Of a stretch of DNA of 64,000 bases, positions 1 through 64,000 are shown one piece after another. The notes below the pieces were generated by a model that had not been told where the DNA came from, ran no database searches, and saw only the letters and a list, made by a program, of their open reading frames with translations. The position numbers and the translations under genes were made by a program. The first letter of the stretch is position 1. Each line of letters begins with the position of its first letter. Source of the stretch: Candidatus Multivorans sp. (GTDB lineage Bacteria > Acidobacteriota > Thermoanaerobaculia > Multivoradales > Multivoraceae); assembly GCA_965247095.1 (NCBI GenBank), contig OZ251997.1, positions 3,328,001-3,392,000 of the forward strand, written 5' to 3'.

Positions 1-561
1 CACCGGGAACTCGACCGCGATGCGTCCGCCGCGGGCGACCGCGCATCCGCCGCGACCTGTGAACCCGCCGCCCGCGCGAAGCCGGATCCCGCGTCCGGCG
101 CGACCCCGGAGCGGCCGCGCCCGCTTGTGGCGGGCGCCCCGGTGCGTCACCGCTCGCTGGGCTGGGTCGGCGAACTCCAGGAGGTGAGTGGAGACCGGGC
201 CACGGTCCTCGTGCGGGGCAAACGGGTGCGGGTGGCTGCCGACGCGCTTCAGGCCATCGCGCGGGTGGAGCGAGCCGCGTCGTCCCGGGTACGGGTCCAA
301 GCGTCTTCGGCGCCGGCGGTCGAGTCGGAGTTGATGCTGATCGGCCAGATGGTCGAACCGGCGCTCGATTCCCTGGACGCCTATCTCGACCGGGCCCTGG
401 CCTCGGGCCGCGAACGGGTGCGGGTGGTCCACGGTCACGGCAGCGGACGGCTGCGCCGGGCCGTTCGTGAGCATCTGCGGGGACATCCGGCGGTAGCCGG
501 TTTCAATCCCGCGCCGCCGTCGGCGGGCGGCGACGGGGCCACCGAGGTCGTGCTGCGTTAG
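1..561 (+). CDS. mutS2: C-terminal part (KOW-like + Smr domain) of MutS2-family endonuclease; 5' end lies outside the window
   Basis: Translation has the Smr signature VVHGHGSGRLRRAVREHL...GGDGAT, preceded by a KOW/SH3-like segment and a low-complexity linker. Confidence 0.75.
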   Translation, partial: HRELDRDASAAGDRASAATCEPAARAKPDPASGATPERPRPLVAGAPVRHRSLGWVGELQEVSGDRATVLVRGKRVRVAADALQAIARVERAASSRVRVQASSAPAVESELMLIGQMVEPALDSLDAYLDRALASGRERVRVVHGHGSGRLRRAVREHLRGHPAVAGFNPAPPSAGGDGATEVVLR

Positions 562-610
562 CGCCGCCAAACGCCCGGGAAGGCTCAGATCCGCAGTAGG
601 ATGAGCGATC

Positions 611-2410
611 GTGCCACGGCGTTCGAGGCTTACCGACGAGGCGTTGGACGCCGTGCGCGAGGCGATCGACATCGTCGACGTCGCCAGCGAGCACACGAAG
701 GTCGAGCGCCGGGGCCAGCGCTTCATCGCGCTCTGCCCGTTCCACAAGGAGAAGACGCCGTCGCTGTCGCTGGACCCCGAGCGGAAGCTGTACTACTGCT
801 TCGGCTGCGGCGCCGGCGGCGATGCCCTCGGCCTGCACATGGAACTGACGGGAGACAACTTCGCCACTGCAATCGAACACTTCGCCAACCGCTACGGGGT
901 CCCGTTGCCGCGGGCGGCGCCGGGCCCGGGCGAGGACGGACGGGTGGACCGGTCCGAGCGCATCCAGGCCGCCCTCGATGCCGCCTACGATTTCTTTCGC
1001 GGCAAGCTGCGCACCGAGGCGCTGCCGCAGGACTACCTGCGCCGGCGCAAGGTGCCGCCTGCGTTGATCTCGCGGTTCGGTGTCGGCTTTGCGCCGGATG
1101 GATGGCAGGCTCTGGTGCACGACCTCGGCCGTCGCATGGAGGTGTCCGACCTGGAGGCTGCGGGTCTGATCGCGCGCAGTCCCAAGAACCCGGATCGCCC
1201 CTACGACCGGTTCCGGAACCGGTTGATGTTCCCCATCCGGTCGCCGTCGGGCCGTCTGCTGGCGTTCGGCGGCAGGACCCTGGGCGACGACCAGGCGAAG
1301 TACGTCAACACGAACGAGACCGACCACTTCCGCAAGGGCACCCTGCTCTACGGTCTCGACGCGGCGCGCCGCGGCATCCGCGAGCAGGGCCGCGTCCTCC
1401 TGGTGGAGGGCTACTTCGACGTGATCGGCGCGGTCGCGTCCGGTATCGACTGGGTGGTGGCGAGCATGGGGACGTCATTGACCGGGCAACAGGTGCGGCT
1501 GCTGTCCCGGTACACGGACGAGGTCGTGCTCGGCTACGACGGCGACCGGGCCGGCATCGAGGCGGCGCAGAAGGCGGCGGCCCTGATGCTCGGCGCCGGA
1601 CTCGCGGTCCTTCGCGCCCGTTTTCCGGCCGGCCAGGATCCGGACTCGCTACGGCTCGACGAGGGGCCTGAGGCGGTACGGAGCATCGTCGATGAGGCCC
1701 GGGACGCGGTGGCGCTGGAGATCGACGATCTGCCGAGCCGGGGCGAGCTCGATCCCCGGCTGAGAGCCCGGGAAGCCTCGCGGGTGCGGGTGCTGATCGA
1801 CCAGGTCAAGGATCCGATTGCGCGCGGAGGCTACTTCGAGCATGCGGCCGAGCGCCTGGGAGTCAAGGTGGAGGTGCTAGTGCGTGAATCGGGCGGTGCC
1901 GCGGAGCGGCCTCAAGGTCCCGTCGCGGAGGGGGCGCCGGTGGGCCGGAGGCCCCGGGCCACGTCCTCGATCGAAGAGCAGGTGCTGCGCCTGATCATCG
2001 CCGCCCCGTCGCTGGCCGGTATCGACTGGCCTGACTCGGACGCCTTTTTCGATCCGGCCCTGCGCACCATCTATCGAGCCGTCAGAGAGCAGGCCAAGGC
2101 GGGTACTGAACCGATCGACTCGTCGTCGCTGGTCGGGGTCCTGGGGCGGCGCTCCGGCGCCGGTGACGAGACCGGCATACCTGTTGACCGCATCGCCAGC
2201 CTTTTGTTACAACGGTCGTCTGCCTTCTCTGCACAGGAGCTCCGAATCAGTCTCGCCGAGGTGGGTCGGCGCTTCGCCAGACAGCGACTCCACCTGCTCG
2301 CCCGGGAGATCAATCTCGCCCAGCGCGAGGGCGACCTGGAGACCCTGCACCGCAAGATCGAAGAGAAGCAGAAGCTCAGCCATGACCTCTACCGCCAGCC
2401 CAGAGATTGA
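611..2410 (+). CDS. dnaG: DNA primase
   Basis: CHC2 zinc finger (CPFHKEKTPS...CFGC), DRFRNRLMFPI, Toprim motifs VEGYFD and YDGDRAG; directly upstream of rpoD. Confidence 0.97.
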   Translation: MPRRSRLTDEALDAVREAIDIVDVASEHTKVERRGQRFIALCPFHKEKTPSLSLDPERKLYYCFGCGAGGDALGLHMELTGDNFATAIEHFANRYGVPLPRAAPGPGEDGRVDRSERIQAALDAAYDFFRGKLRTEALPQDYLRRRKVPPALISRFGVGFAPDGWQALVHDLGRRMEVSDLEAAGLIARSPKNPDRPYDRFRNRLMFPIRSPSGRLLAFGGRTLGDDQAKYVNTNETDHFRKGTLLYGLDAARRGIREQGRVLLVEGYFDVIGAVASGIDWVVASMGTSLTGQQVRLLSRYTDEVVLGYDGDRAGIEAAQKAAALMLGAGLAVLRARFPAGQDPDSLRLDEGPEAVRSIVDEARDAVALEIDDLPSRGELDPRLRAREASRVRVLIDQVKDPIARGGYFEHAAERLGVKVEVLVRESGGAAERPQGPVAEGAPVGRRPRATSSIEEQVLRLIIAAPSLAGIDWPDSDAFFDPALRTIYRAVREQAKAGTEPIDSSSLVGVLGRRSGAGDETGIPVDRIASLLLQRSSAFSAQELRISLAEVGRRFARQRLHLLAREINLAQREGDLETLHRKIEEKQKLSHDLYRQPRD

Positions 2411-2419
2411 GGGCGTGGC

Positions 2420-4144
<1,725 letters not shown>

Positions 4145-4167
4145 CAGCTCGAGCGGTACGTGGCCGA

Positions 4168-4197
4168 TTGACAGTCGGCTCGGAGCCTCCCTAAGAT
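4168..4197 (+). promoter_or_regulatory. sigma70-type promoter for tRNA-Asn
   Basis: TTGACA (4168-4173) - 18 bp - TAAGAT (4192-4197), about 45 bp upstream of the tRNA. Confidence 0.7.
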
Positions 4198-4240
4198 CAG
4201 CTCCATGTCGCCCGCTGTCGCCTGTGAGCCGGCGGATTCT

Positions 4241-4315
4241 TCCTCGGTAGCTCAACGGTAGAGCGTTCGGCTGTTAACCGAAATGTTGGGGGTTCGAATC
4301 CCTCCCGAGGAGCCA
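4241..4315 (+). tRNA. tRNA-Asn (GTT)
   Basis: Cloverleaf TCCTCGG...TAGCTCAACGGTAGAGC...CTGTTAA...GGTTCGAATCC...CCGAGGAGCCA with encoded CCA. Confidence 0.96.
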
Positions 4316-4379
4316 TGGTTCGCGGCTTTGGCGGTGACGCGGGATCGCCTCTCGCGCGGGGTCGTGTGAGGTAGAAGAG

Positions 4380-5969
<1,590 letters not shown>

Positions 5970-5998
5970 CTGTCGCGAGGACCGGTAAGGAGAATCGG

Positions 5999-7942
<1,944 letters not shown>

Positions 7943-7978
7943 ACCGCGGCGGCAGGCGGCTACACTCTGAGCCGGAAC

Positions 7979-9196
7979 ATGGCCGCGAATCCAGACGATC
8001 CGATCCGCGATTCCAGGACGCCGATCCGGGTCCTGGTGGTCGCTGCCTGCGTGGTGGTGCTGGTGGCGGGTCTCCGGGCAGCGTCCTCGGTCATCGAGCC
8101 GTTCCTGATCGCGCTCTTCGTGGTCATCCTCAGCCTGCCGGTGCTGTTCTGGCTCAAGCAGCGCCTGCCGGCGATGCTGGCCGTCCTCGGCACGATCCTG
8201 ATGGACATCGCCGTGCTGGCGGCGGCCGGCTCCCTGGTCGGGACGACCGTCAACCAGCTCACGGGCGACATGGACAAGTACCAGGGGAGGCTGACGGAAC
8301 TGATCGACGACGGCTCGGCGTGGCTGGAGGAGCGCGGCCTTCAGCCCGAGTGGCTGTCGTCCCCGGCCGGGGAGGGGGCTGCCGCTGGTGAAGCCGACGT
8401 CGATACAACAGCGGAGAGCGGCGGTGAGACGGTGGCGGCTACGGCCCCCCGACCGGTTCCAGACGGCGCCGGCGAGGGCCCGGAGTTGCCGGGGTTGCTG
8501 TCGCGCTTCGATTCCAGTCTGCTCGTTGACTTCGCGAACCAGGCGCTGCGCTACACGGCGACCGCGTTCTCGTCGCTGCTGATCATCGCCCTGATCGTGG
8601 TCTTCATGCTGTTCGAGGCCGCGACCTTCCGCTCCAAAGTGCGGATCGCCTTCACGGGCGCCGGCGCCGAGGAACGGTTCTCCCGCGTCATGTACGAGAT
8701 CCAGCACTACATCGGCATCAAGACGGTGGTCAGCGCCGCCACCGGACTGCTGATCGGAGTCTGGGTCGGCGTGCTGGGAGTGGACTTCGCGATCTTCTGG
8801 GGTCTGGTCGCCTTCGTCCTGAACTTCATCCCGAACTTGGGCTCGATCATCGCGGCCGTGCCGACCACGCTGCTGGCGATGGTTCAGATCGGCGTCGGCC
8901 GGGGACTTCTGGTAGCCCTTGGTTACCTGATCGTGAACATGGTGATCGGCAATTTCATCGAGCCGCACCTGATGGGCCGCCGGCTCGGTCTCTCGACCCT
9001 GGTCGTCGTCCTCTCCCTCGTGTTCTGGGGCTGGGTCTGGGGGCCGATCGGGATGCTGCTGTCCGTGCCGCTGACCATGGTGGTCAAGATCATGCTCGAG
9101 AACACGGAGGAGTTCCGCTGGGTCGCGGTGCTGCTCGGCGACAGCAGGGAAGCGGAACGCCTGGCGCCGGCGTCCGGCGGGGAGGGGAAGGAATGA
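7979..9196 (+). CDS. AI-2E family transporter
   Basis: Multiple TM helices, FVLNFIPNLGSIIA, FWGWVWGPIGMLLSVPLT. Confidence 0.88.
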   Translation: MAANPDDPIRDSRTPIRVLVVAACVVVLVAGLRAASSVIEPFLIALFVVILSLPVLFWLKQRLPAMLAVLGTILMDIAVLAAAGSLVGTTVNQLTGDMDKYQGRLTELIDDGSAWLEERGLQPEWLSSPAGEGAAAGEADVDTTAESGGETVAATAPRPVPDGAGEGPELPGLLSRFDSSLLVDFANQALRYTATAFSSLLIIALIVVFMLFEAATFRSKVRIAFTGAGAEERFSRVMYEIQHYIGIKTVVSAATGLLIGVWVGVLGVDFAIFWGLVAFVLNFIPNLGSIIAAVPTTLLAMVQIGVGRGLLVALGYLIVNMVIGNFIEPHLMGRRLGLSTLVVVLSLVFWGWVWGPIGMLLSVPLTMVVKIMLENTEEFRWVAVLLGDSREAERLAPASGGEGKE

Positions 9197-10364
9197 GCCC
9201 GATCGCCCATGTTCTTGGGATCGTCGTTCTCGTCGCGCTCCCACTCCCGACGGCCGCCTTCACGCAAAGTGAAGTGCTCGACAACGAGGACATCGTCAAC
9301 CTCACCAACGCCGGCTTACCGGCGGTGGTCATCGTGGCCAAGATCGAATCGACCGCTACCGCGTTCGATACCAGCGCGGAGAAACTGGTGGCCCTCGCCG
9401 AGGCCGGCGTGCACGCCGACGTGCTGGCGGCGATGGCGAAGGCGACGCCGTCGGCGGCCGCGACAACCGAACCGCCGGCCGACGCCACGGTCAGGGATAC
9501 GGTGCGGGAGCAGCGGCGGAACCCGCCTGTGGCGCCGCCGCGTGCTGAGCCGGAACCGGTCTCGCGTACGTCCTGGCAGGTCGGGGCGAGGTTCTCGGAC
9601 GCGCTCAACTCCGGTGGCCGCGGGCCGGAGATGGTTGTCATTCCGGCCGGCCGGTTCTACATGGGCTGCGTGTCGGGTATTGGCTGCAGCAACCGCGAGA
9701 GCCGATCCGCGACGTGTCCTTCGCGCAACCGTTCGCGGTGTCGATCCACGAAGTGACGCTGGATGAGTACGACCGCTTCACGGCTGCTACCGGCCGCCCG
9801 CAGGTGGACGACGGGGGTTGGGGACGAGGCCGCCGTCCGGCACTGAACGTCTCCTGGTCGGACGCTCAGGAGTACCTGGCCTGGCTGTCGCGGGAGACCG
9901 GCGGCGCCTACCGGTTGTTGAGTGAGGCGGAATGGGAGTACGTGGCGCGTGCCGGATCGACTACGCAGTTCCACTTCGGCGACCATCCCGTGGAGCTCTG
10001 CCGTTACGCGAACCATGCAGACATCAGCCTTCCCGAGAACGTCGAGTGGCGGAACACGTTGTGCTCGGACCGCATCGCCCTTGAGACGGCCGAAGTGGGG
10101 ATCTACGCGCCGAACCCGTGGGGCCTTCACGACACGCACGGCAACGTGTGGGAATGGGTCGAAGACTGCTGGAACGGGAGCTACGAGGACTCGCCCACCG
10201 ACGGCAGCGCCTGGACTCAGGGCGACTGCTCCCGGCGGGTCCTGCGCGGCGGTTCCTGGAACAACCGACCGGCCCTTCTCCGTGCCGCGGGCCGGAACGG
10301 TGTCGGTGTCGGCGAGCGCGGTCTGAACATCGGCCTTCGTGTTGCGCGGACGCTGGTTCCCTGA
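9193..10364 (+). pseudogene. Secreted formylglycine-generating enzyme (SUMF1/FGE-sulfatase) family protein, frameshifted near 9700
   Basis: ORF 9193-9756 (signal peptide, PEMVVIPAGRFYMG) continues in another frame in ORF 9714-10364 (RLLSEAEWEY, NPWGLHDTHGNVWEW, RVLRGGSW). Confidence 0.8.
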
Positions 10365-10432
10365 GCGCGGCCATCGACACGAGGCGGTGCGCCTGAGCTG
10401 CCTGTGTACGAGGTAGGCGGCGGGGCCCGGCT

Positions 10433-11179
10433 CTAGAGCAGTCCGGGGATGACCGCTCGGCGGCGCCCCGGATAGCCGGCGAACCTCTCCTGGTACCAAC
10501 GGTGCCGCCAGAGGGCCCGCGGGATCAGATTGGCGGTGGTCCACAGCGCGAACGCCAGCCCCGGCAGGGACCAGCTCATCAGGGCGAAGCCGGTCCACTC
10601 GACGATCTCCCCGGCCAGATTGGGGCAGGAGACGAGTTCGAAGGCGCCGCCCCGCGGCAGGACGGCGCCGCCGGAGGCCTTCGCCCGCAGAGCGGCGAGC
10701 CGGTAGTCGGTAACGATGTTCAGGGCCGCCCCGAGGACGAAGAGCGCGGCGCCGACCGCGAAGCGCGGGTCGGAAAACCAGTCTTGCGGGTAGTCGGCGA
10801 TGCGGGCCACGAACCAACCCAGGAACACGCCGTTGACGAGGTTGAAGCCGAAGCCGGCAGCGGCCGTGATGGTTGGGAACGGTCGGGCCTGGCGCTGGAC
10901 GATCCATGGCCACACCAGTGTGCGGTGGGTGTAGTGGGCAAGCCATGCGGCGACCAGGACGTCGCCAACCGCGTGACGCTCAGCGGCCGCGAGGTAGACG
11001 ACCGGGAACACCGCCAAGGCTGACAGTTCCATGAGGAGCCAACCCCAGCGCGGGTCGAGATTCGGCCCCCAGGCCTGAGCCCCTAACCGCCCGGTCCGGT
11101 CCTTTCCCAGCAGAGCGTAAACCAGCACGGGCACGGTCAGCCCGCACCAGATCAGGGCGGCGGGTGTGAACCAGGACAT
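10433..11179 (-). CDS. 3-oxo-5-alpha-steroid 4-dehydrogenase (SRD5A-like) membrane reductase
   Basis: GWLLME, HYTHR, LPRGGAFELVSCPNLAGEIVEWTGFA, NLIPRA...HRWY. Confidence 0.85.
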   Translation of the reverse strand: MSWFTPAALIWCGLTVPVLVYALLGKDRTGRLGAQAWGPNLDPRWGWLLMELSALAVFPVVYLAAAERHAVGDVLVAAWLAHYTHRTLVWPWIVQRQARPFPTITAAAGFGFNLVNGVFLGWFVARIADYPQDWFSDPRFAVGAALFVLGAALNIVTDYRLAALRAKASGGAVLPRGGAFELVSCPNLAGEIVEWTGFALMSWSLPGLAFALWTTANLIPRALWRHRWYQERFAGYPGRRRAVIPGLL

Positions 11180-11196
11180 TGGAACGGTCGAAAGGC

Positions 11197-11586
11197 TCAG
11201 GCTGGAGACACAACCGTGAGACCGGCATCGGCGGCGGCGTCCCGAAGTCGCCGGTCGTAGGTCACGAGAGCGTCGAGCCCGTCCAGGGAGAGGGCGGTGG
11301 CGAGGTGGATGGCGTCGAGACTGCGGAGACCGGGCGGATCCAGCGACGCCGCCTGGGCCAGGATTCGCTCGTCTAACGCAACCAGGCTCATCCTCGACAC
11401 GATCCGCTTTGCGTGCAGCAACGCTAGCGGCGGCTTGTGCGCCCGGCGCAAGGCTCGCAACACCTCGACGCGAGCGAGTTTGCTGGAGACGTGCTCCTTG
11501 TGTTCCGCCAGATAGATTTGGAGCGCGTCCGACTCCAGTTCCGTCAGGACGAGCTTGACGATCGCAGAGGAGTCCAGATAGAGCAC
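11197..11586 (-). CDS. VapC-family PIN-domain toxin
   Basis: [11 protein letters not shown]...[21 protein letters not shown]. Confidence 0.9.
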
Positions 11587-11607
11587 AGGCCGGCAGCGAG
11601 GAGCGGG

Positions 11608-11910
11608 CTAGCTCAACTGGAGTCTGTCCTCGCGGTCTGCCAGCAGAGCATCGCTGACGTCCGTCGACGGCTCGCCCGGCAGCGGCGGCAGATCGAGCAG
11701 GTTTCCCACCGGCCTGGTCGCCCGTCCCTCGGCGATGAGGCGTTCAAGCGGCGACAGGTTGTCGGCGAGCGGCAGGAGCAGGCCCACCGGCCGCCCCCGG
11801 TCCGTGACCTCGAAGCGCTCGCCATGCCGAATGCGGCGGATGTAGACACTGAGGTTCTGCCGCAGTGCGCGGATGCCGACCTTGGTTGTCTTCGAAGCTG
11901 GCTCGGTCAT
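11608..11910 (-). CDS. Phd/YefM-family antitoxin
   Basis: [11 protein letters not shown]...[16 protein letters not shown]; directly upstream of the PIN toxin. Confidence 0.88.
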
Positions 11911-11980
11911 GGTGACGCACACGGTAGCACATTGGTGTGCGAAGACTCGGCGACGCTAGCGAGACGCCGTTTCCTCATGA

Positions 11981-12036
11981 TTGACACACCGCCTTCCCGT
12001 GCTAGTCTCCGAATCGGGACTGTCCGGGTCCCCGTT
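11981..12036 (+). promoter_or_regulatory. suf operon promoter with probable Rrf2 operator
   Basis: TTGACA (11981) ... TAGTCT (12003), followed by the inverted repeat GGGAC-N7-GTCCC (12016-12032). Confidence 0.55.
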
Positions 12037-12055
12037 CGCCGACGACACAACCGTC

Positions 12056-12516
12056 ATGATCCGACTGACCAAGCAAGCCGACTACGGCATCGTCCTAGTG
12101 ACCCAGCTCGCGCAGACCGGTCAGGCCCCTGCCGCCGAACTGGCGGTGCAGACGCACCTGCCGGCGCCCATGGTCAGCAAGATCCTGAAGTTGCTGGCGA
12201 GGTCCGGGCTGCTGGCCTCCCACCGCGGCGTGCGGGGAGGCTACGAGCTGCCGTGCTCGGCGGCCGAGATCAGCATCGCCGACGTGATCCTCGCGCTCGA
12301 AGGGCCGATCGCACTGACCGAGTGCAGCGAGCACTCCGACCACGAGTGCTCCTACGAGGCGTTCTGCCGTGTGAGGGAGAACTGGCAGCGCATCAACCAG
12401 GCGGTGCGGGGCGCGCTCGAGGACATCACGATCGCAGACATGGCGCGGCCGAACTTCATGGCCGGAACGGCCACCCCGTCCGCCGAACCCCTGATTTCGC
12501 TGAGGAGCAGTTCCTG

Positions 12517-12517
<1 letters not shown>
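12056..12517 (+). CDS. Rrf2-family SUF system Fe-S regulator
   Basis: [32 protein letters not shown]...C...C; first gene of the suf operon. Confidence 0.9.
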
Positions 12518-13965
<1,448 letters not shown>

Positions 13966-14044
13966 CCGATCGGAGCAGCCGACAGTCGGAACCCCCAACG
14001 CGGCGCACCGGCTCTGCCCGACCGCCGCACGGAGAGATACAGCA

Positions 14045-14800
<756 letters not shown>

Positions 14801-14825
14801 GCCGGGGGATGGCGAGGACCGAACC

Positions 14826-16205
14826 GTGACCGTCGAAGCAACCAAGAGCACCACCAGCGCTCCCTACCTGGACTTGTTCGCCCGCCGGGGCGAACGGGCC
14901 GGCGAAGCGGAGCGCGTACAGACGCTGCGGCGTGAAGCGATCGAGCGCTTTGAGGCGACCGGATTCCCCGGCCGCGGCAACGAGGACTGGCGGCAGACGA
15001 ACGTCGGCCGGCTGGTGCGCGCGGCGCCGGCCCTGGCCTCGCCACGGGCGCTGGAAGCGGTGGAGTTGCAGCCGTACCTCTACCCGGGCTGCGACCGGTT
15101 GGTGTTCGTGAACGGCCGCTACGACGAGGTGCTGTCCTCGCCGCCGGCCCAGGGTACAGCGGCCGCCATCGCCGGTCTGCCGGCGGCGGGCCGCGCCGCG
15201 GAGGTCGTGGCGGAGCACCTGGGCACGGCGGTCGATGGCCGCGCCTCCTGCAGCGCGGACGCCGGCGTGCATCCGTTCGCGGCCCTCAACACCGCCCTGT
15301 TCGAGGACGGCGCGGTAATCGAGATCCCGGCGGGCGTGGTGCTCGAACGGCCGCTCCATGTGCTCTGGCTCAGCGCTCCCGGGGCCGGCGATGCCGCGGC
15401 CGAAACGGTCGAGGTCAGCTTCCCGCGCCTGCTGGTGCTCGCCGGTGAGAACAGCCAGGCGTCGATCATCGAGACGTTTGCCGCTGTCGGCGCCGGCGCC
15501 GGGCGCTACTTCGTATGCCCGGCGGCGGAGATCGTCTGCGAGGCCGGGGCGGTGCTCCACCACACCAGGCTTCAGGCCGATGCGCTCTCCGCGTTCCACC
15601 TCGCCTTCCAGCACGCGCGGGTCGGGCGCAGCGCGGCGTTCGACTCCTCGTCCCTCGCCTTCGGCGGGGGTTTGGTGCGCAACGACACCGTCGCCCTGCT
15701 CGATGGCGAGGGCGCCGACTGCACCTTGGACGGTCTGTACGTCGCCAGCGGCTCGCAGTTCATGGACAACCACATGCGAGTCGAGCACCGGCAGCCCAAC
15801 GGGACCAGCCACCAGCTCTACAAGGGCGTCCTCGACGACCGCGCGCGCTCGGTGTTCAACGGCCGCATCTATGTTCATCGGGCGGCGCAGAAGACGGACG
15901 CCAAGCAGACGAACCGCAACCTCCTGCTCTCAAAGAGCGCGCTCGCCAACAGCAACCCCCAGCTCGAGATCTTCGCCGACGACGTGCGCTGCACCCACGG
16001 TTCGACGATCGGCCGCCTGGACGAGGAAGCGCTCTTCTACCTGCGCTCCCGCGGTATCGACCGGGACGCCGCGTACCGTATGCTGGTGTACGCGTTCGCC
16101 CGCGAGCTGGTCGAGAAGGCGTCCTTCGAGCCGCTGCGGCAGGACCTGGAAGGTCGACTGTTCGCCAGCCTGAACGGCAGCTCAGGCAACGGGCGCGGAG
16201 AGTAG
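14826..16205 (+). CDS. sufD: Fe-S cluster assembly protein SufD
   Basis: EDWRQT, QLYKGVLD, PQLEIFADDVRCTHG, LFYLRSRGI. Confidence 0.94.
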   Translation: MTVEATKSTTSAPYLDLFARRGERAGEAERVQTLRREAIERFEATGFPGRGNEDWRQTNVGRLVRAAPALASPRALEAVELQPYLYPGCDRLVFVNGRYDEVLSSPPAQGTAAAIAGLPAAGRAAEVVAEHLGTAVDGRASCSADAGVHPFAALNTALFEDGAVIEIPAGVVLERPLHVLWLSAPGAGDAAAETVEVSFPRLLVLAGENSQASIIETFAAVGAGAGRYFVCPAAEIVCEAGAVLHHTRLQADALSAFHLAFQHARVGRSAAFDSSSLAFGGGLVRNDTVALLDGEGADCTLDGLYVASGSQFMDNHMRVEHRQPNGTSHQLYKGVLDDRARSVFNGRIYVHRAAQKTDAKQTNRNLLLSKSALANSNPQLEIFADDVRCTHGSTIGRLDEEALFYLRSRGIDRDAAYRMLVYAFARELVEKASFEPLRQDLEGRLFASLNGSSGNGRGE

Positions 16206-16209
16206 GCGG

Positions 16210-17517
16210 ATGCCGGCCCCGGCGCTAGCGGCAGAGCGGCAGCGGCCGGCTGTGGCCAGCGGCGCAGCCGCCGGCACGGCGGGCGGCTTCGACGTGGAGC
16301 GGCTGCGCGCGCAGTTTCCGATCCTCGCGCAGGAAGTCCACGGCCACCCGCTCGTCTACCTCGACAACGCCGCCAGCTCCCAGCGTCCGGAAGCGGTGAT
16401 CGAGGCGGTCAGCGACTGCTACCGCACCTACTACGCCAACGCCCACCGCGGCGTCCACGCGCTCTCTGAGCGCTCGACGGATGAGTACGAAGCGGCCCGC
16501 GGCAAGGTCGCCCGTTTCATCGGCGCCGCGGACAGCGGCGAGGTGATCTTCACCCGGGGCACCACCGAGAGCCTCAACCTGGTCGCCCAGAGCTACGCCC
16601 GGCCGCTGCTCCAGCCCGGCGACGAGGTGCTGCTCACCGAGATGGAGCACCACTCGAACATCGTCCCCTGGCAACTCGCCTGCGAGCAGACCGGGGCCCG
16701 GGTGCGGGCGGCGCCGATCACCGACGGCGGCGAACTCGACCTCGCGGCCATGGCCGACCTGATCACGGAGCGCACGAAGGTCGTCGCGGTGACCCACGTC
16801 TCCAACGCCCTCGGCACCGTGAACGACATCGCCGCCGTCGTCCGTCTGGCGCGCGCCCGCTCCAAGGCGGCCGTCGTCGTCGATGGGGCGCAGGCCGTGC
16901 CGCACATGGACGTCGACGTGTCCGCGCTCCGCTGCGACTTCTACGCCTTCTCCGGCCACAAGATGTACGGCCCCGGCGGCATCGGCGCGCTGTGGGGCCG
17001 CGGCGAGTTGCTGGCTTCGATGCCGCCCTACCACGGAGGCGGCGCGATGATCACGCGGGTGACCTTCGAACGCACCGAGTATGCCGCGCCGCCTCAACGG
17101 TTCGAGGCGGGCACGCCCGCCATCGCGCCGGCGATCGGGCTCGGCGTCGCGGTCGAATTCCTGGAGTCGATCGGCCTGGAGCGAATCGAGCAGCACGAGC
17201 AGGAGCTCCTTTCTCATAGTTTGGAACAACTGAACGATCTGCCCTGGGTGCGGGTGCTGGGGCAGAGCCCCGCTGGCGGCGGGTCGCGAGCCGCCGTCGT
17301 GTCCCTGGTGATCGACGGCGCACACCCCCACGATGCGGCAACGATCCTGGACGAGCAGGGGATCGCCATCCGCGCCGGCCACCACTGCGCCCAGCCGCTG
17401 ATGGAGCGGCTAGGCGTTCCGGCCACCGTGCGCGCCTCGTTCGGCATGTACAACACCCACGAGGAAGTCGACTTGCTTGCCTCTGGGCTGCACGAAGTGC
17501 GGCGGATCTTCGGCTGA
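16210..17517 (+). CDS. sufS: Cysteine desulfurase SufS
   Basis: VYLDNAASSQ, EHHSN, FSGHKMYGP, RAGHHCAQP. Confidence 0.96.
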   Translation: MPAPALAAERQRPAVASGAAAGTAGGFDVERLRAQFPILAQEVHGHPLVYLDNAASSQRPEAVIEAVSDCYRTYYANAHRGVHALSERSTDEYEAARGKVARFIGAADSGEVIFTRGTTESLNLVAQSYARPLLQPGDEVLLTEMEHHSNIVPWQLACEQTGARVRAAPITDGGELDLAAMADLITERTKVVAVTHVSNALGTVNDIAAVVRLARARSKAAVVVDGAQAVPHMDVDVSALRCDFYAFSGHKMYGPGGIGALWGRGELLASMPPYHGGGAMITRVTFERTEYAAPPQRFEAGTPAIAPAIGLGVAVEFLESIGLERIEQHEQELLSHSLEQLNDLPWVRVLGQSPAGGGSRAAVVSLVIDGAHPHDAATILDEQGIAIRAGHHCAQPLMERLGVPATVRASFGMYNTHEEVDLLASGLHEVRRIFG

Positions 17518-17544
17518 AGGACGTAGGCTCGGAGCCTAAGGGCA

Positions 17545-17997
17545 ATGTCCGATCTCCGCGATCTCTACCAGCAGGTCATCCTCGACCACTACCGCGCGCC
17601 GCGAAACTTCGGCGCGCTGGAACCGGTGTCGAGCTGCGCCGAGGGCTACAACCCGTTGTGCGGCGACAAGGTCAAGGTCTACCTGAAGACCGACGGCAAC
17701 CGCGTCGAGGGCTTGAGCTTCGAAGGCGTGGGGTGTGCGATCTCTACCGCCTCGGCCTCGCTGATGACGGAGGCGGTGCTCGGGCTGGAACGCGCGCAGG
17801 CGGAGGCGCTGCTTTCGACCTTCCTGGGCCTGATGACCGGCGAGGGTGAACCGGTCGAGGGCGTCGAGCTCGGCAAACTGGAGGTTCTGAGCGGCGTGCG
17901 CGACTACCCGGTCCGGATCAAGTGCGCGACCCTGGCGTGGCATGCTCTACGCGCCGCGCTTAGAGGCGGCGACGCCGAGGCGATCTCCACCGAATGA
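17545..17997 (+). CDS. sufU: SUF system NifU-like protein SufU
   Basis: DLYQQVILDH, NPLCGD, GCAISTASAS, RIKCATLAWH. Confidence 0.95.
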   Translation: MSDLRDLYQQVILDHYRAPRNFGALEPVSSCAEGYNPLCGDKVKVYLKTDGNRVEGLSFEGVGCAISTASASLMTEAVLGLERAQAEALLSTFLGLMTGEGEPVEGVELGKLEVLSGVRDYPVRIKCATLAWHALRAALRGGDAEAISTE

Positions 17998-18032
17998 GAT
18001 GGCCGCGTTGAGGCAGAACGGAGGAACCGACA

Positions 18033-18374
18033 ATGGACAAGGCGGCAGCAACCATGACGCCCTCGACGGCAGCCGATCTGGAAGCCAGGATCGTCGAGGC
18101 CCTGAAGACCGTCTACGACCCGGAGATCCCGGTCGACATCTATGAACTCGGCCTGATCTACGACGTGAGCATCGATGCCGGCGCCCACGTCAAGGTGCAG
18201 ATGACCCTGACCTCGCCGCACTGCCCGGTCGCCGAATCGCTGCCGGGCGATGTCGAACGGACCGTGCGCGGCGTCGAGGGGGTCGACGACGCCAAGGTCG
18301 AGGTCGTGTGGGACCCGACCTGGAATCCAGCGATGATGAGCGAGGCCGCGAAACTCGAACTGGGGTTCTTCTGA
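18033..18374 (+). CDS. sufT: DUF59/SufT-like Fe-S assembly protein
   Basis: VYDPEIPVDIYELGLIY, MTLTSPHCPVA. Confidence 0.9.
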   Translation: MDKAAATMTPSTAADLEARIVEALKTVYDPEIPVDIYELGLIYDVSIDAGAHVKVQMTLTSPHCPVAESLPGDVERTVRGVEGVDDAKVEVVWDPTWNPAMMSEAAKLELGFF

Positions 18375-18895
18375 TGCGCTGCTCTTCGATTGCCGCCGCG
18401 GCGGCGACCGTAACCTTGGTTCTCGTGGCGGCCTTGGCCGCGGCCGAGAAGCAGGACCACGGCCTTCTCAACGCGACGTTCCCGCAGCCGGACGTCCTCT
18501 TCGGCGGCCAGCCGACCGAGGCTCAACTCGAGGCGATGGCGGCCGACGGCCTGTCCTTCGTCCTGGATCTGCGTGCCGAGGGCGAGGACCGCGGCTTCGA
18601 CGAGTCCGCGGCCCTGCGGAGCCTGGACGTTCCGTACCTGAACCTGCCGGTGGATGCGGAACGGCTCACCCAGCCTGCGACCTTCGAGCGCTTCATCGAA
18701 ACGATGAAGAAGCTCGACGGTCCGACCCTCGTTCACTGCGCCTCCGGCAACCGGGTCGGCGCTCTGTACTACGCCTACCTGGTCGCCGGGAAGGGCGTCG
18801 ACCGGGAAGAGGCTCGCGCCCGCGCCAAGGAGAGCGGCCTGCGCAGCTCGGCGCTCGAGAAGGCCGTTGATCGGTACCTCGATTCGAGGCCCTGA
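18374..18895 (+). CDS. Secreted PTP-like/DUF442-type phosphatase or sulfurtransferase
   Basis: Signal peptide, GGQP, VLDLR, HCASGNR (CX5R-type loop); ATG overlaps the sufT stop. Confidence 0.75.
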   Translation: MRCSSIAAAAATVTLVLVAALAAAEKQDHGLLNATFPQPDVLFGGQPTEAQLEAMAADGLSFVLDLRAEGEDRGFDESAALRSLDVPYLNLPVDAERLTQPATFERFIETMKKLDGPTLVHCASGNRVGALYYAYLVAGKGVDREEARARAKESGLRSSALEKAVDRYLDSRP

Positions 18896-19012
18896 GGAGT
18901 CGGGAGCCCTCATGACGGGATGCGCCCGCCTTCTCCGAGTGTCGGTGGGTCGGTCTTCGGGCCGGGATCTCGACGAATCTTCGGCCCTTGACGGGCCGTA
19001 GTCACATCAGCG

Positions 19013-19825
19013 ATGTTCTGGAACAGGTTGCTGCGCGCACAGGAAGACGAGTCGGCTGGCCGGCCGCCGGGGTTTGGCGTCAGGCTGCGCAGGAACCTGC
19101 CGTTCTTCGCCATCGAACTGGTGGTCGTCTTCGTTGGCGTCTACCTGGCCTTTGAGCTCGGCAACAGGCGGGAAACGGCGCGCGAGCTTGAAGTGGCGCT
19201 GAAGTACCGCGAAACGCTGATCTGCGACTTCGAGATGCTCGTCTCGTCCCTGCACGGCGAACTTGAGAAGCTGCGGCAGCACGTTGAGGTCGTCAAGCAG
19301 ATCGAGGACGGATTTCAGCCGGACATCCCGCTGAGCGAGTTCTACCACTTGCACGACGATCAGGTCATTCGGGCCGCTTTCGACAGCCAGAACTTCGAGT
19401 CACTGGACAGTCGCCTGGTACAGAGCATCGTGGGGGGCAGGGTCGCGCTCCTTTCGCTGGAACAACGGGTCGAGCGTCTGAACGAGTTCATGACGACGGT
19501 TCTGGCGCCGATTCACCGGGATGGCGACCGGCGCTACTACGATGACGGAGGCAATCTGCTCCCCCACCTGGAGCCGTACCCGCGCCTGGTCCGCGAGACG
19601 GCGGATGTGAATGCGAGACTGCAGAACGTCCTGCGCGGGGAAGCTCTGCTGAGCCTGCACCTCGAGACGATAGGGATCGATCTGGAGGAGTTGGTGGGGT
19701 TCGATTCCGACAGCCCTGAGACCCCCGATTCCCTGAAAGATGCCGTGAGGCGCGCCATGGGGTTAGCCCGCTTCGACGTGGAGCACCCCTGCGATAACAG
19801 GCTCTCCAACGGGTCCGAGCCGTAG
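19013..19825 (+). CDS. Hypothetical protein with an N-terminal membrane anchor
   Basis: 270-aa [16 protein letters not shown] hydrophobic segment followed by a helical region. Confidence 0.65.
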
Positions 19826-19913
19826 GTCGCGCCGTGTATGCTTGGCGCCGCTTGACCGGCCCCTCGCCACGCCACTGACCGCTCCGCCCACGACTGACGA
19901 GAACCACGCGTCG

Positions 19914-21956
19914 ATGAGTGAGCTAGAGGCCGCCGGAACGCCCGACGCCGGAGCGCCTCCGCAACGTTCGCCGCTCGACGTGGCGACGGACACGCTGCGC
20001 TTCCTCGCCGTCGACATGGTCGAACGGGCGAACAGCGGCCACCCCGGCGCGCCGATGGGCCAGGCGGCGATGGCGGCCCTGCTCTGGACCCGCTATCTGC
20101 GTTTCGCGCCCCAGGATCCCCAGTGGCCGAACCGGGACCGCTTCGTGCTCTCCTGCGGCCACGCCTCGGCGCTGATCTACGGGCTCCTGCATCTGGCCGG
20201 CTACGACCTGAGCCTCGACGAGATCCGGAACTTCCGGCAGTACGGTTCGCTGACCCCGGGCCACCCCGAGCACGGCTTGACCCCGGGCGTCGAAGTGACC
20301 ACAGGCCCGCTCGGCCAGGGCATCTCGGCGGCCGTCGGCATGGCGATCGCCGAGCAACTGCTCGCGGCGCGCTTCAACCGTCCCGGCTACACCCTGTTCG
20401 AACATCGCACCTGGGTGGTGGCCAGCGACGGCGATCTGATGGAGGGCGTCGCCTCCGAGGCCAGCTCGATGGCAGGGCACCTGGGTCTCGGCAAGTTGAA
20501 CGTGCTCTACGACGCGAACCGGATCACGATCGACGGCCCGACCGACCTGAGCTTCACGGAAGACGTGGTCGGCCGCTACAAGGCATACGGCTGGCACGCC
20601 TTGTCGGTCGACGACGGCAACGACGTCGAGGCTCTCGCCGCGGCGTACGACGCGGCGCTGGCGGAGACCGGCCGCCCGAGCCTGATCAAGGTCAGCACCC
20701 ACATCGGCTACGGCAGTCCGACCAAGCAGGACAGTGCGGCGTCCCACGGCGCACCCCTGGGGGCGGACGAAGTCGTTGCAACCAAGGAGGCCCTGGGCTG
20801 GCCCCTGGCGCCCGAGTTCCTCGTGCCCGACGCGGCCCGCGAGGCCTTCGCGCCGGCGGCCGACTTCGGCCGCGACGCCGCGGCGGAATGGCGCCGGCTG
20901 CTCGAGGCCTACCGCCGTGAGCACCCCGAGGCAGCGGCCGAACTCGAGCGCCGTGTTGCCGTGGCGCTGCCGGACGGCTGGCGCGACGCCCTGCCCCGCT
21001 TCGATCCGGCATCCGGCCCGGTCGCCACCCGCTCCGCCTCCGGCGTCACCCTGAACGCGCTGAAGGACCTGGTGCCGGAGCTCGCCGGCGGTTCGGCGGA
21101 CCTGACCGGTTCGAACAACACCCTGCTCGAAGGCGAGGGCGACTACGCCGCCGGCACGCCGACGCGTCACTTCCGCTTCGGCGTGCGCGAGCACGCGATG
21201 GCCGCGGCGATGAACGGTCTGGCGCTCTCCGGGCTGTTCCGGCCCTACGGCGGCACCTTCCTCTGCTTCCTCGACTACCTGAAGCCCAGCCTGCGGCTGG
21301 CGGCGCTGATGGAGCTCCGGGCGATCTACGTGTTCACCCACGACTCCGTGTTCCTGGGCGAGGACGGCCCGACCCACCAGCCGATCGAGCATCTGGCGCA
21401 CCTGCGCGCGGTGCCGGGCCTGGTCGTCGTCCGGCCCGCCGACGCGAACGAGACCGCCGCCGCCTGGGCCCTGGCGCTCGAGACACCGGGTCCCTGCGCT
21501 CTGATCCTCACCCGCCAGAAGCTGCCGGTGCTCGAGGCGACCGTCGAAGGGGCGCTCGAGGGTGTCGCCCGCGGCGCCTACGTCCTCGTGGACGGCGGCG
21601 CCGAGCCAGAGATCATCCTGCTCTCCACCGGCTCCGAGATCGCCCCCACGCTCGATGCGGCGGCGGAACTCGCCGCCGAGGGCCGGTCGGTGCGCGTCGT
21701 GAGCATGCCCTCCTGGGAGGCCTTTGCCGCTCAGCCGCAGTCCTACCGGGACGAGGTGCTGCCGCCGTCCGTCCGCCGACGACTCGCCGTCGAGGCCGCG
21801 GCCACCCTCGGCTGGGAGCGCTGGACCGGCACCGAGGGCGACGTGCTCGGCCTCGACCGCTTCGGCGCTTCCGCCCCCTACAACGACCTGGTCGAGAACC
21901 TGGGGCTGAACGCGACGGCGATTGCGGCACGCGCGCGGCGGCTGCTGGACGGCTGA
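19914..21956 (+). CDS. tkt: Transketolase
   Basis: [47 protein letters not shown]; start position uncertain (19842-19914). Confidence 0.96.
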
Positions 21957-22009
21957 TCGAGGGCGTCGGCCCGGGCTCTTCCCCCCGGCGCAGTGAACCG
22001 GGGCCGAAA

Positions 22010-22440
22010 AGCTGTTCTAGTTCTAGTGGTTGTCGCCCACGTCTTCTGGCTGCTCTTCGCCCTCTCGTGGTGCATAGAGCCCAGCTTCATCGACGAGCAA
22101 GTCCCAAGAAGTCACCCTTCTTATCCGCTGCGCGCCGCGCCCCCTGCACTGGATCGCAGCGGGTGTTCCACAGGGCCGGCGAGACCATTCCTAGCACCAG
22201 GCTCCAAACGCCCGAAGCGCTCAGCCCGAACTGAGTTTCTTTCAGGGCGCGCGCTAAGTCTTCCGGCGTCGGCACCAGCACTGCCAGTGTCCAGCCGCCC
22301 GTGTAGAGGAGCAGGCCTACAAGGGCAGCGCGGAACACGACGTGGTAGCCGGACTCTCTGAGCAGGCCAAACCGCGTTGCGTTGCTGAGTCGCAGCACCT
22401 AGTACCCGGCAAGCGCCGGGACGAAGAGATCGAGGCTCAC
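22010..22440 (-). pseudogene. Degraded membrane protein gene
   Basis: GTG at 22440 reads MSLDLFVPALAGY*VLRLSNATRFGLLRESGYHVVFR..., with an in-frame TAG at 22399-22401 and an apparent later frameshift or truncation. Confidence 0.55.
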
Positions 22441-22471
22441 GACTCACACCGGCCGCGGGCTAGGCCGCCGG

Positions 22472-22651
22472 CTACTTCTTCTCCGCAACCCGAGTCTTCT
22501 TGGCGACCAGCGAACCCTTGCCACCGGGCCGATCTAGCCGCGGAAAACCGACCGACACCGATTCGAGCGTCGCCTGGACCTTCTTGCTCCGTCGCAATTC
22601 GTTCACGTCAAAGTAGCGGGTGCCGTCGCTCGTTATCCGAACCTTCGCCAT
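22472..22651 (-). CDS. Small basic hypothetical protein (59 aa), absent from the ORF track
   Basis: MAKVRITSDGTRYFDVNELRRSKKVQATLESVSVGFPRLDRPGGKGSLVAKKTRVAEKK*; purine-rich leader and upstream TATACT (22703-22708). Confidence 0.5.
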   Translation of the reverse strand: MAKVRITSDGTRYFDVNELRRSKKVQATLESVSVGFPRLDRPGGKGSLVAKKTRVAEKK

Positions 22652-23054
22652 CTTCCACTTCTTTGCTGCGTTTCGCCCCTCCGGGGGCTCTGATCTTGGC
22701 GGAGTATAGCCCCCGAACCGGTTCGGGCCGCAGGAGTCAACAACGCGAAGCTAGTAGCGCCGGCCCAAGCGATCCGACAACCACGCCCCCGCCACCAACA
22801 GCCCGAACACCAACGGACCGAGATTCACTGAACCAGCCTCAGAGTCGGGGCGGCACCAGCCGTCCCCGCGTGAGTATCCAACTGCGCCAGCGAGCGACCG
22901 CCGCTTCATCGCCCTTCGCCCAAGTCCGCGCTTCGCCCAACTCGTTCATCGAAACACCGGTCGCCGTTTCGGAAGTCCGCGACCCCTCGGAGGCCTTGCC
23001 CTCTATACATCTTGAGTGAACATTCTTCAGATCTGAGCTTAGCCTTTCCAAGCT

Positions 23055-23606
23055 CTAGACGTTGTTGCTGTGCGACCTTGGCAGCAGTCTCACAAACTCC
23101 TCAAACGGCAACACATCCACGCCATCGATCCGCTGCGGCCTGGCGCCCAGGTAGACGACGATCCGGCGTTTCAGGCGGTCGTTCCGTTGGGCCAGGGAGC
23201 GGAAGCCGCGAACGACGGACCGGTCGGCGCGACGACTGGCCTTGACTTCGATGCCCCAGAGTTCGCGGCCCACCTCGACGACGAAGTCGACTTCGGCGCC
23301 GTGGCGGGTCCGGTAGCGGTAGAGCGCCGCTTCGGGCCAGAGAGTGCCGAGGCGGCGGTGGAGCTCGTAGGCCACCAGGTGTTCGAGCAGTAAGCCGCGT
23401 TCGTCGTCCAGCGGGCGGTCGAGCGGACGGCGCAGCAGAGCATTCCGCACGCCGAGATCGAACAGGAAGAGCTTGCCGTGGCGCACGGGGGACGAGCGGT
23501 CGGCGCCGCTCCAGGCGGGTACGCGGAACGCGACCAGGGTGTCCTCGAGGACGTCCACGTAGCGGCGCGCGCTCTCATACGGGATGCCGGCGTCCTTGCA
23601 CAGGGA
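23055..23606 (-). pseudogene. C-terminal fragment of an AAA+ ATPase / DUF4143 protein
   Basis: KLFLFDLGVRN, GLLLEHLV, YRTRHGAEVDFVV, IEVKA; the N-terminal ATPase part is absent and the fragment abuts the PQQ gene stop. Confidence 0.75.
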
Positions 23607-23634
23607 ACGCTCCCGGTTCCGCTAGCCCAGCAAA

Positions 23635-25671
23635 CTACTCCGGCAGGCTGAACGCGAGGTACTCGCCCCCCGAGGGCCCGCCCGTCCGGCCGCCGCCCGC
23701 GGCAATCGCCACGTACTGCTTGCCGCCTGTGCTGTAGACCGCCGGGGTCGCGTAGCCCGCCGCGGACAGCTTGGTCTCCCAGAGGATCTCGCCGTTCCGG
23801 GTGTCGTAGGCGCGGAACTTCTCGTCGGGCGTTGCGCCGATGAAGATCAGGCCGGACGCGGTGACCACCGGGCCGCCGTAGTTGACGGCGCCGAAGCCGA
23901 GGCCGGGGTGCGAGGGATAGTCGCCGAAGGGCACCTTCCACGCGATCTCGCCGGTCGAAAGATCGATCGAGTTGAGCGTGCCCCAGGGCGGCGAGTTGCC
24001 GGGCAGGTTCTCGTGGTCGCGGAGGTAGATGTATCCGCCGAGCACGTAGGCGACTTCGCCTCTGGGTTCGTCGACCTCGGGCTCCGGATCGAGGATGTAC
24101 GCCTCGATGGCGCCGAGCTCGACCCCGTTGAGATGATCGAAGCCCTCCATGCGGCCGCTGCCCTCGCGGACAATGCGGCGAATCTCGGCAAGCTCCATGC
24201 GATCGCCGACGCCGAGCAGGGGGGCCGCCATGTCGGTGCCCTCGAGCTTCAGTCCGTGGCAACGGCCGCAGTGGCGCGCGTAGGTGCCGTACCGGCTGAA
24301 ACCGACGGGCACCTCGGTGAGATTCAGAATGCCGGCAACGTCGTTCGCATTGACGATCAGGTGGTTGGTATTCGGGTCGAATGCCGAACCGCCCCACTCG
24401 CCGCCGCCGTCGTACCACGGCATGAAGAGCACGGTGCCGACCTTGGGCGGCGCCCAGGGCCGAAGATCCCAGTCCTTGATCCGCTCCTCGACGAACTTTC
24501 GCGCCTCCGGGGTGCGGTTCGTGATCTCGAAGTCCTGGCGGCTGACGACCACAGCCGAAAGCGGTTGATTCGGCGCCGTCACCTCTCCTGGCAGGGTGCT
24601 CGGGATCGGTGTCTCGATCTCGTAGACGGGATACATCGACTCGCCGGTCTCGCGGTCGAACACGAAGAGCTGCCCAGTCTTCGTGGTGATCGCCACCGCG
24701 TCGATCACACGGCCGTCGCGTTCGAGCTGGACCAGGGTCGGCGGCGAGGGGTTGTCCTTGTCCCAGAGGTCGTGGCGGACGACCTGGAAGTGCCATCTGA
24801 GTTCGCCGGTTCGCGCGTCGACAGCCACCAGGGAGTCGGAGTAGAGGTTGTCGCCAAGCCGGTTCGCGCCGTAGAAGTCGGGAGTGGCCGACCCGGTCGG
24901 CGCGAACAGGCGCCCGCGTTCCTCGTCGAGCGCCATGCCGGACCAGACATTGGCGCCGCCCGCCCGTTCGAGCGATCCTTCGCCCCAGGTGTCGGAGCCG
25001 GGGTCGCCGGGGGCCGGAATCGTGTCGAACTGCCACACCGGGCTGCCGTCCACAGCGCTGAACGCCCGGATCGAACCGGGGAACGCGTTCGCGTCCTCGT
25101 TGGTCGAGAAGCCGAAGATCAGCTTGTCCTCGAACACGACGCCGGGCACGGTCACGTAGATGCGTCCGTCCCGATCGACGGCCGGCGTCAAGTCCATGCC
25201 GCCGCCATCGCCGAAGTTCTCGACCGGCTGCCCGTCCGCCGCGTTGAGCGCGATCAAATAACTGCCGTGAGTGAAGAACAGACGCTTGTCGTCGCCCTTC
25301 TCCCACCACATCAGTCCCCGCTGGGCGTTGCCGGGAAGGCCGAGGTCGGAGCGCCAGATCTCCTCGCCGGTCGCCGCGTTCAGGGCGAATGCTTCGAGCT
25401 GCGGCGACAACCCGTAGAACACCCCGTCGATGACCAGGGGGCTTGTGTACATCGTCGCGCCGGCCCCCCGGGGCTCGCCGGAGTCGTACACCCAGGCGAC
25501 TTCGAGCTGACTGACGTTGTCCCGGTTGATCTCGGTCAGCGGGCTGTAGTGCCGGCGGCCCGAGTCGCCGAGATAGACGGGCCAGTCCTCATCGGTTGGA
25601 CCGCAGCCGATGATCAAGAACGCCACCAGGAAGGGCGCGGCGAGGTTCAAGGCCGGTCGAGCGGATCGCAT
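23635..25671 (-). CDS. PQQ-dependent (glucose-type) dehydrogenase with an inserted cytochrome c domain, probable lipoprotein
   Basis: DWPVYLGD...YSPLTEIN, WHFQVVRHDLWDKD, CGRCH heme motif, GGPVVTASGLIFIG. Confidence 0.88.
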   Translation of the reverse strand: MRSARPALNLAAPFLVAFLIIGCGPTDEDWPVYLGDSGRRHYSPLTEINRDNVSQLEVAWVYDSGEPRGAGATMYTSPLVIDGVFYGLSPQLEAFALNAATGEEIWRSDLGLPGNAQRGLMWWEKGDDKRLFFTHGSYLIALNAADGQPVENFGDGGGMDLTPAVDRDGRIYVTVPGVVFEDKLIFGFSTNEDANAFPGSIRAFSAVDGSPVWQFDTIPAPGDPGSDTWGEGSLERAGGANVWSGMALDEERGRLFAPTGSATPDFYGANRLGDNLYSDSLVAVDARTGELRWHFQVVRHDLWDKDNPSPPTLVQLERDGRVIDAVAITTKTGQLFVFDRETGESMYPVYEIETPIPSTLPGEVTAPNQPLSAVVVSRQDFEITNRTPEARKFVEERIKDWDLRPWAPPKVGTVLFMPWYDGGGEWGGSAFDPNTNHLIVNANDVAGILNLTEVPVGFSRYGTYARHCGRCHGLKLEGTDMAAPLLGVGDRMELAEIRRIVREGSGRMEGFDHLNGVELGAIEAYILDPEPEVDEPRGEVAYVLGGYIYLRDHENLPGNSPPWGTLNSIDLSTGEIAWKVPFGDYPSHPGLGFGAVNYGGPVVTASGLIFIGATPDEKFRAYDTRNGEILWETKLSAAGYATPAVYSTGGKQYVAIAAGGGRTGGPSGGEYLAFSLPE

Positions 25672-25772
25672 GGCGAGCAATCGTACTTTGCCTGCCCTCG
25701 GTTCCCATTCTCAGTGCCGGCCTGTATCCTGAGCGGTACAAGACTCCAACATTGTTTGAAGGGGAGCGCCCG

Positions 25773-27173
25773 ATGAAGAGACTGAACCTCGTCTTCTCCA
25801 CCTTCCTGCTGGCGACGGCCGCCGGCGCGCAGGATCCGCCGAACATCGTCCTGCTGTTCGCCGACGACCTCGGCTACGGGGCCGTTTCGGCCTACGGCGG
25901 CGCGAGCATCCCGACACCGAACATCGACTCGATCGGCGAGCAGGGAGTGCGCTTCGTCTCCGGCTACATGACCGCGCCGGTTTGCAACCCGTCGCGCAAC
26001 GGCCTGATCACCGGCCGCTACCAGCAGCGCTGGGGCAAGGAGCTGAACTCCCAGACCGTGCCGCCGATCGGCGCCGCTCGCGGGACGCTCGGCATCCACC
26101 ACCGAACGATTGGCGACGCGCTCCAGTCCGCCGGCTACACGACCGCGGCGATCGGCAAGTGGCAGCTCGGGATGAGACGGCTCCTCCACCCGCTCGACCG
26201 TGGCTTCGACTACTTCTACGGCATGCCCTCGGGCATGAACTACGTCGACCCGACCTGGCCGGGTGCTCACGCGCTGGAGATGAAGCCGGTAGTACGGGGA
26301 AACCCGGACCGCATCGTCGCCATGTTCAAGGGCCGTGAGGAAGACGAACTCAAGGAGTACCAGACGACGCAGCTCGCCCGCGAGGGTGTCGAGTTCATCG
26401 ATCGGAACAACGACCGGCCCTTCTTCCTCTACCTCCCCTTCTACGCGGTGCATGCTCCGATGCAGGTGATGGACGAGCACTACCAGCGCTTCCCGGACTT
26501 CGACGACCAGAGCCGTCGCATCTACGCCGGCATGGCCAGCGCGCTGGACGATGCCGTCGGCATGGTCCTCGCCAAGCTCGAGGAGCATGGACTTACAGGC
26601 AACACCCTGGTCATCTTCACCGCCGACAACGGCGCGATGGTGACCCATGACACCGAGCGGATCCACAACAGCCCCCTGATCGGCCACAAGCGGAACCTGT
26701 ACGAGGGCGGCATCCGGGTGCCCTTCCTGATGCGCTTCCCGGGCCGCATCCCGGCCGGCACGGTCTACGAGCCCCCGATCAGCTCGCTCGACCTCTTCGC
26801 CACCTCGGCGAGCCTGGCGGGAGTGCCGAACGTAGAGCGCTACCAGCTCGACGGTGTCGATCTGTTGCCGTACCTGTCCGGCGAGCGGGAAGGCGCGCCG
26901 CACGAGTACTTGTTCTGGCGCTCGGGGCCGAACGCCGCGGTCCGGCACGGCGCCTGGAAGCTGCTCATGGCGGGCGATCGGGTGCGCCTCTACGACGTCG
27001 ACCGGGATCCCGGCGAATCCGAGGATCTCTCCGCCGCGAACCCGGAGGTCGTGGCGGCGCTCAAGGAGGCGTTCGCGCGCTGGAACGAGGAGATGGAGGA
27101 CGGCCGGATGTCGCCGCCCGCACGCCGCGCGACGACGAACTACAACGGCGACTCGATCGAGTGGCACATCTGA
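25773..27173 (+). CDS. Secreted arylsulfatase-family sulfatase
   Basis: PNIVLLFADDLGY, CNPSR FGly motif, GKWQLG, YEGGIRVP. Confidence 0.92.
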   Translation: MKRLNLVFSTFLLATAAGAQDPPNIVLLFADDLGYGAVSAYGGASIPTPNIDSIGEQGVRFVSGYMTAPVCNPSRNGLITGRYQQRWGKELNSQTVPPIGAARGTLGIHHRTIGDALQSAGYTTAAIGKWQLGMRRLLHPLDRGFDYFYGMPSGMNYVDPTWPGAHALEMKPVVRGNPDRIVAMFKGREEDELKEYQTTQLAREGVEFIDRNNDRPFFLYLPFYAVHAPMQVMDEHYQRFPDFDDQSRRIYAGMASALDDAVGMVLAKLEEHGLTGNTLVIFTADNGAMVTHDTERIHNSPLIGHKRNLYEGGIRVPFLMRFPGRIPAGTVYEPPISSLDLFATSASLAGVPNVERYQLDGVDLLPYLSGEREGAPHEYLFWRSGPNAAVRHGAWKLLMAGDRVRLYDVDRDPGESEDLSAANPEVVAALKEAFARWNEEMEDGRMSPPARRATTNYNGDSIEWHI

Positions 27174-27180
27174 CCCCCCT

Positions 27181-27385
27181 CTACTCGGTTTCCGTGCTCT
27201 CGCTGGCGACGCGCGCACCGCGCTGCACCTGACCCCAGCGCTCGAGGTCGAGGACGCTCGAGCCCAGGGAGCCGGCCGAGAAGGGCAGCAACATGGAGAG
27301 CGGTTCGTCGTTCAGCAGGACGCCGTCTTCAACCCGGTAACCCTCCGCACGGTTGGGGACGATCGGGCCATTGTAGAGGTTGGGC
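27181..27385 (-). pseudogene. Internal fragment of a serine hydrolase (beta-lactamase-like) gene
   Basis: IVPNRAEGY...PFSAGSLGSSVLDLERW; no N-terminal SxxK region present. Confidence 0.5.
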
Positions 27386-27754
27386 CGAGGAGAACACCCG
27401 CGACGCGATCTTCCAGGGGATGCGGCGCAAGGAGACCTACGCCACCTCCGGCGCCCGAATCCGGCTCCGGTTCTTCGGCGGCTTCGGCTACGACGGCCTC
27501 GATGCCGCGAGCGCGGACCTGACTGCTCCTTCAGCGACGACGTGGGCGCCGGCGAACTCGCGGTCGTCTGGGAGGACCCGGCTTTCGACCCGGCCATGGA
27601 CGCCGTCTACTACGTGCGGGTGCTCGAGAACCCGACCTGCCGGTGGACCACATGGGACGCGCTGCGGGCGGGCGTCGAACCCCGCGGCGGTGTCGCGCTG
27701 ACGATCCAGGAACGCGCCTGGTCGTCGCCGATCTGGTACTACGCGCCGCGGTAG
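27386..27754 (+). pseudogene. C-terminal fragments of a DUF3604 protein
   Basis: RRKETYATSGARIRLRFFGG in one frame; WEDPAFDP...YYVRVLENPTCRW...IQERAWSSPIWY in another. Confidence 0.75.
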
Positions 27755-27768
27755 CGAGGGGATGGCCT

Positions 27769-27844
27769 TGGTGGGCCGTGAGGGGATCGAACCCCCGACC
27801 CTTGGATTAAAAGTCCACTGCTCTACCAACTGAGCTAACGGCCC
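27769..27844 (-). tRNA. tRNA-Lys (TTT)
   Basis: Reverse complement GGGCCGTTAGCTCAGTTGGTAGAGC...CTTTTAA...GGTTCGATCC...CGGCCCACCA. Confidence 0.96.
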
Positions 27845-27863
27845 GGCGCAGTATACGTCCGCG

Positions 27864-29219
27864 CTACGCGCCGACGGCCTTGCGCACCATCGAGAACCGG
27901 TCCCCCAGCCATCCCTCGAGCCGCCCGCCGCCGCTGACGACGGTCTCCTCCCGCCGCGGGCCGGAGGAGATGAGATCCGCGCTCGCGTCGAGTTCCTGTT
28001 CCAGGAAGTCGATGTAGTCGAGCGCGGCCTGCGGCAGCTCGCTGCGGTCGAGGACCCGTCGCGTGTCCTGCTTCCAGCCGGGGAAAGTGCGGTAGACGGG
28101 CTCGGCGCCGGCCAGACGCGAGGTCACGGCTGGCAGATCCCGGACCACCTCGCCGCCGATCCGGTAGGCGACGCAGACCTTGAGTTCGTCGAGCTCGTCG
28201 AGCACGTCGATCTTGGTCAGCGCCAGGCAGCGGGCGCCGTTGACGCGGGCGGCGTGGCGCAGGACGACCAGGTCGAGCCAGCCGCAGCGCCGGGGTCGAC
28301 CGGTCGTGGTGCCGAACTCGTGACCGCGGTCGCGGAGGTGAGCGCCGGCGTCGTCCAGGAGCTCAGTGGGCATCGGCCCCTCGCCGACCCGGGTCGTGTA
28401 GGCCTTGACCACCCCGATCGCGCCGTCGATCGCCGTTGGCGGCACCCCGCTGCCCACGGCCGCTCCACCGGCCGTGGAGTTCGAGCTCGTGACGTAGGGG
28501 TAGGTTCCGTGGTCGACATCCAGCAGAGCGCCCTGCGCGCCCTCGAACAACACCCTGCCTCCCCGCCCGATCAGATCGTTCAGTTCGACCGACACGTCGC
28601 ATAGGTAGGGCGCCAGGCGCTCCGCCCAGCCGGCGAATTTCGTCTCGGCGTCCTTCGGGTCCAACTGTGCTCCTTCCGCTGCGGCCCGCTCGAAGTCGGC
28701 GACGCGCACGATCTGGCGGTGCAGCATCTCCTCGCCTCCGGCGGCGAGCTCCGCCAGGCGGATGCCGGTGCGGCTGACCTTGCTCTCGTAGGCCGGACCG
28801 ATGCCCTTGGCGGTGGTGCCGATGCGGTCCGCGCCCCGCGCCTCTTCACGGATGTGATCGAGAGCGACATGGACCGGCGTCAGGGCGTGGGCGCGGTCGG
28901 ACAGCCGCAGCCGCCCGGAAGTTTGGACGCCGCGTTGCTCGAGTTGGGTGACCTCGCGCAGGAAGGCGTCCGGGTCGATCACCATCCCGTTGCCGAGGTA
29001 GCAGGCCATGCCCGGGTGCAGGATGCCGGACGGGATCAGGTGCAGGGCGAAGTGCTCGTCGCCTTCGCCGCTGCCGAACTTCACCGTATGGCCGGCATTG
29101 TTGCCGCCCTGGAAACGGACCACGGCGTCGAAGGCGGGGCACAGAAGGTCGATGATCTTCCCCTTGCCCTCGTCGCCCCACTGCATGCCGACGACGACTA
29201 CGTTGAACGCGACTGTCAC
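27864..29219 (-). CDS. purA: Adenylosuccinate synthetase
   Basis: GMQWGDEGKGK, GGNNAGHT, EGAQG, GTYPYVTSS, EFGTTTGRPRRCGW; GTG start after GAGGGA. Confidence 0.97.
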   Translation of the reverse strand: MTVAFNVVVVGMQWGDEGKGKIIDLLCPAFDAVVRFQGGNNAGHTVKFGSGEGDEHFALHLIPSGILHPGMACYLGNGMVIDPDAFLREVTQLEQRGVQTSGRLRLSDRAHALTPVHVALDHIREEARGADRIGTTAKGIGPAYESKVSRTGIRLAELAAGGEEMLHRQIVRVADFERAAAEGAQLDPKDAETKFAGWAERLAPYLCDVSVELNDLIGRGGRVLFEGAQGALLDVDHGTYPYVTSSNSTAGGAAVGSGVPPTAIDGAIGVVKAYTTRVGEGPMPTELLDDAGAHLRDRGHEFGTTTGRPRRCGWLDLVVLRHAARVNGARCLALTKIDVLDELDELKVCVAYRIGGEVVRDLPAVTSRLAGAEPVYRTFPGWKQDTRRVLDRSELPQAALDYIDFLEQELDASADLISSGPRREETVVSGGGRLEGWLGDRFSMVRKAVGA

Positions 29220-29364
29220 GAATCCCTCGCTAGTCCCATGACCGACCCTGCGCCTCAAAAGTCGCCAAGTCCGGCTCCTTCCAGCAACTCGTGTTTCGCC
29301 CCCATCGCGCCGACGCGGGGGAGCGCGACCCTAGCAGCGACGCGCTGCCGTATCATCCGGGTTT

Positions 29365-31224
29365 GTGCGCGAAGGTCCGCAGGCGGCCCCGGCAAGCGGT
29401 GCGACCCTCGCCGTCTGGCGGCGCGACTCGACAATCGGCCTGTGGTCCGGTGCGTTGCTGTTCGGGGGGCCCATCTCGGTCGCCCACCTTCTGCACAACC
29501 GGGTCGAGAGTCCGGTCACGGCGCTCGCGTCGCTGGTCCTGTTTGCGCTGCTCTACGGCTGCGGGGTCGGAGCGGTGCTGGGCGCTCTCGGCTGGCTGTT
29601 GCGGGTGGCGGCGTTCCCCCGCTTCAGGCTCACCGGCGACCCGGTGGTCTGGGCCGCTTGCCTCCTGAACCTGGCCGTCTTTCAACCGGTCGTCTTCTAC
29701 GGCCTGACCTACGAGCAGGTTCCCTGGTTCGAGCCGCGGACATACGGCGCCATGGCGGTGTTCCTGATCGCCGCCGGCATCGTGCTGGGCAGCGTCGTCT
29801 GGCTGGCGACGCTGATGGTCGCCGCCGGTGTCCGGCGTCTTGCGGCCGGCGGACAGCTTCGGCGGCTCGTGGCCGCTGCCGCGGCAGTCCTCGTGGCCGT
29901 TCACGTGGCGCTGCCGATCGCGTTCCGGCTCCTGGCCGAGACGAACGCGGCGCCGTTCGACCCGGCGAAGCTGGTTGCCCATCCCGCGCCGCCGGTTGCG
30001 CTGTTGGGCTTCGACGGCATGGACCCGGATCTTCTTCTGGAGCTGATCGACGACGACCAGTTGCCGAACCTGGCCGACTTCGTCGAGAACGGGACCCTCG
30101 GCCGTCTCGAAACGTTCCCCGGCGCCAACTCGGCCGTGATCTGGGCCTCGCTCTATACCGGCGAAGCGCCCGACCGCCACCGCGTCCACGACTTCTACCG
30201 CGTCCGCTTTCCCGGTTCCGGCGCCGGACTGTTCCCGGTCCACCGCACCTATTTCAAGGAGTTGGTCGATCTCCTCGCCTGGGCGCCTGGGATCTCGCGG
30301 CGCTTCGTCAACCGCCTCGATCTGCCGTCGCCACCCGTCTGGGAGATCGCGGACCGGGCGGGTGTTCCGACCGCCGTCGTCGACGGCTACTTCTACTCCT
30401 TCCCCGCCCAGCCACAGCTCGATCCGGGAAGCCGACTGCTCGCCTACGGCTTGAACGACACGCTGGCGAGTCCTGGGAACGCGGGCGTCTCGCCCGCATC
30501 TGGCGCGGAGTCTTCGCTCTCGACGACCAGGGCCTGGTTCGCCCAGCCGCCCGATCTGCCCCCGGAAGTCGAGGCGGCGGCGGCCGGCCAGCCGGACCTC
30601 GCGTGGCAAAGCCGGGCGGCCGTGGCGCTGCTCGAAGGCCGTGCGCGCCGCGGCCAGGTGCCGCCCCGCTTCTTCAGTCTCTACACCCACGAGCCGGACA
30701 CCGTTTCGCACCAGCGCTGGCGCTGGTCCGAGCCGGAGCGGTTTCCCTTCGTGTCGCCGACCGGCATCGACGACCACGGCGAGGCGGTGGCGGATGTCTA
30801 CCGGCGGATCGACGCCCTGGTCGGCGAGCTGCGGCGCGCCCTCGGCCCCGAGACGGTCTTCGTGATCGCCTCGGACCATGGCCAGGCGCCGACCTTCGTC
30901 CATCGTCTCTACACTCAGCACCGGCACGGGCCGGACGGCGTTCTGCTGCTCCACGGGCTCGGCGTCCGCCGCGGTCACCGGCTCGACAGCAGCCAGGTGC
31001 TGGATGTCTTCCCAACCGTCCTGGCACTGCTCGGCCTGCCCGTACCGGCCGATGCCGAGGGCAGGGTGCTCGCGGAGGCGTTCGAGGTTCCTGCCGACCT
31101 CGACTCCAGTGCCCGGATCGCGACCTACCGCGGCGCCTGGCAGCCCGTCAACACGGTCGGCGGTCGCGACGTCGAACGCACGCGTAAGGAGATCGAGCGC
31201 CTCAAGGCGATGGGCTACCTGTAG
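29365..31224 (+). CDS. Membrane-anchored alkaline-phosphatase-superfamily (NPP-type) protein
   Basis: About 5 N-terminal TM helices, LLGFDGMD, SAVIWASLYTG, IASDHG, DVFPTVLALLG, ends ERLKAMGYL. Confidence 0.8.
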   Translation: MREGPQAAPASGATLAVWRRDSTIGLWSGALLFGGPISVAHLLHNRVESPVTALASLVLFALLYGCGVGAVLGALGWLLRVAAFPRFRLTGDPVVWAACLLNLAVFQPVVFYGLTYEQVPWFEPRTYGAMAVFLIAAGIVLGSVVWLATLMVAAGVRRLAAGGQLRRLVAAAAAVLVAVHVALPIAFRLLAETNAAPFDPAKLVAHPAPPVALLGFDGMDPDLLLELIDDDQLPNLADFVENGTLGRLETFPGANSAVIWASLYTGEAPDRHRVHDFYRVRFPGSGAGLFPVHRTYFKELVDLLAWAPGISRRFVNRLDLPSPPVWEIADRAGVPTAVVDGYFYSFPAQPQLDPGSRLLAYGLNDTLASPGNAGVSPASGAESSLSTTRAWFAQPPDLPPEVEAAAAGQPDLAWQSRAAVALLEGRARRGQVPPRFFSLYTHEPDTVSHQRWRWSEPERFPFVSPTGIDDHGEAVADVYRRIDALVGELRRALGPETVFVIASDHGQAPTFVHRLYTQHRHGPDGVLLLHGLGVRRGHRLDSSQVLDVFPTVLALLGLPVPADAEGRVLAEAFEVPADLDSSARIATYRGAWQPVNTVGGRDVERTRKEIERLKAMGYL

Positions 31225-31282
31225 CTGACCGCTTCGGTTGGGTGAAGCGGTCGCCGTCCTTCGTTTCGCGCAGAATAGGCCC

Positions 31283-32677
31283 ATGTCCACCGTCCGGCAG
31301 GCACTCGAGCAACTCGACCGCGAGGGGGCTGGGAAGTCCATGATGGACCTTGCCGCCGAGTTCTACCCGATCCGCCGCAGCCTGACCGGCGACGGCGTCC
31401 GCGCCACGCTCGAGCGGATCGGCCGGCGGATCCCGCTCCAACTACACGAACTCGCCACCGGCACGAAGGTGCTCGACTGGACCGTGCCGCGCGAGTGGAA
31501 TCCGCGCGCGGCCTGGATCCGGGATCTCTCGGGGCGCCGGATCGTCGACTTCGCTGATCACAACCTGCACCTCGTGGGCTACAGCGTCCCGGTCCACCGC
31601 CGGATGACGCTCGACGAGCTGCGTCTCCACCTGCACAGCCTGCCGGAGCAACCCGACCTGATCCCGTACCGCACCTCCTACTACGAGGAGGGATGGGGCT
31701 TCTGCATGCCCCACCAACTCCTCGAATCTCTCCCGGACGGGGAGTACGAAGTGTTCATCGACGCCTCGCTCGAAGACGGCTCGATGACCTGGGGCGAGTG
31801 CCTGCTGCCGGGGTCAAGCGCCGAAGAGGTGGTGATCTCCAGCCACGTCTGCCATCCCCAACTGGCCAACGACAACCTCTCCGGGATCGCGGTCGCGGTC
31901 CATCTCGCGGAGGCCCTGGCCGACGTCTCGGAGCGCCGCTACAGCTACCGCTTCCTGTTCGCCCCGGGCGGCATCGGCGCGATCGCCTGGCTGGCGCAGA
32001 ACCGGGAGCGTCTGGACGTCTTCCGCCACGGCCTCATTGCCGCCAACCTCGGCGACGCGGGGGGCTTCCACTACAAGAAAAGCCGCCGCGGCGACAGCGA
32101 GATCGACCGCGCCGTGGCCGCGGCCCTGAGCGGGCTGGGCGAGGAACTCGCCACCGAGGACTTCTTCCCCTTCGGCTACGACGAACGCCAGTACTGCTCC
32201 CCCGGCTTCGACCTGCCGGTCGGTGTCTTGACCCGCACCCCCTGGGGCCGCTATCCCGAGTACCACACCTCCGCCGACGATCTCAGCTTCATCGGCGCCG
32301 AAGCCCTCGCCGGTTCGCTCGCCGCCTACCTGGCGACCGCCGCCGTGCTGGAGGAGAACACCGACCAGACTGGCAGGGAGGTCCGATCCGCTCCGACCCG
32401 GAGTCGTCGCTTCGTCGCTCGCACTGACGCCCAGGACCGCCGATACCGCAACCTGGAGCCCTTCGGCGAAGCCCAGCTCGGCCGCCGCGGGCTCTACGGG
32501 GGCCTCGGCGGCGCCGGCCGCAAGGAGCGGGAGATTGCCATGTTGTGGGTGCTCAACCAGAGCGACGGCGAGCACTCCCTGCTCGACATCGCGGAGCGCT
32601 CGAGGCTACCGTTCGACGTGATCAGCGAGGTGGCGGAGGTTCTGCGTGAGGCGGGGTTGCTGGAGGCGGCGGACTAG
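31283..32677 (+). CDS. DUF4910 (M28 peptidase-like) protein with C-terminal wHTH
   Basis: RSLTGDGVRATL, DWTVPREW, PYRTSYY, HVCHPQLANDNLSG, DERQYCSPGFDLPV, YPEYHTSADD. Confidence 0.88.
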   Translation: MSTVRQALEQLDREGAGKSMMDLAAEFYPIRRSLTGDGVRATLERIGRRIPLQLHELATGTKVLDWTVPREWNPRAAWIRDLSGRRIVDFADHNLHLVGYSVPVHRRMTLDELRLHLHSLPEQPDLIPYRTSYYEEGWGFCMPHQLLESLPDGEYEVFIDASLEDGSMTWGECLLPGSSAEEVVISSHVCHPQLANDNLSGIAVAVHLAEALADVSERRYSYRFLFAPGGIGAIAWLAQNRERLDVFRHGLIAANLGDAGGFHYKKSRRGDSEIDRAVAAALSGLGEELATEDFFPFGYDERQYCSPGFDLPVGVLTRTPWGRYPEYHTSADDLSFIGAEALAGSLAAYLATAAVLEENTDQTGREVRSAPTRSRRFVARTDAQDRRYRNLEPFGEAQLGRRGLYGGLGGAGRKEREIAMLWVLNQSDGEHSLLDIAERSRLPFDVISEVAEVLREAGLLEAAD

Positions 32678-35007
32678 GGCTCCACGACCCTCATCGGCAG
32701 CCGTAGCGGCGCCACGCCGCGGCTCGCAAACCAGGCGACCTGCTCGTAGACCAGGTCGATCTCGAGCGTGTAGTCGCCTGCTGCGTCCGGTGCGCGGACC
32801 GGCAGGGCGATCGTCTCGAAGGCGCCCGGGCTCATGCGCGGCAGCAGGCTGCGCGGGCCCTCCGGGCCGACCTGGGGGCCGGCTTCCGCGCCGTCGCCTT
32901 CCGCGGCCACGATTCCTTGACGCCAGCGGGCACCCAGGTTGACTCCCACGGCGCCCTGGCGCTCCCACGCCACGTTCGACTCGTTGCTCACCCCTATCGG
33001 AAGCTGGACTTCGGCGCCTGCCTCAAGCGTTGCCGGCACCAGGCCCACGGTGCCGATCCGGGCCGCAAAGACATCGGCGTTCAGATGCTCCTCGCTACCC
33101 AGGATCCGCAACTCGGCGCCGAGGTAGAAAGTCTCCTCGGTCTCCTGGTTCCAGGCGTAGACGGCGCACGGGGCGGGCGGCCGGACCTTGGTCCACTTGG
33201 TCGGCGCGCCGCGGGCTGTCTCGACCCTCAGACGGTGGACATAGCTCCGATGGCCGTCCCGCCGTCTCACCTTGTGGGGCTTCCCGGAGCGGAGCGTCAC
33301 CCGTTGGGCCCGGTCGGCTTCGGTCACCTCCACGTCGACCCTGGCGCCGCCGTCGAGGCGCAGCCGCAGGGTGTTCGGAGCGACCGGCGAGGAGACGCCG
33401 AGCACCAGGCTGTCGAATCGCTGCCGGGACTCGATCAGGATCTCGCTCGGGCCGCGGGCCGCGACCCACCAGGACCCGCCTCGCGCCAGCACCCGGTCCG
33501 CCCGTCCCATGACGGACATGCCGGCCGCCGCCCTCCTCTCGTAGCCGGGCACGTTGCGCAGCGAGAGTTCGAGCGGCAGGTAGCGGAGCGGTGCGTTGCG
33601 GGTGTGCGCCTGCAGCGTCGGCGCGGGCACGGTGACGCCGAAGGGCGCCAGCACCATGGCGCCGGCGAACAGCCCGGCCGCGGTGAAGCCCGCCGGCAGC
33701 GTCCAGGGCGGGATCCGGCCCGGGACCAGGAACAGGAAGGCCGGGACGACGCTGACGAAGTAGCGGTTGCCGACGAAGCCGCCGCCGCCCTGCCAGTTCC
33801 AGCCGATGAAGAGCAGGAAGTAGCCGGCGACCGCAACCAGGGACAGGAGCAGCAGCCAGCGGTCCCGGTCGCGGCGACCGCCGAGCAGGAACAGAGCCAG
33901 GGCGATGCCGGTGAAGGGGTGGTAGGGCAGCAGGCCGGCGTGCCGGCCGACCAGGAAGTAGCCGATGTTCTCGACCACCTGCCCCACAGACTGGCGCGGG
34001 ATGCGGAACAGCCACGTGAACGCGTTGCCGGTCGGGGACTCGGGAATCGCGTTCGCACTCGTCGAGCCGGCGGCCGGTCCCGGCTCGCCGGCGCTTTGCG
34101 CCTCCTCGATCCGGCGCGCCTCGATGATCTCGGGCGGCCAGTCGCCGGGCTCGCACACCCGCACCGCGGCCCGCACGTCGGACCCGAGGTAGGGCAGGAT
34201 CTGGCCCGTCATGCGCTGGGACATCGCCGCCAGCAGCGCCAGGGTGACGGCGAAACCGGCGGTCCAGACGGCGGCCGTCCGCCACTGCCGGCGCAGCAGG
34301 AAGGCGCCCGCGAGGGCGAGGGCGATGGCGGCGAACATCGGCTTGTTGTAGGTGGGGAGCGCGAGCAGCACGCCGGAGAGGGCGGTCAGCCACAGGGTGC
34401 GGCGGCGGTTCTCGAAGCCCCAGTACAGCGCGCCGAAGACGCCGAACATGTTGAACACCTCGGGCTGCAGCCAGAACACGTAGCGGGAGCATGCCGAGAG
34501 CAGCAACAGGCCGCAGGCAAAGGCGGCGGCAGTTGCGGGCGCGGTGCGGCGGGCGAGGAACACCGCGGCCAGCCACAGCATGGCGACGAACAGCGCCATG
34601 TTGAGGAACACCATGCCGTTGGCGCCGAAGAGCACAGCGAAAGGCGCGGCGAACAGCGGGTAGGCGAGCGGCTTGCCGTAGTGCGCGGTGCTCCAGCCGT
34701 CGGACGTCATCAGGATCAGGTTGTGGGTGGAGGCGAAGGGGAACTCCTCCAGCAGCCGGTCGCCGTCCGCCGGCAGGTAGCGCAGGTCGAAGTCGCGGGC
34801 GAGGCTCAGCGCCATCAGGTAGTAGGCCGGCTCGTCGGCCTTGAGCGTCGGCGGCTGGCCGGGTTTACCGATCGTGAGCGGGACGGTGAGCAGGAAGCAA
34901 CTCAGAGCGGCCAGGGTCACGACCGTGGGCCGGCTTTTGAACAGTCCCTCGCGGCGCCGGAGCAGAGACCGGAGCCGCCTGGTCAACCCTGCGGCGCCCG
35001 CGGTCAC
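32674..35007 (-). CDS. Polytopic membrane protein with GT-C glycosyltransferase-like architecture
   Basis: KADEPAYY acidic loop after TM1, many TM helices, GGGFVGNRYF, soluble C-terminal domain; GTG overlaps the upstream stop. Confidence 0.65.
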   Translation of the reverse strand: MTAGAAGLTRRLRSLLRRREGLFKSRPTVVTLAALSCFLLTVPLTIGKPGQPPTLKADEPAYYLMALSLARDFDLRYLPADGDRLLEEFPFASTHNLILMTSDGWSTAHYGKPLAYPLFAAPFAVLFGANGMVFLNMALFVAMLWLAAVFLARRTAPATAAAFACGLLLLSACSRYVFWLQPEVFNMFGVFGALYWGFENRRRTLWLTALSGVLLALPTYNKPMFAAIALALAGAFLLRRQWRTAAVWTAGFAVTLALLAAMSQRMTGQILPYLGSDVRAAVRVCEPGDWPPEIIEARRIEEAQSAGEPGPAAGSTSANAIPESPTGNAFTWLFRIPRQSVGQVVENIGYFLVGRHAGLLPYHPFTGIALALFLLGGRRDRDRWLLLLSLVAVAGYFLLFIGWNWQGGGGFVGNRYFVSVVPAFLFLVPGRIPPWTLPAGFTAAGLFAGAMVLAPFGVTVPAPTLQAHTRNAPLRYLPLELSLRNVPGYERRAAAGMSVMGRADRVLARGGSWWVAARGPSEILIESRQRFDSLVLGVSSPVAPNTLRLRLDGGARVDVEVTEADRAQRVTLRSGKPHKVRRRDGHRSYVHRLRVETARGAPTKWTKVRPPAPCAVYAWNQETEETFYLGAELRILGSEEHLNADVFAARIGTVGLVPATLEAGAEVQLPIGVSNESNVAWERQGAVGVNLGARWRQGIVAAEGDGAEAGPQVGPEGPRSLLPRMSPGAFETIALPVRAPDAAGDYTLEIDLVYEQVAWFASRGVAPLRLPMRVVEP

Positions 35008-36056
35008 GGTCGGACTCCGGGCGGCGTCCCGGACGCCGATCGCCAGCCGCCGGCCTCGGGCCAGTGCGCGCGCAGGAGACCCGAGGAGGGGTCCAGGTCG
35101 ACGACGGGCGGTGTTTCCGATGGCGCCGCGAAGTCCACGGACGACCCGGGTCCGGCCGCAGTCCACGTTCGCGTCGTCCCACGAAGGAAGAGGAGCGTGT
35201 CACCGTTCCCGACCCACTCGGGGTAGAGCGAGTCGGGCGGCGCCGCCCACTTCTCGTCCCGCCACTCTCCCTGTTCGAACCGGGCCGTCCGCACCCGATA
35301 GACGCTCCCGTCGTAGCGGCTCCAGGCCACCGCGGCGCCGTCCGCGGTGACCAGCAGCCGGGGCGTGATGTCGGGCACCCGGTTGTCCGGCGAGACGCGG
35401 CCTCCGGCCCAGCTTCCGTCCGGCTGCCCTTGCCGCCAGACCAGATCGTCGTCGTTGCCGTCGAAGGCGGACCACACGAGCAGCCAGGAACCGTCGGCGA
35501 GGACCGCGGCGTCGAGTGCGGTCTGCGACCCGGGCCCGGCGCCGACGAGGCGGGTCGCCGGCTCGAACTTTCCGTCGCGGTAGGGAGACAGCCACACCTC
35601 CTGGGCGCGGGGCCGGGTTGCCTCGAGCCAGGCGAGTCCCTGCACGGGCCCCGCGCCGGCGGCCGCCAGCCAGCGCGCGGAGGCCATCTGGATCGCCCCG
35701 GTCGGGCGGTCGGGCGGAGGAAGAGCGCGGATCTGGCCGTCGCGGCCGCGGTGGAGCCTGAGGCGGGGTCGGTTCCTGTCCACGGCGACTCCCGCTACCG
35801 CCCATTCCTGCACGCCGTCGGGGTCGCGGCCGAGCAGCACCAAATCGTCGTAGCGGACGGACGTCACCGGTGGCGGCGTCGCCGGCAGTTCCACTGCCTG
35901 GTCGGGGCCCAGCCACAGGGTCGGGCGCCCGGCCGTCGCCTCCAGGTGAGCCCAGTCCTGTCCCTGATAGGCGGTCAGCCCGTCGGCGGCGAGACCCGGC
36001 GGGAACCCGGCGCTCCAGGCAAGGAACGCCAGCGTCAGGCAGAGCGGCCTTCGCAT
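35004..36056 (-). CDS. Secreted hypothetical protein (beta-propeller-like repeats)
   Basis: Signal peptide; repeated LAWLE / LVWSAFDG / VAWSRYDG motifs. Confidence 0.65.
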   Translation of the reverse strand: MRRPLCLTLAFLAWSAGFPPGLAADGLTAYQGQDWAHLEATAGRPTLWLGPDQAVELPATPPPVTSVRYDDLVLLGRDPDGVQEWAVAGVAVDRNRPRLRLHRGRDGQIRALPPPDRPTGAIQMASARWLAAAGAGPVQGLAWLEATRPRAQEVWLSPYRDGKFEPATRLVGAGPGSQTALDAAVLADGSWLLVWSAFDGNDDDLVWRQGQPDGSWAGGRVSPDNRVPDITPRLLVTADGAAVAWSRYDGSVYRVRTARFEQGEWRDEKWAAPPDSLYPEWVGNGDTLLFLRGTTRTWTAAGPGSSVDFAAPSETPPVVDLDPSSGLLRAHWPEAGGWRSASGTPPGVRP

Positions 36057-36097
36057 CGGCCTCAGCTTACCGGGCAGCAGGCCGGTAAGCTCCGCGC

Positions 36098-36829
36098 GTG
36101 TCGAGATTTGCCGAGCGGATCGTGGTGGTGGCCGGCGCCACGGGAGCGATCGGCGGCGCCGTCGCTCGGCGGCTGGCGGCGGAGGGCGCTTCCCTGGTGC
36201 TCCTGAGTCGGGACGAGGCGCGTCTGGCGGCGACCGCCGGCGAACTGGAGGGCGCGGATGGCGTCATCCGAACCGTCGCCGGCGACCTGACCGAAGCCGC
36301 GGTGAGCGACGCCGCCGGGGCGGTCTCGGAGTCGCTCGGCGACGGCATCGATCTTCTGGTGCATGCCGCGGGCGCCTTTCGCGCGGGCGCCTTCGAGACG
36401 GCGCCGGCCGGTGACCTCGACCTCCAGCTCGCGGTCAACGCGCGCGCTCCCTACCTCTTGACCCGGCGGCTGCTTCCCGGTCTCCGCCGGCGCGGCGGCC
36501 TGGTCGTGTTCGTCAACTCGACGGCGGGGCTTGTGGCCGGGGCGGGGAGCGCCGCGTATGCCGCCAGCAAGCACGCCTTGAGGGCCCTGGCGGATGCCCT
36601 GCGCGCCGAGGTCAACGCGGACGGCGTTCGCGTGCTGAGCGTCTACCCCGGCCGCACCCGGAGCCGGATGCAGCAGGACGTCTGTCGCAGCCTGGGGCAG
36701 CACTACGACGCGGAACGCTTCCTCGACCCGGTCGACGTCGCGTCGGCGATCGTCGAGGCCGCGGCGCTGCCGCCGTCGGCCGAGGTGGTCGACCTGCGGC
36801 TCCGGCCCGCCCTCAAACCGCGGCTCTGA
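36098..36829 (+). CDS. Short-chain dehydrogenase/reductase
   Basis: GATGAIG, HAAG, NSTAG, YAASK. Confidence 0.9.
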   Translation: MSRFAERIVVVAGATGAIGGAVARRLAAEGASLVLLSRDEARLAATAGELEGADGVIRTVAGDLTEAAVSDAAGAVSESLGDGIDLLVHAAGAFRAGAFETAPAGDLDLQLAVNARAPYLLTRRLLPGLRRRGGLVVFVNSTAGLVAGAGSAAYAASKHALRALADALRAEVNADGVRVLSVYPGRTRSRMQQDVCRSLGQHYDAERFLDPVDVASAIVEAAALPPSAEVVDLRLRPALKPRL

Positions 36830-36866
36830 GCCGCTGGCGCGCCCAGGAGCGCGTCGCGGCCGGCAC

Positions 36867-38399
36867 TCAGGGCGTTCGCTTCCTCGGCGAGGTGACCACG
36901 TACCCTAGCGCCTTCAGCCGCTCCAGTTCCTCCGGTGTGATCTCCGGTTCGCCGCGCTCGGCCAGCAGGGCCGCCCGGTCCACGCCGTTCGCCGACAGCC
37001 AGCGACTCTGCAGGCGGCGTGCGAAGTCGTCTTCGGCGGGAATGGGCTGGACCGTTCCGTCCGCGGACCACTCGAACGACTCGAGTTGAGGCCGGGTCCC
37101 CGGTGCGCCCATCAGCGGTGGGGCTGCCTCGAACTGCCGCTCGAGCCGGGCTACGAGCTCCTCGGGTTCCTCCGCCAGCGGCGCCGGCGGTTCGCCGTCC
37201 GCTAGCGCCAGCATCGCGTCGTAGTAGCGGTCCTCGGCCGGCGCGAATCGGCTCTTCCAGAGCAGTTGGCGCCCCTCCTCGACCAGGGACAGGTGATTTG
37301 TGCCGTTGCCCACGTAGAGCTCCGACAGCGCGCCGGCAGGGCTCGGCTCGAACAGGCTCGGCGGACTGCCCGGCGGCGGCGTCCCTCCCGCGGCCGCGAT
37401 CAGGGTCGAGAAGAGGCGATAGTTGGCGACCACAGGTCCGGGGTCGAGCGGCTGGGTCCAGCCGGCCGGCAGCTTGACGATCAGCGGCACCTCGATCAGC
37501 ACCCGGTGCAGGCTGTTGCCGTGCAGGACCTGGCCGTTCTCGCCGAACTCCTCGCCGTGGTCCGAGGTCACGGCGATCAAGGCGTCGTCGAAGTGCCCGC
37601 TCTCGCGCAGCGCCTCCAGCATGGCGCCGACCTGGGCGTCGGCGTAGGCCGCGTTCAGTTGGTAGAGCTGCCAGGCGCGCTCACGGTGATCCGGGTCGAG
37701 GGGGATGTCCGGATCGGCGAACGGCCTCATCTGCAGGGGCGTGATCCGCTCCGGCAGGTCGTCGCGCGGCGCCGTCAGGCGGTCGAGGTACGGAGCATGG
37801 AGGAGGTAGGGCGCGTGCGGGGGCAGCACGTGCATCCAGACGAACTGGGGTCCCCCGTCCAGGGCGCGGAGAATCTCGGTCACGCGCTCCATCCGGGTCA
37901 CCGGGCCGAAGCGTTCGAAACCGCGAACGTAGCCGAAGGTTTGGGTGAGCCAACTGTTCGAGCGGAAGGCCGCGTTCTGGAAACCCAGATCGCGCAGGAT
38001 CTCCGGCAGGGTCGGCAGGTCGTCCCGGAGACGAGCGCGCGCGCTGTGCCAACTGCCATGCCGCCAGGGTTGCCGTCCGGTGAAGAGCGATGCCATGGAC
38101 GGCACCGTCCAGCTCGAACTCGCAATCGCTGTGCCGGCCCAATCCGCGTCGGTGGCCAGACGGTCGAGGTGCGGCATCAGGCCGCTCCCGACCAGGTCGG
38201 CGCGCAGCGCGTCGACCGTGATCAGGACGATCGGCCCGCGGTGGACCGGCGGCGCTTCGGAGCAGCCGGTGGCCAGGGTCGCGACGGCCAGAACGCCGGC
38301 AGCGATGCGGGTTCCATCCGTGCGCCCGATGACGGGCGCACGGACTGGTTCGCCCGTGGCGCGGAGCGCCACGGGGGTTCCGGCCGGGCGTCGCCTCAT
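36867..38399 (-). CDS. Sulfatase-like lipoprotein with a non-canonical active site
   Basis: LITVDALRAD, SSWTVPSMASLFTG, PHAPY, TSDHGEEFGE, ELERLKALGYV. Confidence 0.82.
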   Translation of the reverse strand: MRRRPAGTPVALRATGEPVRAPVIGRTDGTRIAAGVLAVATLATGCSEAPPVHRGPIVLITVDALRADLVGSGLMPHLDRLATDADWAGTAIASSSWTVPSMASLFTGRQPWRHGSWHSARARLRDDLPTLPEILRDLGFQNAAFRSNSWLTQTFGYVRGFERFGPVTRMERVTEILRALDGGPQFVWMHVLPPHAPYLLHAPYLDRLTAPRDDLPERITPLQMRPFADPDIPLDPDHRERAWQLYQLNAAYADAQVGAMLEALRESGHFDDALIAVTSDHGEEFGENGQVLHGNSLHRVLIEVPLIVKLPAGWTQPLDPGPVVANYRLFSTLIAAAGGTPPPGSPPSLFEPSPAGALSELYVGNGTNHLSLVEEGRQLLWKSRFAPAEDRYYDAMLALADGEPPAPLAEEPEELVARLERQFEAAPPLMGAPGTRPQLESFEWSADGTVQPIPAEDDFARRLQSRWLSANGVDRAALLAERGEPEITPEELERLKALGYVVTSPRKRTP

Positions 38400-38429
38400 G
38401 CCGGCTACCTTATGGCGGACGGTCGCCCC

Positions 38430-39824
38430 TTACTGAGGCAGGAGCTCGACGTGGAGGTCCGACCAGGCCCAGCCGGGCTGGGCCGGTTCGTTGTCGTACT
38501 CGCCGCGGAAGCCGAAGCCGACCGCGATCCGTTGCCCCGGCGCGAAGGGAATCGCGGAGATGTTCGGCTGGCCAACGGAACGCATGACCTCGGCGCCGTT
38601 CGAATCGGTCAGGGACAGGACGATCTGGCCGCCGGCGGCGTCGAAGTCGAACATGACGTCATAGGTCTCGTTGGGCCGCATCAGGTGAGGCGTCGCCACG
38701 CGCTGCTTGTTGACGTGGTTGATTCCCCAGTCGGTGCGGTAGAACACCTGGGCCGGCCCACCGGGTCCCTTGGCGATGCCGAACCCGAACAGGTCGACGT
38801 GCTTCTCGCGCGCCAGCCAGAACAGGTTCTGGTTGCGCGACGAAACCCGGTTCCAGCCGCCGTGATGGACCTTGAAGCGGAAGACCGCCCGCTGGTAGGA
38901 GCCGGGCGGTGTGTTCAGTCGCCTCTCGAAACTGGGCTGGGCGTTCGTGGCGCGGTGGAAGGTGCCTTCGAGATCCATGCACACCCAGCCCGAGGTGCAG
39001 GAACTGGACACTGGAGGAGGCGGGTCCGGATCCGGTGTCGGCGGCTCGCCGTAGCCCGGCGGTCGGAGCGCCGAGGCGCCGCTCTGGGATGGTTGCAGGA
39101 CAGTCAGCAGGTCCGCATCGTCATCGGCGACCAGTCCGGCGACATAGAAGTTGTCGGCACAGCTTGTGGAGATCGTGTAGTGATCGCCGAGATCGATGCC
39201 GACCACCTTCAGCACATCGGTGACATAGGTCAGGGACAGCGGCAGGTGGCTGAGGACCCGGGATTCCAGGGCCCAGTTGCCGTCGTGGCTGCGCACCCTG
39301 TGTTCGCAGGTGTTGCTGGAGTGGGACAGGTTGAGGATCGCGTAGTCCGAGCGGTCACGGCTGTCCCGCCGAATCCCGGACACGAAGGCCCAGGTTCCGC
39401 CGGGGACCATGTTGTCCGAGTCGACGATCGGGACCTGCTCTCGCAGACCCACCCGCCTGCCGCTCGAGTCCGTGGGCATCGTGTAGGCATGGAAGGTGAG
39501 TTCGCCGTGGGCGACGAGTTCGACCATCGAGGGGTCGTCACCGGCCAGGTTGCTGTACTGCATCGTGCGACCGGCGGGAACCGACATGCTGATCGGCGAC
39601 TCGGGCCGCTGGGTGCCGTTGGTCCCGGAGGCGATGGGCAGAATGTCGAAGCTCTGACTCTCGTCCGTCGGATTGTGGACGCTGAGCAGGACTTCCTTGG
39701 CTTCGTCGTCGTGCGCGATCAGCACGTAGAACGTGTCCTGTGCGAACAGGGCAGCCGGCAAACCGACCAGAAGAGTCGCGAGGGCCATTGCCGCCACTCC
39801 TGGTTTGCCGATTGGCTTCGTCAT
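38430..39824 (-). CDS. Secreted hypothetical protein, two domains joined by a Pro-rich linker
   Basis: ATG at 39824 after GGGAGA, signal peptide, EPPTPDPDPPPP linker. Confidence 0.7.
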   Translation of the reverse strand: MTKPIGKPGVAAMALATLLVGLPAALFAQDTFYVLIAHDDEAKEVLLSVHNPTDESQSFDILPIASGTNGTQRPESPISMSVPAGRTMQYSNLAGDDPSMVELVAHGELTFHAYTMPTDSSGRRVGLREQVPIVDSDNMVPGGTWAFVSGIRRDSRDRSDYAILNLSHSSNTCEHRVRSHDGNWALESRVLSHLPLSLTYVTDVLKVVGIDLGDHYTISTSCADNFYVAGLVADDDADLLTVLQPSQSGASALRPPGYGEPPTPDPDPPPPVSSSCTSGWVCMDLEGTFHRATNAQPSFERRLNTPPGSYQRAVFRFKVHHGGWNRVSSRNQNLFWLAREKHVDLFGFGIAKGPGGPAQVFYRTDWGINHVNKQRVATPHLMRPNETYDVMFDFDAAGGQIVLSLTDSNGAEVMRSVGQPNISAIPFAPGQRIAVGFGFRGEYDNEPAQPGWAWSDLHVELLPQ

Positions 39825-39943
39825 CGGATTTCTCCCTTGCCTGTGGAGATCTCGCTGATACGTAGAAACATCCATAATAGCATATAAGTCGGTTGGAGGG
39901 AACCCGTTAGAAGGTCTCGATCCTTGCCTGTAACATTCCGAGC

Positions 39944-41110
39944 TTGACTGCCAACCGCTTCTCCGGGCGCCTCGGAACAGTCCCGCGGGCCGCCGCACTC
40001 GGCGCTGCGCTGCTCGCTCTGGGCGCGGTCGCGGGTGCCCAGACACCGAGTCATTGCAAGGCCTTCGGCGACAGCATCACGGCCGGTGCCGGTGACGATC
40101 CGGGGCGCGCCGAGGCCGGCTATCCGCCCCGTCTCGAAGCTCTGGCGCCCGGCCTGGTGGTCGATAACCGGGGCGTCGGCGCCGAGCGGACGCCGGAAGG
40201 TCTGGCCCGCATCGACGGCGTGCTGGCGGAGCCGGGGGACTGCCTGTTGCTGATGGAGGGCACGAACGACATCGGCCGCGGCATTTCGCCGGAGACCACC
40301 CTGTTCAACCTGGACCGTATGGCCGCCCGAGCAGCCGCCGCCGGCCGGACGCCGTACCACGCCACCCTGATTCCCCGCTTGCCGAATGCCCGTTTCGATC
40401 CGAACAACTGGCAGAACCAGGATCTGGTGCAGTCGATCCGGCGGCTGGCGGCGATTCGAGGCCGCGGCCTGGTCGATCCGTTTGAGCTCTTCAGTACGCG
40501 GAAGCGCCTGTTCCACGCGTTCTACTACGCCGGCATCGAGGATCCCGTCGGGCACCCGAACGGCGCCGGCTACGACCTCCTCGCCTCGGTCTTCGCCGAC
40601 GTGCTCCAGGCTACGGACGCGGCGCCGCCCGTCCCGACACGGGTGATCCCGGCACACGGCGCCGAGGAGATTCCGCCCGCGAGTGCCCTGGAGGTCGAGG
40701 TGCGGGACTTCGGCAGCGCCATCGACACAGGTTCCGTGGTGCTCACGGTCGATGGCTCGCCGGCGCCGGCGCCTGGCGTCAGCGACGACGGACGTTGGCT
40801 GCGGTGGCGTTTCTCGCCGGCGGCGCCACTCGACGGCGTGGTGACGCTGTCCTTGCGCGCCAGCGATGCCGAGGGCAACGTCTACGACCGCATGGTGGGC
40901 CGCTTCCTGGTCGAGGGGGCCGTTCTGCCGCGGGGCGACATCGATCGGGACGGTCGCGTGGACGGCCGGGATCTGGTATTCCTGGGTCTCGCGTTCGGGG
41001 CGGCCTCGAGGTCCCGCCGCTTCGACGCCGATGCCGATTTCGACGGCAGCGGCCAGGTGGACGGCGAGGATCTGGCCATCCTCGCGGCGAACTTCGGCGC
41101 TGGTCTCTGA
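39944..41110 (+). CDS. Secreted SGNH/GDSL hydrolase with Ig-like and dockerin/EF-hand-like domains
   Basis: FGDSIT, EGTND, DPVGHPN; C-terminal GDIDRDGRVDGRD and DFDGSGQVDGED. Confidence 0.85.
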   Translation: MTANRFSGRLGTVPRAAALGAALLALGAVAGAQTPSHCKAFGDSITAGAGDDPGRAEAGYPPRLEALAPGLVVDNRGVGAERTPEGLARIDGVLAEPGDCLLLMEGTNDIGRGISPETTLFNLDRMAARAAAAGRTPYHATLIPRLPNARFDPNNWQNQDLVQSIRRLAAIRGRGLVDPFELFSTRKRLFHAFYYAGIEDPVGHPNGAGYDLLASVFADVLQATDAAPPVPTRVIPAHGAEEIPPASALEVEVRDFGSAIDTGSVVLTVDGSPAPAPGVSDDGRWLRWRFSPAAPLDGVVTLSLRASDAEGNVYDRMVGRFLVEGAVLPRGDIDRDGRVDGRDLVFLGLAFGAASRSRRFDADADFDGSGQVDGEDLAILAANFGAGL

Positions 41111-41127
41111 GAGCCAGGGGAGTGAAC

Positions 41128-42261
41128 ATGCAACTCGGCATCCTGGGCCTGCCCAAGGCCGGCAAGACGGCGCTGTTCAATGCGCTCACTGCCTCCCGGC
41201 AGGCGACCGGCAAGTTCCGGGCCTCGAACACCACGAACGTTGGAATCGCCCAGGTACGGGACCGGCGCCTGGAGAAGCTCCGGGATCTCTACCAGCCGCG
41301 GCGCTACGTGCCGGCGCAGGTCCGATGCGTCGATGTTCCCGGCATCGACCGGGGCCGGGGAGAGACCCTGGACCTGGCTGAACTGCGGATGATGGACGCC
41401 CTGGTCCACGTCGTGCGCGCCTTTGAGGACCCGGAACTCCTGCACCCGGCGGGTCGCATCGACCCGCAGCGCGACATCGCCACGATCGATCTGGAGCTGA
41501 TTCTCGCGGACCACGAGGTGGTGGAGCGGCGACTGGAGCGTCTCGATCAGGCGCAGAAGAGAGGCCTCACCGACCTGGAGAAGCGGGAGCGCGCGATGCT
41601 GTCGGACCGCATTCTGCCGGCGCTCGAGGCGGAAACACCGCTGCGCCTCATGGACCTCGACGCGGAGGACGAGAAGCGGCTGCGCGGCTACGGCCTCCTG
41701 TCCCGAAAGCCGATGCTGGTGGTGCTGAATGTCGACGAGGACGTGGCGGGCGACCCCGCTGCGGTGGCCGGGGTCGAAGCGCCGCCCGGGGCCGAACCCG
41801 GGTGGCGCGAAGCCGCGCCAGCCGCGAACCAGTCCGGGCGCTCGTCATCGAGCGCTCGGATGGACCTCCTTGCCGTGAGCGCTTGCCTGGAAGAGGAGAT
41901 CTCCCGTCTCGACCTGGCCGATCAGGGCGACTTCCTGGCCGAAGCGGGACTCGACCAGCCGAGTGCGGTCCGGGTGGTGCAGGCGGGCTACGAGCTGCTG
42001 GGGCTGATCTCCTTCTTCACCGTCGGCGACGACGAGGTCCGCGCGTGGACCATCCGCCGGGGCAGCGCGGCGGTGACCGCGGCGGGCGCCGTTCACTCCG
42101 ACATCGAGCGTGGCTTCATTCGCGCCGAGGTGACCGGGTGGCAGGAACTGATCGACGCCGGATCGCTGGCCGTCTGCCGCGAACGCGCGACCCTGCGCCT
42201 GGAGGGCAAGGGGTACCGTGTGCAGGACGGCGAGGTCGTCCACTTCCGGTTCAACGTGTAG
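41128..42261 (+). CDS. ychF: Ribosome-binding ATPase YchF
   Basis: GILGLPKAGKT, DVPG, LISFFTVGDDEVRAW, AGAVHSDIERGFIRAEV, EGKGYRVQDG. Confidence 0.93.
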   Translation: MQLGILGLPKAGKTALFNALTASRQATGKFRASNTTNVGIAQVRDRRLEKLRDLYQPRRYVPAQVRCVDVPGIDRGRGETLDLAELRMMDALVHVVRAFEDPELLHPAGRIDPQRDIATIDLELILADHEVVERRLERLDQAQKRGLTDLEKRERAMLSDRILPALEAETPLRLMDLDAEDEKRLRGYGLLSRKPMLVVLNVDEDVAGDPAAVAGVEAPPGAEPGWREAAPAANQSGRSSSSARMDLLAVSACLEEEISRLDLADQGDFLAEAGLDQPSAVRVVQAGYELLGLISFFTVGDDEVRAWTIRRGSAAVTAAGAVHSDIERGFIRAEVTGWQELIDAGSLAVCRERATLRLEGKGYRVQDGEVVHFRFNV

Positions 42262-42289
42262 TCCGGCGCGAAGAGGTAACCTGCGCTGG

Positions 42290-42991
42290 ATGGACCGGAG
42301 GGGACCTTTCCGGCTCGACGATCGCCGCATCGCCTTCCCTCCGCCGCGGTTGGCGGATCCAAGCGGCCTGCTCGCGGTGGGTGGAGGCCTCGAGCCGGAG
42401 CGGCTGCTCGCCGCCTACCGGTCCGGCATCTTCCCCTGGCCGCTGCTGGGTCCAGACGGGCCCATGCTGTGGTTCTCGCCCGATCCGCGTCTGGTGCTCT
42501 ATCCGGAGCGGTTCAGAATGTCGCGCAGTTTGCGGCGCGAACTCCGGCGCGACCCGTTCGAGGTCGCGATCGACACGCGCTTCAGAGAGGTCATTGTGGC
42601 CTGCGCCGAGAACCCCCGTCCCGGACAGGAGGGGAGCTGGATCACAGATCCGCTGATCGACGCGTTCGAGCGCCTGCACCGGCTCGGCCACGCTCACTCG
42701 ATCGAATGCCTCAAGGGCGGCGAGTTGGTGGGCGGCCTCTACGGGGTCTCGATCGGCGGAGCGTTCTTCGGTGAATCGATGTTCGCCCGCCGCTCCAACT
42801 CGTCCAAGATCGCGCTGGTTCACCTGGTTCGCCGCCTCGAACGGTGGGGCTACGCGTTCGTGGACTGCCAGCAGGTCACCGAGCATCTGCTCCGGTTCGG
42901 CGCCGAGGAGATCCCGCGCGGCCGCTTTCTGGACGAACTCGAAGCGGCTCTTAGGCTCCCCGGCCGTCCGGGTTCGTGGCGCTCCCCGTAG
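42290..42991 (+). CDS. aat: Leucyl/phenylalanyl-tRNA--protein transferase
   Basis: GLLAVGG, AYRSGIFPW, WFSPDPR, AHSIE, FFGESMF. Confidence 0.95.
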   Translation: MDRRGPFRLDDRRIAFPPPRLADPSGLLAVGGGLEPERLLAAYRSGIFPWPLLGPDGPMLWFSPDPRLVLYPERFRMSRSLRRELRRDPFEVAIDTRFREVIVACAENPRPGQEGSWITDPLIDAFERLHRLGHAHSIECLKGGELVGGLYGVSIGGAFFGESMFARRSNSSKIALVHLVRRLERWGYAFVDCQQVTEHLLRFGAEEIPRGRFLDELEAALRLPGRPGSWRSP

Positions 42992-42997
42992 CTGCGG

Positions 42998-43948
42998 TCA
43001 GGAGTACGGTTCCAGTTGCGTCAACCGGGTGAGGACCGCGTTGGCGATCTGTGAGCCCACCTCCGCCTCGAAGACGAGAATGTCGCTTTCGGCGCCGTCG
43101 TAGGACTCGCTCCAGAGTACGGTTCCGTCCTCGGCCAGGAGCAGGCGGGCCCAGACCCGGAGGCGATCCTGCTCCCGCTGAACCCGGCCGTCGAGCAGGT
43201 AGTCGGCTGAAAGCCCGTTCGCTCCGCCGCCGGCGCTTGGGAAGGGTCGGGCGTCGTACGCGACGACCGCCAGCCGATCGCCCGCCTGCTGGCCGAGCGA
43301 CGTGATGAGCTCCTGGGCCAGGCCCTGGCGGAACGGCTCGGCGCCGGACCATGTCTCCACCGCCGCGAAGGGCAGGACCGCCAGCACCTGCCGTGACGGT
43401 TCGCTCGCGGTGGATGGTCCGGAGTCCAGCGTGCGCCAGACGAAGATCGTGGCGACGATGCCGAGGGCCGCCCCGAGAGCGGCGAGCACGGCGCCGGGTC
43501 CTGACCGCCAGCGCCGGGCGGTGCCGCCCCTGCTGAGGGTCGGTTCGTCGCCGTCGTTGACGTCGCTGACGGGCTTCAGGAAGCGGTACCCGAGGCGCGG
43601 CAGCGTTTCGATGTACTCGGGTGTGTCGGCGCTGTCGCCAAGTGCGACCCGGATCCGCTTGACACAGGAGTTCATGCTCTGGTCGTACTCGACGTGGACT
43701 TCGTCGGGCCAGAGATGGCGGCGGACGGCCTCGCGCGAGACCACTGCGCCACGGTGCGCGATCAGTAACTCGAGGAGTCGGGCGGGTTGGGGCTGAAGCC
43801 GTACCGTGCGCCCGAGGCCGGAGAGTTCGAGGGTCTCGGGATCGAAGCGGAACTCGCCGAACTTAAGCCGGCGAGGGCGTGCAGGGAAGGTGCGGTCGGG
43901 TTTCGTGCCCAGGCGTCCCTCGTGCGACGAGTCGTTATCGCGCTGCAT
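42998..43948 (-). CDS. Membrane-anchored CadC/ToxR-like regulator (OmpR/PhoB-type wHTH + TM + TolB-like domain)
   Basis: FGEFRFD, LQPQPARLL, ALGDSADTPEYIETLPRLGYRF, TM helix, LAVLPF. Confidence 0.87.
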   Translation of the reverse strand: MQRDNDSSHEGRLGTKPDRTFPARPRRLKFGEFRFDPETLELSGLGRTVRLQPQPARLLELLIAHRGAVVSREAVRRHLWPDEVHVEYDQSMNSCVKRIRVALGDSADTPEYIETLPRLGYRFLKPVSDVNDGDEPTLSRGGTARRWRSGPGAVLAALGAALGIVATIFVWRTLDSGPSTASEPSRQVLAVLPFAAVETWSGAEPFRQGLAQELITSLGQQAGDRLAVVAYDARPFPSAGGGANGLSADYLLDGRVQREQDRLRVWARLLLAEDGTVLWSESYDGAESDILVFEAEVGSQIANAVLTRLTQLEPYS

Positions 43949-44081
43949 GAGCTTGCCCTTGGACTACTGCGAGTGAGCTGTTGTTTGGCGTTTTCCAGCC
44001 CCGAAAGTGGTGTTCCGAATTGGGGACCCTGGTTTTAGAGGACACAAAAGGACACTACGCACGAAGCATTCCGGGCGATGC

Positions 44082-44117
44082 GTGACAGTTGTGTGACCAG
44101 TTCGTGACCCCCGTGAC
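44082..44117 (-). promoter_or_regulatory. Tandem GTCAC direct repeats (Pho-box-like) upstream of the wHTH regulator
   Basis: Plus-strand GTGAC at 44082, 44093, 44104 and 44113 (spacings 11, 11, 9). Confidence 0.5.
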
Positions 44118-44409
44118 CTGCGCCGTCGCTTGCTATGGCAAGCGCGGACCCAAGCCTGGATCACTGTGCGGAGCTACTGGCGCCAGGGGAGCGACGGAGC
44201 GTCAGGTACCGCGATTTCGGCGGTCCGTTGGCTCTGAGGGAACATCGGATGCATCGCGTGTCCGAGTCCTGGCCGGCCCTGGCTTCTCGCGGTGCAACGC
44301 CTGGGCGGGAGCCGAACATTCCGGCCCCGGGCCTCGGCGTGTTTGTCAGGGGACGTAAATCCTTGGCACAGTCGTACTTACGGCGTCGGTGTGCTAGGTT
44401 CTGCGGGCC

Positions 44410-44428
44410 AAAAAAAGAGGATAGGGAC
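44410..44428 (-). terminator. U7 tract directly after the 3' strand of the putative ncRNA closing helix
   Basis: Minus strand reads GUCCCUAUCC-UC-UUUUUUU; A7 at 44410-44416 on plus. Confidence 0.55.
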
Positions 44429-45272
44429 CGCTCCGGGGTTCTCACCCGAACCGACCTTAGGTCTCTCATCCCTCGCTCGCGTTTCCTCAACCCTTCAGCT
44501 TGGCGGGCATCCGGTCGTGGAGCGCTTTGCGCGCCACCGATCCTTCCGTTCAGGCCTGGGCGCCCTCGCCTTGCGGCTCCGGCGGTGGAACCTTGCGGCC
44601 CCTCCAGCCCCGTCCGAGTTTGCCGGGACTCCCCTTCGCCTACCCGTTGCCTTCGGGTCTCCCGCTCCGGCTTGCGCCTTCGCATTCAACCCTCCGGCTC
44701 GGGTGGCCGAAAGGTCCGCGCCGTCGTTCCGCCATGGCCGGTTCCTCGGCTTGCGCCTCCGAACCGATCACTTTGCGGCCCGCCGTCGCGGGGACTCCCT
44801 GCCTCTCTCTCCGCCGACATGGCGCCTTTGGGGGTACTTCGTCGCTCAACTGGTCGGGTCTCACGACGAAGCCCCCGAAGCGTCTGCCGATGAAGCGCTT
44901 CAGTTAGCGATCAGCCTTCCGTTGCTGCCGGGCAACTTCCGACCGTTCGCCCCCCTGAAGCCGCCTCCCTGGTTCAGGCGCCACGAGGCTTGCGCCCCTC
45001 GGTGCCACTCCCGGGGAAGCCTTCGGCTACGGGAGTCACTCGCTAGCTGGAACTCCATGTCGTCGGGGTCGCTCCGGCTTGCGCCTCGGTTTCCCCGGCT
45101 CCAAATGGCTCCTGCCACCGAGCCCGGCTCTCAAGTCGTGACCTTCCTACCCTCGCTCTTCAAGTGCGCCCACCACGCGAACGTGACTTTCGCCCTTCTC
45201 AAGCTCCGATCTGAGGGCCTCGGCTCTTGGACCGGTGGATTGGGTTGCGATCCTTGGTCACAGTCCCTATCC
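44410..45272 (-). ncRNA. Putative large (~855 nt) highly structured non-coding RNA, family unassigned
   Basis: Own promoter, perfect 10-bp end-to-end complementarity (44419-44428 with 45263-45272), U7 tail, four exact GGCGCAAGCC hairpins plus other GNRA/UUCG loops, purine-rich minus strand, no credible ORF. Confidence 0.8.
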
Positions 45273-45279
45273 GCGAAAC

Positions 45280-45309
45280 AACGTATAGGGCGCCTGAAGG
45301 TTGTGTCAA
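45280..45309 (-). promoter_or_regulatory. sigma70-type promoter of the putative large ncRNA
   Basis: TTGACA (45309-45304) - 18 bp - TACGTT (45285-45280); predicted +1 near 45272-45273 coincides with the start of the closing helix. Confidence 0.7.
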
Positions 45310-45492
45310 GGGAAGGGCGGCGGACGGCCTCGGGCCGATGCTTGCGGGAGAGCCTTAACCGATTGAACCTCAGCAACTTGACCCTTGCAACCTTGAATTC
45401 GATCGGGTCGGTGACGGCTGCGGATTTCCTGCGGAATCGGGTGGCTGCCGCAGAAGCCGGCTCGTTTGCTCCCGCTTGCGGGGCGGCGCGGA

Positions 45493-45568
45493 TGGTGCCC
45501 AGGGGCGGATTCGAACCACCGACACCCTGATTTTCAGTCAGGTGCTCTACCGACTGAGCTACCTGGGC
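45493..45568 (-). tRNA. tRNA-Phe (GAA)
   Basis: Reverse complement GCCCAGGTAGCTCAGTCGGTAGAGC...CTGAAAA...GGTTCGAATCC...CTGGGCACCA; upstream TTGACT-N18-TAGAAC (45634-45605). Confidence 0.96.
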
Positions 45569-45671
45569 AAGTCGCGCGCGCCGGCCAGGGCGCTAGAGCA
45601 GCGTGTTCTAACAGGCATGCGGCGAGCCAGTCAATGGAGCGCCGGGTGCAGAACGACTAGAGTAGTGGACC

Positions 45672-48600
45672 ATGCGACAATCCAGAAGCGCCGTCCAGCG
45701 TAGACCTGCTCACCTTCCCGCGGACCGAAGGGGCTTCGGCGCGGGCTCGCGATCGGGCTTCCTGGTCGCCCTTACGGCCGCGTCGATCAGCCTGCTGACG
45801 ATGGGAGTTGAGGCGGCGCAAGGACAGCGCCTGCTGAGCCTGGGCTCTGAACCGGCGGAACCTCCAGTCGCCGAGGCCGCACGCATCGACCCGGTCGCGG
45901 GGCCCGTGACGGTGCAGGTCGATCTCGATCTGGTCCGTTCGGCGCCGTCTCGGCTGGAACTGCCGACTTCAGACGGTCGGGTGCTCGTCGCGGAGCGGAG
46001 CGTCTTCGAGGATCGCGGCAACGGCAACGTGATGTGGGCGGGCAGCTTTCCTGGAGCGGGCTACGAGAGCGTCGTCCTGACGGTGGAGGACGGTAGCTTT
46101 GTGGGGCGGTTCGGCGAACCGGGAGGCGCCAAGTTCCGAATCAGCGCGGATCCGTCAGGTCGCGGCAGGATGGTCGACACCGCGCGCACCGGGTGACGCC
46201 CCGGAGACCTTCTGTCCGGTCGGTCTGGAGCCCGACAGTCTGTCGCGGGTCGGCCCGGTAGAGCCGCGGCGCGTCGACCTGCAGCAGCGGGTGGCGAGTC
46301 CCCAAAGCCACGACCGGCTGGACATCCTGGTGCTTTACACGGCGCAGGCGGCGCGGAACTGGGCGAACCGCGGCGGCGCCGTGGCCTCGATCCGGAACGC
46401 CGGCGACTATCTCAACCTGGTGCTCCGTAACGGCCAGTTGGGAGTCGAAGCGAACATCGTCCACGTCGCCAGAGCGCCCGCTGCTCTCGAGGCCGTGGCC
46501 AGAGATGGTGTTGGCCCGTACGGCGGCAACCTGCTCACGCAACTGCGCTGGAACGGCGACGTCCTTCAACTACGAAGGCAGCACGATGCCGACCTGGTCC
46601 ATCTGTTCACGGGCGAGAGCACGAGACTGCTCCAGTTTTGCGGTTTCGCCTCCTTGCTGCCCCGCGACTGGACGGCTGACCGGTTCTCGCCCTTCGCTCA
46701 CGGCTGGACCACGAACGACTGTTCCGGCGACGATCTAATCTTCGCCCACGAGATCGGCCACGGATTGGGCGCCAACCACGACCCTCCGAATGCCACTCAG
46801 ACTCAGATTGAGCAGGCCGTAACGCCGTACGCATTCGGCCACGCCAACCAAGATCACATACCGAACGTCGGAACGCTCATGAGCTACCGCGGCCAGACGG
46901 AGCCGTACTTCTCGTCCGTGCGGATCAGGCCCAGGCGACGGACGATCGGCGTCGCTGGCGAGCAGGAGAACGAGCGCGCGCTTCGCAGCACCGTGAAGAT
47001 CGGCGTAGGCTACAGCGACGCGATACAGCCGCCGTCGGAGGACGCCCCCGCCGCGCCGACGAACGTTCGCGTCGAGGTAACCGGGGCGACATCAGCTCGC
47101 GTCAGTTGGGACGACAACTCGGACGATGAAGAGGGCTTTCGAGTCTGGGTTGCAGCAGCAGGGTGAACCGATCGCGGTCGGGCGATTGGTTGGCGCCGAC
47201 CAGGAGTCTTTCGAAGTCGATGACCTCGAGCTTGGCTTCAACTTCTTCTGGGTGACTTCGCACATCGGCAGCGCCCGTTCCTGGAGAACCAGCTTCGTGG
47301 ATGCCGTCGTGCCTGGGGCCGAGCCGGCCGCGCCGACGGATTTGAGCGTCACATCGTTCGGAAGCTTCGCGATCGTGACGTGGACCGACAACTCGGACGA
47401 CGAGACCGGCTTCGAAGTCCAGGTTCTGCGCGGGGGCGAACTCTGGTTCCGGGACGCCCTCCCCGCCGGTCAACGGTTCGCCATCGTCACGGGCCTTGAG
47501 CCAGGCGTTCGCTACGTCTATCGGGTGTCCGCGTACGGTAGTGGCGGCTTGTCCTGGAGCGAGAACGTGGCCGTGGTGTCGCCGGAGCGTAGCGGGCCCG
47601 CGCCACCCACGAATCTCCGCGCGACCCTGACCGACGCCACCTCGGTTCGCCTGACCTGGACCGACAACTCGGCCGACGAGGTCGGTTTTCAGGTTCGGGC
47701 CGCCGTCTGGGGTTGGTCCGAGTTCTTCCCGGTTGACGCCGACACGGAATCCATCGAGATTCCCGGGCTGGCCCGAGGCGGTCGCTATTTCTTCAGCGTG
47801 GTGGCCGAGGACGCCGAGGGACTCACCGGGTTGAGTGACACCCTGATCGTCCCGCTCGGTGTGGGCGGCCGGGGACCGCGGGCGCCGAGGCGTCTTCGAG
47901 CGACACCGATCGACCCGGTCTCCGCGCGACTGACGTGGGAGGACGACTCGACGGACGAACTGGGCTTCGAGATCCAGGTCCGGCAGTTCGGCGACTGGGG
48001 GCGAACCGCCCTGGTCGGTGCCAACGAGGAGGCCTTTCTGCTGAGAGGCCTGACGCCCGGGAGCGTCGACGACTACCGCGTCTTCGCGTACAACGACACC
48101 GGATTCTCCGGTGCCAGCAACTCCGTGACCGTGAAACTACGCGGGGGCACCGTCCCCACGGAGTTCACGGCGGCGCCATCGGGCGCCTCTGCAATCGACC
48201 TGAAGTGGTCCGGGAGGTGGGCCCAGAGGTCGCTTGGCCTTGTCTCGGTCGAGGGGCGCAACCCCGAATCCGGCTGGGTTGAACTGGTGACAGCCGAAGC
48301 CGCGGCCGGTTCGGTTCAGGTCACCGGTCTGATGACCGACACCCCCTACACTTTCCGTCTCGCAGCGTTGGCCGGCGGCTCACGGTCGTTCTCCGAGGAA
48401 GCCAGCGCGACCACGGGCGCCTACCGCGACGCCTGCCGTACAGGCGGGCAGTACCTGTGCCTGCGGGATGGCCGCTTCGAGGTGCAGGCGCACTGGACGA
48501 ACCCGGACATAGTGGGTGACTACGGCTTCGGCACCGGGGTTCCCATCGACTTTTCCGACGAATCGGGTCTGTTCTGGTTCTTCGAGCCGAACAACGTGGA

Positions 48601-49264
48601 ACTGGTCATCAAGGTTCTCGACGGCCGCGCGCTCAACGGCAACTACTGGGTCTTCTTCGGCGCCCTTTCGGACGTGGAGTACTGGGTCACGGTGGAAGAC
48701 ACACAGGGCCAGCAACGGCTCACGTACCACAACCCGCCCAAGGAAATCTGTGGGCAGAGCGACATCGCGGCCTTCTCAGGCGGCGGCTTGGCGGCGAGCC
48801 CTGCCTCGCCGGCCGGGGTTCCGGCCCAACCCGGGATCGACCTGGTGAAACTGAAAGCGGTGGCGCTGCCCGCGACGCGCATCGGCCGACCGCAGGAGAC
48901 GGGCGGGCAGTGCGAGCCGGGCCAGGAGCTGCTCTGCCTGCTCGACAATCGCTTTGCGGTCGAGGTCAGTCTCGTCGATCCCAACGTCGAGCCTCCGCTC
49001 GACCCCACAAAGATCGCCAAGGTCGCGCCTTCTCTGACCACGGCCAACACCGGATTCTTCTGGTTCTTCAACCCGGAGAACATCGAGCTGGCGGTGAAGG
49101 TGCTCGATGGACGGGCGATCAACGGCAGCTTCTGGGTCCTGTACGGCGGTCTCTCGGACGTGGAGTACAAGATGACGGTCGAGGACACGGTCACGGGTTC
49201 AGCGGCCGGGTACGCCAACAAGAAGGGGAGTATCTGCGGGCACGTCGATACCGAGCCCTTCTGA
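45672..49264 (+). pseudogene. Large secreted reprolysin-like (M12) zinc metalloprotease with FN3 repeats and two C-terminal repeat domains, split by two +1 frameshifts
   Basis: Three overlapping ORFs (45672-46196, 46099-47166, 47126-49264); HEIGHGLGANH zinc motif, Met-turn TLMSY, repeated W[TED]D[ND]SxDExGF FN3 motifs. Confidence 0.8.
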
Positions 49265-49318
49265 TCCCCGCAGCCGCCCTTTCGGCCGCCTTCGGCGTGT
49301 TACGCTGCGCCGACTCCG

Positions 49319-50899
49319 ATGCTCCCCGTTCGCCGCGCACTGGTCTCGGTCTTCGACAAGGCGGGCCTTGAGGGACTTGGTTCGGGACTGGCGAAGCTGG
49401 GCGTCGAGATCATCTCGACCGGCGGCACGGCGCGGCAGCTCACCGAGCACGGTGTAGCCGTCACCGCGGTGTCCGATGTGACCGGCCACCCCGAGATCCT
49501 CCATGGGCGGGTCAAGAGTCTGCACCCCCGGATCTTCGGCGGCATCCTCGCCGACCGGCGGCGGCCGGAACATCGGGCGGAGCTGGAGCAGCATGAGATC
49601 CCGCCGATCGATCTGGTGGCCGTGAACCTGTACGCCTTCGCCGCCGCGGCCGCGGCCCCGGATGCGACTCTGGACGGCACGGTGGAGATGATCGACATCG
49701 GCGGCCCCAGCATGGTCCGTGCCGCGGCCAAGAACTTCGCCAACGTGGCGGTCGTCGTGGACCCGGCGGACTACCCGAGGATCCTCGAAGCGCTCCAGGC
49801 CGAGGGCGGCCTGCCCGAAGAGTTCCGGCGCGAACTGGCGCTCAAGGCGTTCCGGCACACCCAGAGCTACGACGCCGCGATCGCCGACTGGCTGGAAGGC
49901 GGCGCGGCGGAGGCGGCCGAGGCGGCCGAGGACGAGTCCCGTTCGTTGCCGGAATCCGTCCGGCTGGAACTCGAGCAGGTCCTGGCGCCGCGCTACGGGG
50001 AAAACCCGCACCAGGGAGCGGCGGTTTACAGGGAGGTGCGCGGCGCCGGCGTTCTGGGCGGTTTCCGGCAACTCCAGGGCCGGGAACTCTCCTGGAACAA
50101 CATGCTCGATGCGGACGCCGCGCGAAAGCTGTCGGCCCTGTTCGGCGCTCCGGACGACGCTCCGGCAGTGGTCATCGTCAAGCACAACAATCCGTGCGGC
50201 GTAGGTACGGGCGCGTCGCTCGTGGAAGCCTACGAGCGGGCCCTGGCCTGCGATCCGGTTTCCGCGTTCGGCTCGATCATCGCCGTCAACCGGCCCTTCA
50301 CGGGGGCCTTGGCAGAGGCCGTGGCGAAGCTCTTCGTCGAGGTCATTGTGGCGCCCTCCTTTGAGCCGGCCGCACTGGAGCGGCTGGGCCGAAAGAAGAA
50401 CCTCCGCCTGCTTGAGTGTCCGCCCTTCTCTGCTTCGGACGGCGCCTACGAGCTGCGAGCCGTCGACGGCGGTTTCATCGCCCAACACCTCGATAGCGCT
50501 CCGGAAGACCCGCGGGAGTGGACCTGTCCCACCCGGGCGCAGCCCGACGAGGCGCAACTGCGGGCGCTCGACTTCGCCTGGCGGGTGTGCCGGGCGACGA
50601 AGTCGAACGCGATCGTGGTCACCAACGAACACCAGACGGTCGGCATCGGCGCCGGCCAGATGAGTCGGGTCGATTCCTGCCGCATCGCGCTCGACAAGGC
50701 GCAACTCTCCGTTGCCGGCACGGTGGCCGCCTCGGACGCCTTCTTCCCCTTCCGCGACGGTGTCGACACCCTGGCCGAGGCCGGAGTGGCCGCGATCGTC
50801 CAGCCCGGCGGCTCCGTCCGCGACGACGAGGTGATCGCGGCTGCCGACGAGCACGGCATCGTCATGCTCCTGACCGGTCGCCGCCACTTCAAGCACTAA
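49319..50899 (+). CDS. purH: Bifunctional AICAR transformylase/IMP cyclohydrolase
   Basis: RALVSVFDK, STGGT, GRVKSLHP, IDIGGPSMVRAAAKN, RYGENPHQ, ASDAFFPF, RHFKH. Confidence 0.97.
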   Translation: MLPVRRALVSVFDKAGLEGLGSGLAKLGVEIISTGGTARQLTEHGVAVTAVSDVTGHPEILHGRVKSLHPRIFGGILADRRRPEHRAELEQHEIPPIDLVAVNLYAFAAAAAAPDATLDGTVEMIDIGGPSMVRAAAKNFANVAVVVDPADYPRILEALQAEGGLPEEFRRELALKAFRHTQSYDAAIADWLEGGAAEAAEAAEDESRSLPESVRLELEQVLAPRYGENPHQGAAVYREVRGAGVLGGFRQLQGRELSWNNMLDADAARKLSALFGAPDDAPAVVIVKHNNPCGVGTGASLVEAYERALACDPVSAFGSIIAVNRPFTGALAEAVAKLFVEVIVAPSFEPAALERLGRKKNLRLLECPPFSASDGAYELRAVDGGFIAQHLDSAPEDPREWTCPTRAQPDEAQLRALDFAWRVCRATKSNAIVVTNEHQTVGIGAGQMSRVDSCRIALDKAQLSVAGTVAASDAFFPFRDGVDTLAEAGVAAIVQPGGSVRDDEVIAAADEHGIVMLLTGRRHFKH

Positions 50900-51543
50900 T
50901 GGGGCCCGCGCGTACGGTGGCCTTGGCGCCCGTCCTTGCAGCGGTCTGCCTGCTCTCTGCCGGCGGTGCGGTGGCCGACGATCCGTGGCTCGTTCTCGAC
51001 GACTTCCGGCGCTCGCTCGAAGCCTCGGGACCGCTCTCGGCGGGCTTCGTGCAGACCTTTGTGCCCTACGGATTCGATCCGGAGGACGGCGAGACGGAGC
51101 GGGGCAACCTCGCCGTCGCCCTGCCGGGCTGCCTGCGCTGGGACTACTCGCCCCCCTTCGAGAAGGCCTTCCTGCTGTGCGACCGGACGGTGTACCACTG
51201 GAACCCCGGCGAGTCGGTCGGTCAGCGCTATGACCTGTCGGAGGAGCTGGCCCCGGGGCTCGACTTCTTCCTCCTCACCACCGACGATCTCCGGCGCCGG
51301 TACGAGGCGGAGCTCGACCCGGCGCCCGGGAAACGCCTGCGCCTGGTTCTGCGCCCGCTCGAACCGAGCGAAGACGTCGCCCTTGTGCAGGTTGTGATCG
51401 ACCGCGAAGAGCAACGTCTGCGCGAACTGACCTACTACGACGCCCAGCGCAACGAGAACCGCTTCATCGTCGGCGACTACCGCAGCGGAGCAGCCCCCGG
51501 CCGCTTCGAACCGCCCCCCGGAATCGAGTGGGAGGAACCCTAG
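50899..51543 (+). CDS. lolA: Outer-membrane lipoprotein carrier protein LolA-like
   Basis: Signal peptide, AGFVQT, G...PGCLRWDY..P, ends FEPPPGIE; ATG overlaps the purH stop. Confidence 0.7.
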   Translation: MGPARTVALAPVLAAVCLLSAGGAVADDPWLVLDDFRRSLEASGPLSAGFVQTFVPYGFDPEDGETERGNLAVALPGCLRWDYSPPFEKAFLLCDRTVYHWNPGESVGQRYDLSEELAPGLDFFLLTTDDLRRRYEAELDPAPGKRLRLVLRPLEPSEDVALVQVVIDREEQRLRELTYYDAQRNENRFIVGDYRSGAAPGRFEPPPGIEWEEP

Positions 51544-51566
51544 GAGCTCCGCGCCGCCGGGCAGCT

Positions 51567-52514
51567 CTAGCTCCGCGCCCTCGCCGCCCGGAGCTCCCTC
51601 ACCCCGTACACCACCACGGTGTCGAAGGTGCGCGAAGCCGAGTCCCTCCAGGCCGGCCTGCCGGCGGTCAGCACCAGTGCCCGCCGTTGACACTCCCCCG
51701 CGTGACACAACCGAAGGTGCCGGTGGGAGGTCCCGTCCTCCGGTCGGAACTCGAGTTCGAGCACCCCGGTGACCTCGCGGCCGAAGTCCACGCGGAAGGA
51801 CGACTGCTCTCCGGGCGCGATCTCAAGGCCGGGGGACGAGGACACGCGGACGATGCGATGCGGCCCTGCGGCCCGCCAGATCGGCGCCGGCTTCGCCAGT
51901 GCGCCCCGGGCCACCCGGCCCCACCGGCCGACAGGAGGCCGCCCCCATGCGCGGACGGTCCCCAGTTGGGCGGCGTCCACGCCATGCGCGTCTCCCTTCG
52001 CCAGGCGCGGATCCCAGACGTCGAGGAACCGCCAGTTGCGGTCGGTCACGACCGCCATCGAGCCGTCGTCGAGTTCGATGCCCGCGAGCGCGCCGCCGTC
52101 GCCGTACGGAGTGCGCGCCTCGATCGTCAAGCGGTTGGGGCCGGCGCGCAGCAGGTGCGCGACCTGGAACTCGTCGATGGGCTCGCCGCGCCGGAAACCG
52201 CCGCGCGCGATCTGGTGGCCGTTCAGGTGAACCGCGTACTCCCGGTCGGCGGTGACGAAGAGGCGCGCCGCCGCCTCCGGCGCCTCCTCCAGCTCGAAGT
52301 CGGCCAGCAGCAGATAGGCCGCCGGCCGGCCGGGTTCCGAGTCCGCCGCCTCCGGCCAGATCCACTCCGCCGCGCCGGTCGGCGGCGAGGAGTCGCCGCA
52401 GCCCGCCAGCAGGCTTCCCGTGAGCAGGGCGGCGGCGAGCAGGCCCTTCCGGGCGCCGGAAACCGGGCGCCCCTGCCCCCACCAGCCTCTGACCGATCGA
52501 CGCGTCACATGCAC
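51567..52514 (-). CDS. Hypothetical lipoprotein resembling alpha-L-rhamnosidase N-terminal domains
   Basis: LLAGC lipobox, AEWIW, TADREYAVHLNG, LRAGPNRL, VDFGREVTG. Confidence 0.6.
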   Translation of the reverse strand: MHVTRRSVRGWWGQGRPVSGARKGLLAAALLTGSLLAGCGDSSPPTGAAEWIWPEAADSEPGRPAAYLLLADFELEEAPEAAARLFVTADREYAVHLNGHQIARGGFRRGEPIDEFQVAHLLRAGPNRLTIEARTPYGDGGALAGIELDDGSMAVVTDRNWRFLDVWDPRLAKGDAHGVDAAQLGTVRAWGRPPVGRWGRVARGALAKPAPIWRAAGPHRIVRVSSSPGLEIAPGEQSSFRVDFGREVTGVLELEFRPEDGTSHRHLRLCHAGECQRRALVLTAGRPAWRDSASRTFDTVVVYGVRELRAARARS

Positions 52515-52609
52515 GCCGCGAGCGTATCGGCCCAGAGGGAAACCGGTTGGACGGGGGCGACGGTGACAGGAGGTTTGACCGGCGGCGCGCCGCGCGGGTA
52601 GGGTCGTGT

Positions 52610-55101
<2,492 letters not shown>

Positions 55102-55108
55102 GTACGCG

Positions 55109-55948
55109 GTGACGGCTGACGGCTTCGAACTCGCGCCGGGAATCGCGCTCGGTCGCGGCGGCCTGCCCGTGATTGCCGGCCCGTGCGTGATCGAGGGCCG
55201 CGACTGGCTCGTGGGTGTGGGCCAGCAGCTCCAGGCGATGAGCCATCGCCTCGGGCTGCCGCTGATCTTCAAATCCTCGTTCGACAAGGCGAACCGCAGC
55301 TCGGGCGACAGCTTCCGGGGACCGGGGCTGACCGAAGGGCTGGCGGCGCTGGCCGAGGTCAAGGCGGCGACCGGACTTCCGGTGTTGACCGATGTCCACG
55401 AACCGCACCAGTGCGGGCCGGCGGCCGAAGTCTGCGATGTGCTCCAGATCCCCGCCTTCCTCTGCCGCCAGACCGACCTGGTGGTGGAGGCTGCCGCCAC
55501 CGGCAGAGCCCTCCTGATCAAGAAGGGCCAGTTCATGGCCCCGGCCGAGATGGTGCGGGTGGTCGACAAGGCGCGCGGCACAGGCAACGCCAGGATCGCG
55601 GTGACCGAGCGCGGCAACTCCTTCGGGTACCACAACCTCGTCGTCGACATGCGCGGTTTCTCGATCCTCGCCGAGCATCGGATCGCCGTCCTCTACGACG
55701 TCACGCACTCGCTGCAACTGCCCGGCGCCCGCGAGAAGGAGAGCGGCGGCGACCGCCGGTTTGCGGAGCCGCTGACCCGCGCCGCGATTGCCGCCGGCGC
55801 CGCCGGCCTCTATCTCGAGGTGCACCCGGATCCGGACTGCGCGCAGTGCGACCGGGAGACGCAGTTACCGCTGGCGCGCGCCGAGAACCTGCTCCTGTCG
55901 GCGCTCGAGATTCACCGCTCGCGCGTCGCCGAGGGGCCCTGGGTCTAG
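55109..55948 (+). CDS. kdsA: Kdo-8-phosphate synthase
   Basis: IAGPCVIE, FKSSFDKANRSS, QIPAFLCRQTDL, ERGNSFGY, EVHPDP. Confidence 0.96.
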   Translation: MTADGFELAPGIALGRGGLPVIAGPCVIEGRDWLVGVGQQLQAMSHRLGLPLIFKSSFDKANRSSGDSFRGPGLTEGLAALAEVKAATGLPVLTDVHEPHQCGPAAEVCDVLQIPAFLCRQTDLVVEAAATGRALLIKKGQFMAPAEMVRVVDKARGTGNARIAVTERGNSFGYHNLVVDMRGFSILAEHRIAVLYDVTHSLQLPGAREKESGGDRRFAEPLTRAAIAAGAAGLYLEVHPDPDCAQCDRETQLPLARAENLLLSALEIHRSRVAEGPWV

Positions 55949-55954
55949 CAGTCC

Positions 55955-56983
55955 GTGGCGAAAGTGGCCGAACTCGCGACAACAGCGACCGCCGAATCGG
56001 AGCGCAGCCTGGAGATAGCCCGAGCCGTGCTCGAGATCGAAGCGGCGGCGATCCGCGGCTTGATCGGGCAACTCGGGGACTCCTTCGCGGAGGCGGTGTA
56101 CCGCATGCGCGATTGCCGGGGACGGGTGGTCTGCACCGGCATGGGCAAGAGCGGCCACGTGATGAAGAAGGTGGCGGCCACCCTGGCTTCCACCGGCACC
56201 CCGGCCCTGTTCATCCACCCGGCCGAGGCGATCCACGGCGACCTGGGCATGATCGTGCCCGGCGACGTGGTCCTGGCCGCCTCGTCGTCCGGCGGCACCG
56301 AAGAGCTGCTGCGGATGATGGACGTGCTGCATCGCCGCGGCGTGCCCCTGATCGCCATCACCGGAGGTGCGAAGAGCCCGATCGCCGAACGCGCCGACCT
56401 CCACCTGTCGGCGGCGATCGACCAGGAGGCATGTCCCCTCAACCTCGCGCCGACGGCATCGACGACGGCCACCCTGGCCCTGGGCGACGCTCTCGCCATG
56501 GCGCTGCTCGAGGCGCGCGGGTTCACGCTCGAGGACTTCGCCACGCTTCATCCGGGCGGCGAGCTCGGCCGGCGGTTGATGACGGTGGATCAGGTCATGC
56601 ACGGCGACGCCGCCGTGCCCCGGGTCGGGCTTCAGGCTTCGATGCGGGAGGCGCTGTTCGAGATGACCGAGAAGTCGTTCGGCATCACCGCCATCGTCGA
56701 CGACGCCGGGGGTCTCTGCGGCGTGATCTCGGACGGCGATCTGCGGCGCCTGCTGAACACGGACCCGGCCGCGGGCGGGTCCGCCGGCGGCGCCTTCCTC
56801 GACCGCGCGGTCTGCAACTACATGACGCCCGAACCGAAGACGATCCAGGCTGACACCCTGGTCACGGTCGCCCTCGAGGCGATGGAGAGGCACCGGATCA
56901 CGTCCCTGTTCATCTGTCACGGCGACGGCCGCCTGCGCGGCCTCGTCCACATCCACGATCTCTGGGGTCTGCGCCGCCGGTAA
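55955..56983 (+). CDS. kdsD: Arabinose-5-phosphate isomerase (KpsF/GutQ family)
   Basis: GMGKSG, HPAEAIHGDLG, EACPLNLAPTAST, HPGGELG, tandem CBS domains. Confidence 0.94.
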   Translation: MAKVAELATTATAESERSLEIARAVLEIEAAAIRGLIGQLGDSFAEAVYRMRDCRGRVVCTGMGKSGHVMKKVAATLASTGTPALFIHPAEAIHGDLGMIVPGDVVLAASSSGGTEELLRMMDVLHRRGVPLIAITGGAKSPIAERADLHLSAAIDQEACPLNLAPTASTTATLALGDALAMALLEARGFTLEDFATLHPGGELGRRLMTVDQVMHGDAAVPRVGLQASMREALFEMTEKSFGITAIVDDAGGLCGVISDGDLRRLLNTDPAAGGSAGGAFLDRAVCNYMTPEPKTIQADTLVTVALEAMERHRITSLFICHGDGRLRGLVHIHDLWGLRRR

Positions 56984-56991
56984 CCGGGGCT

Positions 56992-57492
56992 GTGTCTTCC
57001 ATGCTCTCCTCGATCATCCTGCGGCTCCGCTTCCTGCTCTTCGATGTCGACGGCGTGCTCACCGACGGCCGGCTCTTCTACGTCGGGGACGAGGTGGCGG
57101 TGGCGTTCGACGTCAAGGACGGTCTGGCAGTGCGGCGAGCGCGCGAGGCGGGTCTGGGGATGGGTATCCTGAGCGCCAGAGACTCCGCCGCGGTCGCGCG
57201 CCGCGCCGCCGACCTGGGCTTCGACGAGGTCCTTCTGGGCTGCCGGGACAAGGCGGCGGCCTTCGCGGACCTGCTGGAGCGTCGGGCGCTCGACCCCTCC
57301 GAAGTGGCCTACGTCGGCGACGACCTGGTCGATCTGCCCGTGCTCCGCCGCGCGGGCCTGTCCGTCGCCCCGGCCGACGCGGTGCCCGAAGTGCGCGACA
57401 ACGTCGACCTGGTGCTCAACGCCCGCGGCGGCCGCGGCGTGGCCCGGGAACTGGTGGAGCGGATCGTCGAGGCGCTGGGACCGGTCTCCTAA
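56992..57492 (+). CDS. kdsC: Kdo-8-phosphate phosphatase
   Basis: FDVDGVLTDG, FDVKDG, YVGDDLVDLP, GGRGVARE. Confidence 0.94.
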   Translation: MSSMLSSIILRLRFLLFDVDGVLTDGRLFYVGDEVAVAFDVKDGLAVRRAREAGLGMGILSARDSAAVARRAADLGFDEVLLGCRDKAAAFADLLERRALDPSEVAYVGDDLVDLPVLRRAGLSVAPADAVPEVRDNVDLVLNARGGRGVARELVERIVEALGPVS

Positions 57493-57496
57493 CTAG

Positions 57497-59250
57497 TGTC
57501 CGCCAGAAAACCCAGCAAGCCATTGAGTTTGCAGGTCTTTGCGAGGATTCTGTAACGGGAAGATAGTGGTCATCGGTTAGCCTTTTGGGCGAAGTCGGCC
57601 AGTTATGGGTCCGTTTCGGGTGATCTTCGGGGAGGTGGGCGATGCGGGAGGTGCAAAGTCGGCAGTTCAAGGTCGGCCAAGTGCCGATCGGGGAGATTTG
57701 GATCGACCCAAAGTCTCGGGACGACATCCCGGCGGTGTTGAAGGGTCTTCAGCACCTCTGGTGCGACGAGGAGTTGCGTGGTCGTCTGTTCGATCTCCTG
57801 GACGAGCACGTGTTGCCGGGGACCGACCGGAAGGTTGGTCGTCCAGGCATGGAGTTGTGGCGGATTCTGGTGTTGGGGGTGCTGCAGCAGGGTCTGGGCT
57901 GCGACTTCGACCGGCTTCAGGAGTTGGCCAACCAGCACGCGACCGTGCGCGCGTTCCTGGGTCACGGTGAGTTCGGCGACAAGAGCTACTACGAGTACCA
58001 GACGGTGGCGGACAACGTGTGTCTGTTGACGCCGGCGCTATTGTCCGAGGTGGGCAGATTGGTGGTGGAAAGCGGCCATGCGGTCGCGCGAAAAAAGCCT
58101 GGCGAGCCGTTGCGCGGGCGGTGTGACTCGTTCGTGGTCGAGACGGACGTGCATTACCCGACGGACGTGAATCTGCTGTGGGATGCGATGCGGCGCCTTG
58201 TGCGGGAGACCGGTCGATCGGCAGGGAGGCACGGCATCGGTGGCTGGCGTCAGTGGCGGCATCAGTCGAGGTTGGTGCGCAGGCTGTTCCACAAGGTACG
58301 TGGGACGCGCCGGGCGAAGCGGTTTCCGGCCCGTGTGAGGGCGTACTTGGCGCAGTGCGGCGAGCTGGTGGCGCGGGCGACAACCACTGTCGAGGCGCTG
58401 CGGGCTGCGGGGTGTGAAGCGGCCTGTGAATCGATCGAGGGCTTCATCGGCCATGCTCGGCGTCAGATCGACCAGGTCGAGCGCCGGCTGCTTCTGGGCG
58501 AGACGATTCCTCATCGGGAGAAGGTCTTCTCGATCTTCGAGCCGCACACGCGATGGGTCTCGAAGGGCAAGGCGGGCACGCCGGTGGAGCTCGGAGTCCC
58601 GGTGGCGCTGATCGAGGACCAGTATCGGTTCATCCTTCACCACGAGGTGCTGTGGCACGGCGAGGACGTCGATGCGGCAGTGCCGCTGGTGAGGGCGGCC
58701 CAGGAGCGGTTCCCGGACCTGCGGGCGTGCAGCTTCGACCGAGGTTTCCACAGTTCGGAGAACCGCATCCGGCTTGACCAGATTCTTGATCTCAACGTCC
58801 TGCCGAAGAAGGGGTATCTGTCTCGCGCCGATCGGGAGCGGGAGAACGGTGAAGCCTTCGCCGCCGCACGGCGTGCGCATCCGGCAGTCGAGTCGGCCAT
58901 CAACGCTCTGGAGCATCGCGGCCTCGACCGTGTCCGAAGCTGCGGCGCCGATGGCTTCGAGCGCACCGTCGCTCTCTCGGTGCTCGCGGCCAACCTGCAT
59001 CGCCTCGGCCGCTTGCTGCAGCAGCTCGAACGAAGACGCCAGCGGCGACGACGCGCCGCCTAACGGCGACGCCTTTCCGAAAACCGAATCAGCGCCGAGC
59101 ACCGGAGGCGCCGCCCTGCCCGACAAACCCTGATTGCGCCTCGTAAACACCAGAACCGCCCTCGCTCGCCACCGCGCGGCTCCGATCCCGCCAATCATGC
59201 GCCAATGAAACGACCCAGAACCCGAGAAAGACGGCGTTTTCTGGCGGACA
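57497..59250 (+). mobile_element. Insertion sequence (IS5-like/ISNCY type) with 15-bp perfect terminal inverted repeats and CTAG flanks
   Basis: TGTCCGCCAGAAAAC (57497-57511) and GTTTTCTGGCGGACA (59236-59250); CTAG at 57493-57496 and 59251-59254. Confidence 0.92.
57642..59063 (+). CDS. DDE transposase (ISNCY/IS5-like)
   Basis: RCDSFVVETDVHYPTD, KVFSIFEPHT, SFDRGF, VESAINALEHRGL; lies between the inverted repeats. Confidence 0.92.
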   Translation: MREVQSRQFKVGQVPIGEIWIDPKSRDDIPAVLKGLQHLWCDEELRGRLFDLLDEHVLPGTDRKVGRPGMELWRILVLGVLQQGLGCDFDRLQELANQHATVRAFLGHGEFGDKSYYEYQTVADNVCLLTPALLSEVGRLVVESGHAVARKKPGEPLRGRCDSFVVETDVHYPTDVNLLWDAMRRLVRETGRSAGRHGIGGWRQWRHQSRLVRRLFHKVRGTRRAKRFPARVRAYLAQCGELVARATTTVEALRAAGCEAACESIEGFIGHARRQIDQVERRLLLGETIPHREKVFSIFEPHTRWVSKGKAGTPVELGVPVALIEDQYRFILHHEVLWHGEDVDAAVPLVRAAQERFPDLRACSFDRGFHSSENRIRLDQILDLNVLPKKGYLSRADRERENGEAFAAARRAHPAVESAINALEHRGLDRVRSCGADGFERTVALSVLAANLHRLGRLLQQLERRRQRRRRAA

Positions 59251-59254
59251 CTAG

Positions 59255-59955
59255 CTAGGGCGGCGCCGGATCGAGCCCGACGTCGTTCGCCGCGCCGGCC
59301 CTGTCGGAGCGACCCGACAGGAGTTCGGTGAGGCGACGCTCTTCCTCGGGCTGATCGAAGACTTGCAGCATCTTCTTGCGCGAAGGGTTCTGCGGCAGCA
59401 TGGCCCGAAGCCGCTGCTCCTCGCGCTCGGGGAGCCCGGCGAGATCCGCCAAGGTGGGGTAGATTTCAAGCAGCTCGGCGGTCCGGTCGCAGAATCCTCC
59501 CTTCGCTTCGACCCCGGGGCCGGCGAAAATGATCGGCACGCGGCAGGAGCGCTCCCAGAGTGTGTACTTGCGCCATTGGTTCGATAGGTACCTCGCCGCC
59601 CAATCGGCGAGCTGGGTGTCGGACGTCTCTTCGTCGTCGACGTCGAGGGAGCTCCAGTCGAAGTTGCTGCGGTCGAGCTCGTTCACCGGCCAGCCGGGGG
59701 CCCACAGAAAGCCACGGAAGCTGTTGTAGTAGTGCCACGACGCGGCCTCGTTCTGGGTGTTGTGAAACGTCTTGCCGCCGCCGATCGCTTCATAGCTGTG
59801 CTGCATGAAGTGCTGGGGCAGAGTGACGGCCAGCGGCATGGCGTCGCGCCAGACGTCGCCGTTGCCGTAGCAGCCGGAGGTGGTCGGGCGCCTGCCGGTC
59901 ATCAGACTCGCCCGAGAGGGGTTGCAGGCGGGCGTCTGGCAGTAGGCCGTTGCAG
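59255..59955 (-). pseudogene. Sulfatase remnant with a frameshift and internal deletions
   Basis: AYCQTPACNP/SRASLMTG broken by a frameshift; GGGKTFH; abrupt jump to WRKYTLWERSCRVP...IYPTLADLAG. Confidence 0.75.
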
Positions 59956-60735
59956 GTGGGGGCGGTCGGGCAGGAAGTTACGGATGTACTTGAAGCGCGT
60001 CGTCCGTAGCGCTCTGATGTGGTCGACCGTCTCATCGCAGCGGTCGCGAGCGGCAAAGATCGCCGTCCGCTTCTCGTAGTCCTGGCCGAGGATGTCGCGA
60101 GCTTGCATGTATTCGGGAATCTCGATTCCGGCGAGTGCGAGCGAAAGGGTCCCGATATCGATGTGCTCCACGAGGTCGTCGCGAACCTGCCCGGGCTCGA
60201 TGGTCGGTCCGGCGATGACCAGAGGCACGTGCAGGCCTTCGTCGTAGAGAAACTGCTTCCCCCTGGCATGGCTGATTCCGTGGTCGGTCATGAAGAGAAC
60301 GACCGTGTCCTCATGGTCGCCCTCGTCTTCGAGCCGTGCAATGACGTCGCCGACGAACTTGTCTGTGAGCCGAACCGAGTCGAGGTAGGCCGCCCAATCC
60401 GCCAACAGGACCGGATCGTTCGGATAGTAGGGCGGAAGCTTCACCTTGGAGGGATCGGTCTTGCTCCCCAACAGCTTCTCGACGCGAGCGCTGATCTGTC
60501 GGAACGACTCGAGTGATTGGCCGCGGTGTTTTCCGCCGGGGAGGTGAACCTGCGCGAAGAAGGGTTGGCCGGGTCGACGGCGACTCCAGTCGGGGCCGTC
60601 GTACATGGCTCGGTCCCATTCGAAGTTGTAGTGCGTCTTCCCCAGAGTGGCTCGATCCGTGTTGGGCCACCCGGTGATCGCGGTGTAATAGCCGGCTTCT
60701 CGAAACAGCTCGGGGATCGGCCGGATGCCAGGAGG
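59956..60735 (-). pseudogene. Second sulfatase fragment, lacking both termini
   Basis: PFFAQVHL, LPPYYP, FMTDHG, GKQFLYDEGLHVP, ARDRCDE, KYIRNF; no CxPxR N-terminus. Confidence 0.75.
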
Positions 60736-60754
60736 TAAGTGGATCTTCAGCTTC

Positions 60755-61690
60755 CCCGAAGGCGTCCGCTTCGACCGCGCCTACTGCAATGCGCCCGTAT
60801 GCGTCCCCTCCCGCGGGTCGATCATTACCGGCCTCCACCCCCACAACCACGGGGCGAAGATTCTGCGAGACCCGCTGCCCAACGAAGTGCGCACGGTCGC
60901 CCACTACTTCAAGGATCACGGCTACGTCACCGGCGCGATCGGCAAGATGCACTTCGTCGACGAGACCCGGCGGCACGGCTTCGACCACAGGCTCTATCGC
61001 GACGATCACCTCAACCGGCTCACCCGGGCTGAGCAGCAGGCGTTTCGAGACGATCAATACGCGGCGTACCCCGAGGACGGCGGGTACGCGACCGGGCTGA
61101 GCGGCTCCGCCTCGACTCTGCCGGAGAGGTACTTCCCCGATACGTTTTACGCCGAGGAGTCGGTCGCCTTTCTGCGCGAGAACAAGGACCGCCCCTTCTG
61201 CCTGTGGACGTCGTTCTACATGCCGCACACGCCTCTGGTGCCGGCAAAGCGGTACTGGGACATGTACGACGGAGTCAGTCTCAGTCTGCCCGAGCGTTCG
61301 GATCGGGAGCTGGAGGACGGCTTCGAGGGGCACTTGATTCGCGCCAGGCAGCGTGGCTGGTACGACCAGAAAGACGACGATCTGCGTGACGCGATTCGCG
61401 GCTATTACGGCAACATCTCCCAGACGGACGCCAACGTCGGGCGGGTGTTCGACACGTTGCGCGAGCTGGGGCTCGACAGGAACACGGTGGTCGTCTACAC
61501 CTCGGACCACGGTGAGATGGCCGGTGCGCACCGCACGTGGACCAAGCACAACATGTACGAGCAGAGCGTGAACGTGCCGCTGGTCGTGCGCATGCCGGAG
61601 CGGATGGAAGCCGGGACCGCCCGCACGCAGCTCATCGAGCACGCCGATCTGCTCCCGACTCTGACCGAGCTGTGCGGGCTGGGGAGTCCC
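60755..61690 (+). pseudogene. Third sulfatase fragment, truncated at both ends
   Basis: EGVRFDRAYCNAPVCVPSRGSIITG, GKMHF, YTSDHGEM, MYEQSVNVP; lacks the N-terminal PNI..DD motif and the C-terminal domain. Confidence 0.75.
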
Positions 61691-61754
61691 TCTGACCGCC
61701 GTCGCCGAGCGCCTCTACGCTGGTTGAAGGAGCTCCGAATCATGCGGGCGCCAT

Positions 61755-62153
61755 CGACATGACGGCCTGCTGCACTCCCTCGCGTGATCCCGATCGGCCG
61801 GCCAGCGGCGCAGACCCAGCCGCTGCGGCGCCGACTGGCGTCATCCCGAGGGACCGGGATCGTCGATCGCCCGGCGCGAGGACCATCCCGTCGTCCAGGT
61901 GTCGCACAACGATGCCGTGGCCTACTGCGCGTGGGCGGGATGCCGGCTCCCTACCGAGGCGGAGTGGGAGCTCGCGGCTCGCGGAGGAGTGGAGCAGACC
62001 GCGCTGCCCTGGGGCGACGAGCTCGAGCCCGATGGCGAGCATCGCTGCCACGTCTCCTACTGCAGTCGCTACCGCCTGTCGGCCCGTACCCACAACACGC
62101 CCGACAGCGCAGCGGGACACATGGGCTTTCGCTGCGCCGCCGACGTCGGCTAG
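61755..62153 (+). pseudogene. Formylglycine-generating enzyme (SUMF1) remnant with internal deletions
   Basis: MTACCTPSR leader; HPVVQVSHNDAVAYCAW..RLPTEAEWE joined almost directly to SYCSRYRLSAR..NTPDS..GHMGFRC. Confidence 0.7.
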
Positions 62154-62302
62154 CGAAGGGGACTCCTGGTCTGAGCACGCTCCCGCGCTGTACGTCGAGC
62201 TGGCGGACGGCGCTCCTTCCCCCGCGGTAGTAGGCTCTGGCGGTCAGGTTTGCAATGCCCCGCGGGATCGGCTGCGGATGAGAGTTCGCGTGGAGGTCGA
62301 GA

Positions 62303-62500
62303 ATGAAGTACCAGGTAGCGCTTCAGGAGTCCGAAGAGGGCTTCAGCGTCTGGGTGCCGGGCCTGCCCGGCTGCGTGTCCCAGGGTGAGACCGAAGAGGA
62401 AGCGCTGGCCAACATCGCTGAGGCGGTCCGGGAGTACCTGGAAGTGGCTGCTGAAAACGCGGCTGGTATGAAGATCCGGGAAATCGAAGTCGCCGTATAG
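62303..62500 (+). CDS. hicB: HicB-family antitoxin
   Basis: EEGFSVWVPGLPGCVSQGETEEEALANIAEA. Confidence 0.9.
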   Translation: MKYQVALQESEEGFSVWVPGLPGCVSQGETEEEALANIAEAVREYLEVAAENAAGMKIREIEVAV

Positions 62501-62505
62501 AGGCG

Positions 62506-62718
62506 ATGCCAAAGATCCCTGGGGTCAATCATCTCCGGGCGGTACGTGCACTGGAGAGGGTCGGTTTCCGCATCGCGCGGCAAGGCAAGCACATCGTCCT
62601 GACGGACGGTCAGCGCATCGTTACCGTGCCCCGCAACAACCCCGTCAATGCGTTCACGATGGGACGAATCGTCCAGGACGCCGGCCTGACCGAGGCAGAG
62701 TTCAGGAAGCTGCTTTGA
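62506..62718 (+). CDS. hicA: HicA-family mRNA interferase toxin
   Basis: ALERVGF..RQGKHIVL...VTVP...IVQDAGL. Confidence 0.88.
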   Translation: MPKIPGVNHLRAVRALERVGFRIARQGKHIVLTDGQRIVTVPRNNPVNAFTMGRIVQDAGLTEAEFRKLL

Positions 62719-62925
62719 ACCGGGCTACGTCGGGAGCAGGTCGCGAGTCTTCTCAGACCTTGACGCCGGCGGTGGGTGAACCACGATAGCCGCCGTCAAG
62801 GCGCCGCCGGTTTAGTGGAAGCAGCGGGCGGAGGACGTGTACGGCGTCTAGGGCTTAGCAGGCGATTGCTCAGGCCGTCTTGCGGGGCCGGTTGCGGAGT
62901 AGACTCAGAACCTGAGAGCTTGAAG

Positions 62926-63180
62926 ATGATGTCCACGACGAACACGGAACTACTCGGTCGTATCACGGCCCGTCCGGATGTCTTCGGCGGTAAGCCGATC
63001 ATCCGTGACATGCGGATCTCCGTGGAGCTGATCCTCAGTCTCCTGGCGCAGGGGGCCACTCCCGACGCCATCCTGGAGGACTATCCGGATCTGGAAGCAG
63101 ACGACATTCGGGCTTGCACGGCCTACGCCCACGCAGTCATCGCGCGAGACACGCTGTCCGCGGTGTCCGTCGCCAAGTAG
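62926..63180 (+). CDS. DUF433 antitoxin-like protein
   Basis: RITARPDVFGGKPIIRDMRISVE...ILEDYPDL...DIRAC. Confidence 0.9.
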   Translation: MMSTTNTELLGRITARPDVFGGKPIIRDMRISVELILSLLAQGATPDAILEDYPDLEADDIRACTAYAHAVIARDTLSAVSVAK

Positions 63181-63533
63181 TGCGGTTCTTTGTGGACCGA
63201 TGCGCCGGCCGCCGGCTGGCCGAGTGGCTACGTGAACGAGGACACGATGTCGCTGAATCGCTCGAACTCGGCCCCGATCCGGGCGACAGAGCGCTACTCC
63301 ATCGAGCGGCCGAGGACGACCGAATCCTGGTCACGATAGACACGGATTTCGGCGAACTCATCTTCGGGCAAGCGGCAGCCCATGCGGGCCTGGTGCGGCT
63401 TCCCGATGTCCCCGCGGAGCGGCGAATCGCGTTGATGAATGAGCTGTTGGCGCGCCATCGACGCGAGCTGGAGGCGCGAGCGGTGATCACGATACGAGGT
63501 GAGCGAGTCCGGGTCTCGCGGCAACCGTCCTAA
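63180..63533 (+). CDS. DUF5615 PIN-like toxin
   Basis: MRFFVD...LRERGHDV...D...DRILVTIDTDFGEL; start overlaps the DUF433 stop. Confidence 0.88.
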   Translation: MRFFVDRCAGRRLAEWLRERGHDVAESLELGPDPGDRALLHRAAEDDRILVTIDTDFGELIFGQAAAHAGLVRLPDVPAERRIALMNELLARHRRELEARAVITIRGERVRVSRQPS

Positions 63534-63539
63534 CTCCAC

Positions 63540-63665
63540 TAGCTGCGTAGGAGCGCCACTCGCCGCCGGCCGCGCCCTGCTGCGCGTCGACCGACGCCAA
63601 AGGCAGCCACGTGACCGTCAGCGTCGCGGCCACCAGGACCCGTGGGTTCCGTGCCCGTCGGCGAA
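63540..63665 (-). pseudogene. N-terminal fragment resembling a PQQ-dehydrogenase signal peptide and start
   Basis: RRRARNPRVLVAATLTVTWLPLASVDAQQGAAGGEWRSY; the rest of the gene is absent. Confidence 0.4.
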
Positions 63666-63732
63666 CATCTTCAGTGGAGCTCGCGCTCAAGAAAAATTGC
63701 CAACCATCGAAGTCGAAGGCGCGGACTTGTCC

Positions 63733-64000
63733 TTGACGTGGGCGAGGAGCGTCGTCGTGGACGCGGGCGTGCCCGTGCGGTTGGCGGCGGACGCGACCGC
63801 TCGCGGCGGCGCCCGTGTGGAGCGGGTGGAGTTCGTCGTCGATGGCGCCTCCTTTGGGGTCGACCGCGAGGCGCCCTACGAGCTGACGTGGATGGCGGAA
63901 GGCACCGGGCGCTACATGGTGACGGCCAGCGTCCACGACAGCGAGGGAAACGTCGCGGTCTCCGCTCCCCTGACGGTCTTCGTCGGTCTGCGAGCCCTGG
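63733..64000 (+). CDS. Bacterial Ig-like domain (fragment or gene running off the window)
   Basis: VERVEFVVDG...DREAPYELTW...GRYMVTASVHDSEGN..VSAPLTV. Confidence 0.6.
   Translation, partial: MTWARSVVVDAGVPVRLAADATARGGARVERVEFVVDGASFGVDREAPYELTWMAEGTGRYMVTASVHDSEGNVAVSAPLTVFVGLRAL

Follow-up and report, generated by a model that had tools for sequence, protein, structure and literature searches.

The window, a 64,000-nucleotide stretch of Candidatus Multivorans sp. DNA, holds on its minus strand a stand-alone gene for a highly structured large non-coding RNA, which reads from 45272 to about 44412. We place the gene at 44410–45272, with a predicted +1 near 45272 and a 3' end within a U7 tract, giving an RNA of ~855–863 nt in this genome, where the gene occurs as a single copy. 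The genome's only tRNA-Phe gene, tRNA-Phe(GAA) (45493–45568, minus strand), is found 217 nt upstream in the same orientation, and the gene downstream (42998–43948, minus strand) encodes a protein of 316 aa that carries a Trans_reg_C winged-helix domain. The flanks contain ychF, aat, this regulator and a protease, and a Pfam search of ten flanking frames revealed no phage genes, integrase, nuclease, maturase or transposase. We also found no match in viral contigs (searched with two patterns), phage records or plasmid records. An earlier reading of this DNA, made from its letters (the sequence-only reading), had proposed a large RNA downstream of tRNA-Phe in a non-prophage chromosomal context, and our data bear out both the position and the context.

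The gene has its own conserved promoter, called from sequence and conservation. A −35 element TTGACA (45304–45309, minus strand) is followed 18 nt on by a −10 element TACGTT (45280–45285, minus strand), and GGAUAGGGAC, the predicted 5' end of the RNA, starts at 45272, 7 nt past the −10 and at the first paired base. Both this TTGACA-N18-TACGTT arrangement and the T-run-bearing 3' end are kept in 34/34 genus loci. The −35 is unchanged in 33 of the 34 (L029 aligns with a 1-nt gap), and the DNA farther upstream is divergent, with an unalignable spacer. Because the −10 matches TATAAT at only three of six positions, the site was not listed by a generic promoter and terminator scan, which demands a local hairpin and a stronger −10; at the locus it found no promoter-like site and, on the minus strand, no terminator-like site. 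The promoter is a weak consensus match, called on its conservation across all of these loci.

The two ends of the RNA pair with each other. The 5' strand of the closing helix P1, GGAUAGGGACUGU (45260–45272, minus strand; helix 1, 13 pairs), pairs with GCGGUCCCUAUCC (44419–44431, minus strand). The 3' partner sequence GUCCCUAUCC (44428–44419) is followed by UC and then by the U7 tract (44410–44416, minus strand), which begins 2 nt past P1 and is presumed to be an intrinsic-terminator tail. The T-run is present in 34/34 genus loci and in a relative from another genus of the family (G051). A terminator stem that closes over 850 nt would be unusual. Beyond the U-tract, a palindromic tail (TAGCAC..GTAAGT..ACTTAC; 44336–44409, minus strand) is kept in 33/34 genus loci, the exception being L034, and is absent together with the RNA in genome G003. 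The sequence-only reading had described the promoter with its +1 at the start of a helix, the end-to-end complementarity extended by wobble pairs, and the U7 tract within 2 nt of the closing helix; we recovered all three, the helix reaching its 13 pairs through U-G, G-C and U-G. Its description of a stand-alone gene also agrees with the promoter and U-tract end at 34/34 genus loci, the presence of the RNA without an upstream tRNA in G001 and G066, and the unrelated context of the G051 relative.

The minus strand had been called purine-rich, in agreement with a plus-strand GC skew of −0.17 to −0.19 and AT skew of −0.25 to −0.34 over 44400–45199, which make the minus strand G/A-rich. It folds with a minimum free energy of −426.5 kcal/mol (z = −6.1; 0/20 shuffles fold as well), compared with z = −2.8 for the plus strand. 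The consensus structure model contains 908 G-U cells versus 162 A-C cells, which favours the minus strand as the transcribed one.

Architecture of the RNA

Our consensus model has 278 pairs in 40 helices. In it, P1, the contiguous helix P2 and a sequence-conserved 3' hairpin make up a three-way junction that closes the molecule. P1 is paired in 100% of cells across 35 sequences, and P2 (helix 2; 5' strand GACCAAG, 45253–45259, and 3' strand, 44453–44461, both minus strand) in 99.5%. The 3' hairpin, UUCGGG-UGAGAAC-CCCGGA (44432–44450, minus strand; helix 40), abuts the P1 3' strand and is 100% paired, with two pairs that vary one-sidedly. It had been drawn in the register GGGU-GAGA-ACCC; the variation among sequences instead favours a hairpin at 44450–44432 made of a stem of 6 bp, UUCGGG/CCCGGA, and a loop of 7 nt. 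P1 of the G051 relative still pairs without a break and differs by three compensatory double changes (C-G to U-A, A-U to U-A, and U-A to G-C), and GUGAC of the P1/P2 region is common to both RNAs. The 3' hairpin is the part still recognisable by sequence between the two genera, inside a 42-nt, 88%-identical stretch shared with G051; the rest is unalignable.

Off this junction come a domain on the 5' side, four arms that are conserved and as many as three that are optional, all on the minus strand. The 5' domain (helices 5–9, 45133–45226) ends in a UUCG hairpin at 45181–45178, and its pair 76:122 is CG in 18 sequences and UA in 15. The arm of helices 11–12 (45039–45122) carries a GCAA loop at 45082–45079 and 10 pairs with double changes, with helix 12 paired in only 79% of cells. 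That of helices 15–17 (44963–45020) has a GCAA loop at 44993–44990, replaced by GAAA in other species; helix 15 is 100% paired with three double-change pairs, among them 288:342 (CG 17, UA 11, UG 7). Helices 18–20 (44897–44961) end in a 6-nt loop, CCGGCA (44931–44926), which contains the palindrome CCGG and is invariant in A2 and A3, and pair 362:402 of helix 19 is AU in 17 sequences, GC in 17 and CG in 1. The fourth conserved arm, helices 21–22 (44809–44895), is a long near-invariant hairpin with the loop CCGACCA (44857–44851), in which helix 22 is 99.8% paired and 12 of 17 pairs lack any variation. Toward the 3' end, a domain of helices 36–38 (44484–44532) has the loop CCGCCAA (44506–44500), and its pair 811:842 in helix 37 is CG in 17, AU in 5 and GC in 3.

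The optional arms account for the length variation in modular fashion, as indels take out exactly whole arms. Arm A (helices 23–26, 44716–44791, minus strand; GCAA loop 44754–44751) is present in 24/35 sequences, and its edges are indel edges. Arm B (helices 27–31, 44632–44714, minus strand; GCAA loop 44675–44672) is found in 23/35 and is the sole missing arm in L012, and arm C (helices 32–35, 44546–44617, minus strand; GCAA loops 44596–44593 and 44574–44571) is found in 17/35 and is the only optional arm of L007. The resulting patterns are ABC in 16 sequences, no arms in 10, AB in 7, and C and A in 1 each. GCAA tetraloops cap 6 of the 13 hairpins in this genome's RNA. Counting both strands, the 4.6 Mb contain the sequence GGCGCAAGCC 39 times, and 4 of these occurrences are within the RNA. 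The GCAA loops, the CACG-UUCG-CGUG hairpin and the GGGGGCUUCGUCG...CGACGAAGUACCCCC hairpin of the sequence-only reading are all part of this architecture. A local ACUCCCG...CGGGAGU hairpin that it had drawn falls outside the consensus model and would cross helix 15, with its double changes at three pairs.

Pairing in the model exceeds that in controls. Across 35 distinct sequences, 93.9% of cells are paired versus 34.8–44.7% with partners slid, a comparison that favours the model because it was built from 16 of the same 35 sequences on which it was scored. Double changes occur at 44 pairs, compared with 21.8 ± 2.7 in shuffles (0/500 reach 44) and 13–25 in slid controls; many are single events inherited by many rows, since the genus sequences form two main groups. 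The covariation is shallow. Helices 12, 14, 17 and 28 are paired in only 79–83% of cells, and runs of covarying columns also occur outside the model. A covariation search for pseudoknots and kissing pairs returned only runs explained by the two-group phylogeny, and we propose no tertiary pair. Folding z-scores of three divergent family members are −6.1, −6.4 and −4.2. The prediction of a structured RNA, for which covariation among homologs had been named as a check, stands on pairing, double changes and z = −6.1, all above controls, with the two-group phylogeny limiting its depth.

The region also has the marks of non-coding DNA. Codon-position counts from comparison of homologs are 111/107/120, which shows no periodicity, no reading frame is kept across the homologs, and the length differences between forms of the RNA are not multiples of three. 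A 412-aa plus-strand frame does span the region; it extends across the tRNA gene in antisense and matches no Pfam family. The overlapping open reading frames had been taken for noise, and the missing periodicity, the lack of a conserved frame and the non-triplet length differences agree with that view. With a length above ~500 nt, many conserved compensated helices and no coding function, the RNA belongs descriptively to the large ornate bacterial non-coding RNAs, a grouping that does not imply homology.

Distribution and presence in RNA libraries

Using blastn and a covariance model, R1 (RNA positions 253–447), we identified homologs of 626–876 nt in 36 of 42 genomes of the genus (Ca. Multivorans, Thermoanaerobaculia), or 35 of 41 apart from the source genome. 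R1 searches were positive in 35/41 genus genomes and 0/15 genomes from other genera of the family; G051 escaped them, since conservation between genera does not extend to the central part of the RNA. The G051 relative is ~500 nt long, with a TTGACA-N17-TAGCCT promoter-like sequence, a closing helix, the same 3' hairpin and a U6 run. It is the only relative that we found outside the genus, and it aligns at the closing junction only. In a species-wide collection, the 5' 22-mer had exact matches in 32 records, all of them metagenome-assembled genomes (MAGs) whose titles name Ca. Multivorans, Multivoraceae, Thermoanaerobaculia, Holophagales or Acidobacteria(ota).

Wider searches gave no homolog beyond the Multivoraceae family in the genomes and collections covered. 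The 3' hairpin pattern, run with 2 mismatches on 401 genomes of the class, gave 18 extra-genus matches versus 3 for a reversed control pattern; we counted these 18 as chance, and a T-run lies next to 0/18. A blastn search with the G051 RNA against 201 genomes of the order returned only the 3' hairpin of genus members and two weak matches (G282 and G435). Short matches in G038 and G041 were taken as chance from the BLAST listing alone. A metagenome scan yielded 3 contigs only, all with the long genus form. The RNA family is confined to one family of sponge-associated Thermoanaerobaculia. Within the genus the RNA is dispensable, since 6 of 42 genomes lack the gene; four of these are assembled as a single contig and retain both flanking genes, the tRNA and the regulator.

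Sequence from the locus is present in RNA libraries. Twelve runs on record as RNA hold part of it, and contigs of four metatranscriptomes from three studies cover 44430–45272. Per-bin word depths in the four reach 3.4×10^3, 3.2×10^5, 1.3×10^2 and 2.9×10^3, in assembled contigs, from which strand, true ends and expression relative to other genes cannot be read. X2 alone contributed 614 contigs, and many allelic variants are visible in RNA and DNA runs. Contig ends fall at 45260–45272 in three studies, with one contig ending at exactly 45272 and one carrying a loose end of 30 unlike letters, and the contigs show no joints. The neighboring stretches 43700–44392, 45317–45470 and 45625–46000 have no contigs except one bin at depth 22.9 in X2, and serve only as a silent-stretch control against DNA carry-over, not for mapping ends or excluding read-through. 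Contigs over the tRNA region come from tRNAs of other organisms, as they run on into sequence unlike the window. The sequence-only reading had proposed looking for an abundant minus-strand transcript of ~850 nt; what the three studies offer is contigs over 44430–45272 at high word depth.

Relation to known RNAs and possible roles

We found no description of this RNA in the literature that we searched, and neither Rfam 15 nor a full-text search for its sequence strings returned it; the long supplementary motif lists of PMC11109978 and PMC5737381 might in principle include it. A search of the whole window with 4227 Rfam families at gathering threshold detected 3 tRNAs only, and at E ≤ 10 over 44000–45700 the sole match inside the RNA was noise (ar45, 14.7 bits against a cut-off of 40). 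HEARO/IscB omega RNA (RF02033) and group-II-D1D4-1 (RF01998) had 0 matches in the genome at E ≤ 1, and models for group I and II introns, RNase P, tmRNA, 6S and SRP RNA had none at the locus; the genome's RNase P RNA, tmRNA, 6S and SRP RNA lie elsewhere. Signatures of RNase P, tmRNA, 6S, SRP and introns had been reported as missing, rightly on these data. For OLE (RF01071) and ROOL (RF03087) there were 0 genome matches at E ≤ 1, a level at which control genomes were unmatched too (14 of them for ROOL), and independently none at the locus at E ≤ 10. GOLLD (RF02032) gave 0 genome matches at E ≤ 1 and none in 44000–45700 at E ≤ 10. The sequence-only reading had offered two options, a divergent GOLLD-like RNA or an undescribed class: the first is unsupported, because the GOLLD model finds nothing in the genome, and the second is in keeping with the Rfam and literature searches. 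The family is new; the wider phenomenon of giant ornate bacterial RNAs is already known.

In tmRNA, the 5' and 3' ends pair in a layout of acceptor and T-arm. The present RNA resembles tmRNA and RNase P RNA in closing topology only: its ends pair, and directly beside the 3' strand of P1 sits a hairpin whose loop has 7 nt, mirroring the tmRNA acceptor and T-arm. It differs in having no CCA end, a closing helix of 13 bp and no match to either model. The OLE gene adjoins the gene of its partner, oapA. Beside the present RNA no partner gene is evident, and none of the ten Pfam-scanned flanking frames was named OapA.

OLE is otherwise a near counterpart, a chromosomal RNA of ~600 nt that is exceptionally highly expressed and part of a ribonucleoprotein (PMC3413148; PMC12054373; bioRxiv 10.1101/2024.12.08.627333). 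The present RNA is likewise large and chromosomal and is known at high depth from contigs; it occurs in Acidobacteriota, whereas OLE is found in Bacillota extremophiles and anaerobes, and it has no OLE match. GOLLD is described as phage- or prophage-encoded, near tRNA genes, built of a conserved and a variable part, and of unknown function (bioRxiv 10.1101/2024.12.08.627333). The likeness extends to its ~800-nt size class, many helices, tRNA adjacency and division into conserved and variable parts. Unlike GOLLD as described there, our RNA is chromosomal and single-copy and gave no match in the searched collections of viral, phage and plasmid sequences, and its variable part is the middle (arms A–C), with conserved ends. 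ROOL assembles into a cage made of RNA alone and joined by kissing loops and A-minor contacts (bioRxiv 10.1101/2024.12.08.627333), a type of mechanism that might apply here too. It is likewise a large ornate RNA near tRNAs, with no known protein partner; the present RNA does not match its model, and the phage or prophage context of ROOL is not seen around it. A narrower parallel is the smtA motif ("Soda Lake RNA"), an RNA of more than 350 nt with several covarying stems that is associated with smtA, found in one genus (Thioalkalivibrio) and counted among the rare large non-coding RNAs (PMC11109978). Both are large structured RNAs of narrow distribution with covariation in several stems; ours is more than twice as long and has been seen in RNA libraries.

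We considered whether the RNA is a new class of large ribozyme, in which tetraloop-capped arms would brace a catalytic centre within the invariant core, the arrangement of RNase P and of group I and group II introns. Its size, helix number and tetraloop content are within the large-ribozyme range as generally known, and long invariant stretches occupy its junctions and three loops of non-GNRA type (CCGGCA, CCGACCA and CCGCCAA). Its optional peripheral arms surround a fixed core, and such an optional periphery is typical of ribozyme families. This explanation is nevertheless unlikely: there is no match to a ribozyme or intron family, the library contigs show no joints, we see no candidate substrate, flanking exons, or associated maturase or transposase, and a conserved active site is not evident when the G051 relative shares the closing junction only.

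A cis-acting role seems quite improbable. The RNA could be a giant leader or attenuator of the Trans_reg_C gene, the abundant species being the terminated leader and read-through at P1/U7 controlling the regulator. The regulator gene does lie downstream on the same strand in G000, and also in the two genus loci that lack the tRNA, G001 and G066, with a terminator-like end between it and the RNA. However, regulator orthologs (58–75% identity) stand beside tRNA-Phe without the RNA in 4/4 RNA-less genomes scanned for tRNAs (G003, G059, G022 and G011). Of these, only G003 has a ~410-nt similarity (67% identity) to the G000 upstream region, with shorter parts in G059 and G022 and the tRNA alone in G011. 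In addition, 455 nt separate the U-tract from the regulator start codon, and the G051 relative, whose locus has no synteny with that of G000, precedes an unrelated gene with a signal-peptide-like start. We know of no leader near the size of this RNA.

We give little credence to the idea that the RNA is cargo of a small mobile or phage-derived cassette beside a tRNA gene, and so a chromosomal cousin of GOLLD and ROOL, which are often near tRNA islands (bioRxiv 10.1101/2024.12.08.627333). The RNA lies 185–219 nt downstream of tRNA-Phe in 19/20 loci tested. In comparison with G003, a ~1.15-kb segment (about 44336–45487) behaves as a presence/absence unit that starts a few nt past the tRNA 3' end and includes the conserved palindromic tail. 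Against a mobile origin, no direct repeats were seen by eye at the segment junctions, the ten flanking frames hold no integrase or phage genes, and the viral, phage and plasmid searches were empty. The RNA is also single-copy, matches neither GOLLD nor ROOL, and follows the genus in its distribution. Finally, that the transcript is the plus strand, initiated at TTGCAC-N17-TAGGTT in the promoter-like conserved tail, or that the region is coding (the 412-aa frame) or a G+C-rich artefact is scarcely credible, even with contigs that cannot tell strand, given the excess of G-U over A-C cells, the stronger minus-strand fold, U-tract and promoter geometry that fit the minus strand, and a frame that crosses the tRNA gene antisense, lacks a Pfam match and shows neither conservation nor periodicity.

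The best overall explanation, to which we assign a probability of roughly three in four, carries most of its weight in the statement that this is a structured RNA of a new family. That the RNA is real, expressed, structured and of a new family is very likely. With less assurance, we think it probable that it founds a class of giant ornate RNA specific to sponge-symbiont Ca. Multivoraceae: a very abundant, host-associated molecule folded and perhaps self-assembled through GCAA arms, with an end helix that doubles as a terminator checking completeness, which would make it a novel RNA machine or assembly, be it scaffold, cage or ribozyme, that plays a part in the physiology of the symbiont. Our suggestion that it acts in trans as an architectural RNA, as a protein scaffold or an RNA-only assembly, is tentative and falls short of even odds; its basis is analogy and tetraloop content.

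In a mechanism of this kind, tetraloop-capped arms would dock on receptors to give a compact particle. Termination could be coupled to P1 closure, in which case only finished molecules would leave, their end fully paired and protected, and this would help explain their abundance. The RNA might act in trans as a scaffold or RNA-only assembly comparable to OLE, ROOL or GOLLD, with the invariant junction and 3' hairpin as a putative core site and the arms as an expandable periphery. If termination does depend on the 5'–3' closing helix, it would be an unusual coupling of RNA folding to transcript release.

Large ornate bacterial RNAs are rare, and those of known function (rRNAs, RNase P, group I and II introns, and tmRNA) carry out sophisticated biochemistry (bioRxiv 10.1101/2024.12.08.627333). 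OLE, GOLLD and ROOL were recently shown to form unprecedented RNA assemblies, with functions that the same source describes as still to be found. The RNA described here is a further candidate for the small group of giant bacterial RNAs without an assigned job. It represents a new family of 630–875 nt whose ends are defined and whose core is conserved, nature supplies both minimal and expanded forms, and there is evidence that it is abundant in nature; cryo-EM, chemical probing and a search for partners could start from it directly. The host bacteria are known solely from sponge MAGs, and the RNA may mark a process important for symbiosis. Forms with no arms or with A, AB, C or ABC amount to built-in deletion mutants. 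Two features may hint at self-association: the invariant CCGGCA loop with its palindrome CCGG, and the six GCAA loops.

Promoter, ends and folding of the RNA

Our data show that the minus-strand segment from 45272 to 44410 encodes a conserved, non-coding, highly structured and apparently discrete gene product that is present at high depth in RNA libraries, confirming the giant structured RNA proposed in a sequence-only reading. The coordinates and motifs named there were right: the minus-strand promoter, the pairing of the ends, the U7 tract and the purine richness all read where they had been placed. A -35 element (TTGACA, 45309-45304) and, after an 18-nt spacer, a -10 element (TACGTT, 45285-45280) precede the RNA's 5' end (GGAUAGGGACUGU, 45272-45260), which starts 7 nt past the -10. 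About 845 nt downstream of the 5' end lies its exact partner, U-G pairs allowed (GCGGUCCCUAUCC, 44431-44419), followed by UC and the U7 tract (44416-44410), all on the minus strand. The minus-strand RNA is purine-rich, as G and A are scarce on the plus strand between 44400 and 45199 (GC skew -0.17 to -0.19, AT skew -0.25 to -0.34). tRNA-Phe(GAA) (45568-45493) lies on the same strand, 217 nt upstream.

A generic promoter and terminator scan listed no site at the RNA gene; the -10 fits the consensus at only three of six positions, and the "terminator" stem before U7 is not a local hairpin. We aligned 110 nt upstream and 60 nt downstream of the RNA from 34 loci of the genus Candidatus Multivorans, and found that CTTGACA, the spacer length, CCTRTACGTTG and the first RNA nucleotides are kept in all 34, as are the 3' end (GGTCCCTATCCTC) and its T-run. 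Beyond the promoter, upstream DNA from these loci is unalignable between genus subgroups. tRNA-Phe lies 185-219 nt upstream of the RNA in 19 of 20 loci tested, and the promoter is still carried both in G001, where tRNA-Phe is absent upstream, and in G066, where no tRNA is found within 415 nt upstream. These sequence comparisons indicate that the RNA is a gene with its own signals, a promoter and a 3' end with a T-run.

Folding is far more stable than chance predicts, and the minus strand outperforms the plus strand. For the 871-nt minus strand the minimum free energy is -426.5 kcal/mol versus -382.2 +/- 7.3 for shuffles (z = -6.1, with none of 20 shuffles as stable), whereas the plus strand reaches -374.5 (z = -2.8). 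A short 626-nt homolog (z = -6.4) and a distant 504-nt relative in G051, a genome from another genus of the same family (z = -4.2), behave similarly, and all three minus-strand folds contain a closing helix formed by the first and last nucleotides.

Covariation and modular architecture

We derived a consensus with RNAalifold from 16 long forms and counted its pairs on all 35 distinct genus sequences of our alignment (A3), obtaining a model of 278 pairs in 40 helices. Standard pairs, counted on sequences that include the subset from which the model was derived, make up 93.9% of 8597 cells, versus 34.8-44.7% when 3' partners are slid by 1-3 columns. Two-sided changes occur at 44 pairs, versus 21.8 +/- 2.7 in shuffles (0 of 500 reach 44) and 13-25 in slid controls, and in 141 cells versus 54 in shuffles; since the genus falls into two main groups, many of these double changes are single inherited events. 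The best-supported helices are 7 (CG 18, UA 15), 15 (three supported pairs, one being CG 17, UA 11, UG 7), 19 (AU 17, GC 17, CG 1), 25 (UA 14, CG 8), 28 (CG 15, UA 7), 31 (GC 16, AU 4) and 37 (CG 17, AU 5, GC 3). Pairing is only 79-83% in helices 12, 14, 17 and 28, and a blind search found covarying runs outside the model as well. The model contains 908 G-U cells and only 162 A-C cells, an imbalance that fixes the minus strand as the RNA strand.

Two observations provide support that does not depend on the two-group phylogeny. When the G051 relative is aligned outward from the 3' hairpin, the helix that pairs the RNA's ends (P1) changes from C-G to U-A, A-U to U-A and U-A to G-C with pairing unbroken. 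In addition, indels between forms in A3 remove exactly whole arms: arm A (helices 23-26, 44791-44716), arm B (helices 27-31, 44714-44632) and arm C (helices 32-35, 44617-44546), all on the minus strand. Sixteen of the 35 sequences carry all three arms, ten carry none, seven carry A and B, and one each carries C alone or A alone.

P1 comprises 13 bp and is continued directly on its 5' side by a second helix, P2, while its 3' side adjoins a 6-bp hairpin with a 7-nt loop, creating a three-way junction that closes the molecule. The junction encloses two domains, a 5' one that ends in a UUCG hairpin and a 3' one, together with the four conserved arms and the optional arms. GCAA forms six of the 13 hairpin loops in the window's RNA, four of them in the identical context GGCGCAAGCC, a 10-mer with only 39 occurrences in the 4.6-Mb genome, both strands counted. 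The genus also keeps three non-GNRA loops invariant: CCGACCA, CCGCCAA and CCGGCA, the last of which includes the palindrome CCGG. At locus L031 (genome G071), a 17-nt insertion in helix 12 (A3 columns 230-246, CGCGAACCTTAGGTTCCTT region) can form a small hairpin, and is another example of the RNA's growth by helix addition.

Distribution and relation to known RNA families

The RNA is present in a single copy in its one-contig 4.6-Mb genome. We searched 57 genomes of the family with blastn and with a covariance model built on RNA positions 253-447 (R1). Collecting homologs by blastn, the route named in the sequence-only reading, gave 35 of the 41 other genus genomes (69-96% identity) plus the G051 relative; R1 recovered exactly these 35 and had no match in the 15 genomes from other genera. 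By both methods the RNA is absent from six genus members (G003, G011, G013, G019, G022 and G059). An exact scan with the 5' 22-mer, taking one genome per species, returned 32 records, all metagenome-assembled genomes titled Candidatus Multivorans, Candidatus Multivoraceae, Thermoanaerobaculia, Holophagales or Acidobacteria(ota). A metagenome search added three contigs, all of the genus type, and viral contigs (two patterns), phage records and plasmid records gave no match. The most divergent genus member, G066 (loci L034/L126), is 69% identical over the 5' 466 nt of its 723-nt form, has a different, shorter insert at the position of arms A-C, and carries a LolA-like gene rather than tRNA-Phe upstream.

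The G051 relative was found from a short blast match and spans about 500 nt (L035, 920-1420). Its promoter, TTGACA-N17-TAGCCT, lies six nt before a 5' end (GUGGGAUCG) that pairs with the 3' end (CGAUCCCAC); the hairpin UUCGGGUGAGAACCCCGGA, the same as in the genus RNA, adjoins the 3' closing strand and is followed by U6. The remainder is unalignable to the genus RNA and is again rich in GAAA and GCAA hairpins. Synteny with the window's genome is absent, and the relative precedes a reading frame with a signal-peptide-like start. The 3' hairpin pattern, with two mismatches allowed, matched 18 times outside the genus among 401 class genomes versus three for the reversed control; none of the 18 is followed by a T-run, and several appear to lie in coding sequence. 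When the G051 RNA was compared by blastn with 201 order genomes, the matches were confined to the 3' hairpin in genus members, apart from two weak ones. These searches thus recovered no homolog beyond the family.

Rfam 15 at gathering thresholds reports only three tRNAs in the 64-kb window and no family match at the RNA locus. At E<=10 over 44000-45700, ar45 alone matches within the RNA, scoring 14.7 bits where the cut-off is 40. The ROOL, OLE, GOLLD, HEARO and group-II-D1D4-1 models gave no match at E<=1 across the genome, the ROOL and OLE tests being weak alone as none of the control genomes matched. RNase P RNA (232.6 bits), tmRNA, 6S RNA (71.7 bits) and SRP RNA (60 bits) are all present elsewhere in the genome, so the RNA does not replace a housekeeping RNA. 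By Rfam-based tests, membership in GOLLD, ROOL, OLE, HEARO, the introns and the housekeeping RNAs fails throughout. That the RNA is a ribozyme is, in our judgment, unlikely. We found no description of the RNA in the full-text literature, supplementary files aside, by genus name, sponge or Thermoanaerobaculia metatranscriptomics, ornate RNAs or sequence strings. On these two grounds we rate the family as new. Of the two branches of the sequence-only reading, a GOLLD-like RNA or an undescribed class, the second is supported; the GOLLD model has no match.

Giant ornate bacterial RNAs are already a known phenomenon, and this RNA resembles the "large ornate" RNAs in appearance if not also in its mode of action. 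Like GOLLD and ROOL it adjoins a tRNA gene, like OLE it is chromosomal and abundant, and its host range is very narrow, as is that of the genus-restricted smtA "Soda Lake RNA" (PMC11109978). In OLE, ROOL and GOLLD, according to a preprint, dimers, octamers and 14-mers assemble through kissing loops and A-minor contacts (bioRxiv 10.1101/2024.12.08.627333).

Presence in RNA libraries and possible roles

Twelve runs on record as RNA contain part of the stretch. The share of sampled words present is 52-58% in four size-fractionated metatranscriptomes from a single study and about 20% in several runs labelled sponge metagenome. We mapped four metatranscriptomes from three studies on 43700-46000 at a likeness of at least 85%, and found that their contigs cover 44430-45272, with many allelic differences, as expected of related species. 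Per-bin word depth reaches 3.4x10^3 in X1, 3.2x10^5 in X2, 1.3x10^2 in X6 (a 13.5-million-letter run) and 2.9x10^3 in X11, values from assembled contigs that carry no strand, true ends or level comparable between genes. A contig of 419 nt stops at 45272, where the RNA is predicted to start, and others stop at 45260-45263. The mapped contigs showed no joints, and flanks without contigs in the same mapping served solely as a control against DNA carry-over. Over tRNA-Phe (45493-45570), contigs run into unlike sequence on both sides and so represent tRNA genes or transcripts of other organisms, and none of the pieces listed links tRNA-Phe to the RNA.

We propose, at a probability of roughly 35-40%, that this is a trans-acting architectural RNA, serving as a protein scaffold as in OLE or forming an RNA-only assembly as in ROOL and GOLLD. 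As other large RNAs do, it would become a compact particle by docking its tetraloop-capped arms on receptors, and the invariant CCGG-containing loop is a candidate self-pairing site. Because the U-tract comes after P1 and no local hairpin, transcript release may require the 3' strand to find the 5' end. Release would then be restricted to complete molecules with both ends buried, which would also favour stability and abundance. New RNAs of such size and complexity are rare. This one has defined ends, occurs naturally in minimal and expanded forms, and shows signs of being very abundant in an uncultured symbiont; its function is directly testable.

The RNA might instead be the leader of the gene downstream, which encodes a 316-aa protein with an N-terminal Trans_reg_C winged-helix domain (42998-43948, minus strand; residues 46-123) and a C-terminal half that has no domain assignment. 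This regulator gene is kept downstream in all genus loci looked at, including G001 and G066, where the tRNA is not upstream. In the RNA-less G003, G059, G022 and G011, tRNA-Phe and the regulator ortholog (58-75% identity) remain neighbours, with about 400-610 nt between them, and we consider a leader quite improbable. The RNA gene is dispensable and in a variable spot, since it is absent while this pair stays. In G003, only 24 nt stand in place of the segment at about 44336-45487, which comprises the 217-nt spacer, promoter, RNA and a conserved tail of 75 nt, and some 410 nt upstream of the regulator align with the window's genome at 67% identity; G059 and G022 match only shorter parts of this region, and G011 matches only the tRNA. 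Between tRNA-Phe and the regulator, at the position that the RNA occupies in other species, G059 carries a ~30-nt repeat (GGTGTCAGGCCCGACATCTGCGACGAG) in two full copies and one partial copy (L149, ~1000-1160), again marking a variable spot. An origin as a mobile or phage-derived cassette is very improbable: the RNA is single-copy, with no phage or integrase genes among ten flanking frames and no junction repeats by eye.

A plus-strand, coding or artefactual origin is barely credible. Homologs fall into length classes of 626-629, 704-706, 723, 790-809 and 868-876 nt, whose differences are not multiples of three; substitutions over the first 500 columns show no three-base periodicity (111, 107 and 120 per phase), and the longest open frame in any phase varies widely in length between homologs. 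By these measures the RNA gene is non-coding. On the plus strand, a 412-aa frame (44292-45530) covers the RNA gene from end to end and continues antisense through tRNA-Phe. It lacks a Pfam match and is lost in homologs; we regard it as an artefact of G+C-rich sequence, one that an automatic pipeline could annotate as a gene. The remaining probability falls to functions of a kind not yet considered.

The 75-nt tail right after U7 (44336-44409, minus strand; TAGCAC..GTAAGTGCAAC..N..ACTTAC) holds the inverted repeat GTAAGT/ACTTAC. Its conservation in 33 of 34 genus loci is close to that of the RNA; G066 is the exception, and in G003 both tail and RNA are absent. Read on the plus strand, the tail resembles TTGCAC-N17-TAGGTT with TGC before the -10, a possible promoter directed toward the RNA gene.

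Follow-up and report, generated by a model that had tools for sequence, protein, structure and literature searches.

The locus and its surroundings

The window, by which we mean the whole stretch of DNA that was analysed (64,000 nucleotides), carries on its minus strand the gene of a large RNA, transcribed from about 45273 to 44410, and within it lie all copies of a small hairpin with a GCAA loop that had been picked out from the letters alone (hereafter the sequence-only reading). The features that delimit this gene are the following, columns and rows being those of an alignment of 30 rows (A1).

45496–45568, minus strand: tRNA-Phe(GAA), just upstream of the RNA (context only)
45304–45309, minus strand: -35-like box TTGACA, columns 2–7 of A1, register kept in 29 of 30 rows
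45280–45285, minus strand: inferred -10-like box TACGTT, columns 26–31 of A1, 18 nt past the -35-like box
44410–45273, minus strand: large non-coding RNA of about 864 nt, carrier of all modules, a block conserved in 36 distinct homologues
45260–45272, minus strand: closing helix, 5′ strand GGAUAGGGACUGU, pairing with 44419–44431 in the RNAalifold and minimum free energy (MFE) folds
44419–44431, minus strand: closing helix, 3′ strand GCGGUCCCUAUCC, partner of 45260–45272, followed by UC and the U-tract
44410–44416, minus strand: U-tract, putative 3′ end, read from the sequence and kept in 30 of 30 rows of A1

Positions T26, A27, T30 and T31 of the -10-like box show no variation in A1 (30 rows); a promoter scan called neither of the two boxes, TACGTT failing its 9-of-12 rule. 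At the other end, a terminator scan made no call at the U-tract because the stem that precedes it is long-range. In the predicted folds the RNA appears to be closed by the pairing of its own 5′ and 3′ ends, and the 13 pairs of this helix vary so little that covariation neither supports nor contradicts it.

The locus is single-copy in the genome, and the RNA gene behaves as a discrete indel, about 1165 nt long, next to the tRNA gene, an insertion without any ORF. The tRNA-Phe(GAA) gene adjoins the RNA in eight of the 10 relatives' loci checked and is also found in genomes that lack the RNA. Downstream, a gene for a Trans_reg_C protein follows in all 11 relatives' loci with enough flank; it is the sole conserved neighbour of the RNA and likewise occurs in RNA-less genomes. 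The possibility that the RNA is a leader of this regulator gene was rejected, since (i) it has its own U-tract, (ii) a gap of 460 nt separates the two, (iii) contigs from RNA runs end before that gap and (iv) the regulator gene persists in genomes without the RNA.

A transcribed non-coding RNA of a single genus

A search of 43800–45800 against Rfam (cmscan, 4227 families, E ≤ 10) returned only the tRNA and three weak rows at chance level, and nothing beyond the tRNA at gathering thresholds; in the same search the covariance models of GOLLD, ROOL, OLE, raiA and HEARO left the RNA unmatched. A disguised RNase P RNA was rejected as well, as the genome encodes its RNase P RNA elsewhere (genome position 1161798–1162214). 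Full-text literature searches found no paper describing the RNA, which is apparently previously undescribed.

An open frame of 412 codons on the plus strand (44292–45530) overlaps the RNA and would favour a coding region in its place. However, Pfam holds no family for the three overlapping ORFs, and the frame is not conserved: among the 36 homologues the longest open frame shifts in strand, frame and length (107–285 codons). A protein-coding region was rejected on these grounds. Neither of two cassette indels (83 and 164 nt) has a length divisible by three, and many of the G-C to G-U changes between homologues fit the minus strand only.

Part of the RNA was found in eight RNA runs from four studies. 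Contigs of four sponge metatranscriptome runs (three studies), compared with 43400–46300, cover only about 44430–45272, one contig of 419 nt ending at 45272; a single run contributed 2499 contigs, and the strain variants in these runs number in the thousands. Contig cover is zero on 43400–44369, 45340–45436 and 45631–46018, which does not prove the neighbours silent. Summed k-mer depth over the RNA is 6e5, 2.6e5, 1.1e4 and 2.7e3 in the four runs, figures that cannot rank expression, being drawn from contigs of runs chosen because they contain this stretch. The RNA is transcribed, and it appears to be very abundant in sponge metatranscriptomes.

The RNA is confined to one genus of sponge-associated Acidobacteriota. 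Of 41 other genomes of the genus ('Ca. Multivorans'-type MAGs, Thermoanaerobaculia), 35 carry it, with homologues of 610–860 nt, and a search of 130 genomes from 66 other genera of the class did not find it; neither BLAST in 24 genomes of the order nor a model of the RNA (R1) run on 15 genomes that represent 12 further genera of the family revealed a wider homologue. An exact 20-mer from its 5′ end retrieved 31 species records, all of the same clade, plus two metagenome contigs. At least two of the six genus genomes that miss the RNA are nested among carriers, and the whole RNA has been lost repeatedly.

The repeated hairpin

Six copies of the hairpin module (M1 to M6) and one further hairpin concern us here, written as RNA.

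45076–45085, minus strand: M1, GGC-GCAA-GCC; in 36 of 36 homologues (35 GCAA, 1 GCGA), most relatives having CC-GA-[stem-loop]-GA-GG
44985–44998, minus strand: M2, GGGGC-GCAA-GCCUC; in 36 of 36 (15 GCAA, 21 GAAA)
44921–44936, minus strand: hairpin GUUGC-CCGGCA-GCAAC with the palindrome CCGG in its loop; its 11-mer UGCCCGGCAGC in 35 of 36
44739–44766, minus strand: M3 arm, CGGUUC-GGA-GGC-GCAA-GCC-GAG-GAACCG; in 24 of 36 (23 GCAA, 1 GAAA), outer helix covarying (helix 27)
44655–44692, minus strand: M4 arm, GGGUU-GAA-UGC-GAA-GGC-GCAA-GCC-GGA-GCG-GGA-GACCC; in 23 of 36 (22 GCAA, 1 GCGA)
44587–44602, minus strand: M6, GGGGCC-GCAA-GGUUCC; in 17 of 36 (16 GCAA, 1 GAAA)
44561–44584, minus strand: M5 arm, CGCC-GGA-GCC-GCAA-GGC-GAG-GGCG, with 'swapped' stem; in 18 of 36, all GCAA

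The sequence-only reading had reported four exact copies of GGC-GCAA-GCC, and these are all there: on the plus strand they read GGCTTGCGCC, at 44669, 44748, 44987 and 45076, within 420 nt of one another and with no further copy in the 64-kb window. Chance would give 0.39 (sd 0.57), and four copies were reached in none of 100 dinucleotide shuffles. The looser pattern SSCTTGCGSS is not enriched overall (8 matches in the window against 7.94 expected), with five of its matches falling within 44568–45085; one of these is the copy with swapped stem, GCCTTGCGGC (44568–44577), which had been described correctly, as had the flanks (GGA...GAG at 44748 and 44568; (C)GA or GAA...GGAG at 45076 and 44669). 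A shorter CC-GCAA-GG at 44591–44598 is present too and proves to be the tip of the 6-bp stem of M6. Across the RNA there are 12 copies of GCAA, where 500 dinucleotide shuffles gave 3.8 ± 1.7 and never reached 12, and 10 GNRA loops sit on stems of at least 3 bp against 2.39 ± 1.51 in shuffles (maximum 9).

Short GC-rich inverted repeats in several copies call to mind REP and other dispersed palindromic repeats, and a discrete indel beside a tRNA gene could belong to a mobile element. In the whole genome (4.62 Mb, 67.7% GC) the 10-mer GGCTTGCGCC occurs 39 times on both strands, four times in the RNA, nine times in a nine-copy element with identical flanks and 26 times at scattered single sites; none of the 35 copies outside the RNA is clustered, nor is any flanked by three purines on each side. 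A covariance model of the module (R2) scored the five modules it was trained on at 26.8–29.5 bits in this genome, one unrelated site at 28.2 and everything else at 19.3 or below. In the 41 genus genomes (E ≤ 0.05), 99 of its 105 matches lie in the RNA locus and six outside, most matches being training rows. A REP-like dispersed repeat was therefore rejected, and the claim that the module is confined to one large RNA withstood this check. Unlike REP elements, the module is found in one transcript only and not dispersed between genes, and it is conserved as RNA pairing. With a single-copy locus, strand-specific G-U variation, RNA contigs that stop at the borders of the RNA and the Pfam and open-frame results given above, the view that a DNA-level repeat (REP-like or mobile) or a coding region, not an RNA motif, lies here is refuted as far as the tools used can tell, and we give it hardly any credence. 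Tandem Repeats Finder found nothing in the RNA and the modules share a core of only about 15–17 nt (the copies at 44669 and 44748 are spaced by 79 nt); the modules are therefore not recent duplicates.

Conserved pairing in the arms

The arms follow one design, in which a helix leads to a purine-rich symmetric internal loop, a 3-bp G-C clamp and a GNRA loop. The whole RNA has an MFE of -426.5 kcal/mol (z = -6.8), and 90.7% of cells in 30 homologues preserve the MFE pairs of the window copy, against 34–45% in slid controls. In the pooled alignment of the modules (A3), 91.1% of cells are paired against 70.1% when shuffled and 20–37% with partners slid; the inner stem is 99.3% paired (90 distinct instances), its pairs 9/18 and 10/17 having changed on both sides. 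All 154 module loops in the 36 homologues are GNRA (129 GCAA, 23 GAAA, 2 GCGA). The module is thus conserved and folded in homologues, as had been proposed, and selection is on the loop and the pairing, not on the letters of the stem.

The swapped stem of M5 had been taken as compensatory change within one molecule. That argument sets different, paralogous arms side by side and is not strict covariation, but change between orthologues is indeed seen. Specifically, the stem of M5 turns from GCC/GGC to GUC/GAC in three homologues and to GUC/GGC in one; that of M2 from GGC/GCC to GAC/GUC in five; M1 has UGC/GCA in the most distant homologue; and M4 shows AGC/GCU, GGC/GCU and AAC/GUU. Further out, the closing helix of the M1 arm covaries (helices 13–15), the M2 arm helix (A1 columns 316–322/370–376) is 100% paired with three compensatory pairs, and the M4 arm, which stacks two 3×3 GAA/GGA loops, has a helix (32) that is 100% paired with two compensatory pairs. 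The stem of the CCGG hairpin is 99.3% paired with one compensatory pair (helix 23).

In the whole RNA 32 pairs show compensatory change, against 8–14 with partners slid and 21 ± 2.6 in shuffles (32 reached in 0 of 500), the shuffle statistics being inflated by relatedness as all homologues come from one genus. The long-range helices, the closing helix included, hardly vary and are therefore unproven. The long-range pairings that RNAalifold proposed for two alignments disagree, so that only the local arms are claimed with confidence; an exhaustive listing of covarying helices, noisy because of the single genus and many G-U pairs, likewise brought out local arm helices only. Being longer than 500 nt, non-coding and of conserved complex structure, the RNA can be placed among what are informally called large ornate RNAs. 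Taken as a description of structure, the hairpins very probably tip peripheral arms of a new large structured non-coding RNA.

Arms gained and lost as cassettes

Two stretches of the RNA are present or absent as units.

44629–44792, minus strand: cassette of about 164 nt that contains the arms M3 and M4, exactly missing in one homologue (L013)
44539–44621, minus strand: cassette of about 83 nt that contains M6 and M5, absent throughout clade 2

Species accordingly carry 2, 4 or 6 modules; natural forms include those of 856 nt (the copy in the window), 776 nt and 612 nt. The M3 and M4 cassette, together with more sequence, is also missing in forms of 611–614 nt, and these losses are nested in both the 4- and the 6-module lineages. 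At least three separate losses of the two arms have taken place. Arms are thus added and dropped as cassettes, and their loss is repeated. Given the repeated loss of both arms and whole RNA, the modules are accessory and not essential. Whatever the tips touch must, from the losses of M3 and M4 and the absence of M5 and M6 from a clade, be dispensable or lie inside the same cassette.

What the hairpins may do

GNRA loops are common makers of A-minor tertiary contacts, and short GNRA-capped peripheral stems that differ from lineage to lineage, covarying in the stem but retaining the loop, are familiar from group I and II introns and RNase P RNA. The arms described here resemble those stems in the kept loop and covarying stem; they differ in that the RNA matches no intron or RNase P model, lacks an 11-nt receptor and has no recognised catalytic core. 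From sequence comparison, the modules would most likely be docking points, either for RNA-RNA contacts or for a protein. The internal loop (2×2 or 3×3, purine-rich) could form tandem G·A pairs below a clamp that is mostly GGC/GCC and a loop that is mostly GCAA, and one region of the RNA takes up or drops arms of this kind as cassettes. In the mechanism that we propose, the rigid GNRA tips would act as A-minor donors and dock into helices, of the same molecule (stabilising its fold) or of neighbouring copies (assembly), and the number of arms may tune stability or valency. Peripheral arms of a new large RNA whose tips dock in this way are the best explanation overall, one that we hold to be evenly balanced between right and wrong; a role of the tips in RNA-RNA docking, be it folding or assembly, falls just short of that balance, and assembly between molecules would be an improbable form of it. 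Of the classical 11-nt receptor of GAAA tetraloops, one half occurs in a single homologue out of 36 and the other half in none, and the positions that change along with the GCAA to GAAA switch of M2 show lineage noise only.

The modules could instead be repeated protein-binding sites that make the RNA a scaffold or a sponge, the purine loop and GNRA tip being recognised and the copy number (2–6) setting capacity; we regard this as a rather doubtful possibility. Peptides are known to bind internal loops rich in purines and folds of GNRA type, and here the purine-rich flanks beside the stem are conserved and the loop is always GNRA. Module copy number differs between close species, and this, with the very high k-mer depth in metatranscriptome contigs, would fit a protein sponge or scaffold equally well. 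In this respect the RNA is like CsrB and RsmZ, where a short motif is repeated in one abundant RNA and its copy number varies between relatives. However, no candidate protein presents itself; the insertion carries no ORF, and the sole conserved neighbour also occurs without the RNA. The GGA loop motifs that define CsrB and RsmZ are not enriched, and a sponge of CsrB/Rsm or Shine-Dalgarno type was therefore rejected (GGA, 33 against 32.4 ± 4.0 in shuffles; GGAG, 17 against 14.1 ± 3.1; GGAGG, 4 against 5.1 ± 2.1); the repeat unit is a closed GNRA hairpin and not an exposed GGA, and the RNA has two to three times their size and a global structure. Flanks that vary by arm (GGA/GAG, GAA/GGA, GA/GA, a regular helix in M2 and M6) are also loose for one sequence-specific site.

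Finally, the hairpins may have no partner and be very stable caps that a GC-rich RNA reuses, their likeness then reflecting thermodynamic preference and old duplication. UUCG-type caps are indeed used in the same RNA, the arms are dispensable and the shared core is short. Stability alone, though, would tolerate UNCG or other GNRA loops, whereas every loop is GNRA and 129 are exactly GCAA despite changes in the stem, and the purine-rich loops next to the clamp are retained although they lower stability; we consider this explanation unlikely.

Relation to known large RNAs and significance

GOLLD, ROOL and OLE assemble into homo-oligomers through A-minor contacts and kissing loops, as described in the main text of Kretsch et al. 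(Nature 2025, PMC12286853). The new RNA is like them in size (600–860 nt), in dense conserved secondary structure, and in being non-coding and abundant; going by that text, it also resembles them in having its gene next to that of a tRNA (ROOL often lies close to tRNA islands), in peripheral stems that are not always conserved and in adenine-rich loops that could make A-minor contacts, the type that holds those complexes (PMC12286853). It is unlike them in having no Rfam match at E ≤ 10 and in occurring in one genus of Thermoanaerobaculia only; it is chromosomal and single-copy with no phage context seen. A repeated near-identical GCAA module is not described for them in the main text of PMC12286853, where 'tetraloop' and 'GNRA' have no occurrence.

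Docking by the tips would take its most far-reaching form in a self-assembling RNA-only particle, in which 2–6 GCAA-tipped arms and the CCGG hairpin, its loop conjectured to be self-kissing, would build a homo-oligomer whose geometry or size is set by the number of arms. We think such a particle improbable. If it existed, it would join OLE, ROOL and GOLLD as a fourth natural RNA assembly and be the first such from the Acidobacteriota and also the first from an animal symbiont, with natural variants of differing valency ready for comparison.

To our knowledge, no more than a handful of large and highly structured RNAs without an assigned function have been described in bacteria, and several of them proved to be RNA-only assemblies. 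The genus offers a natural experiment, with close species that carry 2, 4 or 6 copies of one GNRA module and some without the RNA, and the role of multivalent tetraloop arms is directly testable with in-vitro transcripts. The RNA described here may be a major RNA of an uncultured animal symbiont.

Repeated hairpins and their arms

The features of the RNA and its borders are listed by window position.

45309-45304, minus strand: TTGACA, upstream border of the RNA block
45285-45280, minus strand: TACGTT, 18 nt after TTGACA, key positions invariant in 30 homologues
about 45273 to 44410, minus strand: predicted extent of the RNA, roughly 864 nt
44416-44410, minus strand: U-tract, downstream border of the RNA block

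The sequence-only reading had counted four exact copies of the hairpin GGC-GCAA-GCC within this RNA, and all four are present (plus-strand GGCTTGCGCC at 44669, 44748, 44987 and 45076), with no other site in the window, 0.39 copies expected and four reached in none of 100 shuffles. The copy with a swapped stem is likewise found at 44568-44577, and the purine flanks read as described, but the short CC-GCAA-GG at 44591-44598, although present, in fact ends a stem of 6 bp, GGGGCC-GCAA-GGUUCC. Across the RNA, GCAA occurs 12 times (3.8 ± 1.7 in shuffles, 12 being reached in 0 of 500) and GNRA loops closed by stems of 3 bp or longer occur 10 times (2.39 ± 1.51 in shuffles). Both strands of the whole 4.62-Mb genome hold 39 copies of GGCTTGCGCC: four in the RNA, nine in a 9-copy element and 26 at scattered single sites, none with purine flanks on both sides. 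The dispersed 9-copy element (170450, 1553904, 1833896, 2242164, 2603413, 2672806, 3873294, 4277040 and one more site, all outside the window) carries identical 10-nt flanks on either side of each 10-mer; it is possibly an insertion sequence and has no relation to the RNA.

In the minimum free energy (MFE) fold of the window's copy and in relatives, each module forms the end of an arm, and the arms share one plan, in which a helix leads through a symmetric purine-rich internal loop to a 3-bp G-C clamp and a GNRA loop. These internal loops would be able to form tandem G.A pairs.

Table. Module arms and their loops among 36 distinct homologues
M1: CC-GA-GGC-GCAA-GCC-GA-GG in most species; GNRA in 36/36 (35 GCAA, 1 GCGA)
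M2: GCC-GAAG-GGC-GAAA-GCC-GGAC-GGC-like arm in clade 2, more regular with a 5-bp stem in the window's copy; GNRA in 36/36 (15 GCAA, 21 GAAA)
M3: CGGUUC-GGA-GGC-GCAA-GCC-GAG-GAACCG; GNRA in 24/24 (23 GCAA, 1 GAAA)
M4: GGGUU-GAA-UGC-GAA-GGC-GCAA-GCC-GGA-GCG-GGA-GACCC, two stacked 3x3 loops; GNRA in 23/23 (22 GCAA, 1 GCGA)
M5: CGCC-GGA-GCC-GCAA-GGC-GAG-GGCG; GNRA in 18/18 (all GCAA)
M6: plain 6-bp stem; GNRA in 17/17 (16 GCAA, 1 GAAA)

Conservation and specificity of the module

All 154 module loops are of the GNRA type, and stems vary with pairing kept: GAC/GUC in M2, AGC/GCU, GGC/GCU and AAC/GUU in M4, GUC/GAC in M5 and, in the most distant homologue, UGC/GCA in M1. Among 90 distinct 26-nt instances, a pool that mixes paralogous arms with orthologues, 91.1% of cells are paired, compared with 70.1% after shuffling and 20-37% with slid partners, and the inner stem is 99.3% paired. 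Over the whole RNA, 90.7% of MFE pairs are retained across 30 homologues (34-45% in slid controls), with 32 compensatory pairs as against 8-14 when slid and 21 ± 2.6 when shuffled, the latter control being generous, since the sequences all belong to a single genus. Most of this covariation signal comes from the arm helices.

Scanning genomes with a module covariance model had been proposed as a way to see whether the module is confined to this RNA, and it largely is. Applied to 41 genomes of the genus, the model (26 positions, 6 pairs) gives 105 matches at E<=0.05, of which 99 fall in the RNA locus and 6 elsewhere; since in-locus matches are mostly training sequences, the informative figure is the fewness outside. 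Five of six genomes lacking the RNA give none, and the sixth (G003) gives one. In the window's own genome (G000) the five trained modules score 26.8-29.5 bits, and the next score after an outside site at 28.2 bits is 19.3. That unrelated site (G000:C1:1104945-1104970, L089:1446-1471) matches no Rfam family and seems to belong to a coding region; the module-like sequence, GCGCC-GA-GCC-GCAA-GGC-AA-GGCGC, also reaches 28.2 bits in G035 (C1:938938-938963).

Fold and transcription

The RNA folds at -426.5 kcal/mol, compared with -380.6 ± 6.75 in 20 shuffles (z = -6.8). A simple promoter scan and a terminator scan called neither signal, so that both are read from conservation. Pairing is possible between the first 13 nt (GGAUAGGGACUGU) and GCGGUCCCUAUCC, which lies directly before the U-tract; the predicted closing helix is plausible rather than proven, because its bases almost never vary. 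Individual homologues differ in detail, one (L018) having 17 additional nt that form a hairpin in the M1 arm (columns 263-279 of the 30-row alignment) and another (L028) having the CCUC-U-tract of the 3′ end twice (columns 946-960).

Part of the RNA stretch is present in eight RNA runs from four studies. Contigs of four runs (three studies), compared with window positions 43400-46300, cover only about 44430-45272, with summed k-mer depths of 6.1e5, 2.6e5, 1.1e4 and 2.7e3 in runs that were picked for containing the RNA stretch and whose contigs give no ends, strand or level. Bins 43400-44369, 45340-45436 and 45631-46018 have zero cover in all four, bin 46019-46115 has a depth of 1.7 in one, and tRNA bins have low depth; these empty flanks argue against DNA contamination, which would have covered them too. 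One 419-nt contig terminates at 45272, the predicted RNA start. Another metatranscriptome contig (run X11, depth 2.4) skips 97 nt, 44609-44705, and is a natural variant without the M4 arm.

The locus is unlikely to be a known RNA or to encode a protein, on several grounds: an Rfam search of the region gives no family match even at E<=10, the genome's RNase P RNA lies at another site, which removes that candidate, and the overlapping open reading frames, including one of 412 codons on the plus strand, have no Pfam family. The longest frame also changes strand, frame and length (107-285 codons) among 36 homologues, and neither the 83-nt nor the 164-nt indel is divisible by three. That the modules are a DNA repeat or part of a coding region is very improbable.

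Distribution, loss and modular evolution

The RNA is single-copy and was found, by BLAST and a covariance model of its 136-position core domain, in 35 of 41 further genomes of the genus, but in none of 15 genomes from 12 other genera of the family or 130 from 66 other genera of the class. Its invariant 5′-end 20-mer occurs in 31 species records, all of this clade (titled as MAGs of 'Candidatus Multivorans', Thermoanaerobaculia, Holophagales or Acidobacteria, many with sponge-type sample labels), and in two metagenome contigs. A 41-nt stretch in G071, of another genus of the family (L079:970-1010), is 88% identical to the 3′ end region (about 44424-44465) and is the sole trace outside the genus; the core model has no match there. 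The close relative G035 carries, distant from its RNA locus, a second fragment of 60 nt (L080:533-592, C1:1853032-1853091) with 92% identity to 44506-44566.

The six genomes of the genus without the RNA are 94-98% complete and four are closed. In four of them (L084-L087, compared with window 44323-45487) the tRNA-Phe and the downstream Trans_reg_C gene stay neighbours, and in G003 about 25 nt replace 45487-44323 (about 1165 nt), which marks the RNA gene as a discrete indel. In a neighbouring-protein tree G003 and G077, both RNA-less, cluster with the carrier L013 (support 0.976) inside a carrier clade (0.992), so that both would have lost the RNA, although a single-gene tree is only a pointer. 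The RNA of L013 lacks the M3+M4 cassette, and the RNA may be in decay in this lineage. A leucyl/phenylalanyl-tRNA protein transferase gene (42218-42991, plus strand) lies 2.5 kb from the tRNA-Phe (45496-45568, minus strand) that precedes the RNA, probably by coincidence.

Table. Length classes of the RNA
611-614 nt: M1 and M2 only
689-691 nt
708 nt: most distant form, with GCAA arms of its own
776-794 nt: M1 to M4
854-860 nt: M1 to M6

In a tree built from the shared core, two-module forms sit in two places among four-module forms, and L013, which lacks exactly the 164-nt M3+M4 cassette, sits among six-module forms; these nested positions indicate that short forms are derived by loss. Arms resemble each other over 15-17 nt only, and Tandem Repeats Finder reports no tandem repeat in the RNA. 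A perfect 17-nt direct repeat (44663-44679 and 45070-45086) spans the cores of M4 and M1 and the 3′ flank of each; since M1 of close relatives is flanked by GAGGCA or GAGGCG, not GGAGCG, the identity is specific to the window's genome and may have arisen by conversion between arms.

Possible roles of the arms

The arms are accessory parts of an abundant, structured RNA, equivalent to one another in structure and constrained in their loops. A-minor contacts are typical of GNRA loops, and the tips would then act as docking elements. RNA-RNA docking has perhaps a little less than an even chance of being their role, and assembly between molecules, as one form of it, is unlikely. Three large bacterial RNAs have been solved so far, GOLLD, ROOL and OLE, and all three form homo-oligomers in which A-minor contacts and kissing loops hold the copies together (PMC12286853). 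A hairpin loop with CCGG, kept in 35 of 36 homologues, is conjecturally a self-kissing loop. Against docking stand the dispensability of the arms and the search for a receptor of the GNRA tips, which found none. That the arms are instead repeated protein sites is a weaker but serious possibility; a Csr-type sponge is argued against by GGA motifs, which are not enriched in the RNA. That they are merely stable caps with no partner is rather doubtful.

Both the GNRA hairpin as a motif and the large ornate bacterial RNA as a kind are already known, and the RNA family appears new; a full-text literature search found no paper on it, with coverage sparse for subscription journals, so that an earlier description is possible. 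A natural series with two, four and six modules exists alongside natural knock-outs that lack the RNA entirely, which makes the hypothesis of the sequence-only reading, multivalent self-assembly or repeated protein binding, unusually easy to test.
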